Below, in pieces: positions 1 to 25,478 of a stretch of DNA of 25,478 nucleotides. The stretch spans positions 1-25,478 of the IMG/VR virus record IMGVR_UViG_2737471843_000008. One strand, written 5' to 3'. The stretch comes from a virus. Lineage: Duplodnaviria; Heunggongvirae; Uroviricota; Caudoviricetes. The notes under the pieces were generated by a model that saw only the letters and a list, made by a program, of their open reading frames with translations, was not told where the DNA came from and made no database searches. How positions within the stretch are numbered: position 1 is the stretch's first letter; the number at the start of each line of letters is the position of its first letter. A program made the translations under genes and the position numbers.

Positions 1-381
1 TCACATTATCTTTTGATGTGTCTGTCCGTAGTTACCCCTCCCGAAGAAACATACAGCGTAATACATGATCAGACGTCGCCAGCGTGGAACTCCCAGCACC
101 GTCATCGCATCCAGAAATATCCTGTCCGCTTCCGCCTTCGTGCGCAGGGCATTGTCATACAGCCAGTCATGAATAATCGCGGCTTTTGCATAACGACCAT
201 GCGGCGGGAACAGTGCCCACAAAAGCCGGGGCACACTGGCAAGGTCCGTCACATATCCCTCCGGAACATAAATCACATCATCCGGGTTATCCGTCAGCCA
301 GAATTCAAACGGCTCAACCAGCCGCCAGCGGTAATCATCCAGCATCTCCAGAATGGCCGGTGTGGTGAACTTACTCATCAT
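1..381 (-). CDS. DUF1353-like phage protein of unknown function, downstream of tfa
   Basis: Complete ORF with stop at 1-3. The track start at 411 is a GTG; the likely start is the ATG pair at 381/378 preceded by GGAGG, overlapping the tfa stop. Motifs 'DLASVPR' and 'HDWLY' resemble DUF1353 as I recall it. Confidence 0.55.
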   Translation of the reverse strand: MMSKFTTPAILEMLDDYRWRLVEPFEFWLTDNPDDVIYVPEGYVTDLASVPRLLWALFPPHGRYAKAAIIHDWLYDNALRTKAEADRIFLDAMTVLGVPRWRRLIMYYAVCFFGRGNYGQTHQKIM

Positions 382-982
382 CACCCTCCGGCCAGCCAAC
401 AGGATACGCACGTATATCCGGCAGTGCGGTCAGCCCTGCCACTTCTTCTTTCATCCGGCGCTGGCGTTCATGGATTTTAAACCCCTGCATCACCATCGCC
501 GCATTCATCGCAGTATCCAGTTGTATCAGCTCTTCCGGCGTCAGAGTGACATCCTGATTATCCGCATCCGTCCAGAAAAAATGCTCAGGCAACAGCCCGT
601 TTCCTGCCACCGCAACAACAGGTGTCAGTCTGGACTGTGACGCCTTTCCGGCATCCCAGCGATGACCACTGAATTCAAAAACAAAACTGCTGTTCTCCTG
701 GCTGTCACGCCAGCGACTGATTTCACCGTATTTCTGATTTCTGGCCTTTTCCAGTATCTCCTCTGTCACCACAAACGGCGTGACTTCACCCCAGGCCCCT
801 GATATCAACTCTGACCAGAGCCTTAACCCGAATTCTGTCGGGTCTGAAGCTCTGGCAGTATAAGGTACATATACCCGCTGACTGTCATCAGAACGGTCTG
901 CCATGAACACCTCACAGGTAATGCTGCCGTCTTCATTAAAACGGGCATTGCGCACGTCCGCTTCTGAATTCCTGGTATCCAT
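371..982 (-). CDS. tfa: tail fiber assembly protein (Tfa-like chaperone)
   Basis: 203-aa ORF immediately after the tail fiber gene, start overlapping its stop. Position and size fit lambdoid Tfa. Confidence 0.7.
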   Translation of the reverse strand: MDTRNSEADVRNARFNEDGSITCEVFMADRSDDSQRVYVPYTARASDPTEFGLRLWSELISGAWGEVTPFVVTEEILEKARNQKYGEISRWRDSQENSSFVFEFSGHRWDAGKASQSRLTPVVAVAGNGLLPEHFFWTDADNQDVTLTPEELIQLDTAMNAAMVMQGFKIHERQRRMKEEVAGLTALPDIRAYPVGWPEGDDE

Positions 983-2703
983 TATTTCACCCTCAGAAAA
1001 AGCATTTTCTCTTCAGCTTCTGCATTTCCGCAGGCCATCCATATTCCTGACTGTACCGGGTCAAGCCGCTCTCCGGCCAGTTCATCTCCGTAACTTACCG
1101 CATCCTGAGAAGCACAGAACAGGTAACTCCCCACACCACCGGCTACCGGACGACCGGCAAACTGCCACCATGAAGTGGTACCCAGCCCACTGTAAGCCCT
1201 GGTGAATGCCTGCCCCATACAGTTAAGGAAAATCTGACCTGAAACACTCTCATTCGTCGGAACCTGCCACATCAGACCATATGCATAATTCCCCGCGGCA
1301 CCCGGAACGGGGTGGTCTTCACAGGCAAGGTGGTGGTTATATTTCAGCAACGGAAACTGAAGGTCAGAATACATAAAACCATGAGCCAGAATACCCGTGA
1401 ATTTTTTCGCAGTCTTTATCCCGTCTTCCGGGTAAACTCCGCTGGGTCCCATGGGTCCCTGAGGCCCCTGTGGGCCGGTAGCTCCCCGGGCACCGGTATC
1501 ACCTTTATCGCCTTTCTCACCTTTTTCTCCCTGAGGCCCGGTATCGCCCCGGTCCCCTTTCTCTCCCTTTTCACCACTGGGGCCCTGTGGGCCGGTCTCC
1601 CCCTGCGGTCCTGGCTCTCCCTGTGGTCCTGGCGTTTTTGCAATCTCCCTGGCCTCCTCCAGTGCCTTCAGTGCCCCCTGCTCATGTTCACCTGCTGTCG
1701 TGGCACTGTCTTCCGCCTGGCTGACCAGTTGCTGCACCTGCCCGGCCTGTAGCTCCACAGACTGGCTTACAGCCACAACACTGTCTGCCACATGCTGAAC
1801 ATTCAGAGCCACGGACTCCGTCTGCGCTTTTATCTGTGCACTCTCTTCTGCACGACTGGCGGCCTCTGTGGCAAAACCCTCTGCCTCATTACGTGCCGTT
1901 ACCGTCTTCTGTAAATCACTGCTTACCTGCCGTGCACTCTGTGCAGCTTCGCTGGCATGCGTCCCCGACTCCACGGCACTGGCTGAAGACTCACTGGCTG
2001 CCTGTTGTGCCTGCTCCAGCAGCCGCTCAGTATCCTGTTTATCCTGCTGAACCTGTCCGGCATTTTCTGCCATTTCTGCAGCCAGTATATTCACCTGCTG
2101 ACGCTGTTCTGCCACAACCTCTGCATTTTTCTGCACCGCATCAGCAAGGGTCTGCGTATTATCTCTTGCCTGTGCAGCCTCCACAGCATATTGTCCGGCC
2201 TCCTGCGCACTTCCGGCTGCAGACTCTGCATTTTTCTGAGACTGCACCTCATAATTCTGCGATTTCCTTTCACTTTCCCGGGCAGCGGACGCCGATTCTG
2301 CCGCTGCCGCGGCGTCTGCGCCTGTTGCCTCCTTATCACGGGTAACCTGCTCAGACAGCGTAATAACGGTATTCACCATTATCTCAAAGCGTTTCATCAC
2401 CTCAGGACGCAAATCGCCATCTTTGGGAGCATCCAGAAATGCATTCAGCGTATCCGGCTTATCCGTCGGTGTGACATAAATCTCACCGGCTTTTACCGGA
2501 GCCCACCCTTCACGGAGAAGAAAAACATCATAAAATCCTGGCTCGGCTTCGATTAAATACCGCCCGTTACTGTCCGTAATACATTCCGCCACAATGTGCA
2601 CAATCACCGTCGGACTCGTTTTTCTGGACCGCAATTCAATTGAACACGCCTGCACCGGTTTACCCGCACCGTCTTTCAGTACACCAGATATCTGTACGGC
2701 CAT
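982..2703 (-). CDS. stf: side tail fiber protein with central collagen-like Gly-X-Y repeat region
   Basis: N-terminus '[27 protein letters not shown]' closely matches lambda Stf as I remember it. Start is the second ATG (2703), which has a GGAG Shine-Dalgarno. About 22 uninterrupted G-X-Y triplets ('[64 protein letters not shown]'). Confidence 0.85.
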
Positions 2704-2754
2704 ATGTACTCCATAAGTCAATGTCAGCCCCGGAAGAGAGGATTCAGGAATAAC

Positions 2755-2781
2755 AATAAAAAAGGCGCCATTTCTGGCGCC
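2755..2781 (-). terminator. intrinsic terminator between J and stf
   Basis: Minus strand reads 'ggcgcca gaaa tggcgcc' followed by a T-run. Confidence 0.5.
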
Positions 2782-2800
2782 AGTATATGGATTATAAAAT

Positions 2801-5800
2801 TCAGCTAATCGTGATACCGGCTGTGGATTTTTTCATCACCACAACCAGCAAATCGCTGATACTTGCGGTGGGATACCAGTTATTCACCAGCCATGCTGAT
2901 ACCGAAAACTCCAGTGTCATTACACCTCTGCCTGCTGGCATATCAATAACACCACTGTAAATCAGCGTATTATCCAGCGCGGTACGGTTATAAATTTCAG
3001 CACCGTTTTTCCGCACTATCAGACGGCATGAGGAGTAAATATCAGTATGCTCTCTCTCATGCTTAGCGCCACTGAATGCCACCGCCGGAATAACAATTTG
3101 CCGGTCAAACGGCTGATCGTCATAAACCCTGACGGTAATGGTCCCTGATGGCCACCGCTCCGGTGCCCGGGAGTCCCGGGGAAAAGCCTTACCCACTGTT
3201 TTAACAATATCGCCTTCAATCTGGTTGGCTGACAGTTTTCCCAGAATCCGGCAGTTCTCATTTATCGTGACGTTGTTGAGTGTCCCGGAGTTCGCGTTCA
3301 CGTTACCGCTGATATCCGCATTTTTCGCCGTCAGCCGCCCGTCCGGAGTCAGGGAAAACGCCGGAGGATTACCGCCACTGGTAATGGTGGGAGCCGTCAG
3401 ATATTTCAGGAACACTTCATTCATGAATATCTGATCACCCTGACCAACAAACATCGGCTTTGTGTTGCCATTCGCAGGATTAATCATCGCAATCCTGTCT
3501 GCCGCCAGCAGCACCTGACTCTGCATTCCTGCTGGCGTATTCTCAATACCGGCACCGATACCCGCAATATAAAGGCGTCCGTCCTTCATCTGTTGCAGCT
3601 TCACAGCCCACATGCTGTTCAGATTATTATTTGTATCAACCTGAACCTTCTGTATCTGCTGGATCGCTGCACTCTGGTCTTCCAGTTTCTTATTGACGGT
3701 CTGTGTGATTTCATTGCTGACATCCGTAATGGACGTCCTGATTTCAGCCAGGTCAGGCGCAAGCTGACCGTTATCAATCTGCGTCCACAGCTCCTGAGCC
3801 AGATGGGTTTTCCCTATCTCGCCTTTGAAAAAATCCAGATAGCCTGATGCATCATCACTCGGCTGACCGACAGCCTCCACGAATGCCGATTTGCCAACGG
3901 TGTTCACACTGCGAACGTAAAAATAATAATCATGGCCCGGTTTGATATTGATACTGGCGGCTATCCAGTACAGTGCCGTACCAAGATAACGCGCGCTGGT
4001 TTCAACCTGCCTGATATCCGCAATCCGTTTTTCCGAGAACCAGAACTCAAACTGTACCGTCGGGTCATAAACCGCAAGATGCGGCGTGGCGGTTATCTGA
4101 AAATAGCCCGGTGTCAGCTCAATCCGAGACGGCGCTGCCGGTGCGGCAATCCGGAACGATACCGATGCCGGATCGCCCTGCTGTCCCCACGCATTTACCG
4201 CCCGGACTGTCAGCCTGTAGTTCCCCAACGCCAGTTGTGTGAAGCGGTATGTGGTTTCCGTCGTCCGGGCCGTGCTGACCAGCCGCTCACTGCCGTCGTC
4301 CGCTGTTACGGTCAGACGGAGCAGGAAGCTCACGCCCTTCACCACCTTCGGTGTGTCCCAGCGCGCCAGCACCTGATATTCCCCGCTGTCTGCGGTGACT
4401 TCGGCAGTCAGGTGCTGCACCGCTGGCGGCGTGACACCATTCACCGTGCCGCTCTGGTCGCCGTCAAAGTGCGCCCCGTTATCCACGATGGCCTCTTTTT
4501 CCGGCACATGCTGCACGGCGGTGATGGCATACGTGCCGTCGTCGTTCTCACGGATACTCACGCAGCGGAACAGTCGCTGGCGCAGCGTCGGCTGCTTCAG
4601 CCCCCACACGCTGTATCCGGCAACGCCGTCAGGAACACGGCTCACTTTTACCTTCACGCCGTCGGTGACGGACTGGACCTCCACGCTGACCGGATTGCCA
4701 CTTCCGTCAACCAGGCTTATCAGCGTGGTACCGGAGGATGGCAGCGTGATTTCACGGTCGAGCGTCAGCGTCCGGGTCTGGCTGTTCACCGCCAGCACGC
4801 GCCCGCCGATGCTGATACCCGCATAGTCATCATCGCAGATTTCAATGACATCCCCCGGTACATGGCGAAGCCCTTCCGCACCCACGCTGAAGTCCACGGT
4901 CTGCGTTTCCAGCAGTTCCGTTTTAATCAGCCACAGCCCGGCGCGGTGCGCCTGCCCCCGGCTGGTACAGCCAAAGGCATCCATCTTCGTGACGTTACGA
5001 CCGTAACGGGCAATGGCCTGCGTATCTTCAACAAGCTCTGTCGCCGTCTCCCAGCCGTTGTTCGGGTCAATCCAGTTCACCTCAACGGCATTATGGCGGT
5101 CCTTCAGGGCGCTGAAGCTGTAGCGGAACGGCGCGCCATCATCCGGCATCACCACATTACTGCGGTTATAGGTCCACACCTTATCCGACGGTCGGTCCTG
5201 CACGAACGTCAGCGTCTGCCCGTTCCATACCGGCATACAGCGCATCGCCGAGCAGAAATCACTGAGCACATCCCACGCCTTGCGCTGTGTGGTCAGGTAC
5301 GCATTACAGGTGATGCGCGGCTCCGTGCCGCCAAAGCCGTCCGGCACTGACTGGTCGCAGTACTGGCCGATGACATACAGCGCCCATTTGTCCACATCCG
5401 CCGCACCAAGACGTTTCCCCATGCCGTAGCGCGGGTGGGTCAGCATATCCCACAGACACCAGGCCGGGTTGTTGCTGTATGCCGGTTTTAACGTTCCGTC
5501 CCAGATACCGCTGTATTGCCGCGTCTGCGGGTTATAGTTCGACGGAACCTGCAGAATACGACCACGAAAATGGTAAGTGCGGTTCACCTGCTGGCTGCCG
5601 AACTGCTCAGAATCCACCTGCACACCGACCAGTGCCGTGTTCGGGTAGCACTGTTTCACATCGATGATTTCGGTGTATGACGACCAGACCGTTTTGTTCT
5701 GCAGTTGGTCCGTGGTGCTGTCCGGCGTCATCCTGCGCATCCGGATATTAAACGGGCGCGGCGGCAGGTTATCCACCACCACCGATGCCAGATACTGCGA

Positions 5801-6280
5801 GGTGGTTTTGCCCTTAATGGTGATGTCTTTTTCCGTCACCCAGCCACCATTACGCTGTATCTGAACCAGCAGGCGGACTTCCGACGGCTCCCTGTCCCCC
5901 TTTGAGGTGGTTTTCACCAGTGCCTGCACCCCGAAGGTCAGGCGCAGACGGTCGATGTTTGCCGACGTGATGGTCCGGGTTATCGGCGTGTCGTATTTCA
6001 CTTCCGCACCCAGTACCGTCTCGGAGCCGGAGGATTCAAACCCCTCCGGCGGTGTCTGCTCCTGTTCACCGGAACGGAACACCACCGTGACACCGGAAAA
6101 GTTGGTATTCCCCCCTCTGTCCAGTACCGGCGTACCATTCAGGCGGACACTTTTCAGCCCGTCAACCGGACCATAAACCGGTCCTTCACTGATGGCGTCA
6201 ATCACACTCAGCAACTGGGATGATTTCAGGTTATCTCTGGCTTCACGGGGCGTATGCGCCTTACCGCCACCTTTACCCAT
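2801..6280 (-). CDS. J: host specificity / central tail fiber protein J
   Basis: N-terminus '[34 protein letters not shown]' and most of the length closely match lambda J as recalled. Start is ATG at 6280 with GGAGAG upstream (track start 6283 is GTG). The last ~150 aa diverge from lambda. Confidence 0.93.
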
Positions 6281-6293
6281 CACTTACTCTCCA

Positions 6294-6317
6294 TAAAAAA
6301 AACCGCCCGGAGGCGGT
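6294..6317 (-). terminator. intrinsic terminator-like hairpin between I and J
   Basis: Minus strand 'ccgcc tccg ggcgg' followed by eight T. Confidence 0.45.
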
Positions 6318-6337
6318 TTCACATAAAACATTTTGCA

Positions 6338-7009
6338 TCAGCGACCAATCACCACAACCTGACCACCATCCCCTTCGTCTGCCGTGCTGATCTCCTGAGA
6401 AACCACGCGTGACCCCACGCGCATTTCACCGTACAGAACCGGCAGAACATTGCCCTGGGCAACCATGTTATCCAGTGAGGAAAAATAGGTATTCTGCTTA
6501 CCGTTATCCGTTGTCTGCATGCGGGGCGTTTTCGGTTTCGGGGCCAGCATCTGCGCCACACCACCAAGTACCATACTGGCACCGAGAGAAAACAGGATAC
6601 CGGTCATACCACCGGCCCCAATGGCTGCCCCCCATGCTGCAAGGGTGGCTCCGGCAGTAAAGAATGATCCGGCAATGGCGACAGCCCCCAGAACAATCTG
6701 GAAAACACCGCCGTTTTTAGCACCGGCTGTCCGAGGAACCAGGTGTATCACTGCGCCGTCAGGAAGCGGCTCATGCAGACGGGCAGACAGCTCTCTCTCT
6801 CCTGTATCTTTCCCTGCTATCCGCACCTGATACCAGCCGCCGCTCAGTTTCTGGCGAAACGCAGGGAGCTGTGTGGCCAGCGCCCGGATGGCTTCTGCCC
6901 CGGTTTTCACACGCAGGTCGATGCGGCGGCCAAATCGTTGTAAATCCCCGTAAAGGCAGATGCGTGCCATGCCCGGTGACGCCAGACGGAGTGTGTGCGT
7001 CGCTGCCAT
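6338..7009 (-). CDS. I: tail assembly protein I
   Basis: 'MAATHTLRLASPGMARICLYGDLQRFGRRIDLRVKTGAEAIRALATQLPAFRQKLS' is near-identical to lambda I as recalled; Gly/Ala-rich C-terminal half. Confidence 0.9.
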   Translation of the reverse strand: MAATHTLRLASPGMARICLYGDLQRFGRRIDLRVKTGAEAIRALATQLPAFRQKLSGGWYQVRIAGKDTGERELSARLHEPLPDGAVIHLVPRTAGAKNGGVFQIVLGAVAIAGSFFTAGATLAAWGAAIGAGGMTGILFSLGASMVLGGVAQMLAPKPKTPRMQTTDNGKQNTYFSSLDNMVAQGNVLPVLYGEMRVGSRVVSQEISTADEGDGGQVVVIGR

Positions 7010-7650
7010 TTGTCGGTGTACCTCTCTCGTTTGCTCAGTTGTTCAGGAATATGGTGCAGCAGCTCGCCGTCACCACAGTAAATGGCGGCATGATTGGCAA
7101 CAGGCGAGCCAAAACAACACAGCAGCACGTCGCCTGCCTGTGCCTCATGCGGTGAGACCCGGTAAAAACTCTGTGTTTCAAGGTTATCCAGATAGAGATT
7201 CTGACCTGATTTCCACCAGTCATCATGTCGGTAAAAATCCGGCAAATCGATACCTGCAAGATGATAGGCATCGCGGAACAGCGTGTAACAGTCCGTCACC
7301 CCGTGCTCAAAGCGCCGCCCGGTGAGATGCGGCACACAGCGGAACTTATGAATCACTCCCCGGCAGACCAGCCACCACGGCAAATCACTCTGCACCTGCA
7401 GCCGCCGGTCGGCCTCACTCAGCCAGGGCAGACCACCGGGGTGGCTGTGGACCAGCGCCACAATCTCACCCTGCATCTCTGCCTGCAGCCAGTCCTCCGG
7501 CGATATCCGGAAATAATCCCCCGGCTCGCCGGAGATATTCACACAGGGAAGATATCTGTCCCCCTCCGGTGCTCTCACCACGAAGCCGCACGACTCCGCT
7601 GGCGCACATCGCCGGGCGTGCGCCAGAATCGCTGATTCTGTTTCTGTCAT
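6907..7650 (-). CDS. K: tail assembly protein K (JAB/MPN-like plus NlpC/P60-like regions)
   Basis: Likely start at 'MTETESAILAHARRCAPAESCGF' (ATG 7650), matching lambda K as recalled. 'HSHPGG' JAMM-like motif. The 3' end overlaps I in another frame. Confidence 0.88.
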   Translation of the reverse strand: MTETESAILAHARRCAPAESCGFVVRAPEGDRYLPCVNISGEPGDYFRISPEDWLQAEMQGEIVALVHSHPGGLPWLSEADRRLQVQSDLPWWLVCRGVIHKFRCVPHLTGRRFEHGVTDCYTLFRDAYHLAGIDLPDFYRHDDWWKSGQNLYLDNLETQSFYRVSPHEAQAGDVLLCCFGSPVANHAAIYCGDGELLHHIPEQLSKRERYTDKWQRRTHSVWRHRAWHASAFTGIYNDLAAASTCV

Positions 7651-7654
7651 GGAT

Positions 7655-8353
7655 TTACTGCGAAAGTTTGTTAATGGAAAGGTAACCGCCAAAGTTACCA
7701 ACGTTATTGCGAAATTTACAGCCGCTCAGGCATTTGCTGCATTTATCCTTCGTGATATCGGACGTCGGCTGGTCATATTCATCCGCGACTGCCGGTCCGC
7801 TATAACCACACTCATCACCGCGATAAGTCCAGGTGCAGGTGTTGGCCAGCATGATGCGCCCCGGAAAAACGGCGCCATCCGTTTCCGTCGGCGTGGACAG
7901 TACAAAAGAGGCACTCACCGCGCTCAGTTCGCTACACTGCTCAATGCGCCAGCGGCTGATCACCTCCTGCTCCGGATCGGCGTCACTGTTTCCGTTGACG
8001 AAGTTCACCGCATCCAGAAAACGGGCGTAAACCTTACGCCGGACCACCGTTCCGCCGACCAGACTCTGCAGATCTTCCGCCATCCCGGTGACCATGCCGT
8101 ACAGGTTAGAAACCGTCAGAGACGGTCTGGCACTGGCACCTTTCCCGTTCAGCTCAAACCCCGCCCCTTTGACAGGATACGCCTGATACTGTCGCCCCTG
8201 CCAGGTGACCGGCTCACCTTTTTCGTTCTTCTCATTACAGAAATAATAACGTTCTCCACCGACCTCTGTCAGATCGATTTCCCAGAGCACCACGCTGGCC
8301 GACTGCTCCGCACGGGTGCATTCATTCAGTGTTTCCTGTTGGATATTCTGCAT
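7655..8353 (-). CDS. L: minor tail protein L
   Basis: 232 aa, beginning 'MQNIQQETLNECTRAEQSASVVLWEIDLTEVGGERYYFCNE', lambda L-like; Cys-rich C-terminus. Confidence 0.9.
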   Translation of the reverse strand: MQNIQQETLNECTRAEQSASVVLWEIDLTEVGGERYYFCNEKNEKGEPVTWQGRQYQAYPVKGAGFELNGKGASARPSLTVSNLYGMVTGMAEDLQSLVGGTVVRRKVYARFLDAVNFVNGNSDADPEQEVISRWRIEQCSELSAVSASFVLSTPTETDGAVFPGRIMLANTCTWTYRGDECGYSGPAVADEYDQPTSDITKDKCSKCLSGCKFRNNVGNFGGYLSINKLSQ

Positions 8354-8694
8354 CAGTTCACCACCTGCTCCAGAGAGCAGTTAAAATCGCTGTATACAGC
8401 ATGATCCGTAATACTCCATTCACGGCACACGACCCGCAGGGTCCGGTTATGCTTTGGCGGTCGCCACAAAAACGCCCGGTATCCTCCGTGCCACGACAGA
8501 AAATCAGACAACCACCGACGTGTGTCATCATCAGTGACGCGAAACACCGCCTGAAACGTTTTCAGTTGCGCATTCAGTCCTGCCGGTCGACGCTGCTCAT
8601 AACCATCACCAAATTTCACTGTAAGAACGGAAGGCTTTTCTGTTACCTGCATTCCCTCACGTGGCGCCAGGTGAAGCGTTTTTATTTCAGTCAC
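8353..8694 (-). CDS. M: minor tail protein M
   Basis: 113 aa with 'KFGDGYEQRRPAGLNAQLKT' and C-terminal 'EQVVN', resembling lambda M; lies between H and L. Confidence 0.8.
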   Translation of the reverse strand: MTEIKTLHLAPREGMQVTEKPSVLTVKFGDGYEQRRPAGLNAQLKTFQAVFRVTDDDTRRWLSDFLSWHGGYRAFLWRPPKHNRTLRVVCREWSITDHAVYSDFNCSLEQVVN

Positions 8695-11600
8695 TCAGCA
8701 TCCCCCCGTCACGTCGCATGGACAGCATTACTGCACGCACACGCTGGTCAATCAGACCAACCAGACCACTCGCTGCCTCCGGACCAATCTGCCCACTGCT
8801 GCCATCGTTCTGTATGGCGATATTGTACACCGGAGAATAGACAAATCCTCCCGTACTGCCGGCATTACCTGCAACACGTACTCCCAGAGAGCCGTCAGCC
8901 GTCCGTGCCAGCGGCATGATGGCCTCCGGCCCGGCCTCGCCCATCAGGCCGATCCCTTTCGCAAAAGCGAAATACGTTGGTGTATCGACAATGCTGTTAC
9001 TGTAAGCGCTCAGACCTGCGGATGCGTAAACGCCACCTCTGGCATTCTTCAGTGCGCCGGACAACCAGTTACCAATACCACCGGCCAGTCCGCCCATACC
9101 AGACATTGACCCGGCCAGTGATTTCAGACCGTTCACAATGGCGACACTCATCAGAATTCCGGAGATCTCCTTCAGGACAGCCGCCGCCCAGTCACGCCAT
9201 GCCACAAGGTTACCTGACAGGGCTTCGGTTATATTATTCACCAGACCGTCCATTGCAGTCCCTGCAGCAGACGCCATCTGACCGGCATAATCCGACGCGT
9301 TGTCAGCCCAGTTCGCCAGACCTTCACGCATTCCCGCCATCCAGTCACTGCGCTGTTGATCCAGCGCTGCATAAAATTCAGCGTTGTCCTTCAGACGCTC
9401 GCTCAGGTACTGCGCGTTCAGCGCCTTCTCCTGACGGAACAGTTCCTCCGTAATATCCCCGGACTGATACTGTCTTTGTAAATCCTGATTTTTTTGCAAA
9501 AACGCTTCACGAATACGTAACGCCTCCTGCATGCGCTCCCGCATCCGCGTACCCTGACCGTAACCCGTGAGTTCTTCCCGATACGATGACCGACGGCTGG
9601 CGTTCTCATCGGCCAGATTAGCTTCATATGCGGCAAGCTGTTGCCGGATATTTTTCTGGTCAATCAGCGCCGCATTCTGTAGCAAAAGTTGCTTCTGTGC
9701 AGACGAAAGGGTGGTCAGCTCACCCTGGCTGACCTGGTATTTCATTTTCGCCAGTTCGGTATTCTGTCCTGCCAGTGCAAGCTGTTCTTTCTGCTGTTTA
9801 ATCAGCCTGTTGTAAACATCTTCTGCTTTTTCAGCTTCCGATTTTGGCCCTTTTCTCTTCGGCTTATTCGCCTCATTATTGCGCCAGGTCTCCATCCCTG
9901 TACTGATGAATTCCTGGCGTGCAGTCTGATATTTGTCGCCGACAAAGCCAAGATCATCAGCAGCATATCCGAGACGCACGCGTTCTCTGGCCTCGCCTTT
10001 GAGACGGGACAACTCCAGCGCCTGCTGGCTTTTTTTCAGTGCGTCCTGCTGTTTATCATCCAGGGTTGCCTGTGGCAGACGTAACGGTACATTCACCAGC
10101 CCCTGTCGCTGCTGAAGTAATTCATTACCGAGCCCGAGAAGGCGATTAAACTCGGTATGCTGCCCATTCATGATCAACAGGGACTGATACGCTTTGTTTT
10201 GTTCCGCGGCCTGTTGACGGATCAACGCCACCCGTCGCTCCTCCAGCCCGGCAAGCACATCCTGAATGGATTGCGCTTTGCCCTGCATTTGTGTGAGACG
10301 GGACTGTTCAACTGCCAGTTGATTTGTTGCTTCTGCAAGCCCTTCTGTGACAGTTTTTACCGACGTCATGTGGTTAATCATAAAACCGTTATCGGTTGTC
10401 CAGCCCGGGTTTGCCAGCACATACTGATAGCCAGCAATTTTTTCCTGTAAGGATTTAATCTTACTTTTCTGCTCGTCAATTAACCTGTTTTGCTCATCAA
10501 GTGCCTGCCGCGTCTTTTCCTCATTATCTGACGCTTCAGGAAGCGACATTGCCGACGTTTTCTGGCGAATTTCGTCGATTGTTGCGGCATACTGGCGTGC
10601 AGATTCTCTGGCCTGCTCCTGATTCTGATACATCGTGTACCAGGCCGTCGCCCCCAGCATGACGAGTCCCGGCACACCACCAACCAACCCCAGCGCACCA
10701 CTTAACAGACGACTCCCCACTGACGTGACAGTATTCAGCGTTGTCTGTGCCGCTGTTCTGGCCGCAATATTACGGGTAAGTGACGCCTGGGCAGCTGTCA
10801 GCTTCGCTTCTGCTGCGGCCTGCCTTTCGGTACCGCGAGCAGCAACAACCGCCTGTTGCGCACGATAAACCGCCGCACGCGCCCTGGCGGTTGCTATCTG
10901 TGTCCCCCGAAGTTGCGCTTCAGCAAGAGCCACTTCGTTTCTGGCTGCAGTAATTAATCCGGCAGTTGCAGATCCAGCAGACGACGCCATATTGCCAAAA
11001 TATCGGGCTACCCCGACGGCAACCAGAGCACCGGCAGCGGTTGCCACGGTGTCAATATTGCCTGCAATACCATTCAGCACACCGGAGAGCGTCTTCGTCA
11101 CTCCGCTTGCCTCGTTCGCACCACCAACCCAGGCCATAAAGGCGTTTTCAACTTTGGTTGCAGAGGATGAAACCGTATCAGGCATTGCCGCATATTCATC
11201 ACGTAATGCCCCAAGCTGACTAATCAGTGCAGGAACAACCTTATCGGCGGTCAACTTTCCGTTATCCGCCATGGCCTTCAGATCCTTACGGGCAACTCCC
11301 ATTCCCGCAGCCAGAGCACGAATAACACGATCGCCGTTCTCATTCACCGAGTTAAACTCTTCACCGCGCAGCACTCCCTGCGCCAGAGCCTGACTGAACT
11401 GCGTGATCACCGAACTGGCTTCTGCTGTACTGGCACCGGATAATTTCAGCCCCGTGGAAATCGCCTCAGTGACTTTCAGGACCTCCTCAGAACTGTAGCC
11501 ATACTCCCGCATGGAAGCTGCAGAGCGGGCAAAAAGGCTGGCGTTATCAGAAAACGCCGTCCCCGTTCTCTGGCTGATTGCCATTAATTCACGCTGTGAT

Positions 11601-11929
11601 GCCTGAAAATCATCACTGGATTGTGTCGCCTGTTTCAGACGGGCATTGACTGAATTCCACTCATCGGCAAGGGAAATCAGATGCCCGGTGGCAAAAACCC
11701 CGGCAAATGCTCCCGCCATACTCAGTGCCGAAGATTTAGCCGTATTTATCTGATCCGTCACTTCTGCCAGCGCCCGCCGCATTTCACGGGATGCAGCAGC
11801 AGACTGTCGGCCTCCGTTCTGCATGGTGCGGTAGTAATCCTGCCCCATACGTGAAGCCCGGGCGATCTCTGACTGGAATGACCGGGAATTTGCCGAAATT
11901 TTAATAATCAGTTCACGTAATGTCGCCAT
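8687..11929 (-). CDS. H: tail tape measure protein H
   Basis: About 1080 aa, alpha-helical Ala/Gln-rich with a Gly-rich hydrophobic C-terminal section, located after G/GT. Start assigned to the ATG at 11929, six nt after GGAGA. Confidence 0.88.
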   Translation of the reverse strand: MATLRELIIKISANSRSFQSEIARASRMGQDYYRTMQNGGRQSAAASREMRRALAEVTDQINTAKSSALSMAGAFAGVFATGHLISLADEWNSVNARLKQATQSSDDFQASQRELMAISQRTGTAFSDNASLFARSAASMREYGYSSEEVLKVTEAISTGLKLSGASTAEASSVITQFSQALAQGVLRGEEFNSVNENGDRVIRALAAGMGVARKDLKAMADNGKLTADKVVPALISQLGALRDEYAAMPDTVSSSATKVENAFMAWVGGANEASGVTKTLSGVLNGIAGNIDTVATAAGALVAVGVARYFGNMASSAGSATAGLITAARNEVALAEAQLRGTQIATARARAAVYRAQQAVVAARGTERQAAAEAKLTAAQASLTRNIAARTAAQTTLNTVTSVGSRLLSGALGLVGGVPGLVMLGATAWYTMYQNQEQARESARQYAATIDEIRQKTSAMSLPEASDNEEKTRQALDEQNRLIDEQKSKIKSLQEKIAGYQYVLANPGWTTDNGFMINHMTSVKTVTEGLAEATNQLAVEQSRLTQMQGKAQSIQDVLAGLEERRVALIRQQAAEQNKAYQSLLIMNGQHTEFNRLLGLGNELLQQRQGLVNVPLRLPQATLDDKQQDALKKSQQALELSRLKGEARERVRLGYAADDLGFVGDKYQTARQEFISTGMETWRNNEANKPKRKGPKSEAEKAEDVYNRLIKQQKEQLALAGQNTELAKMKYQVSQGELTTLSSAQKQLLLQNAALIDQKNIRQQLAAYEANLADENASRRSSYREELTGYGQGTRMRERMQEALRIREAFLQKNQDLQRQYQSGDITEELFRQEKALNAQYLSERLKDNAEFYAALDQQRSDWMAGMREGLANWADNASDYAGQMASAAGTAMDGLVNNITEALSGNLVAWRDWAAAVLKEISGILMSVAIVNGLKSLAGSMSGMGGLAGGIGNWLSGALKNARGGVYASAGLSAYSNSIVDTPTYFAFAKGIGLMGEAGPEAIMPLARTADGSLGVRVAGNAGSTGGFVYSPVYNIAIQNDGSSGQIGPEAASGLVGLIDQRVRAVMLSMRRDGGMLSD

Positions 11930-11945
11930 TCTCATTCTCCGGACG

Positions 11946-11966
11946 AAAAAAAACCGCCGAAGCGGT
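11946..11966 (-). terminator. intrinsic terminator-like hairpin between GT and H
   Basis: Minus strand 'accgcttcggcggt' followed by eight T. Confidence 0.45.
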
Positions 11967-11975
11967 TATGTCGAC

Positions 11976-12287
11976 TCACTGAGATACGGTTAAAAGCGCA
12001 TTTTCCAGTCCGGCAAATGGATCTGAGGTGCCTTCTGTCTGCTCCTTCTCCCACTGAAGAAGCGCATCATTCAGTGATACTTTGACACCCTGCGCACCGT
12101 AAACCGCAGAAACTATCTGGGCAGCCCGGATATCAGCCCGCTCGTCACCCAGCGGACTGAACCTGTCAAATTCTGCCCACATCATGATTTCTGATGCGGA
12201 CATTTCCCGGCGTAATTCTGACAATGTGCGCCCCATCCGGAGCGCCAGCATCATCAGAAAACGTATCCCCGGCATGGCTATTTTTTT
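11976..12287 (-). CDS. T segment of tail assembly chaperone GT, expressed by programmed -1 frameshift from G
   Basis: The -1 frame opens exactly at a run of nine A at the 3' end of G ('GTT AAA AAA AAA TAG') and continues 99 codons. This is the conserved G/GT arrangement of long-tailed phages. Confidence 0.7.
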   Translation of the reverse strand, partial: KKIAMPGIRFLMMLALRMGRTLSELRREMSASEIMMWAEFDRFSPLGDERADIRAAQIVSAVYGAQGVKVSLNDALLQWEKEQTEGTSDPFAGLENALLTVSQ

Positions 12288-12649
12288 TTAACCTCACCGG
12301 CATCAGTAACCAGCTCCAGCGCCTGCCGCAATAGTCGCGTATGCACAGGACCATACACTGCCAGTACCTGTTCCCGATCACCCGCAGAAAATACCTTTTT
12401 CATCCCGGTATCGCACAAAACATCAATGAACAACTCAACATCGGCTTCCAGATCCCGGCGGGCCCGTACCGAAACGGACAACGGCGTTTCCCCCTTTTCC
12501 TGTCTGACTATCTCCTGCCAGCGTAGCCAGGCTTCAGCTGACGGCTCCCTCAGCACTACCGTAGCACCGTCCCATTCCGGTACCACCACTGTCTTATGAC
12601 GAAACCCCGCCATCGTTGACAGCGCCAGCGTTTTTAAATCTTTTTCCAT
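12278..12649 (-). CDS. tail assembly chaperone G
   Basis: 123-aa acidic ORF between the major tail protein and tape measure, ending '...GEVKKK*' on the slippery A-run. Confidence 0.75.
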   Translation of the reverse strand: MEKDLKTLALSTMAGFRHKTVVVPEWDGATVVLREPSAEAWLRWQEIVRQEKGETPLSVSVRARRDLEADVELFIDVLCDTGMKKVFSAGDREQVLAVYGPVHTRLLRQALELVTDAGEVKKK

Positions 12650-12658
12650 GACATTTCC

Positions 12659-13375
12659 TTATCCGGTTACCGCATTCACCATCACCTGACACGCCAGTGA
12701 TGTGACACTCAGAGGCTGATTCGCCGAATCCATCACCGTACAAGTGTACTCGCCAGTATCCTCCGTCTGCGCACCGGCTTTATTGAACGTGTCTGTAGTC
12801 TGGTCAGCCACAGCCTTACCGTCTTTATACCAGGTATAGCTGTAAGGCGGAGTACCTCCACTGACCGCAACAGACAGCGTCAGTAATGATCCTGTCGTCA
12901 CCACATGCGCTTCCGGAAGGTTACGCACAAAATCCAGTGGTACCACATACAGCGAAGGCTTCCCTTTCAGACGCAGGGAAAAAGTCGCAGCCACCACGCC
13001 ATTAGTGCCGGAAGACCAGGTATGCTGACGTACTTCTGCCATAAACTTAAACCCACGTCCGGACGGAAACTGCACCTTAAATGCATACACACTGTCATTA
13101 TCATACGCATCACGCAGGGCGTTCTGTGCAGGATTCATAAAGAAGTTACCCGACATTGAAATCTCGGATGGAGATCCCAGGCCGTTGATATTCTCCTGTT
13201 CCGTGGAACAAAGCGTTGTCACGTCAACATCCTGTTTCTGCCCCGCAGTAAACTGGACTTCCTTGATGGTACAGTCCAGACGCAGGTATTCCGCTTTCTC
13301 CACGGTTTCAGGCCTTACGGGAGCGGATGAAATCATCACCTGCGTCAACTGGGATCGCTCATAATTAGATGGCAT
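12659..13375 (-). CDS. V: major tail tube protein V with C-terminal Ig-like domain
   Basis: Start reassigned to 'MPSNYERSQL' (ATG 13375, AGGAGA upstream) because the track start overlaps the U-like stop. C-terminal 'YSYTWYKDGKAV...DTGEYTCTV' is an Ig-like signature. Confidence 0.8.
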   Translation of the reverse strand: MPSNYERSQLTQVMISSAPVRPETVEKAEYLRLDCTIKEVQFTAGQKQDVDVTTLCSTEQENINGLGSPSEISMSGNFFMNPAQNALRDAYDNDSVYAFKVQFPSGRGFKFMAEVRQHTWSSGTNGVVAATFSLRLKGKPSLYVVPLDFVRNLPEAHVVTTGSLLTLSVAVSGGTPPYSYTWYKDGKAVADQTTDTFNKAGAQTEDTGEYTCTVMDSANQPLSVTSLACQVMVNAVTG

Positions 13376-13391
13376 ATACATCTCCTGAAAA

Positions 13392-13413
13392 GAAAAAACC
13401 CGCCAGCAGCGGG
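13392..13413 (-). terminator. intrinsic terminator-like hairpin upstream of V
   Basis: Minus strand 'cccgctgctggcggg' followed by a T-run, directly before the V ribosome-binding site. Confidence 0.45.
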
Positions 13414-13416
13414 TCA

Positions 13417-13761
13417 TTAATACATCACCTGAAATTCCAGCGTGGCCCGGTTAAGGCCAGAATCAGAATCGTATCCCTGGGTTTGAGAGACGGCAAACGG
13501 AGCCAGCGGACGAACGGCAGACATCGCCTGTTCCCGGATTTCACGCGCCAGATCGGGTCCATCTGCCCAGACGTCTATCTGTACCGTCATTCTTGATTCC
13601 GCCTGACCACCCAGCACATCTGCAGAAACATCAGATACCACAGAAAACACCAGCCACGGCGGAGATACCGCAGGCTTTCCCTCCGTCAGCGGGACCACAT
13701 AAGGATAAACCTGTCCTCCGGCCAGTTCCGACAGCAGGGAATACAGGATGGCCTCCCTCAT
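13417..13761 (-). CDS. tail terminator / tail completion protein (U-like)
   Basis: 114 aa immediately upstream of the major tail gene; call is by position and size. Confidence 0.55.
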   Translation of the reverse strand: MREAILYSLLSELAGGQVYPYVVPLTEGKPAVSPPWLVFSVVSDVSADVLGGQAESRMTVQIDVWADGPDLAREIREQAMSAVRPLAPFAVSQTQGYDSDSGLNRATLEFQVMY

Positions 13762-14207
13762 TGACTTAATACCTCATCAATAGCCTGATTCATTCGCTGT
13801 ATGGCAACCTGTGCGGCCAGTTCCTCTGTCGTATCAAAGGCCGGACGAATAAACGGATGAGCAGGCATATTTACCGTGCCCAGTTCCACAAAGCGCCAGT
13901 AAAACGCATTTCGCGGATCGCTGGCTTTCATGCTGTTATCACTGTTACCGGTTCGCATGTTCCGACCACGAATGTGGATACCAGAAATAATTTCCCCGCG
14001 ACGCTTTGAACGCTTCGTCAGAACAACCACATTTTTCTTCAGTTTCCCGGTTCGCTCCGGCGCACATTCGACAACCGCATCCCGGATAACTTCAGCACCT
14101 GCACGGGTGGCATCACGCAGTACTTTATTGCTTTCCGCTCTGCTGAGAAGTTCCAGATCTCTGGCAATATCATCCAGACCAGAAAAATCCAGGGTGAAAT
14201 CCGTCAT
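13758..14207 (-). CDS. HK97 gp10-family neck / tail component protein
   Basis: 149 aa, translationally coupled to neighbours, in the head-tail joining block. Confidence 0.5.
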   Translation of the reverse strand: MTDFTLDFSGLDDIARDLELLSRAESNKVLRDATRAGAEVIRDAVVECAPERTGKLKKNVVVLTKRSKRRGEIISGIHIRGRNMRTGNSDNSMKASDPRNAFYWRFVELGTVNMPAHPFIRPAFDTTEELAAQVAIQRMNQAIDEVLSQ

Positions 14208-14542
14208 CCTTTACCTCCAACACTGCACAGTAATTCAAGCCGCCTGCACCTGGTATCGGGGATCGGCGGCCCGTCAACATGCAAAATGGTTCCCTTATAA
14301 GCCCCCGTCAGCACTTTCAGACGCGAAGCGGCCGTCACATCACGCCGGAAACGCATCCAGACTCTCACCGTAGCCTGCGCGGTTTCTGCACCGGCAGACA
14401 TACGTTCCCTGCCGCTGATCCCCCTGGCTTCTGCCCATACGGTAGCTCCCTCCGTCACCGTCTCCACCGGATGCCCTGACGGAGAGCGGGCGGTGGTGAC
14501 ATTCAGAATAATTACGCGATCACGTAATCTGCCCGCCTGCAT
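14204..14542 (-). CDS. head closure / head-tail adaptor protein
   Basis: 112 aa, positioned between the connector and the gp10-like gene. Confidence 0.5.
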   Translation of the reverse strand: MQAGRLRDRVIILNVTTARSPSGHPVETVTEGATVWAEARGISGRERMSAGAETAQATVRVWMRFRRDVTAASRLKVLTGAYKGTILHVDGPPIPDTRCRRLELLCSVGGKG

Positions 14543-14550
14543 GCCTCCTC

Positions 14551-14868
14551 CTACAAAGGAATAAAACGATAAGGCTCCAGCAGAGAAGAAAAACCAAACG
14601 GGACTGGTGCCTTGCTGACATCTGAGGAATTTTCCCGGTTTTCGTACCAGTGTCCGACCAGCAACATGAGCGCCAGCAAAACATCATCAGCTATAAGCAC
14701 CCCTTCCGGATCACCTTCCGGCACCGTCTCCTCATAAAGCTTACGGTTGATAAAATTTTCTGCCTTGCGGCAGGCCGCCCGGAAATACAGCATCAGTAAC
14801 TCATCATCAGTTGCATCATCTGTATCAATACGGCACTGTGCCCTGAGTTTTTCCACTATTGCTGCCAT
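14551..14868 (-). CDS. head-tail connector protein (gp6-like)
   Basis: The track ORF overlaps the capsid gene by ~100 nt. The internal start 'MAAIVEKLRAQ' (ATG 14868) has an AGGAG six nt upstream. Confidence 0.6.
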   Translation of the reverse strand: MAAIVEKLRAQCRIDTDDATDDELLMLYFRAACRKAENFINRKLYEETVPEGDPEGVLIADDVLLALMLLVGHWYENRENSSDVSKAPVPFGFSSLLEPYRFIPL

Positions 14869-14901
14869 CAGAAACTCCTGCCCGCAACACTGTGCGGGCA
14901 T

Positions 14902-14923
14902 AAAAAAACCGCGTCGGCGCGGT
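14902..14923 (-). terminator. intrinsic terminator-like hairpin after the major capsid gene
   Basis: Minus strand 'accgcgccgacgcggt' followed by seven T; a second hairpin 'gcccgcacagtgttgcgggc' at 14880-14899. Confidence 0.5.
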
Positions 14924-14944
14924 CTGTAACTGAACAACGTGTGG

Positions 14945-16162
14945 TTATTTGCCAGTGAGCGCCTTGATGGCTGCCACATCTTCCAGCACACAGTCAAAAC
15001 GATGGAAAGCCAGAAATGCCACCTGATCAAACTCAGCATAACGCTCAACCAGACGTTTCAGTTCCATATAAGTAACGCGGCGAATGATAAATCGGTTGAA
15101 ATCCCCCAGGAAAATGAATTTTTTCCCGGTACCAATCCCGTCAATAGCCTGATCAATAACATAAGGGATCCCCAGCACAGTAGCCGGCGTACCGCCTGCA
15201 ATATCCGGCAGCCATAACGGGCGTTTCTGTCCATCCTCCATCTCTTCAATAGTCTGCAATGTGGCATCATTGAATGCCCAGCGGTATTTCGGCCCACCAC
15301 GATATGCCGGATCAATGGCATGTTTCAGGGCATTCATTTCTTTCCAGGTGAAAGCGGCAGAGGCTGCAGTCTGGATGGTTCCCGTCACCGACGCTGCCAG
15401 CCCTTTTGGCTGTAACGGTGATCCCGTTCCGGTCCCCTGAACCAGATATTTTGCCTCTCCACGACCAATACGCTGGGCAATACGGTTTGCCAGATAAGAT
15501 TCAATATCCACCCCACTGTCCTGGAGCAGCTCATTGGACACACGAATTATTTTTGATGACAGCTTTTTAGCCCCCAGAATAGCGGTCCCGAACGTCACAT
15601 CCTGTTCCGTTGCGGCTGTATTTTCCGCCAGCAGTTCGCCCTCTTCAGTCGTGCCATCAGACGTTGACCAGGTGATATCCTGCCCGGTTGATGTGGTCAG
15701 AAGTTGCGCCACACTGGCAATCCCGCCATAAGCCTTCATGGTGTCAATGATTTTGTTACGCATCTGCGTGGGCACCGTATATCCGCCCTGAGAATCCGTT
15801 GTTACACTCTGAGCCCGCAGTTCACGCATCAGATTACGCTCTTCAGCATTCAGTTCTGCAAATCCGGCACGCAGAAAACGGTTAAATGCCGCAGCGCGCT
15901 TCTCTTCCACCGCCTTTTTCCCGTTCTCCGCCTCATTATTCTGGCGCTCTTCCGGCCCGGACTCATCCACATATGCCTGATCCTGACGGCGCAACTCTTC
16001 TTCACGGGCGATTTGCTCATCCAGCGCATCCAGCTCAGCTTTCGCCCTGTTCCACTCTGCCCGTTGCTCATCAGTCCATGCGTTATCACCAATTTTTTCA
16101 TGCAGTGCACGCATATCCTTTGCAATGGTGTTTCGTTTTTGCTTCATCTCATGAAGTTTCAT
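14945..16162 (-). CDS. major capsid protein, HK97 family, with N-terminal delta (scaffold-like) domain
   Basis: 405 aa with a charged coiled-coil-like N-terminal ~100 aa, then a capsid-like body. Follows the prohead protease, as in HK97. Confidence 0.85.
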   Translation of the reverse strand: MKLHEMKQKRNTIAKDMRALHEKIGDNAWTDEQRAEWNRAKAELDALDEQIAREEELRRQDQAYVDESGPEERQNNEAENGKKAVEEKRAAAFNRFLRAGFAELNAEERNLMRELRAQSVTTDSQGGYTVPTQMRNKIIDTMKAYGGIASVAQLLTTSTGQDITWSTSDGTTEEGELLAENTAATEQDVTFGTAILGAKKLSSKIIRVSNELLQDSGVDIESYLANRIAQRIGRGEAKYLVQGTGTGSPLQPKGLAASVTGTIQTAASAAFTWKEMNALKHAIDPAYRGGPKYRWAFNDATLQTIEEMEDGQKRPLWLPDIAGGTPATVLGIPYVIDQAIDGIGTGKKFIFLGDFNRFIIRRVTYMELKRLVERYAEFDQVAFLAFHRFDCVLEDVAAIKALTGK

Positions 16163-16176
16163 CGTCAGTAGTATCC

Positions 16177-16776
16177 TTATGCATTAAGAAGGGTCAAAAG
16201 ACGCTCACGCGCCATTCGTTCGTTAACAGCTTTCTTCAGCGCACCACTCGCCCGCGCTTCCTGCCAGGCTTTCATTGAGCGGACACCAGAATCTGCGTCC
16301 TGATAGGCCGGATATGTCACCGGGCTGACGTCATACAGACGAGAAATGCGCGTGATTTCCCGGATAACAATCCCCTCGTCGTCTTCATACCAGCTCTCTC
16401 CGTCACGGGCGACGCGAAACGCGAACGAGGACTGATTAATGTCACCACGCAACATTGGAGACAGCACCAGGTCACAAATAGTCGGAGTATCCGGTGCAAC
16501 AATGTCATAACGTAAACCGCGTTCATCCACCGACAATGACAACGTGCCGGCAGAACTTCGTCCGAGAATGAAATTAGGATCATGATTAAACAAGCCACGT
16601 ACATCATCGTTCAGTACATCATCAAAAGCCCCCGGCTTGATGATTTCACGAAATCCCCACAGAGGTTCTGAACGACTGTTAAATACCGAGCCATACCCCA
16701 GAATGTGGGTCGGGGCATTATCATATTGTTCCGCCCGCACCTCCCCGCTGTAACAGCGCGTTTCACGGTCATTCAT
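16177..16776 (-). CDS. prohead maturation protease (HK97 gp4 family)
   Basis: 199 aa between portal and capsid, overlapping the portal stop. Confidence 0.8.
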   Translation of the reverse strand: MNDRETRCYSGEVRAEQYDNAPTHILGYGSVFNSRSEPLWGFREIIKPGAFDDVLNDDVRGLFNHDPNFILGRSSAGTLSLSVDERGLRYDIVAPDTPTICDLVLSPMLRGDINQSSFAFRVARDGESWYEDDEGIVIREITRISRLYDVSPVTYPAYQDADSGVRSMKAWQEARASGALKKAVNERMARERLLTLLNA

Positions 16777-17995
16777 CGTTCTTTTCCTCTTTGCCTTTCG
16801 TATCTTTAAAGTTATTCAACGGATTTGCTGCATTTACGCTGACCAGCATTTCATCCAGACCGTCAACCGGGTTCATATCCTCAAATGCCCTGGCTTCATT
16901 CCGACTCATCCAGCCATCTGTAATGGCAAAGTGATAGAACTGCGCACGCTCCTGTGGGGTCCCACGGAGCAACCCCGTGAGGTTGAAACGAACGTAATAC
17001 CCGGCAGCCCGTTCTGTACGGGTAAACAGGCGACGGTTAAGCTCCTGCTCCCAGTTCGCAACCCAGGGCATCATCGTGTAGCGAACAAACTGAATCGCCT
17101 GCTGCGTAATATTCGAAAATGTGGCTTTTTCCAGGTCATTAATCATGTGCGCCGGGACATTAAAAATCCCGGCAATCATCGACCGGTTCAGCTTGGTCAT
17201 ATCAATGATCTGAGCATCCACCGGAGAAACTGTCAGAGCGCGGTAATCCAGTTGCGCAGGCAGCAACATGGTTTTATTTTCCTGGCTGCGAAGCGCTGTC
17301 ACCGCCCGCTGCCACATATTTTTAAGCCTGCCCCAGCTTTGTTCGTTCAGTTCATTTTTCACAGAAATAATACCGGCAGGACGGGCATTACCGTTAAAAA
17401 AGGCGCTGGTATACTGCTGGCCACTCATTCCCATACCAATGGTTTCAGCATGCTGCATGATCGGGCTCAGTCCCATTTTCTGATTGTTTCCCAGCGCCCT
17501 GATATGGATCATGTCGTCCGGACTTACCGCAAATGCACCCTCTTCGTTATACACCCCGTAAGTATGACGCCCACCGGTGTTAAGTAACGTGGTTTCCCAT
17601 GGCATACAGCATTCAAGGCTGGTAACCTCTCCACGACGATTACGTTTTACCCACGTATAACCATTGCCCCACCCCAGCACATGACGCTGCTTCAGTTCCC
17701 GCCACTTATAGCTGGTCTGCCAGGCATTAGGTTCATCATGAACGAGCCAGAACAACGGATGATCGCGTGCCGGCTGAACATGCTCATTCGTTTTTCGCAT
17801 CACATGCAGGGGCATCTGAGCCACACTGGATGAAATAACATAAATACAGGCATAGACAGCAGCCAGCTTCATGGATGTTTCCGGACTGACATACACATCC
17901 CGGGCAAAAATATTATCCGTCTCAGCGGCCTCTCCGGTTACCGGAACCGAGGGATTTTCCAGAGGCTCACTGCGAAACAGAGCATCAAGAAGCAT
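16769..17995 (-). CDS. portal protein (HK97 family)
   Basis: 408 aa, downstream of the large terminase and upstream of the protease. Confidence 0.85.
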   Translation of the reverse strand: MLLDALFRSEPLENPSVPVTGEAAETDNIFARDVYVSPETSMKLAAVYACIYVISSSVAQMPLHVMRKTNEHVQPARDHPLFWLVHDEPNAWQTSYKWRELKQRHVLGWGNGYTWVKRNRRGEVTSLECCMPWETTLLNTGGRHTYGVYNEEGAFAVSPDDMIHIRALGNNQKMGLSPIMQHAETIGMGMSGQQYTSAFFNGNARPAGIISVKNELNEQSWGRLKNMWQRAVTALRSQENKTMLLPAQLDYRALTVSPVDAQIIDMTKLNRSMIAGIFNVPAHMINDLEKATFSNITQQAIQFVRYTMMPWVANWEQELNRRLFTRTERAAGYYVRFNLTGLLRGTPQERAQFYHFAITDGWMSRNEARAFEDMNPVDGLDEMLVSVNAANPLNNFKDTKGKEEKNDE

Positions 17996-18142
17996 GCTTT
18001 CTCCTCATGGACACCACCAGTGCATAAAGCAGCAACAAACAGCCAGACAGCATCAGGGACGCTGGCAGACCTGCATACAGATAAACGCCAGCAGTGAGCA
18101 AACCGAAACCGATCAGCCCGGTCATATCAGTAATAAGCTGTT

Positions 18143-19900
18143 TCACAGAATTAACAGGTCCTCATCAGGATCAAGCGTGGACAGAAAGTCATTCACGCCC
18201 CCGCCATTTACCAGAAAGCGGCTCATGGCTGTAAAAAGCGCAACAGGGCCGTCGATTTTGGCTTCCGGCGTGGATTTATTCGGGAAGATATTGTCGTTTT
18301 TGTCCGGTTTTACCGTAACGTTAGACATCATCCAGTTCATGACCGGATGATTGCTGTGATGGAAACGCCCGGCATAGACCAGTGATTCCGTTTCCTTCAT
18401 GGCCTCTGACAGATTGCGAACCGTCTGCGGAACCTCCACCAGCGGTATCCCTTCTTCAGCCAGTGCCAGGCTGAACTGCATCGCACTCCACGGGTCAAAT
18501 CCCAGTTCCCTGAGGTTTTCACCACCAATCCATTCCAGTAAGTCACTTTTTATCTGAGCATGATCGATAACATCACCATCCGTCAGAATCAGCTTATCCA
18601 TCTCCGACCACTTCCGGTAAAGTTCTGCCTGCTGCCGCGAGCATCGTTCCAGCCGTCCTTCCGGAAGCCAGAATTTAAAATCGGCATGAACATGCCCGTT
18701 ATCCGTTCGCCAGAGTTTTGCCGCCGCACAGATATCAATCTTATGAGCAAGGTCAACGCCGACCCACATGGGATACGTTTTCAGCTCATGTCGTGGGGCA
18801 ATGTATTCGCACTTCTCCCACTTAATCATGTCCATCCAGGCAGACTCTGCTGTTACCCACACATTCATGTGTTTGGTAAAAAAATTCACCCGCGCAGAGA
18901 CCTGTTCTTTCGCTTTTTTCGCCAGACGACGCAGATCATCCCAGCGTTTACAGATGCCCAGGCCGGGATTCGCTTTCTGCCAGACCGTTTCATCAAACGG
19001 ATCATCTCCCTCATCGAGGGTGTAAATGATCGCAAAGTAAGAGTCGTCTTTTACCGCGCCCTCCACGTCGCTGTTATAGCCTCGCAATACCTTGATGGCG
19101 TAATCGCGTTGCTCGTAACAAATCCCTTCCTTGTTAAACCCTGCCGTGGTGATACCAAATAACAGGGACTGCAGACGGGCACCGGTTGCCGTTTCCAGAA
19201 CATCCCACACGTCGCGGGTTTTATGTGCATGCAACTCATCAATAATGGCGCAGTGGATGTTCAGACCGTCCAGGTTGTTTGCATCCGAGGAAAGCGGTTC
19301 AAATTTTGATGCGCTCTGCTCCTGGTAAATCGCCAGCTTGTTGAAATCAAACAACCGCCCGAGTGTCGAGCGGGCTTTTCTGACCATATTTTTGGCGTCT
19401 TCAAACACAATTCTGGCCTGGTCACGCGTGGTTGCGGCTGAATACACCTCAGCACCGCCTTCACCATCTACCCCCGTCATATACAGGCCGATACCCGATG
19501 ACAGGGTTGATTTTGCGTTTTTACGGGCGACTTCGTTGTACGCCGTCCGGAACCGGCGCACCATCACCGGGCGTCCGCTACCATCGCTGCGCATGACAAC
19601 TTCCCCGGTCTCTTCATTCACCAGCGGAATGACAAAACCAAAAATATTAATGAGGATAAATACATGCCAGTCCATCAACTCAATGGGCTGGCCTGCCAGC
19701 GCCCCTTTCACATGGGGCACAAATTTGTAGAAATTCAGGATGTGCTGCGCACGGGGTTCACTGAAATAAATCCCCCGCTTCTCGCCGTACTTCAGATCAT
19801 CAAGAAAACGCTGGCAGGCCAGACGGACAAATTCGCCAGCAACAATTTCTCCTGCAACAACACGTTCGGCGTAGCGGATCCCGTCAGCCACTTTTGCCAT
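18143..19900 (-). CDS. terminase large subunit
   Basis: 585 aa. Start overlaps the TerS stop by one nt (TGATG). Walker A-like segment 'GFNKEG' and a C-terminal nuclease-like region. Confidence 0.88.
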   Translation of the reverse strand: MAKVADGIRYAERVVAGEIVAGEFVRLACQRFLDDLKYGEKRGIYFSEPRAQHILNFYKFVPHVKGALAGQPIELMDWHVFILINIFGFVIPLVNEETGEVVMRSDGSGRPVMVRRFRTAYNEVARKNAKSTLSSGIGLYMTGVDGEGGAEVYSAATTRDQARIVFEDAKNMVRKARSTLGRLFDFNKLAIYQEQSASKFEPLSSDANNLDGLNIHCAIIDELHAHKTRDVWDVLETATGARLQSLLFGITTAGFNKEGICYEQRDYAIKVLRGYNSDVEGAVKDDSYFAIIYTLDEGDDPFDETVWQKANPGLGICKRWDDLRRLAKKAKEQVSARVNFFTKHMNVWVTAESAWMDMIKWEKCEYIAPRHELKTYPMWVGVDLAHKIDICAAAKLWRTDNGHVHADFKFWLPEGRLERCSRQQAELYRKWSEMDKLILTDGDVIDHAQIKSDLLEWIGGENLRELGFDPWSAMQFSLALAEEGIPLVEVPQTVRNLSEAMKETESLVYAGRFHHSNHPVMNWMMSNVTVKPDKNDNIFPNKSTPEAKIDGPVALFTAMSRFLVNGGGVNDFLSTLDPDEDLLIL

Positions 19901-20382
19901 CAGTCTCTCGCTTTTAAAAGCTCCGCCAGCGGATCGACATCATCCGGTCCGGCGATATTTACTTTAGCCCGGCTTGCCGGTGACATGCCAAACTCTGCAA
20001 GCATCGCCCGGATCCTCTTCCAGGCATCCGCTTTCATTGCCGCCGCGGGGTGTGCCTTAATCAGCACATCACCGTTCTGCGTTTCCGTGCGGTAGGTATA
20101 TCCCTCAACATCGAGGGTTTCGCAGTGATGCCGGTATTCGGTGTAGGCTTCCACCAGTAACTCAAGTGCACGCGCATCAAGCTGGGAAATGATCCCTTCC
20201 GCATTCAGTTCTTCCGCCATTCGCCTGAACCAGTACTTCCCCTGCGCCCCTAAATGTTGCGGAATTTTAGGGAGACCTTTTTCATCCTTTTTAGCAGTTT
20301 TTTTGGGGTCTTTAACTGGCCGCTTTGAGGGGTTACCTCGTATCAAATGCAGGCGTGGCGGGGTTTTCGGAGGTCCTGACAT
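19900..20382 (-). CDS. terminase small subunit
   Basis: 160 aa, basic N-terminus 'MSGPPKTPPRLHLIRGNPSKRPVKDPKK', immediately upstream of TerL. Confidence 0.8.
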   Translation of the reverse strand: MSGPPKTPPRLHLIRGNPSKRPVKDPKKTAKKDEKGLPKIPQHLGAQGKYWFRRMAEELNAEGIISQLDARALELLVEAYTEYRHHCETLDVEGYTYRTETQNGDVLIKAHPAAAMKADAWKRIRAMLAEFGMSPASRAKVNIAGPDDVDPLAELLKARD

Positions 20383-20529
20383 AATCGATTTTACCTATCA
20401 ATAGTTTGTTAACATTCCCAAAAAAAGTTTTCGAACCTGCGGCGATGTGAGGAAGGGTCAGGCGGCGGTACTGAGCAGCCAGGGTTGCAGAGATTTGACC
20501 CGCCCCTCCCCTACAGATGGGAACTGTTA
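20383..20529. other. putative cos / packaging initiation region
   Basis: A 147-bp non-coding gap between the HNH gene and TerS, where HK97-like phages place cos. Contains a G-rich tract ('ggggaggggcgggtc' on the minus strand). The actual cut site is not identifiable from sequence. Confidence 0.3.
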
Positions 20530-20880
20530 TCAATTGATGCGTTCGCGCGCTGTTTTTGCTTTATGACAGGGCCAGCACAGACTCTGCAGGTTACTGTCTG
20601 CATCCGTGCCACCATGAGCTTTCGGAATGATGTGGTCCACAGTTCTGGCTTCAACGGCTCTCCCATTGCGCAGGCAGTTCTGACACAGATGATTATCACG
20701 CTTCAGTATGCGCGCACGTATGGCATCCCATTTCGAGCCATAGCCACGCTGGTGGCGGCTCAGTCCGCGTTGATGCTGTACCCATCCTTCGCCACGATGT
20801 TTATCGCAGTAACCAGAACTGTCTGTGGTTGTACCTGCACATCCACGCTTACGGCAGGCGCGTGGGATTCGTGATGGCAT
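20530..20880 (-). CDS. HNH endonuclease (terminase-associated)
   Basis: 116 aa with Cys pairs 'CRKRGC', 'CQNC', 'CWPCH' and 'DHIIPKAHGG' — an HNH zinc-finger nuclease signature. Confidence 0.85.
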   Translation of the reverse strand: MPSRIPRACRKRGCAGTTTDSSGYCDKHRGEGWVQHQRGLSRHQRGYGSKWDAIRARILKRDNHLCQNCLRNGRAVEARTVDHIIPKAHGGTDADSNLQSLCWPCHKAKTARERIN

Positions 20881-20922
20881 AAATACCTCATACCCTGCGA
20901 AATGTTTACCACGATAAAAAGG

Positions 20923-21405
20923 CTACTTAATGCACTGAGTGCGGATATATTCCTGCGCCCCTTCCAGTTGCATCTGCATCGTCATCAATCGGTCTCTGAG
21001 GGTGAAATAATCCCGTTCAGCGGTGTCTGCCAGTCGGGGGATGGTTGCATTATCCACGCTGGTGGGTCCGGTGGCTTCACGCACGGCTGCGGAGCAACTG
21101 GCATTGACCCGCAGGCGCTTACGGCCAGCGGCAACATCAGCGCGCAGAGTTTCATTTTCAGCTTGCGCATTGGCTAATTCTCTCGAGTACTTTGCATCGA
21201 GCGCAGCAACATCACGCTGACGCTGCTGCATGTCAGCGATGGTGGCGATCGCCAGCTTCAGCTCACTGACTTTTTTATCACGCTGTTCTTTGTAGGCGAT
21301 GGCGTTATCACGGTAATGATTGACCGCCCACGACAGGCAGACGATGATGCAGATAACCAGAGCATAAATAATCGCGGCGACTCTGCTCACTGATCTATCC
21401 ACCAA
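20923..21405 (-). CDS. Rz: i-spanin Rz
   Basis: 160 aa with N-terminal TM segment '[22 protein letters not shown]' and a coiled-coil periplasmic domain, lambda Rz-like; overlaps the endolysin stop. Confidence 0.85.
20985..21170 (-). CDS. Rz1: o-spanin Rz1 (lipoprotein embedded in Rz in the +1 frame)
   Basis: Lipobox 'LAVSAC' then a Pro-rich mature region. Entirely inside Rz. True start probably the internal Met at about 21155. Confidence 0.75.
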
Positions 21406-21920
21406 CAGGCTAATGCGCTTTCCTGGTCACGACGAATAACCTGTCCATAGCAGTTATTTGAACGTATGCGGCAATCGCGCCCACCATCTTTTATCCACCA
21501 GCGAATCGCCTCGCATGCGCCCTTACGATCACCGGCATTCAGCCGCTTATAAAACGTCGACGGAAAACACTTACCGGGGCCAATGTTATAGGGACAAAAT
21601 GACGCGATACCCGCTTTTTGTGGTTCGGTCAGTGGTACTTTAATATTGCGCTCCACCCATGCCAGCGCCTTATCACGCTCAATGGCGTTGACCTGGTCGC
21701 ATTTTTCCTTCGACAGTTTCATACCGGGAAAAACGGGTTTTCCATCCACCATCGTGGCACCCCGACAGATGGTCCAGATGCCGGACCCATCGCGGTATGC
21801 CGTTGTGTGGTTACCTTCTTTTTCATCCAGAAACTGGTCGAGAATATCAGGCGCGGGCGCACCGACGGCAATCAGTGCCAGAACGGCAGCCGACAGGCCG
21901 TATCTGATTTTTGCGTTCAT
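21387..21920 (-). CDS. R: SAR endolysin (phage lysozyme with N-terminal signal-anchor-release domain)
   Basis: 177 aa. N-terminal Gly/Ala-rich weakly hydrophobic segment '[17 protein letters not shown]' then a lysozyme-like body. Pairs with the phage-21-type holin. Confidence 0.8.
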
Positions 21921-21983
21921 GGATATTTATCAGGATTTATCGGTTTCTGCCCACGGACAGGTTTATCTGTTCCGGTCAGTGAC

Positions 21984-22334
21984 TTAAGGTTGTGATTCCG
22001 GAGGAGTCTTCAGAGAACCAGTAATTCTTCCTGGTAGCTTTCCTTTGTAGGTTATCCACACATTCTGCGCATCTAAAATTACGGGGCGCTTTTCCGGCGA
22101 CTGCTCATCCCCTTCACATAACCCGGCAGCAACATCCAGGAAGACCTGTCTGATGCTCCTTCTGGCTGCTGCCTCATAAAACTCCAGCGCGGCACCTTCA
22201 ACACGGTCCAGCGAGATGTCCAGGTCAAAAATTTCGCCGTCAAAGCGTTTTTTGTCCCGTAACGCTAAAGTTACCGTAACTTTATTCTCAAAATTGCGGA
22301 TCCCTTTCACAATCAGTTCATAGTTTTGAGTCAT
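21984..22334 (-). CDS. hypothetical protein inside the lysis cassette (possibly YdfR/DUF1327-like)
   Basis: 116-aa ORF beginning five nt after the holin stop and ending 63 nt before the endolysin start. No recognisable catalytic motif or TM segment. Confidence 0.55.
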   Translation of the reverse strand: MTQNYELIVKGIRNFENKVTVTLALRDKKRFDGEIFDLDISLDRVEGAALEFYEAAARRSIRQVFLDVAAGLCEGDEQSPEKRPVILDAQNVWITYKGKLPGRITGSLKTPPESQP

Positions 22335-22338
22335 TGAA

Positions 22339-22554
22339 TTACTCTCCCCGTGCCGCCTTACGCTTGTCTTCTTTAATCTTGAAATAAAGGTTTGTCAGAT
22401 ACGTCAGCAAGCCAAATACCAGACTACCCAGCACACCTATTGCCGCCCACTGTGACGGACTGACCTGATCAAGCCACTGTAAAAACCAGTAGCCAGCACT
22501 GCCTGCGGAGGTGCCATAGGCAATGCCCGTTGAAATTTTGTCCATGGATTTCAT
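22339..22554 (-). CDS. S: holin / antiholin, phage 21 S-type (pinholin) with dual-start motif
   Basis: 71 aa, '[30 protein letters not shown]...' matches phage 21 S as recalled. Met1-Lys-Ser-Met4 dual start; strong 'GGAGGTGAGG' upstream. Confidence 0.88.
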
Positions 22555-22612
22555 AACCTCACCTCCGCAAATAACGGATGGCGTAGTTTTACACTGAGAA
22601 ATGAAAGGGATT

Positions 22613-22636
22613 TGAAAAGAAAAACCCGCAAAAGCG
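22613..22636 (-). terminator. intrinsic terminator upstream of the holin
   Basis: Minus strand 'cccgc tttt gcggg' followed by 'tttttctttt'. Confidence 0.5.
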
Positions 22637-22712
22637 GGCGAAACGATATATACAGAAAGGAAAGCACTCTATCCAACAAACCACCCACAGTTAATCGGAA
22701 TAAAAGCAGAGT

Positions 22713-22786
22713 GCTTATGAATGATCGCCTGCCCGAAGGTTAGTATTTCTGCACAGCAATTTTGCAAAAAAAAGGCGATCATTCAT
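22713..22786. repeat. perfect 16-bp inverted repeat with 42-bp spacer
   Basis: 'ttatgaatgatcgcct' (22713-22728) and its exact reverse complement 'aggcgatcattcataa' (22771-22786). Confidence 0.8.
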
Positions 22787-22847
22787 AACTTAAACGTCTT
22801 TCAGTCACTCCGGGATTTCCCATCATCGCAGACTGAAAGACTCTAAC

Positions 22848-22922
<75 letters not shown>

Positions 22923-22925
22923 ATA

Positions 22926-23001
<76 letters not shown>

Positions 23002-23003
23002 AC

Positions 23004-23080
23004 TGGACCGCCACCGGGGACTCGAACCTCGCACACTCAACTTAAAGGGTTGACGCTCTTTCCTGATGAGCTAGTGGCGG
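23004..23080 (-). tRNA. tRNA of uncertain identity (anticodon loop 'ccUUUaa'; possibly Lys-like, non-canonical C33)
   Basis: 77-nt cloverleaf with perfect acceptor and anticodon stems, T-loop 'ttcgagt', encoded CCA. Position 33 is C and the T-stem has an A-C mismatch. Confidence 0.5.
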
Positions 23081-23081
23081 T

Positions 23082-23157
23082 TGGTGGCCCTTGCTGGATT
23101 TGAACCAGCGACCTGGCGATTATGAGTCGCTCGCTCTCACCACTGAGCTAAAGGGCC
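23082..23157 (-). tRNA. tRNA with CAU anticodon, ileX-like (probable lysidine tRNA-Ile2, analogous to phage ileZ)
   Basis: 76-nt cloverleaf, loop 'cuCAUaa'. Sequence closely resembles E. coli ileX as recalled. Confidence 0.7.
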
Positions 23158-23166
23158 GGGCGCAGG

Positions 23167-23195
23167 ATAATAACTTTACGAAATCAATGTTGCAA
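23167..23195 (-). promoter_or_regulatory. sigma70-like promoter driving the tRNA cluster
   Basis: Minus strand 'TTGCAA' – 17 nt – 'TATTAT', ending about 10 nt upstream of the first tRNA 5' end. Confidence 0.5.
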
Positions 23196-23277
23196 GCATT
23201 CAAAAATCACCTGGTTAAAAATTACCCTTACTTCCTCCACCAGCGCATTCACCATTTCTATCCGAGATAAGTGGCAC

Positions 23278-23300
23278 AAAAAAACCCGCTTGTGGGCGGG
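23278..23300 (-). terminator. tR'-like intrinsic terminator after the late promoter
   Basis: Minus strand 'cccgcccacaagcggg' followed by seven T, about 60 nt downstream of the putative pR' -10. Confidence 0.6.
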
Positions 23301-23355
23301 TTTTGTTTGCTTTTGCCATCACGTACAAAATCGGCAAAATATCAGATTTGCATGA

Positions 23356-23384
23356 AATATATGCCTTTCAATCTACTTTTGCAA
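23356..23384 (-). promoter_or_regulatory. putative late promoter pR' (with qut region downstream)
   Basis: Minus strand 'TTGCAA' – 17 nt – 'TATATT' at the 3' end of the putative Q gene, followed by tR'. Confidence 0.5.
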
Positions 23385-24063
23385 CACTTTGCTTTGAAAA
23401 TGCCGCCTTTTGTTTTGAACGTGTTCTCATTACAAACAATAAAGCCTCACTATCCAGTCGGTGAAAAATGTGTTTCATTGCAACCCAGTGACGAGTAAAT
23501 GTTTTGGACCAGTTTTTAGTTGTCACTCCCGCCAGTAATGCCAGCTCCTGGTATTCATAACCTTCCCCACCAAAAAGTTCTGCTTTTACTGCCTGCGCCG
23601 CCAGCCAGATTAATTTTTTCAGGCGTTCCTGCGTTTTCCCTGCAATTTTTCTGGTACCTGATTGAGTATTAAATTCATTCCACGCCCACTGTGTTATCGC
23701 GATCTGATATTCCCAACAAATACTCCCGCTGTAACTCCACAACAACCAGGCTTTATGATGTTCTTCAAGAGACAGAACAGCCCGCCGCCACGATGATGTC
23801 GAAAACTCAACCGGGCTGACCAGGGCAATTGATGAGCCTTTCGCCAGTGATTGTTTTCCCGGGATTGGTGGATTATCCCGCGTAATCATTTTTCCGGTCA
23901 CTTCATCTCGGTACCGGATTTTTTTACGCCTGTAACGCCCTGTATCGAACATGGCATTCTCCTGCCAGGCTTCAAGCTGACCTTTTGTTGCCCCACTCAA
24001 ATCAGCGGTGGCGATAATGAGCTGCTCACGCACAAACTGTAAATACTGGTTATTCATGCGCAC
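23368..24063 (-). CDS. putative late-gene antiterminator (Q-like, not lambda-Q type)
   Basis: 231-aa ORF directly upstream of the pR'/tR' signature and downstream of rusA, the canonical Q position. No Cys zinc-finger like lambda Q; assignment is positional. Confidence 0.5.
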   Translation of the reverse strand: MRMNNQYLQFVREQLIIATADLSGATKGQLEAWQENAMFDTGRYRRKKIRYRDEVTGKMITRDNPPIPGKQSLAKGSSIALVSPVEFSTSSWRRAVLSLEEHHKAWLLWSYSGSICWEYQIAITQWAWNEFNTQSGTRKIAGKTQERLKKLIWLAAQAVKAELFGGEGYEYQELALLAGVTTKNWSKTFTRHWVAMKHIFHRLDSEALLFVMRTRSKQKAAFSKQSVAKVD

Positions 24064-24419
24064 TCCAGTTCTGTGATTTTTATCCCCAGCCGCCCACCAG
24101 GAACGAGCTGACCGCGCACAATATTGATTTCATCAAACTGCTCGTCGTCTATGATAAGTCCGGCATGCGTCAGCGCATCCAGTGGTGCTTTCAGGATATT
24201 GTCCAGGTCACGACGGCGCTTATCCGGTGGCTCTGCAATAATCTTTATCGCCAGCCTTCCGGACAGGTTTAATTTCAGCCGCTGCTGGCGAACAATTAGC
24301 GCCACATCACGGCGATAACGCTTTCCGGCCTCCGAGATGAAATACGTATTGCCATGACGTCGCCAGTAGGTATTCACCGTCGGCGGGTAAGGCAAAACAA
24401 ATTCTATGCGTTCAGTCAT
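24054..24419 (-). CDS. rusA: Holliday junction resolvase RusA
   Basis: 121 aa with 'PDKRRRDLDN' and 'GGRLGIKITE', matching the RusA catalytic core as recalled. Confidence 0.85.
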   Translation of the reverse strand: MTERIEFVLPYPPTVNTYWRRHGNTYFISEAGKRYRRDVALIVRQQRLKLNLSGRLAIKIIAEPPDKRRRDLDNILKAPLDALTHAGLIIDDEQFDEINIVRGQLVPGGRLGIKITELECA

Positions 24420-25478
24420 TCATACTTTCCACTTCAGGACACCCGAATTTCTCGCGTGCATTAAAAAACGAATCAGCAACAACAGCTGGCTGCCGTGTTT
24501 TTCTTCAAAATCTTTTACCCCGGCGTGCAGTTCGTTATGACATTTACGGCACAGCGGAATAACAAACAAATCATCAGCCTTTGTTCCCATCCCTCCCAGT
24601 CCATGACCAATGATGTGATGCGGATCATCTGCCTGATTACCGCACGTCATGCATTTCTGCGTTTTTACCCAGCGCGTGTATACAGGCATCTCTTCCCGTT
24701 GTGGTTTCTGGCGCTGGAGATACTGAGCCGGAGACTCCGGATCAACGGCGATGCTTACTAACGTCTTTTCCTGGAGTGGGGGCTGTTGCTGGTGGACGTG
24801 AAGTGGCAGCGCAATATTTTTTGTGCGCTGCTTCAGTATGCTGGTGGCAGTCTGTTCTCCCGGTACGATGTCACTCTCACGGTATACGGAGCGGATTTTT
24901 TCCACCGGTAATCCCAGTGAACGACACAATACAGACTCCGGAAGCGCATCAGCCACCTGATTGCAGACCGCCCACCAGGATAATTCGGCCAGCGATAACT
25001 CCCTCTCCTGCGTACCGCTGATTGCGTGACGGATGACGTCAATCATCCATGCTGACAAGTTTTGATGAGCAAGTTGCTCGAGTGATTCGGATGTCTGGTC
25101 ACGCAGCTGGTTGTCGCAGTGCCAGCACAACACCATTGCGCCGGTACCATAACGGTGAATGACGGTTTCGCTGTGATGATAATCGCCGTGTGGCCACTGG
25201 CAGGATTTAATATGGCGCAACAGCCAGTCAGACAATGCACCAGCACCACCAGCAGCACGAATCACCCGTGCGTTACTGAAAAACGGCAGCAATGTTTTGT
25301 CTTCCACCAGCGGCTGGCGAGCGGCAGGAACGACCCCGGACGGCAGATTACGCATGCTTTTCGGTTCCGGCTCCACCAGTAACCGGGTATTGTGGAATAC
25401 CGGCATGGATTCACGGCCCGGCTTAACGATCACCAGCCCGAGTTCCGGTACCAGAACAGGTCGAAGTAATACCCGCAC
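24420..25478 (-). CDS. DUF968-like (YdfU-like) phage protein with C-terminal Cys/His HNH-like motif; N-terminus probably beyond the window
   Basis: ORF runs to the window edge with no credible in-window start. C-terminus 'CMTCGNQADDPHHIIGHGLGG...IPLCRKCHNELH' is a Cys4/His zinc-binding motif. Confidence 0.5.
   Translation of the reverse strand: MRVLLRPVLVPELGLVIVKPGRESMPVFHNTRLLVEPEPKSMRNLPSGVVPAARQPLVEDKTLLPFFSNARVIRAAGGAGALSDWLLRHIKSCQWPHGDYHHSETVIHRYGTGAMVLCWHCDNQLRDQTSESLEQLAHQNLSAWMIDVIRHAISGTQERELSLAELSWWAVCNQVADALPESVLCRSLGLPVEKIRSVYRESDIVPGEQTATSILKQRTKNIALPLHVHQQQPPLQEKTLVSIAVDPESPAQYLQRQKPQREEMPVYTRWVKTQKCMTCGNQADDPHHIIGHGLGGMGTKADDLFVIPLCRKCHNELHAGVKDFEEKHGSQLLLLIRFLMHARNSGVLKWKV

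Follow-up and report, generated by a model that had tools for sequence, protein, structure and literature searches.

The minus-strand, ATG-initiated reading frame of 116 codons that lies between the holin and endolysin genes of the window, by which we mean the whole stretch of 25,478 nucleotides analysed here, is a real YdfR/DUF1327-family gene of E. coli prophages, and its product is probably an accessory protein rather than a part of the lysis machinery. The reading frame is more than a chance one, because its translation scores 144.3 bits against the Pfam DUF1327 profile (PF07041; cut-off 25 bits, E 1.4e-42, profile positions 1-92 of 93), has hundreds of homologues and is under purifying selection. 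The first-pass annotation had pointed to a similar gene, ydfR, between essQ and rrrQ in the Qin prophage and expected a DUF1327 match if the two were alike; the Pfam search bears this out, and the K-12 locus has exactly that gene order, with a 4-nt gap. The protein also matches PHROG 406/2091, both labelled 'unknown function', and an NCBIfam profile search of it returned no match. At the DNA level the gene is 99.7% identical to RefSeq genes named 'YdfR family protein', a label also used in phage annotations, and identical proteins are present in IMG/VR contigs. By BLASTP, its core aligns with residues 1-74 of K-12 YdfR at 81% identity and 96% positives (E 2e-46), the tails of the two proteins being unrelated. 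The family and its genomic position are already known and catalogued, and since the window copy is near-identical to an annotated family member, it adds no new kind of element.

The DUF1327 family is small and essentially restricted to Escherichia and Shigella. When one genome per species was searched across 185,579 species, members were found solely in Escherichia/Shigella and in two records labelled as Veillonella and Bacillota MAGs, which we take to be mis-binned. The family consists of 313 clusters at 90% identity and 65 representatives at 50% identity among 1.84 billion proteins, and a core-domain profile that included the most distant members gathered 334 proteins and no new branch. Within E. 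coli the gene is common: megablast matched ydfR in 4267 of 5426 complete genomes (79%), with up to nine copies in each. By tblastn, 101 phage records carry DUF1327, including 41 Stx1a and 15 Stx2c phages, and relatives occur at no fewer than 552 IMG/VR loci. Conservation across related lysis cassettes, on which the first-pass reading had been staked, is what we find, the ORF recurring in many of them. One candidate homologue was rejected. P0162, a 3128-aa G2F-repeat protein of the representative library (E 2e-8), is a spurious, repeat-inflated match, its score being built up from six nearly identical stretches that contribute about 7 bits apiece (IFELDLSQAEIVGSELEFF against IFDLDISLDRVEGAALEFY).

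Table 1. Features of the lysis cassette of the window, with coordinates, strand and the evidence for each.
Feature	Coordinates	Strand	Basis
ydfR-family gene (DUF1327), 116 aa	21984..22334	-	PF07041, PHROG 406/2091, RefSeq DNA identity, dN/dS
Conserved DUF1327 core domain, codons 1-74	22113..22334	-	AlphaFold2 and family alignments
Variable C-terminal tail module (EKRPVILDAQNVWITYKGKLPGRITGSLKTPP...), codons 75-116 and stop	21984..22112	-	Low pLDDT; replaced in relatives
Holin-ydfR junction: GGGGAGAG (SD, last holin codons), TAA, TTCA, ydfR ATG	22335..22349	-	Sequence
Phage-21-type class II holin/antiholin (pinholin), Met1/Met4 dual start	22339..22554	-	PF04971
63-nt ydfR-R spacer	21921..21983	-	Last ~25 nt = CCGATAAATCCTGATAAATATCC, conserved AU-rich R leader
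Endolysin R, T4-lysozyme family, RrrQ/933W type, 177 aa	21387..21920	-	PF00959
Rz i-spanin	20923..21405 as listed from TTG; likely GTG 21390	-	PF03245, E 1.3e-46
Rz1 o-spanin lipoprotein, embedded in Rz	20985..21170	-	PF06085, E 4.7e-18

The genes on either side of ydfR are well-defined lysis genes (Table 1). The 71-aa holin matches the Pfam family 'Bacteriophage P21 holin S' at E 3e-36 and shares 94% identity with S21 of phage 21, with the dual start kept. The lysozyme R (E 1.4e-24 against its Pfam family) is 93% identical to K-12 RrrQ and only 34% identical to R21; its translated N-terminus is Gly/Ala-rich and SAR-like, from which we infer that it is a SAR endolysin. The 116-aa ORF is thus wedged between holin and endolysin as the first-pass annotation described, on the minus strand, which that annotation had left unstated. 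The close spacing to the holin that it reported also stands, although the gap from holin stop to ydfR ATG is 4 nt (TTCA) and not 5 nt. A GGAG Shine-Dalgarno motif lies within the last holin codons, 9 nt 5' of the ydfR ATG, and ydfR would be translated from this strong site; cassettes without ydfR appear to use GGAG for the endolysin. Downstream of R, RefSeq annotates the Rz homologue as a protein of 155 aa, which points to GTG 21390, overlapping the R stop as GTGA, as the likely true start of Rz rather than the listed TTG 21405. After Rz come 42 nt (20881-20922) and then an HNH endonuclease gene (20530..20880) adjoining a gene for a P27-family small terminase. In the closest annotated relatives (L005, 11835-12939; L001, 4413-5517), Rz is followed by two extra genes, one of the YfbU family and one hypothetical; both are missing in the window, so that its prophage is without this segment of about 1 kb. 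Farther downstream the window contains an HK97-type head module and a lambda-like tail module, a combination typical of lambdoid mosaicism.

On the 5' side of the holin are a Q antiterminator gene, a promoter-like site, four tRNA genes and a terminator-like hairpin (22624-22639). The tRNA genes (22848-23157, minus strand) lie between the Q/late-promoter region and the holin and are of the types CAT, TTT (Lys), TGT (Thr) and TCC (Gly). ARAGORN assigns the CAT tRNA to Met, and its homologue in strain 4/4 is tRNA-Ile in RefSeq. An Rfam scan of the window returned these four tRNAs and nothing else. Beyond them, 23368-25478 (minus strand) is a Qin-like late regulatory region with a DUF968/YdfU-family gene truncated at the end of the window, and with rusA and the Q gene. 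A search for promoter-like sites within 21387-22554 found none, and the cassette would thus most naturally be co-transcribed from the late promoter. Given the common strand, the 4-nt gap, the Shine-Dalgarno motif inside the holin gene and the lack of an internal promoter-like site, ydfR may reasonably be considered to be co-expressed with the lysis genes. Judging from this anatomy, it would lie on a Q-dependent late transcript in the order Q, promoter region, four tRNAs, hairpin, S, ydfR, R and Rz/Rz1.

Comparison with three known cassettes places the window gene in context. In the Qin prophage, K-12 YdfR (b1555, P76160) occupies the same slot, with the holin stop, 4 nt, the ATG and an RrrQ-type lysozyme gene next. 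However, the K-12 protein ends in a 29-aa tail, EKVESYLQHQYSFKIENP..., unrelated to the 42-aa module of the window, and the Qin ydfR stop overlaps the rrrQ start, where the window has its 63-nt spacer. Phage 21 resembles the window in its gene order S, R and Rz with embedded Rz1 and in its tRNA genes between the late promoter region and S, but differs in having no gene between S and R, in addition to the divergence between its R21 and the RrrQ/933W-type endolysin of the window. The adjacency of S and R in the canonical phage-21 cassette, noted in the first-pass annotation, is in fact an overlap with nothing in between. In the VT2-Sakai/Stx2a-phage cassette, holin and R are 80% and 91% identical to those of the window, and the same S stop, 4 nt and ATG, with GGAG inside the S 3' end, are seen. 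That ATG belongs to R, however; there is no DUF1327 gene, and an ant gene lies between R and Rz.

Such a difference at the slot has a direct consequence for the endolysin gene. In VT2-Sakai the R start codon occupies the ydfR slot and uses the S-embedded GGAG; when ydfR is present in the slot it therefore claims the strong initiation site, so that R has only a leader without a Shine-Dalgarno motif. In the window this leader, the last ~25 nt before the R ATG (21921-21945), is AU-rich, and it is common to all ydfR-bearing junction classes except three rare ones. The terminal ATAAATATC(C/T) recurs in each of the 16 ydfR-bearing classes, regardless of the content of the S-R interval, and in K-12 these same nucleotides encode the C-terminus of YdfR. 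The ydfR stop and the R start are 63 nt apart in the window, and a search for RNA structure in this spacer gave a folding energy equal to that of shuffled sequence (z -0.19).

To describe the slot across relatives, the four lysis proteins of the window were compared by tblastn with 95 fetched loci. In all 93 loci that bear DUF1327, the phage-21-type holin ends just before ydfR and R follows it. Four more phage records and one genomic contig show the same arrangement, the gap being 3 nt in two of them. Altogether, the ydfR ATG lies 3-4 nt past the holin stop in 97 of 97 fetched loci with DUF1327 beside a phage-21-type holin, and the conserved junction reads ...GGAGAGTAA, then TTCA, TCCA or AGCG, then ATG. 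The gene is by no means universal, being found in 101 of 438 phage records with a phage-21-type holin (~23%) and missing from phage 21 and VT2-Sakai. Across the 16 ydfR-bearing junction classes, S stop and R start are separated by 311-1306 nt, and further ORFs, in part on the opposite strand, are often present in this S-R interval. Its two ends are conserved and could act as recombination anchors. In the surveyed loci ydfR is always paired with an RrrQ/933W-type endolysin (89-99% identity), never with R21. Nevertheless, a single ydfR allele of 97-100% identity co-occurs with holins of 79-96% and Rz proteins of 54-99% identity. Co-evolution of ydfR with the holin or the endolysin was sought in the distance correlations of 70 haplotypes, which were weak (ydfR-holin 0.18, ydfR-R 0.31, compared with holin-R 0.46). 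These comparisons indicate that the alleles of ydfR are shuffled independently of those of the holin and the endolysin, despite its position between the two genes.

Structural analysis of the protein separates a conserved core from a variable tail. Alignments of the family show that residues 1 to ~73 are the sole unit common to all members. AlphaFold2 predicts this region with block-mean pLDDT of 78-92 over residues 1-70, as three antiparallel strands (5-14, 18-27 and 34-43) followed by a long helix (50-73), and the remaining 42 residues with pLDDT below 50. This predicted 73-residue N-terminal domain, with its three strands packed on one long helix, would be the functional unit. In the window the tail is the 42-aa EKRPVIL...KTPP module, which is also found on a different N-terminus in P0147. 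Other members have unrelated or extended tails, giving totals of 103, 176/183 (coiled-coil) and 263-287 aa, and core-only proteins of 71-72 aa exist, namely that of phage Evi, P0176 and P0158. The alignments thus indicate that the C-terminal tails are interchangeable modules on a conserved 73-residue domain. No Pfam domain was found in the window tail, nor in the C-terminal extensions of the 169-287-aa relatives, which match only 'unknown' PHROGs.

The first-pass annotation described the product as soluble-looking, and the properties of the 116-aa protein agree with this description (GRAVY -0.40, pI 5.5). Its maximum 19-residue Kyte-Doolittle mean is 0.69, so that hydropathy reveals none of the transmembrane segments expected of a holin or antiholin; no signal segment and no holin match in Pfam or PHROG were found either, and a comparison with the PADLOC-DB defence models returned 0 families at E up to 1. 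A PDB sequence-profile search gave only noise at E>1, and Foldseek of the predicted structure against PDB and BFVD gave nothing at E 1e-3 or below. In structural comparison of the predicted core, integrase cores, Piwi cores and many dsRBDs score about 4, and phiKZ Dip, an RNase E inhibitor, scores 3.9, none of them being a significant structural neighbour. The predicted topology of three strands and one helix fits nucleic-acid binders of the dsRBD-like or half-RNase-H-like type, a likeness that does not imply relationship. The core domain is mildly acidic, and RNA binding is not obvious from its sequence properties.

The ydfR core is under purifying selection, with a constraint three to five times weaker than that on the flanking lysis genes. 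Across 41 distinct alleles of the core, the median dN/dS is 0.29 and the ratio of sums 0.31, whereas the neighbours in the same loci have values of 0.09 (holin) and 0.06 (R).

Divergent members of the family are found outside the slot. P0176 (72 aa, 31% identity) is encoded between tail genes M and L, P0170 (94 aa, 39% identity) between tail genes I and J, and P0158 (71 aa, 51% identity) directly 3' of Rz (loci L100, L101 and L102, respectively). Members outside the S-R slot still exceed the Pfam threshold (39.6 and 51 bits), and all three genes point in the same direction as the late genes. The phages that carry them are lambdoid siphoviruses of enterobacteria without close sequenced relatives. 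With such members in tail operons and after Rz, the core is late-operon cargo whose location is not intrinsically tied to lysis. A two-gene module was also observed at two late-operon sites, namely 2001-2540 of L098 (phage Evi), in the S-R slot, and 449-1001 of L100, between tail genes M and L. It consists of a 72-aa core-only DUF1327 gene and, after it, a convergent opposite-strand ORF of ~100 aa; the convergent ORFs are 61% identical (E 2e-43), their DUF1327 partners just 31%. The convergent ORF has no Pfam match, occurs in one record of the phage collection and is missing from the window.

Several phages encode small proteins, such as T4 Srd, T7 gp0.7 and phiKZ Dip, that bind RNase E and change RNA decay in infection. 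T4 Srd and K-12 YdfR are both reported to target the N-terminal catalytic half of RNase E. Our literature search found data on E. coli YdfR in a single paper, apart from an entry in an envelope-screen table, together with a single paper that mentions DUF1327 and none on ydfR in lysis cassettes. A bacterial two-hybrid screen that used RNase G as bait yielded K-12 YdfR three times, and residues 1-72 of YdfR were enough for the interaction with the RNase in this assay (PMC13232886). Follow-up assays showed stronger binding of YdfR to RNase E(1-597) than to RNase G. FLAG-Rne(1-598) came off together with Strep-YdfR on elution, and the eluate was rich in DNase-resistant nucleic acid (PMC13232886). 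Overproduction of YdfR altered few transcripts and caused no growth defect (PMC13232886). By homology, the core of the window protein may bind RNase E by the latter's catalytic N-terminal half, as well as RNase G and perhaps RNA, and it would then act on RNA processing or decay late in infection, outside the disruption of the envelope by holin, endolysin and spanins. On the other side, the interaction data are two-hybrid and co-elution results obtained with the Qin allele, and since so few transcripts changed on overproduction, a physiological effect on RNA decay is putative.

That YdfR is accessory and not a core lysis component is suggested by the fact that phage 21 and VT2-Sakai lyse without it, by the 101 phage records with DUF1327 against 438 with a phage-21-type holin, and by the independent reassortment of its alleles and the divergent members after Rz and in tail operons. 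The first-pass annotation, on the other hand, suggested a role in lysis timing or endolysin release. YdfR would then be a cytoplasmic modulator of the pinholin/SAR-endolysin pathway, binding, for example, the pinholin at its charged cytoplasmic C-tail or the membrane-tethered endolysin at its cytoplasmic N-terminus. The strict position of the gene, 3-4 nt after the holin stop with R next in 97 of 97 loci, is also predicted by a lysis-linked function, and its pairing with RrrQ/933W-type endolysins and never R21 fits as well. By shifting R from a strong Shine-Dalgarno motif to an SD-less leader, ydfR must alter R expression in cis. The Keio ydfR deletion mutant is listed among the envelope-defective hits in the supplementary tables of a CPRG screen for envelope integrity (PMC3879167), and accessory regulators of SAR endolysins do exist, such as phage Mu releasin as presented in PMC9239132. 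The Keio phenotype could, however, be explained by polarity, as the kan cassette just upstream of rrrQ could drive endolysin expression. Like YdfR, the lambda S107 and S21-71 antiholins, P1 LydB, T4 RI and RIII and Mu releasin have their genes within or next to lysis cassettes and are expressed together with holin and endolysin, but they are mostly membrane-anchored or periplasmic (T4 RIII being the cytoplasmic exception), and all have demonstrated lysis-timing phenotypes, whereas YdfR is soluble, without a membrane segment, and has no known lysis phenotype. The dual start of the holin gene already provides an antiholin. Some three quarters of phage-21-type cassettes (~77% of the phage records with such a holin) are without ydfR, and VT2-Sakai has a 91%-identical R directly after S without it. 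The alleles of ydfR do not co-vary with those of the holin or R, selection on this gene is more relaxed than on the lysis genes, the remote members of the family are found in tail operons or 3' of Rz, and overproduction of the K-12 homologue gave no growth or lysis phenotype in a strain where essQ and rrrQ are present but silent (PMC13232886). In view of these points, a role as a lysis regulator is in our opinion unlikely. Still more doubtful is a reading that would join the two lines of evidence, in which the core, as a ligand of the RNase E catalytic half, links RNA decay to lysis by altering how the late transcript is cut or how stable it is, perhaps at the AU-rich SD-less leader upstream of R. 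If it were true, the endolysin-to-holin ratio, and hence the time of lysis, would be set by YdfR, and both the retention of the gene in the S-R slot in Escherichia and the ability of relatives to work elsewhere in the late operon would be explained.

The alternative that the first-pass annotation itself had offered, a passenger gene, comes closer to what the evidence favours. In its pure form, the gene would be a moron with an unrelated function, such as counter-defence or host takeover, or with none, trapped between conserved anchor genes. The tiny genus-restricted family (65 representatives at 50% identity), its mosaic architecture with swapped tails and extra, partly opposite-strand ORFs in the S-R interval, and the conserved ends of that interval as possible recombination anchors would all suit such a history. 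The same is true of the related genes at classic moron sites in tail operons, of a dN/dS three to five times that of the neighbours, and of a GC3 somewhat below that of R and Rz (0.47 compared with 0.53-0.59). But a dN/dS of 0.3 means that the protein sequence is still selected, and the core is intact in every examined locus, down to 31% identity at other sites. No PADLOC match connects the protein with defence systems, and the K-12 homologue has an experimentally supported partner in RNase E (PMC13232886). We regard a pure passenger as a possibility of lesser weight. It might also be argued that the gene acts only in cis, as a translated spacer that uncouples R from the holin Shine-Dalgarno motif and so sets the S:R ratio, the protein itself being irrelevant. 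This would agree with the taking over by ydfR of the S-embedded GGAG that drives R in VT2-Sakai-type cassettes, with the conserved AU-rich SD-less leader that R keeps in all ydfR cassettes, and with the overlap of the Qin ydfR stop and rrrQ start. Purifying selection on the amino-acid sequence, the conservation of the core at 31-51% identity at sites unconnected with R, its confident predicted fold, and the accumulation of the K-12 homologue as a protein with a binding partner (PMC13232886) make this explanation very improbable.

We lean, tentatively and with somewhat less than even confidence in the whole chain, to the reading that the window gene codes for a small, soluble, cytoplasmic late protein that is dispensable and moron-like, and that its conserved core probably interacts with RNase E, RNA or both. 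The narrower claim, that the protein is accessory and lies outside the lysis machinery, is more probable than this full chain. As such, ydfR would be a dispensable cargo of the late operon that is usually, but not always, carried in the S-R slot. The gene is among the commonest E. coli genes with no assigned function, is carried by Stx1a and Stx2c phages of O157 among others, and belongs to a phage module that ranks with the most thoroughly studied. Should the RNase E link hold for the phage-borne alleles, YdfR would represent, among the late genes of temperate phages, a counterpart of the RNase E modulators of virulent phages, and could bear on late gene expression in Shiga-toxin phages.

Follow-up and report, generated by a model that had tools for sequence, protein, structure and literature searches.

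The gap between the last tRNA gene and the holin gene of a lambdoid prophage contains three hairpins whose structure is conserved at the level of RNA, in the sense of the late genes, as demonstrated by their covariation among relatives, and on balance we regard the gap as probably the transcribed, structured 3′ trailer, with its terminator, of a self-contained phage tRNA operon lying within the late leader. The predicted operon would consist of a sigma-70-type promoter, tRNA-Met/Lys/Thr/Gly, the hairpins HP1-HP3, an A/U-rich linker, and an intrinsic terminator, all placed between tR′ and the holin gene. The analysis was made on a stretch of viral DNA of 25,478 nucleotides (IMGVR_UViG_2737471843_000008:1-25478), hereafter the window, and positions are counted from its first letter.

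The locus belongs to a lambdoid prophage, of which it forms the late leader and the lysis region. RusA, the antiterminator Q, a leader with a tR′-like terminator, four tRNAs, the gap, and the holin gene follow one another on the minus strand, and DUF1327, lysozyme, Rz, and HNH endonuclease come, in this order, 3′ of the holin gene. The features are as follows.

24419-24054, minus strand: RusA.
24063-23368, minus strand: antiterminator Q (PF06323).
23384-23356, minus strand: probable late promoter PR′ from a consensus scan, with -35 TTGCAA (23384-23379), a spacer of 17, and -10 TATATT (23361-23356).
23304-23274, minus strand: tR′-like intrinsic terminator of the PR′ leader, at inverted repeat I2, with the minus-strand sequence CAAAACCCGCCCACAAGCGGGUUUUUUU.
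23195-23167, minus strand: candidate promoter of the tRNA operon from a consensus scan, with -35 TTGCAA (23195-23190), a 17-nt spacer, and -10 TATTAT (23172-23167).
23157-23082, minus strand: tRNA-Met(CAU), from ARAGORN and the Rfam tRNA model.
23080-23004, minus strand: tRNA-Lys(UUU), from the same two sources.
23001-22926, minus strand: tRNA-Thr(UGU), likewise.
22922-22848, minus strand: tRNA-Gly(UCC), likewise.
22847-22555, minus-strand sense: noncoding gap of 293 nt between tRNA-Gly and the holin gene.
22846-22790, minus strand: HP1, with stem arms at 22841-22831 and 22806-22796, beginning 1-6 nt past the CCA of tRNA-Gly.
22788-22715, minus strand: HP2, a 15-16 bp outer stem enclosing an inner hairpin and a mini-hairpin.
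22715-22663, minus strand: HP3, directly abutting HP2, with a strongly covarying outer stem.
22662-22640, minus strand: A/U-rich linker UUUCCUUUCUGUAUAUAUCGUUUC, unpaired in the minimum-energy and centroid folds.
22639-22614, minus strand: intrinsic terminator, with the stem GCCCGC-UUUU-GCGGGU at 22639-22624 and the tail UUUUUCUUUUC (UUUUCUUUUC) reaching to about 22614.
About 22569-22560, minus strand: holin ribosome-binding site GGAGGUG.
22554-22339, minus strand: phage-21-type holin (S21; PF04971, E = 3e-36, ORF list), with its ATG at 22554, the first gene downstream of the gap.

The PR′ candidate overlaps the end of the Q gene, and its assignment, which comes from the consensus scan, is probable. 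The leader that would start from it is about 70 nt long and ends in the tR′-like terminator, whose palindromic stem (23281-23304) was called on the plus strand by the terminator scan. Weak, sub-threshold Rfam matches resembling isrK/isrJ at 23279-23352 are consistent with a short PR′ leader RNA; isrK and isrJ are Salmonella sRNAs from prophage PR′ leaders, and the leader may give rise to a StxS/IsrK-like short RNA in lysogens. At the other end of the gap, the holin ribosome-binding site lies within a perfect 10-bp inverted repeat (22504-22513/22560-22569), whose partner is inside the holin gene, and is also able to pair with upstream leader sequence. The N terminus of the holin, MKSM (22543-22554), is a dual-start motif of the phage-21 type, and the repeat and this motif may together serve translational control of the holin/antiholin ratio.

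The four tRNAs score 44-72 bits with the Rfam tRNA model and are spaced by 1-3 nt. The -10 hexamer of the putative tRNA-operon promoter ends 9 nt upstream of tRNA-Met and is followed by a G+C-rich discriminator, CCTGCGCCC. Among relatives whose clusters start with tRNA-Met, which provided 51 distinct upstream sequences, the pattern TTGNNN-17-TANNNT ending exactly 9 nt before tRNA-Met was found in 49, with a G+C-rich discriminator after the -10 and mosaic sequence farther upstream. We infer from this that the tRNA cluster has its own conserved sigma-70-type promoter in the window and in most relatives, for which a start site mapped between tR′ and the tRNAs of the Stx2 phage Sp5 provides an experimental precedent (PMC7547250). 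With its own promoter motif, tRNAs, trailer, and terminator, the cluster looks like an autonomous unit nested in the late leader. Such a unit is not universal, because phage HK639 carries the element without the tRNA promoter, its tRNA coming directly after tR′.

Some peculiarities of individual tRNAs were also observed. HK639 (L001 2665-2830, minus strand) has a complete tRNA Asn-GUU, detected with ARAGORN, right after tR′, and next to it, ahead of the element, only the 3′ half of a tRNA-Gly(UCC), which points to a past deletion or recombination within the tRNA cluster. The D-loop of tRNA-Gly(UCC) in the window (at about 22906) reads GUAUAAUAGCUAUU, whereas nearly all relatives have GUAUAAUGGCUAUU, meaning that a conserved D-loop G is replaced by A, and the function of this tRNA may be impaired by the change. 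The top-scoring promoter-like site of the region (22907-22934, minus strand, TCGGCA-16-TATAAT, 10 of 12 matches) lies at the junction of tRNA-Thr and tRNA-Gly; its -10 is the D-loop of tRNA-Gly, and it is probably a coincidence of tRNA sequence.

The fold of the minus-strand RNA consists of HP1, HP2, HP3, the unpaired A/U-rich linker, and the terminator. The conserved features of HP1 are an asymmetric internal loop, UGCGAUGAU/GGAGUGA, and a GGG-loop-CCC tip; when the internal loop was compared by eye with kink-turn, C/D-box, and sarcin-ricin motifs, no clean fit was obtained. The inner hairpin of HP2 (22770-22763/22753-22746) has the strands UUUUUGCA/UGCAGAAA and the loop AAAUUGCUG, and HP2 also includes the mini-hairpin CC-UUCG-GG at 22739-22732 and the invariant loop motif UUGCAAAAUUGCUGUG at 22767-22752. 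Between its outer stem and inner hairpin runs a poly-U tract (22772-22765), whose length in near-identical prophages ranges from 6 to 9 nt. The 3′ strand of HP3, GGGUGGUUUGUUGG (22686-22673), is G/U-rich and nearly invariant. The linker is A/U-rich in every subtype of the element and yet is not homologous between subtypes. The terminator has the makings of an intrinsic one, i.e., a 6-bp stem with 5 G-C pairs, a 4-nt loop, and then UUUUUCUUUUC, and it ends about 45 nt upstream of the holin ribosome-binding site. Its hairpin, at -10.9 kcal/mol in the window, has only -6.6 or -3.3 in many close relatives, which suggests that there may be no strong selection for insulation. At the boundary between the terminator and its U tract, a run of G decays in relatives from GGGUUUUU through GGUUUUUU to GUUUUUUU, and both this run and the poly-U tract of HP2 look prone to slippage.

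What first drew attention to the gap was an inverted repeat, which the earlier note had described as a perfect 16-bp repeat with a 42-nt spacer at 22713-22786. A repeat search confirmed it, with positions differing by 2: the arms are 22715-22730 (TTATGAATGATCGCCT) and 22773-22788 (AGGCGATCATTCATAA), 16 nt each, 100% complementary and 42 nt apart. With loops of up to 100 nt allowed, no perfect inverted repeat in the window is longer, and 300 first-order Markov simulations of the window gave none above 14, so the repeat is not due to chance. Perfect pairing over 16 bp is peculiar to the window copy, as most close relatives have ...GAUCGCUU, which gives 14 Watson-Crick pairs plus U·G and U-A. The terminator reported near the holin gene at 22613-22636 is real, and it belongs on the minus strand with its stem at 22639-22624. 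A tiny ORF does start with ATGAATGATCGCCT (MNDR...) on both strands, as had been pointed out, and this is a mere consequence of the symmetry. The view of the gap as structured holds, since the minus-strand RNA 22847-22555 folds at -98.3 kcal/mol (z = -5.6 versus shuffles), and so does the view of it as noncoding, because variation in poly-U length and a truncation in HK639-type copies break the small ORFs. The general idea of a functional structured RNA from the minus strand finds support in the conservation of the hairpins. Two points had been missed: the 16-bp repeat is one of three hairpins, namely HP2, flanked by further perfect hairpins at 22796-22806/22831-22841 (11 bp) and 22662-22670/22708-22716 (9 bp), and the element appears to belong to a tRNA transcription unit composed of promoter, tRNAs, trailer, and terminator.

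The conservation of structure was evaluated on an alignment of 38 non-redundant HP2+HP3 sequences (A1), in which 96.9% of the cells are paired and 13 of the 42 pairs have changes on both sides. All five measures exceeded those of 500 out of 500 shuffles, none of which reached the observed values, and pairing fell to 35-50% in slid controls, where the 3′ partners were shifted. Changes on both sides are found in 5 of the 15 pairs of HP2 helix 1 and in 4 of the 8 pairs of the HP3 outer stem, two positions of which are split between UA (18 sequences) and CG (18 sequences), and the inner helix of HP2 (8 pairs) is 97% paired. HP1, assessed on alignment A2, has 17 pairs, 3 of them with compensatory changes. 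The paired cells include 193 G·U versus 19 A·C, and with a covariance model of HP2-HP3 (R1) the minus strand reaches 135 bits, the plus strand 20; both the excess of G·U and the strand bias of the score indicate that the conserved object is an RNA in the late-gene sense. The loop motifs stay invariant while the stems covary, and these motifs, GGGUGGUUUGUUGG in HP3 in particular, imply that a partner recognizes them by sequence. The calibrated covariance model and the alignment produced here could seed a new RNA family.

The region was found in 530 of 5426 complete E. coli genomes (~10%), mostly at 95-99% identity, on chromosomes only and never on plasmids, with one copy per prophage and a median of one place per genome; no annotated RNA feature coincides with the element among the matches listed from these genomes. 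Carriers include E. coli APEC O1 (NC_008563, about 2,074,300-2,074,600) and lysogens of phi467 and PhiR47_1. Only six deposited phage records contain it. The copy in HK639, one phage with two records, is 76% identical, and comparison by eye indicated that all three hairpins are kept via compensatory changes and that the terminator is a different one. Scans of viral contigs and species-representative genomes, for which the two best-conserved motifs were used as patterns, gave about 150 loci, and the true matches in bacterial genomes all belong to Enterobacteriaceae (E. coli, Shigella, Enterobacter, Citrobacter, Yokenella, and Phytobacter).

Among 91 distinct contexts gathered by an nhmmer-based collection, the element comes right after a tRNA in about 70 (mostly Gly-UCC, also Arg-UCU, Glu-UUC, and Thr-UGU), and about 15-20 have no tRNA directly upstream. 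Between the tRNA 3′ end and HP2 there is either HP1 (53-57 nt) or nothing, HP1 being missing in some relatives in which HP2 abuts the tRNA. A terminator-like hairpin and a U run follow 33-51 nt past HP3 in most contexts. At the level of sequence, these contexts establish that the hairpins are linked to a tRNA 3′ end with a terminator after them, as the promoter motif is to the first tRNA at a fixed distance. The holin gene starts about 100-170 nt downstream of HP3 and belongs to one of at least eight unrelated families, with a cargo gene coming first in some relatives. The earlier note was thus right in assigning the element to the cargo (moron) site, and the search of relatives that it proposed located the repeat region in related prophages, adjoining variable downstream genes. 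Moron cargo and prophage sRNAs sit at this same place between Q and the holin gene (PMC4104026), and the element is, as far as its contexts tell, a conserved module at a mosaic junction. One cargo gene downstream of the element, which is small heat-shock-like, is preceded by a FourU RNA thermometer (RF01795, 91.7 bits; L169 2674-2738).

If the gap is the trailer of a tRNA operon, its behavior could be pictured as follows. In a lysogen, the operon would be transcribed on its own, and tRNA processing would free the tRNAs and leave a trailer RNA of about 170-230 nt up to the terminator, which in turn would shield the lysis genes, including that of the holin, from operon transcription. During lytic growth, Q-modified RNA polymerase from PR′ would read through, and excision of the tRNAs would yield a lysis/late mRNA with the hairpins at its new 5′ end, defining and protecting it. 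The spacing of 1-3 nt suggests that each tRNA 3′ end is set by the RNase P cut at the next tRNA, and for the last tRNA the trailer helix, 1-6 nt past the CCA, would take the position of the next tRNA. The gap does have the position of a tRNA-operon 3′ trailer, lying between the last tRNA, which ends at 22848, and a terminator on the same strand (22639-22614); the scheme's promoter, cleavage sites, and RNA termini are predictions. HK639-type copies have 6-7 unpaired nt ahead of HP1, which weakens the idea of 5′-end protection, and a simple protective hairpin leaves the invariant loop sequences unexplained.

Among known kinds of RNA, the 3′ETS RNAs of tRNA operons and the late-leader sRNAs of prophages come closest, and the stable RNAs of the phage T4 tRNA cluster are also close. 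The tRNA gene cluster of T4 encodes the stable species 1 and species 2 RNAs (rnaC and rnaD). These are structured RNAs processed from a phage tRNA-cluster transcript and are in this respect comparable to the element; T4 belongs to another phage group and has no known sequence relation to the element. Stabilization of mRNAs by 5′-terminal stem-loops, such as that of the ompA 5′ UTR, was reportedly described by Emory, Bouvet, and Belasco in 1992. A stable helix would similarly lie at or near the 5′ end made by tRNA excision, but stabilizers of the ompA type need no conserved loop sequence, whereas the element has invariant loops and three domains. The 3′ETS of E. coli glyW-cysT-leuZ (3′ETS-leuZ) is said to have been found by Lalaouna et al., in 2015, to be a sponge for sRNAs. 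It resembles the element as a noncoding RNA between the last tRNA and the intrinsic terminator of the operon, cotranscribed with the tRNAs and released by their processing, as is presumed for the element from its arrangement. It differs in being about 50 nt long and chromosomal, in contrast to a trailer of about 230 nt with three conserved structured domains that is phage-borne and upstream of lysis genes. The same RNA appears as 3′ESTleuZ in the supplement of PMC8550237. Among the literature on prophage tRNA 3′ETS RNAs, analogues were found and none of the papers concerned the element; in the full texts of the library searched, neither of the two invariant motifs nor its complement occurs. 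In Rfam scans of 22300-23500 at E ≤ 1 and of 22555-22850 at E ≤ 10, only the tRNAs passed the thresholds, and the best matches inside the element had 10-18 bits against thresholds of 38-100. Within the element, none of the families, including STnc100, AsxR, AgvB, Esr41, IsrK, riboswitches, and ribozymes, came near its gathering threshold.

A role in trans is possible, though we entertain it only tentatively: the trailer, or its HP2-HP3-terminator portion, might be a stable regulatory RNA bound by Hfq or ProQ that pairs with targets as an sRNA or sequesters host sRNAs as a sponge, with the invariant G/U-rich strand of HP3, the HP2 loop, or the A/U-rich linker as its seed. Such a role could coexist with that of a tRNA-operon trailer and would be akin to those of 3′ETS-leuZ and of the prophage sRNAs from the same site. 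The order of structured 5′ domains, an A/U-rich single strand, and a terminator with a U tail is typical of Hfq-dependent sRNAs, invariant loop motifs among covarying stems would suit a trans-acting RNA, and validated Hfq-binding sRNAs, namely those of the AsxR/AgvB type (PMC4104026), PasA/PasC/PasD (PMC8550237; bioRxiv 10.64898/2026.05.13.724894), and StxS (PMC7547250), occupy the same gap between Q and the holin gene. In HK639, moreover, STnc100 (RF02076) stands in tandem with the element, directly after it (L001 2206-2411, minus strand; other STnc100 loci are L178 8805-9005 and L120 6455-6567), and the late leaders of such phages are arrays of units, each made of a structured RNA plus a terminator. 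These moron-site sRNAs, STnc100 included, have in common with the element an intergenic position beside the holin/lysozyme operon of lambdoid E. coli prophages and an end at an intrinsic terminator, but they resemble it in neither sequence nor structure and are backed by northern-blot and Hfq evidence, whereas the element is a prediction from sequence. For the Pas sRNAs, whose place (intergenic in a lambdoid prophage, beside the holin/lysozyme operon, with a 3′ terminator) is also that of the element, blastn with a word size of 7 against NC_011601 (738000-745500 and 1057500-1063000) gave chance matches only, and model R1 gave at most 13 bits on the PasA, PasD1, and PasD2 loci of E2348/69. Several observations speak against action in trans. 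In the consensus structure, pairing occupies most of the G/U-rich strand, which is the best conserved, the linker beside the terminator, the usual position of a seed, is not conserved between subtypes, and the window holds no complementary target of the two invariant motifs, their complements occurring there no more than by chance. The occurrence of HP3 alone within mRNA leaders and between late genes also looks like action in cis.

These solitary hairpins, which are found away from tRNAs, share the same GGGGUGGUUUGUUGG strand with HP3 and have different covarying stems. One lies after a moron gene and upstream of the holin gene (L156 12603-12657), another after Rz (L152 8001-8055), and another about 70 nt ahead of STnc100 (L178 8692-8746); at L162 (5602-5621), L177, and L183 the hairpin is in the 5′ UTR of a DUF4406-like gene, 17 nt ahead of its ribosome-binding site. 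Such a distribution over late-region gaps and a 5′ UTR favors a cis-acting module. It is conceivable, if on the whole unlikely, that HP2 and HP3 are portable RNA modules, each read by a specific host or phage factor via UUGCAAAAUUGCUGUG and GGGUGGUUUGUUGG, in which case HP3 would serve phages as a general RNA signal instead of being a one-off sRNA. One possibility is that such a module is a pseudo-tRNA or hairpin substrate that guides a cut by RNase P or another endonuclease 1-6 nt past the last tRNA, and this single cut would give both the tRNA 3′ end and the protected 5′ end of the lysis mRNA; one other possibility is a protein-binding site that sets the dosage of the lysis genes.

We consider it quite improbable that the element controls transcription of the lysis genes in cis, either as a put-like antiterminator or as an attenuator or riboswitch leader that switches the terminator at 22639-22614. 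The put RNA of HK022 has a layout of two hairpins, and HP2 and HP3 resemble it as abutting stem-loops upstream of a terminator in a nascent phage transcript. HK639, which uses put RNA, carries both put and the element, the latter upstream of three more terminators. Put, however, follows closely on the early promoters PL and PR, whereas the element lies in the late leader of Q-encoding phages, where Q (PF06323) already explains late antitermination. The putL-like RNA annotated in HK639 (record 34187-34312; L199 4188-4313) folds differently and was not matched by model R1 even with filters off, and if a put-like element stood behind a constitutive tRNA promoter, lysogens would express the holin. 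As for attenuation, the terminators and linkers are not homologous between subtypes, which means that there is no conserved alternative pairing that could act as an expression platform, and the Rfam scans gave no matching riboswitch or leader family.

Still less probable is a feature at the level of DNA, whether a scar of recombination, the boundary of a module, a palindrome bound by a protein, or a miniature transposable element whose ends are inverted repeats. The mosaic junction, beyond which the sequence varies among relatives, and the perfect palindrome of the window copy would fit such a feature, as would the locus L098 (about 9560-9700), which diverges right after HP2 and where an insertion-sequence-like (transposase-type) ORF begins in place of the absent HP3. 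This reading is largely refuted by the strand asymmetry of the pairing, as the G·U pairs would read as A·C mismatches in the opposite strand, and compensatory changes occur in all three hairpins. The suggestion that the region is a scar of cargo exchange is rejected in view of such changes across relatives that are about 75-80% identical and of the invariant loop motifs. A miniature inverted-repeat transposable element would be expected as dispersed copies with terminal repeats, but the element occurs once in the window and once per prophage, at a median of one place per genome and never on plasmids, and the repeat is an internal stem and not the ends of a mobile unit. The expression of a small protein is scarcely credible, since the 37-aa ORF on the minus strand (22782-22669), which ON470580 annotates as a hypothetical CDS, and the 23-aa and 8-aa MNDR... 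ORFs do exist, but the reading frame is not conserved among relatives, the poly-U tract, 6-9 nt long in relatives with 94% identity or more, shifts the 37-aa and 23-aa ORFs through every frame, the HK639-type ORF stops after 10 codons, and the substitutions follow base pairs and not codons.

The structured 3′ trailer of a phage tRNA operon, as we prefer to see it, appears from its alignment and model to be a family of structured RNAs not described before, in a niche that is already known, carried by about 1 in 10 complete E. coli genomes. Covariation, strand asymmetry, and invariant loops together are the strongest kind of evidence for a functional RNA short of experiment, and the comparison of upstream sequences also documents what appears to be a conserved promoter for the tRNA clusters of the lambdoid late region. 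Should lysogens express the trailer, a new RNA would join those prophage sRNAs by which host regulation is rewired. Should the trailer be cis-acting, it would show how phages house tRNA genes in a late operon, sparing the downstream mRNA, without leaky expression of the lysis genes.

Follow-up and report, generated by a model that had tools for sequence, protein, structure and literature searches.

The window analysed here is a 25,478-nt stretch of a Caudoviricetes genome (IMG/VR record IMGVR_UViG_2737471843_000008). It carries a cassette of four tRNA genes in the order Ile2-Lys-Thr-Gly, between the gene for antiterminator Q and a holin gene, which is the first lysis gene downstream of the cassette (Table 1). 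The first tRNA, with anticodon CAU, is a homologue of ileZ of Stx phages, the Ile2 tRNA that reads AUA. A spacer of 1 nt separates it from tRNA-Lys. The initial annotation had described tRNA-Lys as the third tRNA, which holds along the plus strand; in transcription order it is the second. A promoter-like site is located just 5' of the first tRNA, in the same place as the annotated 'putative tRNA promoter' of VT2-Sakai. The arrangement is that of a lambdoid late-operon cassette: it fills the slot from Q and tR' to the lysis or stx genes, an ileZ-type CAU tRNA comes first, and the second tRNA is homologous to argN. The region 23281–23384 gives weak isrK/isrJ-like matches in Rfam, which are below threshold.

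Table 1. Features of the tRNA cassette and of related elements in the window.
Feature	Position	Strand	Basis and remarks
Antitermination protein Q (late gene activator)	23368–24063	minus	Pfam PF06323, E=1.5e-90; PGAP
Late-promoter-like site	23356–23384	minus	Just downstream of Q; assigned from lambdoid gene order
tR'-like hairpin and T-run	23281–23304	minus	Assigned from lambdoid gene order
Promoter-like site TTGCAA-17-TATTAT	23167–23195	minus	Consensus scan; putative
First cassette tRNA, anticodon CAU	23082–23157	minus	ARAGORN; Rfam 72.5 bits; PGAP tRNA-Ile
tRNA-Lys(UUU)	23004–23080	minus	ARAGORN, Rfam, PGAP on an identical copy, family covariation
C33 of tRNA-Lys	23047	minus	Rfam alignment and hand fold
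Anticodon UUU of tRNA-Lys	23046–23044	minus	ARAGORN and sequence
A51·C63 T-stem mismatch	A51, 23029; C63, 23017	minus	Marked as non-pair in the Rfam alignment
tRNA-Thr(UGU)	22926–23001	minus	ARAGORN, Rfam; host thrU sequence with private C56U
tRNA-Gly(UCC)	22848–22922	minus	ARAGORN, Rfam; host glyT sequence with private G18A
Terminator-like hairpin and T-run	22624–22642	minus	About 210 nt past the last tRNA; closes the cassette
P21-type class II holin	22339–22554	minus	Translation; Pfam PF04971, E=3e-36
A9 run (GUU AAA AAA AAA UAG)	12281–12289	minus	End of the tail assembly chaperone gene

The tRNA-Lys gene encodes a cloverleaf of 77 nt, CCGCCAC UA GCUC AUCAGGAAA GAGC G UCAAC CCUUUAA GUUGA GUGUG CGAGG UUCGAGU CCCCG GUGGCGG U CCA, including the CCA end. 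A good cloverleaf had been proposed from a manual fold, and it was recovered both by ARAGORN and by the covariance model RF00005 of Rfam, which matches positions 23007–23080 with 44.4 bits (E=1.4e-6; gathering score 29). An identical copy of the gene is labelled tRNA-Lys by PGAP, without a pseudogene flag. U8, A14, G18-G19, A21, U54-U55-C56, A58, G53-C61 and a purine at position 37 are all kept. The two departures from a canonical elongator tRNA that had been noticed by hand also appear in the Rfam alignment. The anticodon loop, CCUUUAA, has C33 instead of the U33 of the U-turn, and the 5-bp T stem is interrupted by the unpaired A51·C63. Further oddities, which the initial annotation did not list, are the pair C1-G72, the discriminator U73 and U15/G48, an unusual Levitt pair common to argN. 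We considered an alternative fold that would place a U at position 33. A shift by one base breaks the anticodon stem (checked by hand), and ARAGORN and Rfam concur on the register. Since the stem consists of five Watson–Crick pairs, this register is fixed. The loop, closed by C31-G39, has 7 nt and not the 8 nt of a frameshift suppressor.

The Rfam scores of the four tRNAs in the cassette are 72.5, 71.2, 63.6 and 44.4 bits, the lowest being that of tRNA-Lys. C33 can be ruled out as the source of this low value, as argN of phage Stx2a_F349, a paralogue with U33, reaches 43.0 bits. The low score is thus a property of the scaffold and not of C33.

Comparison with argN indicates that tRNA-Lys is an anticodon-switched derivative of this lambdoid-phage gene (Arg UCG to Lys UUU). 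The identity is 84.4% with argN of Stx2a_F349 and related phages, and 80.5% with that of VT2-Sakai. In the ileZ-argN-argO cassette of Stx phages (933W/VT2-Sakai, Stx2a_F349, Nil3), argN occupies the same slot, after Q and tR' and before the lysis or stx genes, and an ileZ-type tRNA lies upstream of it as well. It is followed by argO, whereas tRNA-Lys is followed by Thr and Gly. Both tRNAs have C1-G72 and U73. The A51·C63 mismatch is also carried by the argN allele of Stx2a_F349, so it is older than the Lys anticodon; other alleles of the family have G·U, G-C or A-U at this pair. The loop of argN is CUUCGAA, with U33 and anticodon UCG, and the changes U33C, C35U and G36U lead from it to the loop observed here. 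Five stem differences separate the two tRNAs, and all five keep or improve pairing (P ~0.03–0.04 for random substitutions). They include a double compensatory change, from G30-C40 in argN to A30-U40 in tRNA-Lys. Across the family, 96.7% of the cells in the covariation analysis are paired, and three pairs are altered on both sides. None of 500 shuffles reached this score, and slid alignments were 29–56% paired. These patterns indicate that compensatory changes have preserved the cloverleaf.

C35 is a major ArgRS determinant. In tRNA-Lys it is replaced by U35, with A20 kept, and judged by these positions the molecule should no longer be an Arg tRNA. In 1998, Saks et al. are said to have converted an E. 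coli tRNA-Arg(UCU) to Thr(UGU) by an anticodon change. The tRNA-Ser(CAG) of Candida, with G33, combines an anticodon switch with a residue other than U33, as tRNA-Lys does (PMC5041475). In both of these recruitment cases, as here, the anticodon and the tRNA body belong to different identities. Unlike them, the present case is from Arg to Lys in a phage gene, has C at position 33 and implies no change in codon meaning.

U34, U35 and U36 are all present in tRNA-Lys. Since recognition by E. coli LysRS depends mainly on the UUU anticodon, the prophage tRNA is most likely charged with lysine and would read AAA and AAG. The discriminator U73 derives from the argN scaffold and stands in place of A73, which in 1992 was reportedly found by Tamura et al. 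to be a secondary LysRS identity element. Nearly all elongator tRNAs have U33, and in the in vitro work of Ashraf et al. in 1999 an anticodon stem-loop with C33 is said to have bound ribosomes less well. The shape of the anticodon loop depends on U33 (PMC5041475). The t6A37 modification requires 36-UAA-38, present here as U36-A37-A38, and the bacterial enzyme does not contact U33 in a base-specific manner (PMC13276492). Among natural tRNAs, C33 is well documented as the trait of a class only for the eukaryotic initiator tRNA-Met (PMC5041475, PMC11122139). This class shares the residue with tRNA-Lys. However, eukaryotic initiators enter the P site directly, whereas the scaffold of the prophage tRNA is that of a bacterial-type elongator, with UUU as anticodon.

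There are 19 other viral tRNA-Lys(UUU) genes with C33, which form 16 sequence clusters. The 11 that were scored reach 52–70 Rfam bits. No UUU-Lys gene with U33 was found beside the C33 gene at any of the 19 loci, within the stretches examined. Because at least 16 unrelated viral lineages of C33 tRNA-Lys(UUU) occur, with good covariance scores, C33 alone does not signal decay or loss of function. Among ARAGORN-called viral tRNAs, C33 occurs in about 3%, across many isotypes, and A33 or G33 in less than 1%. We also considered an enrichment of C33 in viral Lys tRNAs. This was unsupported: in a scan with position 33 left free, all 100 viral tRNA-Lys(UUU) genes had U33, against about 3% C33 in other isotypes.

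The tRNA-Lys gene is present in 798 of 5,426 complete E. coli genomes, and it occurs in two cassette architectures. In a scan of genome contigs the scaffold was confined to E. coli and Shigella flexneri, with a sensitivity limited by the exact-match pattern used. C33 is conserved in every UUU member of the family that was recovered, including about 115 IMG/VR copies. A Lys-type scaffold with U33 or another residue in place of C33 was found neither among the 5,426 E. coli genomes nor in collections of viral and metagenome sequences; the scans returned only unrelated tRNAs or chance matches. A sporadic mutation in a degenerate copy is thus ruled out, C33 being fixed across the UUU family. Most sites of the gene do not vary, so this invariance is expected from common descent.

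The majority haplotype (69 of 123 IMG/VR copies, at least 279 genomes) has an encoded CCA end and intact T and D arms. Other haplotypes are damaged, by a 1-nt deletion in the D stem, by C4U/U8C/C11U or by the loss of arms; one family remnant has no anticodon arm. The D-stem deletion occurs in O111, O145 and other EHEC-type genomes among the matches listed, and in PPompW prophages of O157. The D-stem-deletion and U8C haplotypes have no PGAP annotation among the matches listed, and both are missed by Rfam. In Yersinia phage YeP2, the scaffold has an aberrant loop (A33, C37) that is undetected by Rfam. In the lineage of the window, the Thr and Gly tRNAs are altered at the invariant C56 and G18. 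The nucleotide diversity of tRNA-Lys is 2–4 times that of Ile2 and Thr. At loci with homologous flanks, the divergence is 0.7% for Lys, 0.05% for Ile2 and 1.2–1.7% for the downstream spacer, the flanks being mosaic; as a measure of purifying selection, the value for tRNA-Lys is intermediate and only about two-fold below that of the spacer. C33 and A51·C63 are inherited traits of the lineage and not random decay. The suspicion of a decaying pseudogene therefore fails as regards sporadic decay of this copy, with its fixed C33 and compensatory pairing, and is justified for the part of the family that has damaged haplotypes.

The loop of host lysT (CUUUUAA) differs from the prophage loop at position 33 only. 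PrrC cleaves tRNA-Lys 3' of U33 (PMC2610378), and C33 of the prophage tRNA adjoins this 33|34 scissile junction. AriB, of the PARIS system, cleaves U36AAUC|A41; U39A abolishes and A41C reduces cleavage, and U16-U17 in the D loop matter (PMC12409363). At these determinants the prophage tRNA-Lys has G39, U40, U41, C16 and A17, all of which differ from the published ones. Phage tRNA-Lys restores infection in the face of PARIS and of PrrC170. The phage tRNA-Lys genes shown to overcome PrrC170 all have U33. The possibility that the cassette is a complete anti-PARIS kit of Lys and Thr tRNAs is weakened, as the AriB site of host thrU (UAAUC|A) is still present in Thr(UGU), whose majority allele is identical to thrU.

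[quoted passage not shown] 2024; PMC11464382, PMC12409363). Like the prophage tRNA, it is a UUU Lys tRNA encoded by a phage, and the D loops of both differ from that of the host. At the AriB site, T5 departs from the host by A39 and C41, whereas the prophage tRNA has G39, U40 and U41. T5 keeps U33 and A73, in contrast to C33 and U73 here. The two tRNAs are unrelated in sequence, the prophage one being built on an Arg scaffold. T5 is a virulent phage with 23 tRNAs, and its case is experimentally proven, whereas that of the prophage tRNA-Lys is a prediction. For phage tRNAs with mutations in the anticodon loop, escape from anticodon nucleases has been proposed (van den Berg et al. 2023, eLife; PMC10264068). 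As in tRNA-Lys, their loop is substituted at the junction where a nuclease for the same isoacceptor cuts. However, C33 and temperate lambdoid phages are not described there, and coliphage tRNA-Lys(UUU) is listed as an exception, with RNA ligase repair instead of a loop mutation (PMC10264068). Searches of the literature on this tRNA, on ileZ and argN and on C33 effects on PrrC returned nothing directly relevant.

We tentatively prefer the reading that this gene encodes a functional, anticodon-switched Lys tRNA that is probably insensitive to nucleases, and we regard it as quite possible. As the cassette lies between Q and the lysis genes, tRNA-Lys should be made with late-gene transcription, and possibly also from a promoter of its own. 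Its likely benefit would be that it is unlike host tRNA-Lys at the nucleotide 5' of the PrrC cut and at the positions that matter to AriB. If it is accepted by the ribosome with C33, it could keep lysine decoding going when the host tRNA-Lys is cleaved during phage growth. C33, U73, the damaged copies, the divergence of Lys above that of Ile2 and the U33 of the tRNAs that overcome PrrC170 were counted against this functional reading. The same holds for an invariance of C33 that common descent predicts, for the host-type AriB site of Thr(UGU) and for the 100 viral tRNA-Lys(UUU) genes that all had U33. A more far-reaching version, which we consider unlikely, is that the change of U33 to C would be a recurrent phage trick against nucleases of the PrrC/RloC class, which cut at position 33 or beside it, and would preserve use by LysRS and the ribosome. 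Together, in E. coli lambdoid prophages, with the exchange for an Arg body, which would remove every known AriB determinant, it would make these tRNAs late-operon anti-defence agents of temperate phages, as in T5. A bolder addition would be the tuning of frameshifting at the A9 run.

If functional, tRNA-Lys would be an exception to the U33 rule among natural elongators of the bacterial type, carried by about 15% of the complete E. coli genomes, and would show cleanly that an anticodon mutation can change the identity of a tRNA from Arg to Lys. The concept of a viral tRNA that resists cleavage, based on large virulent phages such as T5, would then reach ordinary temperate prophages too. A comparison of C33 with U33 would ask, by a single nucleotide, whether PrrC and other tRNA-Lys nucleases recognise position 33.

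The main rival reading, in our estimate somewhat unlikely, is that the gene is a hitch-hiking relic, that is, a copy of argN that acquired loop mutations, lost its Arg function and is carried along by the cassette, with C33 fixed by descent only. The Ile2, Thr and Gly tRNAs would then be useful or simply young. Such a relic would fit the lowest Rfam score in the cassette, the residues C33 and U73 (both unfavourable for a Lys elongator), the extra damage in a large share of E. coli copies and the high diversity relative to Ile2 and Thr. The altered invariant bases of the neighbouring Thr and Gly tRNAs and the aberrant loop of YeP2 would fit as well. However, it does not account for five stem changes out of five that preserve pairing, or for three loop changes that produce exactly the host Lys loop, bar position 33, with 36-UAA-38 intact. 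The undamaged majority haplotype and a divergence below that of flanking non-coding DNA also argue against it, as do the independent phage arrays in which a high-scoring C33 Lys gene is kept as the only UUU-Lys gene of the stretches examined. An ordinary supplementary Lys tRNA for late proteins, in which C33 and the A·C mismatch are neutral quirks without a role in defence, appears distinctly unlikely. ATA, ACA and GGA, the codons of the Ile2, Thr and Gly tRNAs, are enriched about 1.5–1.8-fold in the prophage genes, which is in line with the classic role of the ileZ-argN-argO slot and makes codon supplementation plausible for these three tRNAs. The frequency of C33 across isotypes, above that of A33 or G33, is also what a tolerated variant would show. 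However, AAA and AAG together amount to 45.2 per 1000 codons in the prophage genes and to about 43.9 per 1000 in K-12. Lys codons are thus not enriched, and codon supplementation does not explain tRNA-Lys. The host has several tRNA-Lys(UUU) genes of its own (five in the single K-12 cluster examined), to which a single weak extra gene would add little capacity. A supplementary role also leaves unexplained why an Arg scaffold was converted when a host lys gene could have been captured, in the manner of Thr and Gly.

We consider it very doubtful that the gene product serves as a decoy without a part in decoding, a tRNA-like RNA that is charged poorly or not at all and titrates a tRNA-Lys nuclease or another tRNA-binding factor. 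The possible inhibition of AriB by over-expressed viral tRNAs through competition has been raised (PMC12409363), and a foreign tRNA body with a UUU loop could be bound without being cut. However, tRNA-Lys differs from the host tRNA where AriB recognises it, which makes binding doubtful, and high expression would have to be assumed. Equally slight is the probability that tRNA-Lys acts on the all-lysine programmed frameshift site of the phage, the A9 run. This site was considered because altered decoding, of a frameshift or suppressor kind, had been the second option of the initial annotation. The T-domain ORF lies in the −1 frame relative to the G-like gene (Pfam PF06222 and PF06223 for the two ORFs), and a C33 tRNA-Lys could alter −1 slippage at A AAA AAA and so set the ratio of the G and GT chaperones. 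During the shift at this site, tRNA-Lys(UUU) occupies both ribosomal sites, and the classic shifty tRNA of dnaX is E. coli tRNA-Lys(UUU); the part of U33 in shaping the anticodon loop would also suit such an effect. Against it stands the 7-nt loop, and we know of no precedent for an effect of position 33 on −1 frameshifting. A strict link between tRNA-Lys and the A9 module was not upheld either: in a small sample of 11 phage records, the same tail module (~85% identity) is accompanied by cassettes with Lys, with an argN-type Arg or with Thr-Gly only. The PPompW architecture and the podovirus-type Stx phages likewise show that the cassette moves independently of the tail genes.

Annotations of this gene are discordant, in that PGAP has it and some phage records leave it out. 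The use of C33 as a pseudogene flag would mislabel about 3% of the sampled viral tRNAs.

The tRNA-Lys(UUU) gene (Lys gene) belongs to a four-tRNA cassette, Ile2(CAU)-Lys-Thr-Gly, between antiterminator Q and the holin. Its RNA reads CCGCCAC UA GCUC AUCAGGAAA GAGC G UCAAC CCUUUAA GUUGA GUGUG CGAGG UUCGAGU CCCCG GUGGCGG U CCA. The initial annotation had described a cloverleaf with C at position 33 and a mismatched T-stem. Both features are real, as judged by ARAGORN, Rfam and the fold, and the covariance-model scoring it had proposed returns a match to the Rfam tRNA model. The anticodon stem consists of five Watson-Crick pairs, which fixes the register of the loop as C32, C33 (window base 23047), UUU at 34-36 and AA at 37-38. 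The T-stem pair 51-63 is A·C. The gene also has a C1-G72 pair and the discriminator U73, both absent from the initial annotation. Alternative registers with U33 were rejected; every shift breaks the anticodon stem.

Coordinates of features in the window
Feature	Position	Strand	Basis	Remark
tRNA CAU	23082-23157	minus	ARAGORN; Rfam tRNA model 72.5 bits	
tRNA-Lys UUU	23004-23080	minus	ARAGORN; Rfam tRNA model 44.4 bits	
tRNA-Thr UGU	22926-23001	minus	ARAGORN; Rfam tRNA model 71.2 bits	
tRNA-Gly UCC	22848-22922	minus	ARAGORN; Rfam tRNA model 63.6 bits	
Antiterminator Q	23368-24063		Pfam	
P21-type holin	about 22339-22554		Pfam	
Second promoter-like site	23195-23167		consensus match only	directly ahead of first tRNA
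Terminator-like hairpin	22639-22624		consensus match only	downstream of cassette
Tail chaperone ORF, Phage_TAC_1	12278-12649	minus	Pfam	
Tail chaperone ORF, Phage_tail_T	11976-12275	minus	Pfam	-1 frame

The Lys gene is a paralogue of argN, the tRNA-Arg(UCG) gene of the ileZ-argN-argO cassette of Stx phages, and belongs to the lambdoid late-operon tRNA cassette. The CAU and Lys tRNAs, which open the cassette, match ileZ-argN of Stx-converting phages. The Lys gene is 84% identical to argN of phage Stx2a_F349 (F349); C1-G72, U73, the D and T arms and the A51·C63 mismatch are common to both. The F349 argN has the anticodon UCG in the loop CUUCGAA, with U33, whereas the Lys gene has UUU and C33. 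Five of the 12 differences fall in stems, and all five preserve or improve pairing. From argN to Lys, G30-C40 becomes A30-U40 by a double compensatory change, U7·G66 becomes C-G, U27·G43 becomes U-A and G3·U70 becomes G-C. In simulation, five random stem substitutions occur without pairing loss with P of about 0.03-0.04. Across ten distinct family members, standard pairs fill 96.7% of pair cells, versus 29-56% with slid partners; three pairs are altered on both sides, and the observed covariation score was reached by 0 of 500 shuffles.

The A51·C63 mismatch is thus long-standing and tolerated, at a position that varies: the pair differs among alleles and is already A·C in F349 argN. It is G·U in argN of 933W and VT2-Sakai, G-C in Nil3, A-U in one E. 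coli variant, and A·C in every other Lys copy. Nil3 argN has its mismatch at A52·C62 instead. An A·C pair can form a protonated wobble that is isosteric with G·U. The low Rfam score is a property of the scaffold, because the U33 argN of F349 scores 43.0 (Lys gene 44.4, Nil3 50.4, Sakai 54.8). The same scaffold occupies the same Q-holin slot in Yersinia phage YeP2 (MK733260.1 36569-36646; locus L132 401-478). That copy has the loop CAUUGCC (A33, C37) and is called Gln UUG by ARAGORN; it escapes Rfam, and the only annotation there in the phage record is a hypothetical protein on the other strand.

Of 5,426 complete E. coli genomes, 798 carry the Lys gene, with identity of at least 99% in 279, 95-99% in 474 and 90-95% in 45. 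In an exact-match scan of species-representative genomes, E. coli and Shigella flexneri were the only species with the scaffold. About 115 UUU copies (16 haplotypes) from 119 IMG/VR loci all carry C33; three copies have U or A instead of C at position 32, and the argN copies in these loci are U33 in seven of seven. No match of at least 99% to a U33 query was found in E. coli genomes, and no U33 version in the viral and metagenome collections. C33 is thus not a sporadic mutation in a degenerate copy, a possibility raised by the initial annotation. We do not count its invariance as evidence of selection, because only 18 of the 77 sites are variable in this sample, and invariance at a given site is what common descent predicts.

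Position 33 is the sole difference from the loop of host lysT (CUUUUAA). The main determinants for E. coli LysRS are U34-U36, A73 being secondary, and ArgRS requires C35; as position 35 is U here, Arg identity should be lost despite the retained A20. The tRNA would be charged with lysine and read AAA and AAG. The t6A37 determinant 36-UAA-38 is intact, and the bacterial t6A enzyme makes no base-specific contact with U33 (PMC13276492). An ordinary supplementary role in Lys decoding is possible, though little speaks for it. ATA, ACA and GGA are about 1.5-1.8-fold enriched in prophage genes relative to K-12 values. Lys codons (45.2 per 1000) show no enrichment, so codon supplementation fits Ile2, Thr and Gly but not Lys. 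We favour the reading that a Lys anticodon placed on an Arg body would give a nuclease-insensitive Lys decoder, because supplementation fits poorly and the gene differs at every PrrC and AriB position considered. PrrC cuts tRNA-Lys 3' of U33 (PMC2610378). AriB of PARIS cuts host tRNA-Lys and tRNA-Thr(UGU) at U36AAUC↓A41; U39A abolishes and A41C reduces cleavage, and D-loop U16-U17 contribute (PMC12409363). The Lys gene has C33, G39, U40, U41, C16 and A17, all different from these determinants. The non-cleavable T5 tRNA-Lys may be a working analogue; it and other phage tRNA-Lys genes rescue infection from PARIS and PrrC170. However, the phage tRNA-Lys genes tested against PrrC170 all have U33, and the prophage Thr tRNA retains the host AriB site. 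In vitro, a model stem-loop with C33 is reported to bind ribosomes more weakly (Ashraf et al., 1999). The general idea of phage tRNAs escaping tRNases through anticodon-loop changes is already published, with coliphage tRNA-Lys listed as an exception lacking such a change (PMC10264068). Our literature search turned up no account of this tRNA, of its derivation from an Arg to a Lys tRNA, or of its C33.

The main rival reading is that the Lys gene is a hitch-hiking relic, and damaged haplotypes in the family favour it. The haplotype C4U, U8C, C11U makes up 16 of 123 IMG/VR copies. The PPompW architecture (Ile2-Lys-Arg UCU) of O157-associated prophages has a Lys haplotype with a 1-nt D-stem deletion, which O111, O145 and other EHEC-type genomes among those listed also carry. 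Neither haplotype is annotated among the PGAP rows listed or matches Rfam at E≤1. In Stx2c phage Stx2c_JNE082642, a Lys-type copy without an anticodon arm lies between the Ile2 and Arg(UCU) tRNAs (L134 401-466) and, by its sequence, is clearly a pseudogene remnant. Relic status is also favoured by conservation weaker than in the neighbouring tRNAs. Where flanks are homologous, loci diverge from the window by 0.7% in Lys, 0.05% in Ile2, about 0.3-0.4% in Thr and Gly (the window's private changes removed), 1.2-1.7% in the downstream spacer and 9-10% upstream. In conservation the Lys gene thus ranks below the other tRNAs but above the spacer. The cassette flanks are mosaic. Most prophage Thr and Gly copies are identical to host thrU and glyT, which implies that these host genes were captured. 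The window's tRNA-Thr(UGU) is thrU with C56U and its tRNA-Gly(UCC) is glyT with G18A. These minority variants (3 of 85 and 3 of 70 loci) occur together in the window, in L001 (complete E. coli genome NZ_CP101920.1) and in L101 (IMG/VR). Their co-occurrence, at invariant D-loop/T-loop elbow nucleotides, points to a relaxation of selection on the cassette in the window's particular lineage and again favours a relic. The PPompW sequences suggest that this whole cassette is decaying in the O157-associated prophage. The tRNA-Arg(UCU) after its damaged Lys gene (L003 1709-1783, PPompW_132418 and similar loci) ends in CUA, not CCA, and has the altered T-loop UUCGACU.

A role as frameshift tuner has one real anchor. 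The Phage_TAC_1 tail assembly chaperone gene, one of a pair confirmed by Pfam, ends GUU AAA AAA AAA UAG, with the T domain in the -1 frame. Its nine-A run (window 12281-12289, minus) resembles a programmed -1 frameshift site made up entirely of lysine codons, by analogy with lambda G/GT. However, the tail module is found together with several different cassettes. A role as decoy is speculative.

In the literature, C33 is recorded only for many eukaryotic initiator tRNAs (PMC5041475, PMC11122139) and G33 only for Candida tRNA-Ser(CAG) (PMC5041475). We scanned viral contigs for the CCTTTAA loop at the proper T-loop distance, with the Lys gene family excluded. The first 120 matches contained, by ARAGORN, a further 19 tRNA-Lys(UUU) genes whose loop is CCUUUAA; they form 16 clusters at 80% identity and lie on contigs of 28-68% GC. 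No second UUU-Lys gene with U33 lies in the fetched stretch at any of the 19 loci, and Lys is the sole C33 tRNA in 13. The 11 genes scored reach 52-70 bits in Rfam, like their neighbours in large tRNA arrays. With positions 32-33 left free, 100 of 100 viral tRNA-Lys(UUU) had U33. Another 947 ARAGORN-called viral tRNAs (IMG/VR loci L135-L373) included 35 with C33, five with G33 and three with A33; in an unbiased set, C33 occurred in about 20 of ~700. C33 thus makes up ~3-4% of ARAGORN-called viral tRNAs, across many isotypes, and A33 or G33 each <1%. It is a rare, recurrent phage tRNA variant, far commoner than a purine at 33 and not Lys-specific, and C33 alone does not mark a pseudogene. C33 tRNAs are concentrated in certain contigs (for example L135, L231, L335 and L273, 3-6 each). 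Ten of the first 120 scan matches were UUA-anticodon tRNAs by ARAGORN (loop CUUUAAH), which would read the UAA stop and are possible suppressors in phages that have reassigned stop codons.

The window covers the late region of an E. coli lambdoid prophage. In a 99.5% identical locus, PGAP gives the order DUF968 protein, RusA, antiterminator Q, tRNA-Ile, tRNA-Lys, tRNA-Thr, tRNA-Gly and class II holin, then lysozyme, lysis protein, HNH endonuclease and terminase. On the 3' side of Q, a promoter-like sequence and a T-run hairpin are consistent with PR'/tR' (consensus matches only); VT2-Sakai has a similar kind of annotation around its own tRNAs. Cassette expression would be late and Q-dependent, perhaps constitutive too. 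Weak sub-threshold Rfam matches to the prophage sRNAs isrK/isrJ (window 23279-23351, minus) fall across the putative PR'-tR' leader, as would fit a late leader transcript that is short and terminated. Between tRNA-Gly and the holin gene, a 248-nt trailer (22600-22847, minus) folds into three long hairpins plus a terminator, with an MFE of -83.6 kcal/mol (z = -5.7 versus shuffles) and a perfect 15-bp inverted repeat, TTATGAATGATCGCC...GGCGATCATTCATAA; it matches no Rfam family. Unlike phage Nil3, which has a strong STnc100 sRNA-family match (138 bits; L130 644-834) directly 3' of its tRNA cassette, the window has no STnc100 match. Annotation of the Lys gene is pipeline-dependent. In the phage records ON470580.1 and ON470583.1, the cassette is annotated with its Met/Ile, Thr and Gly tRNAs, and Lys is missing; PGAP genomes and phage PhiR47_1 annotate it.
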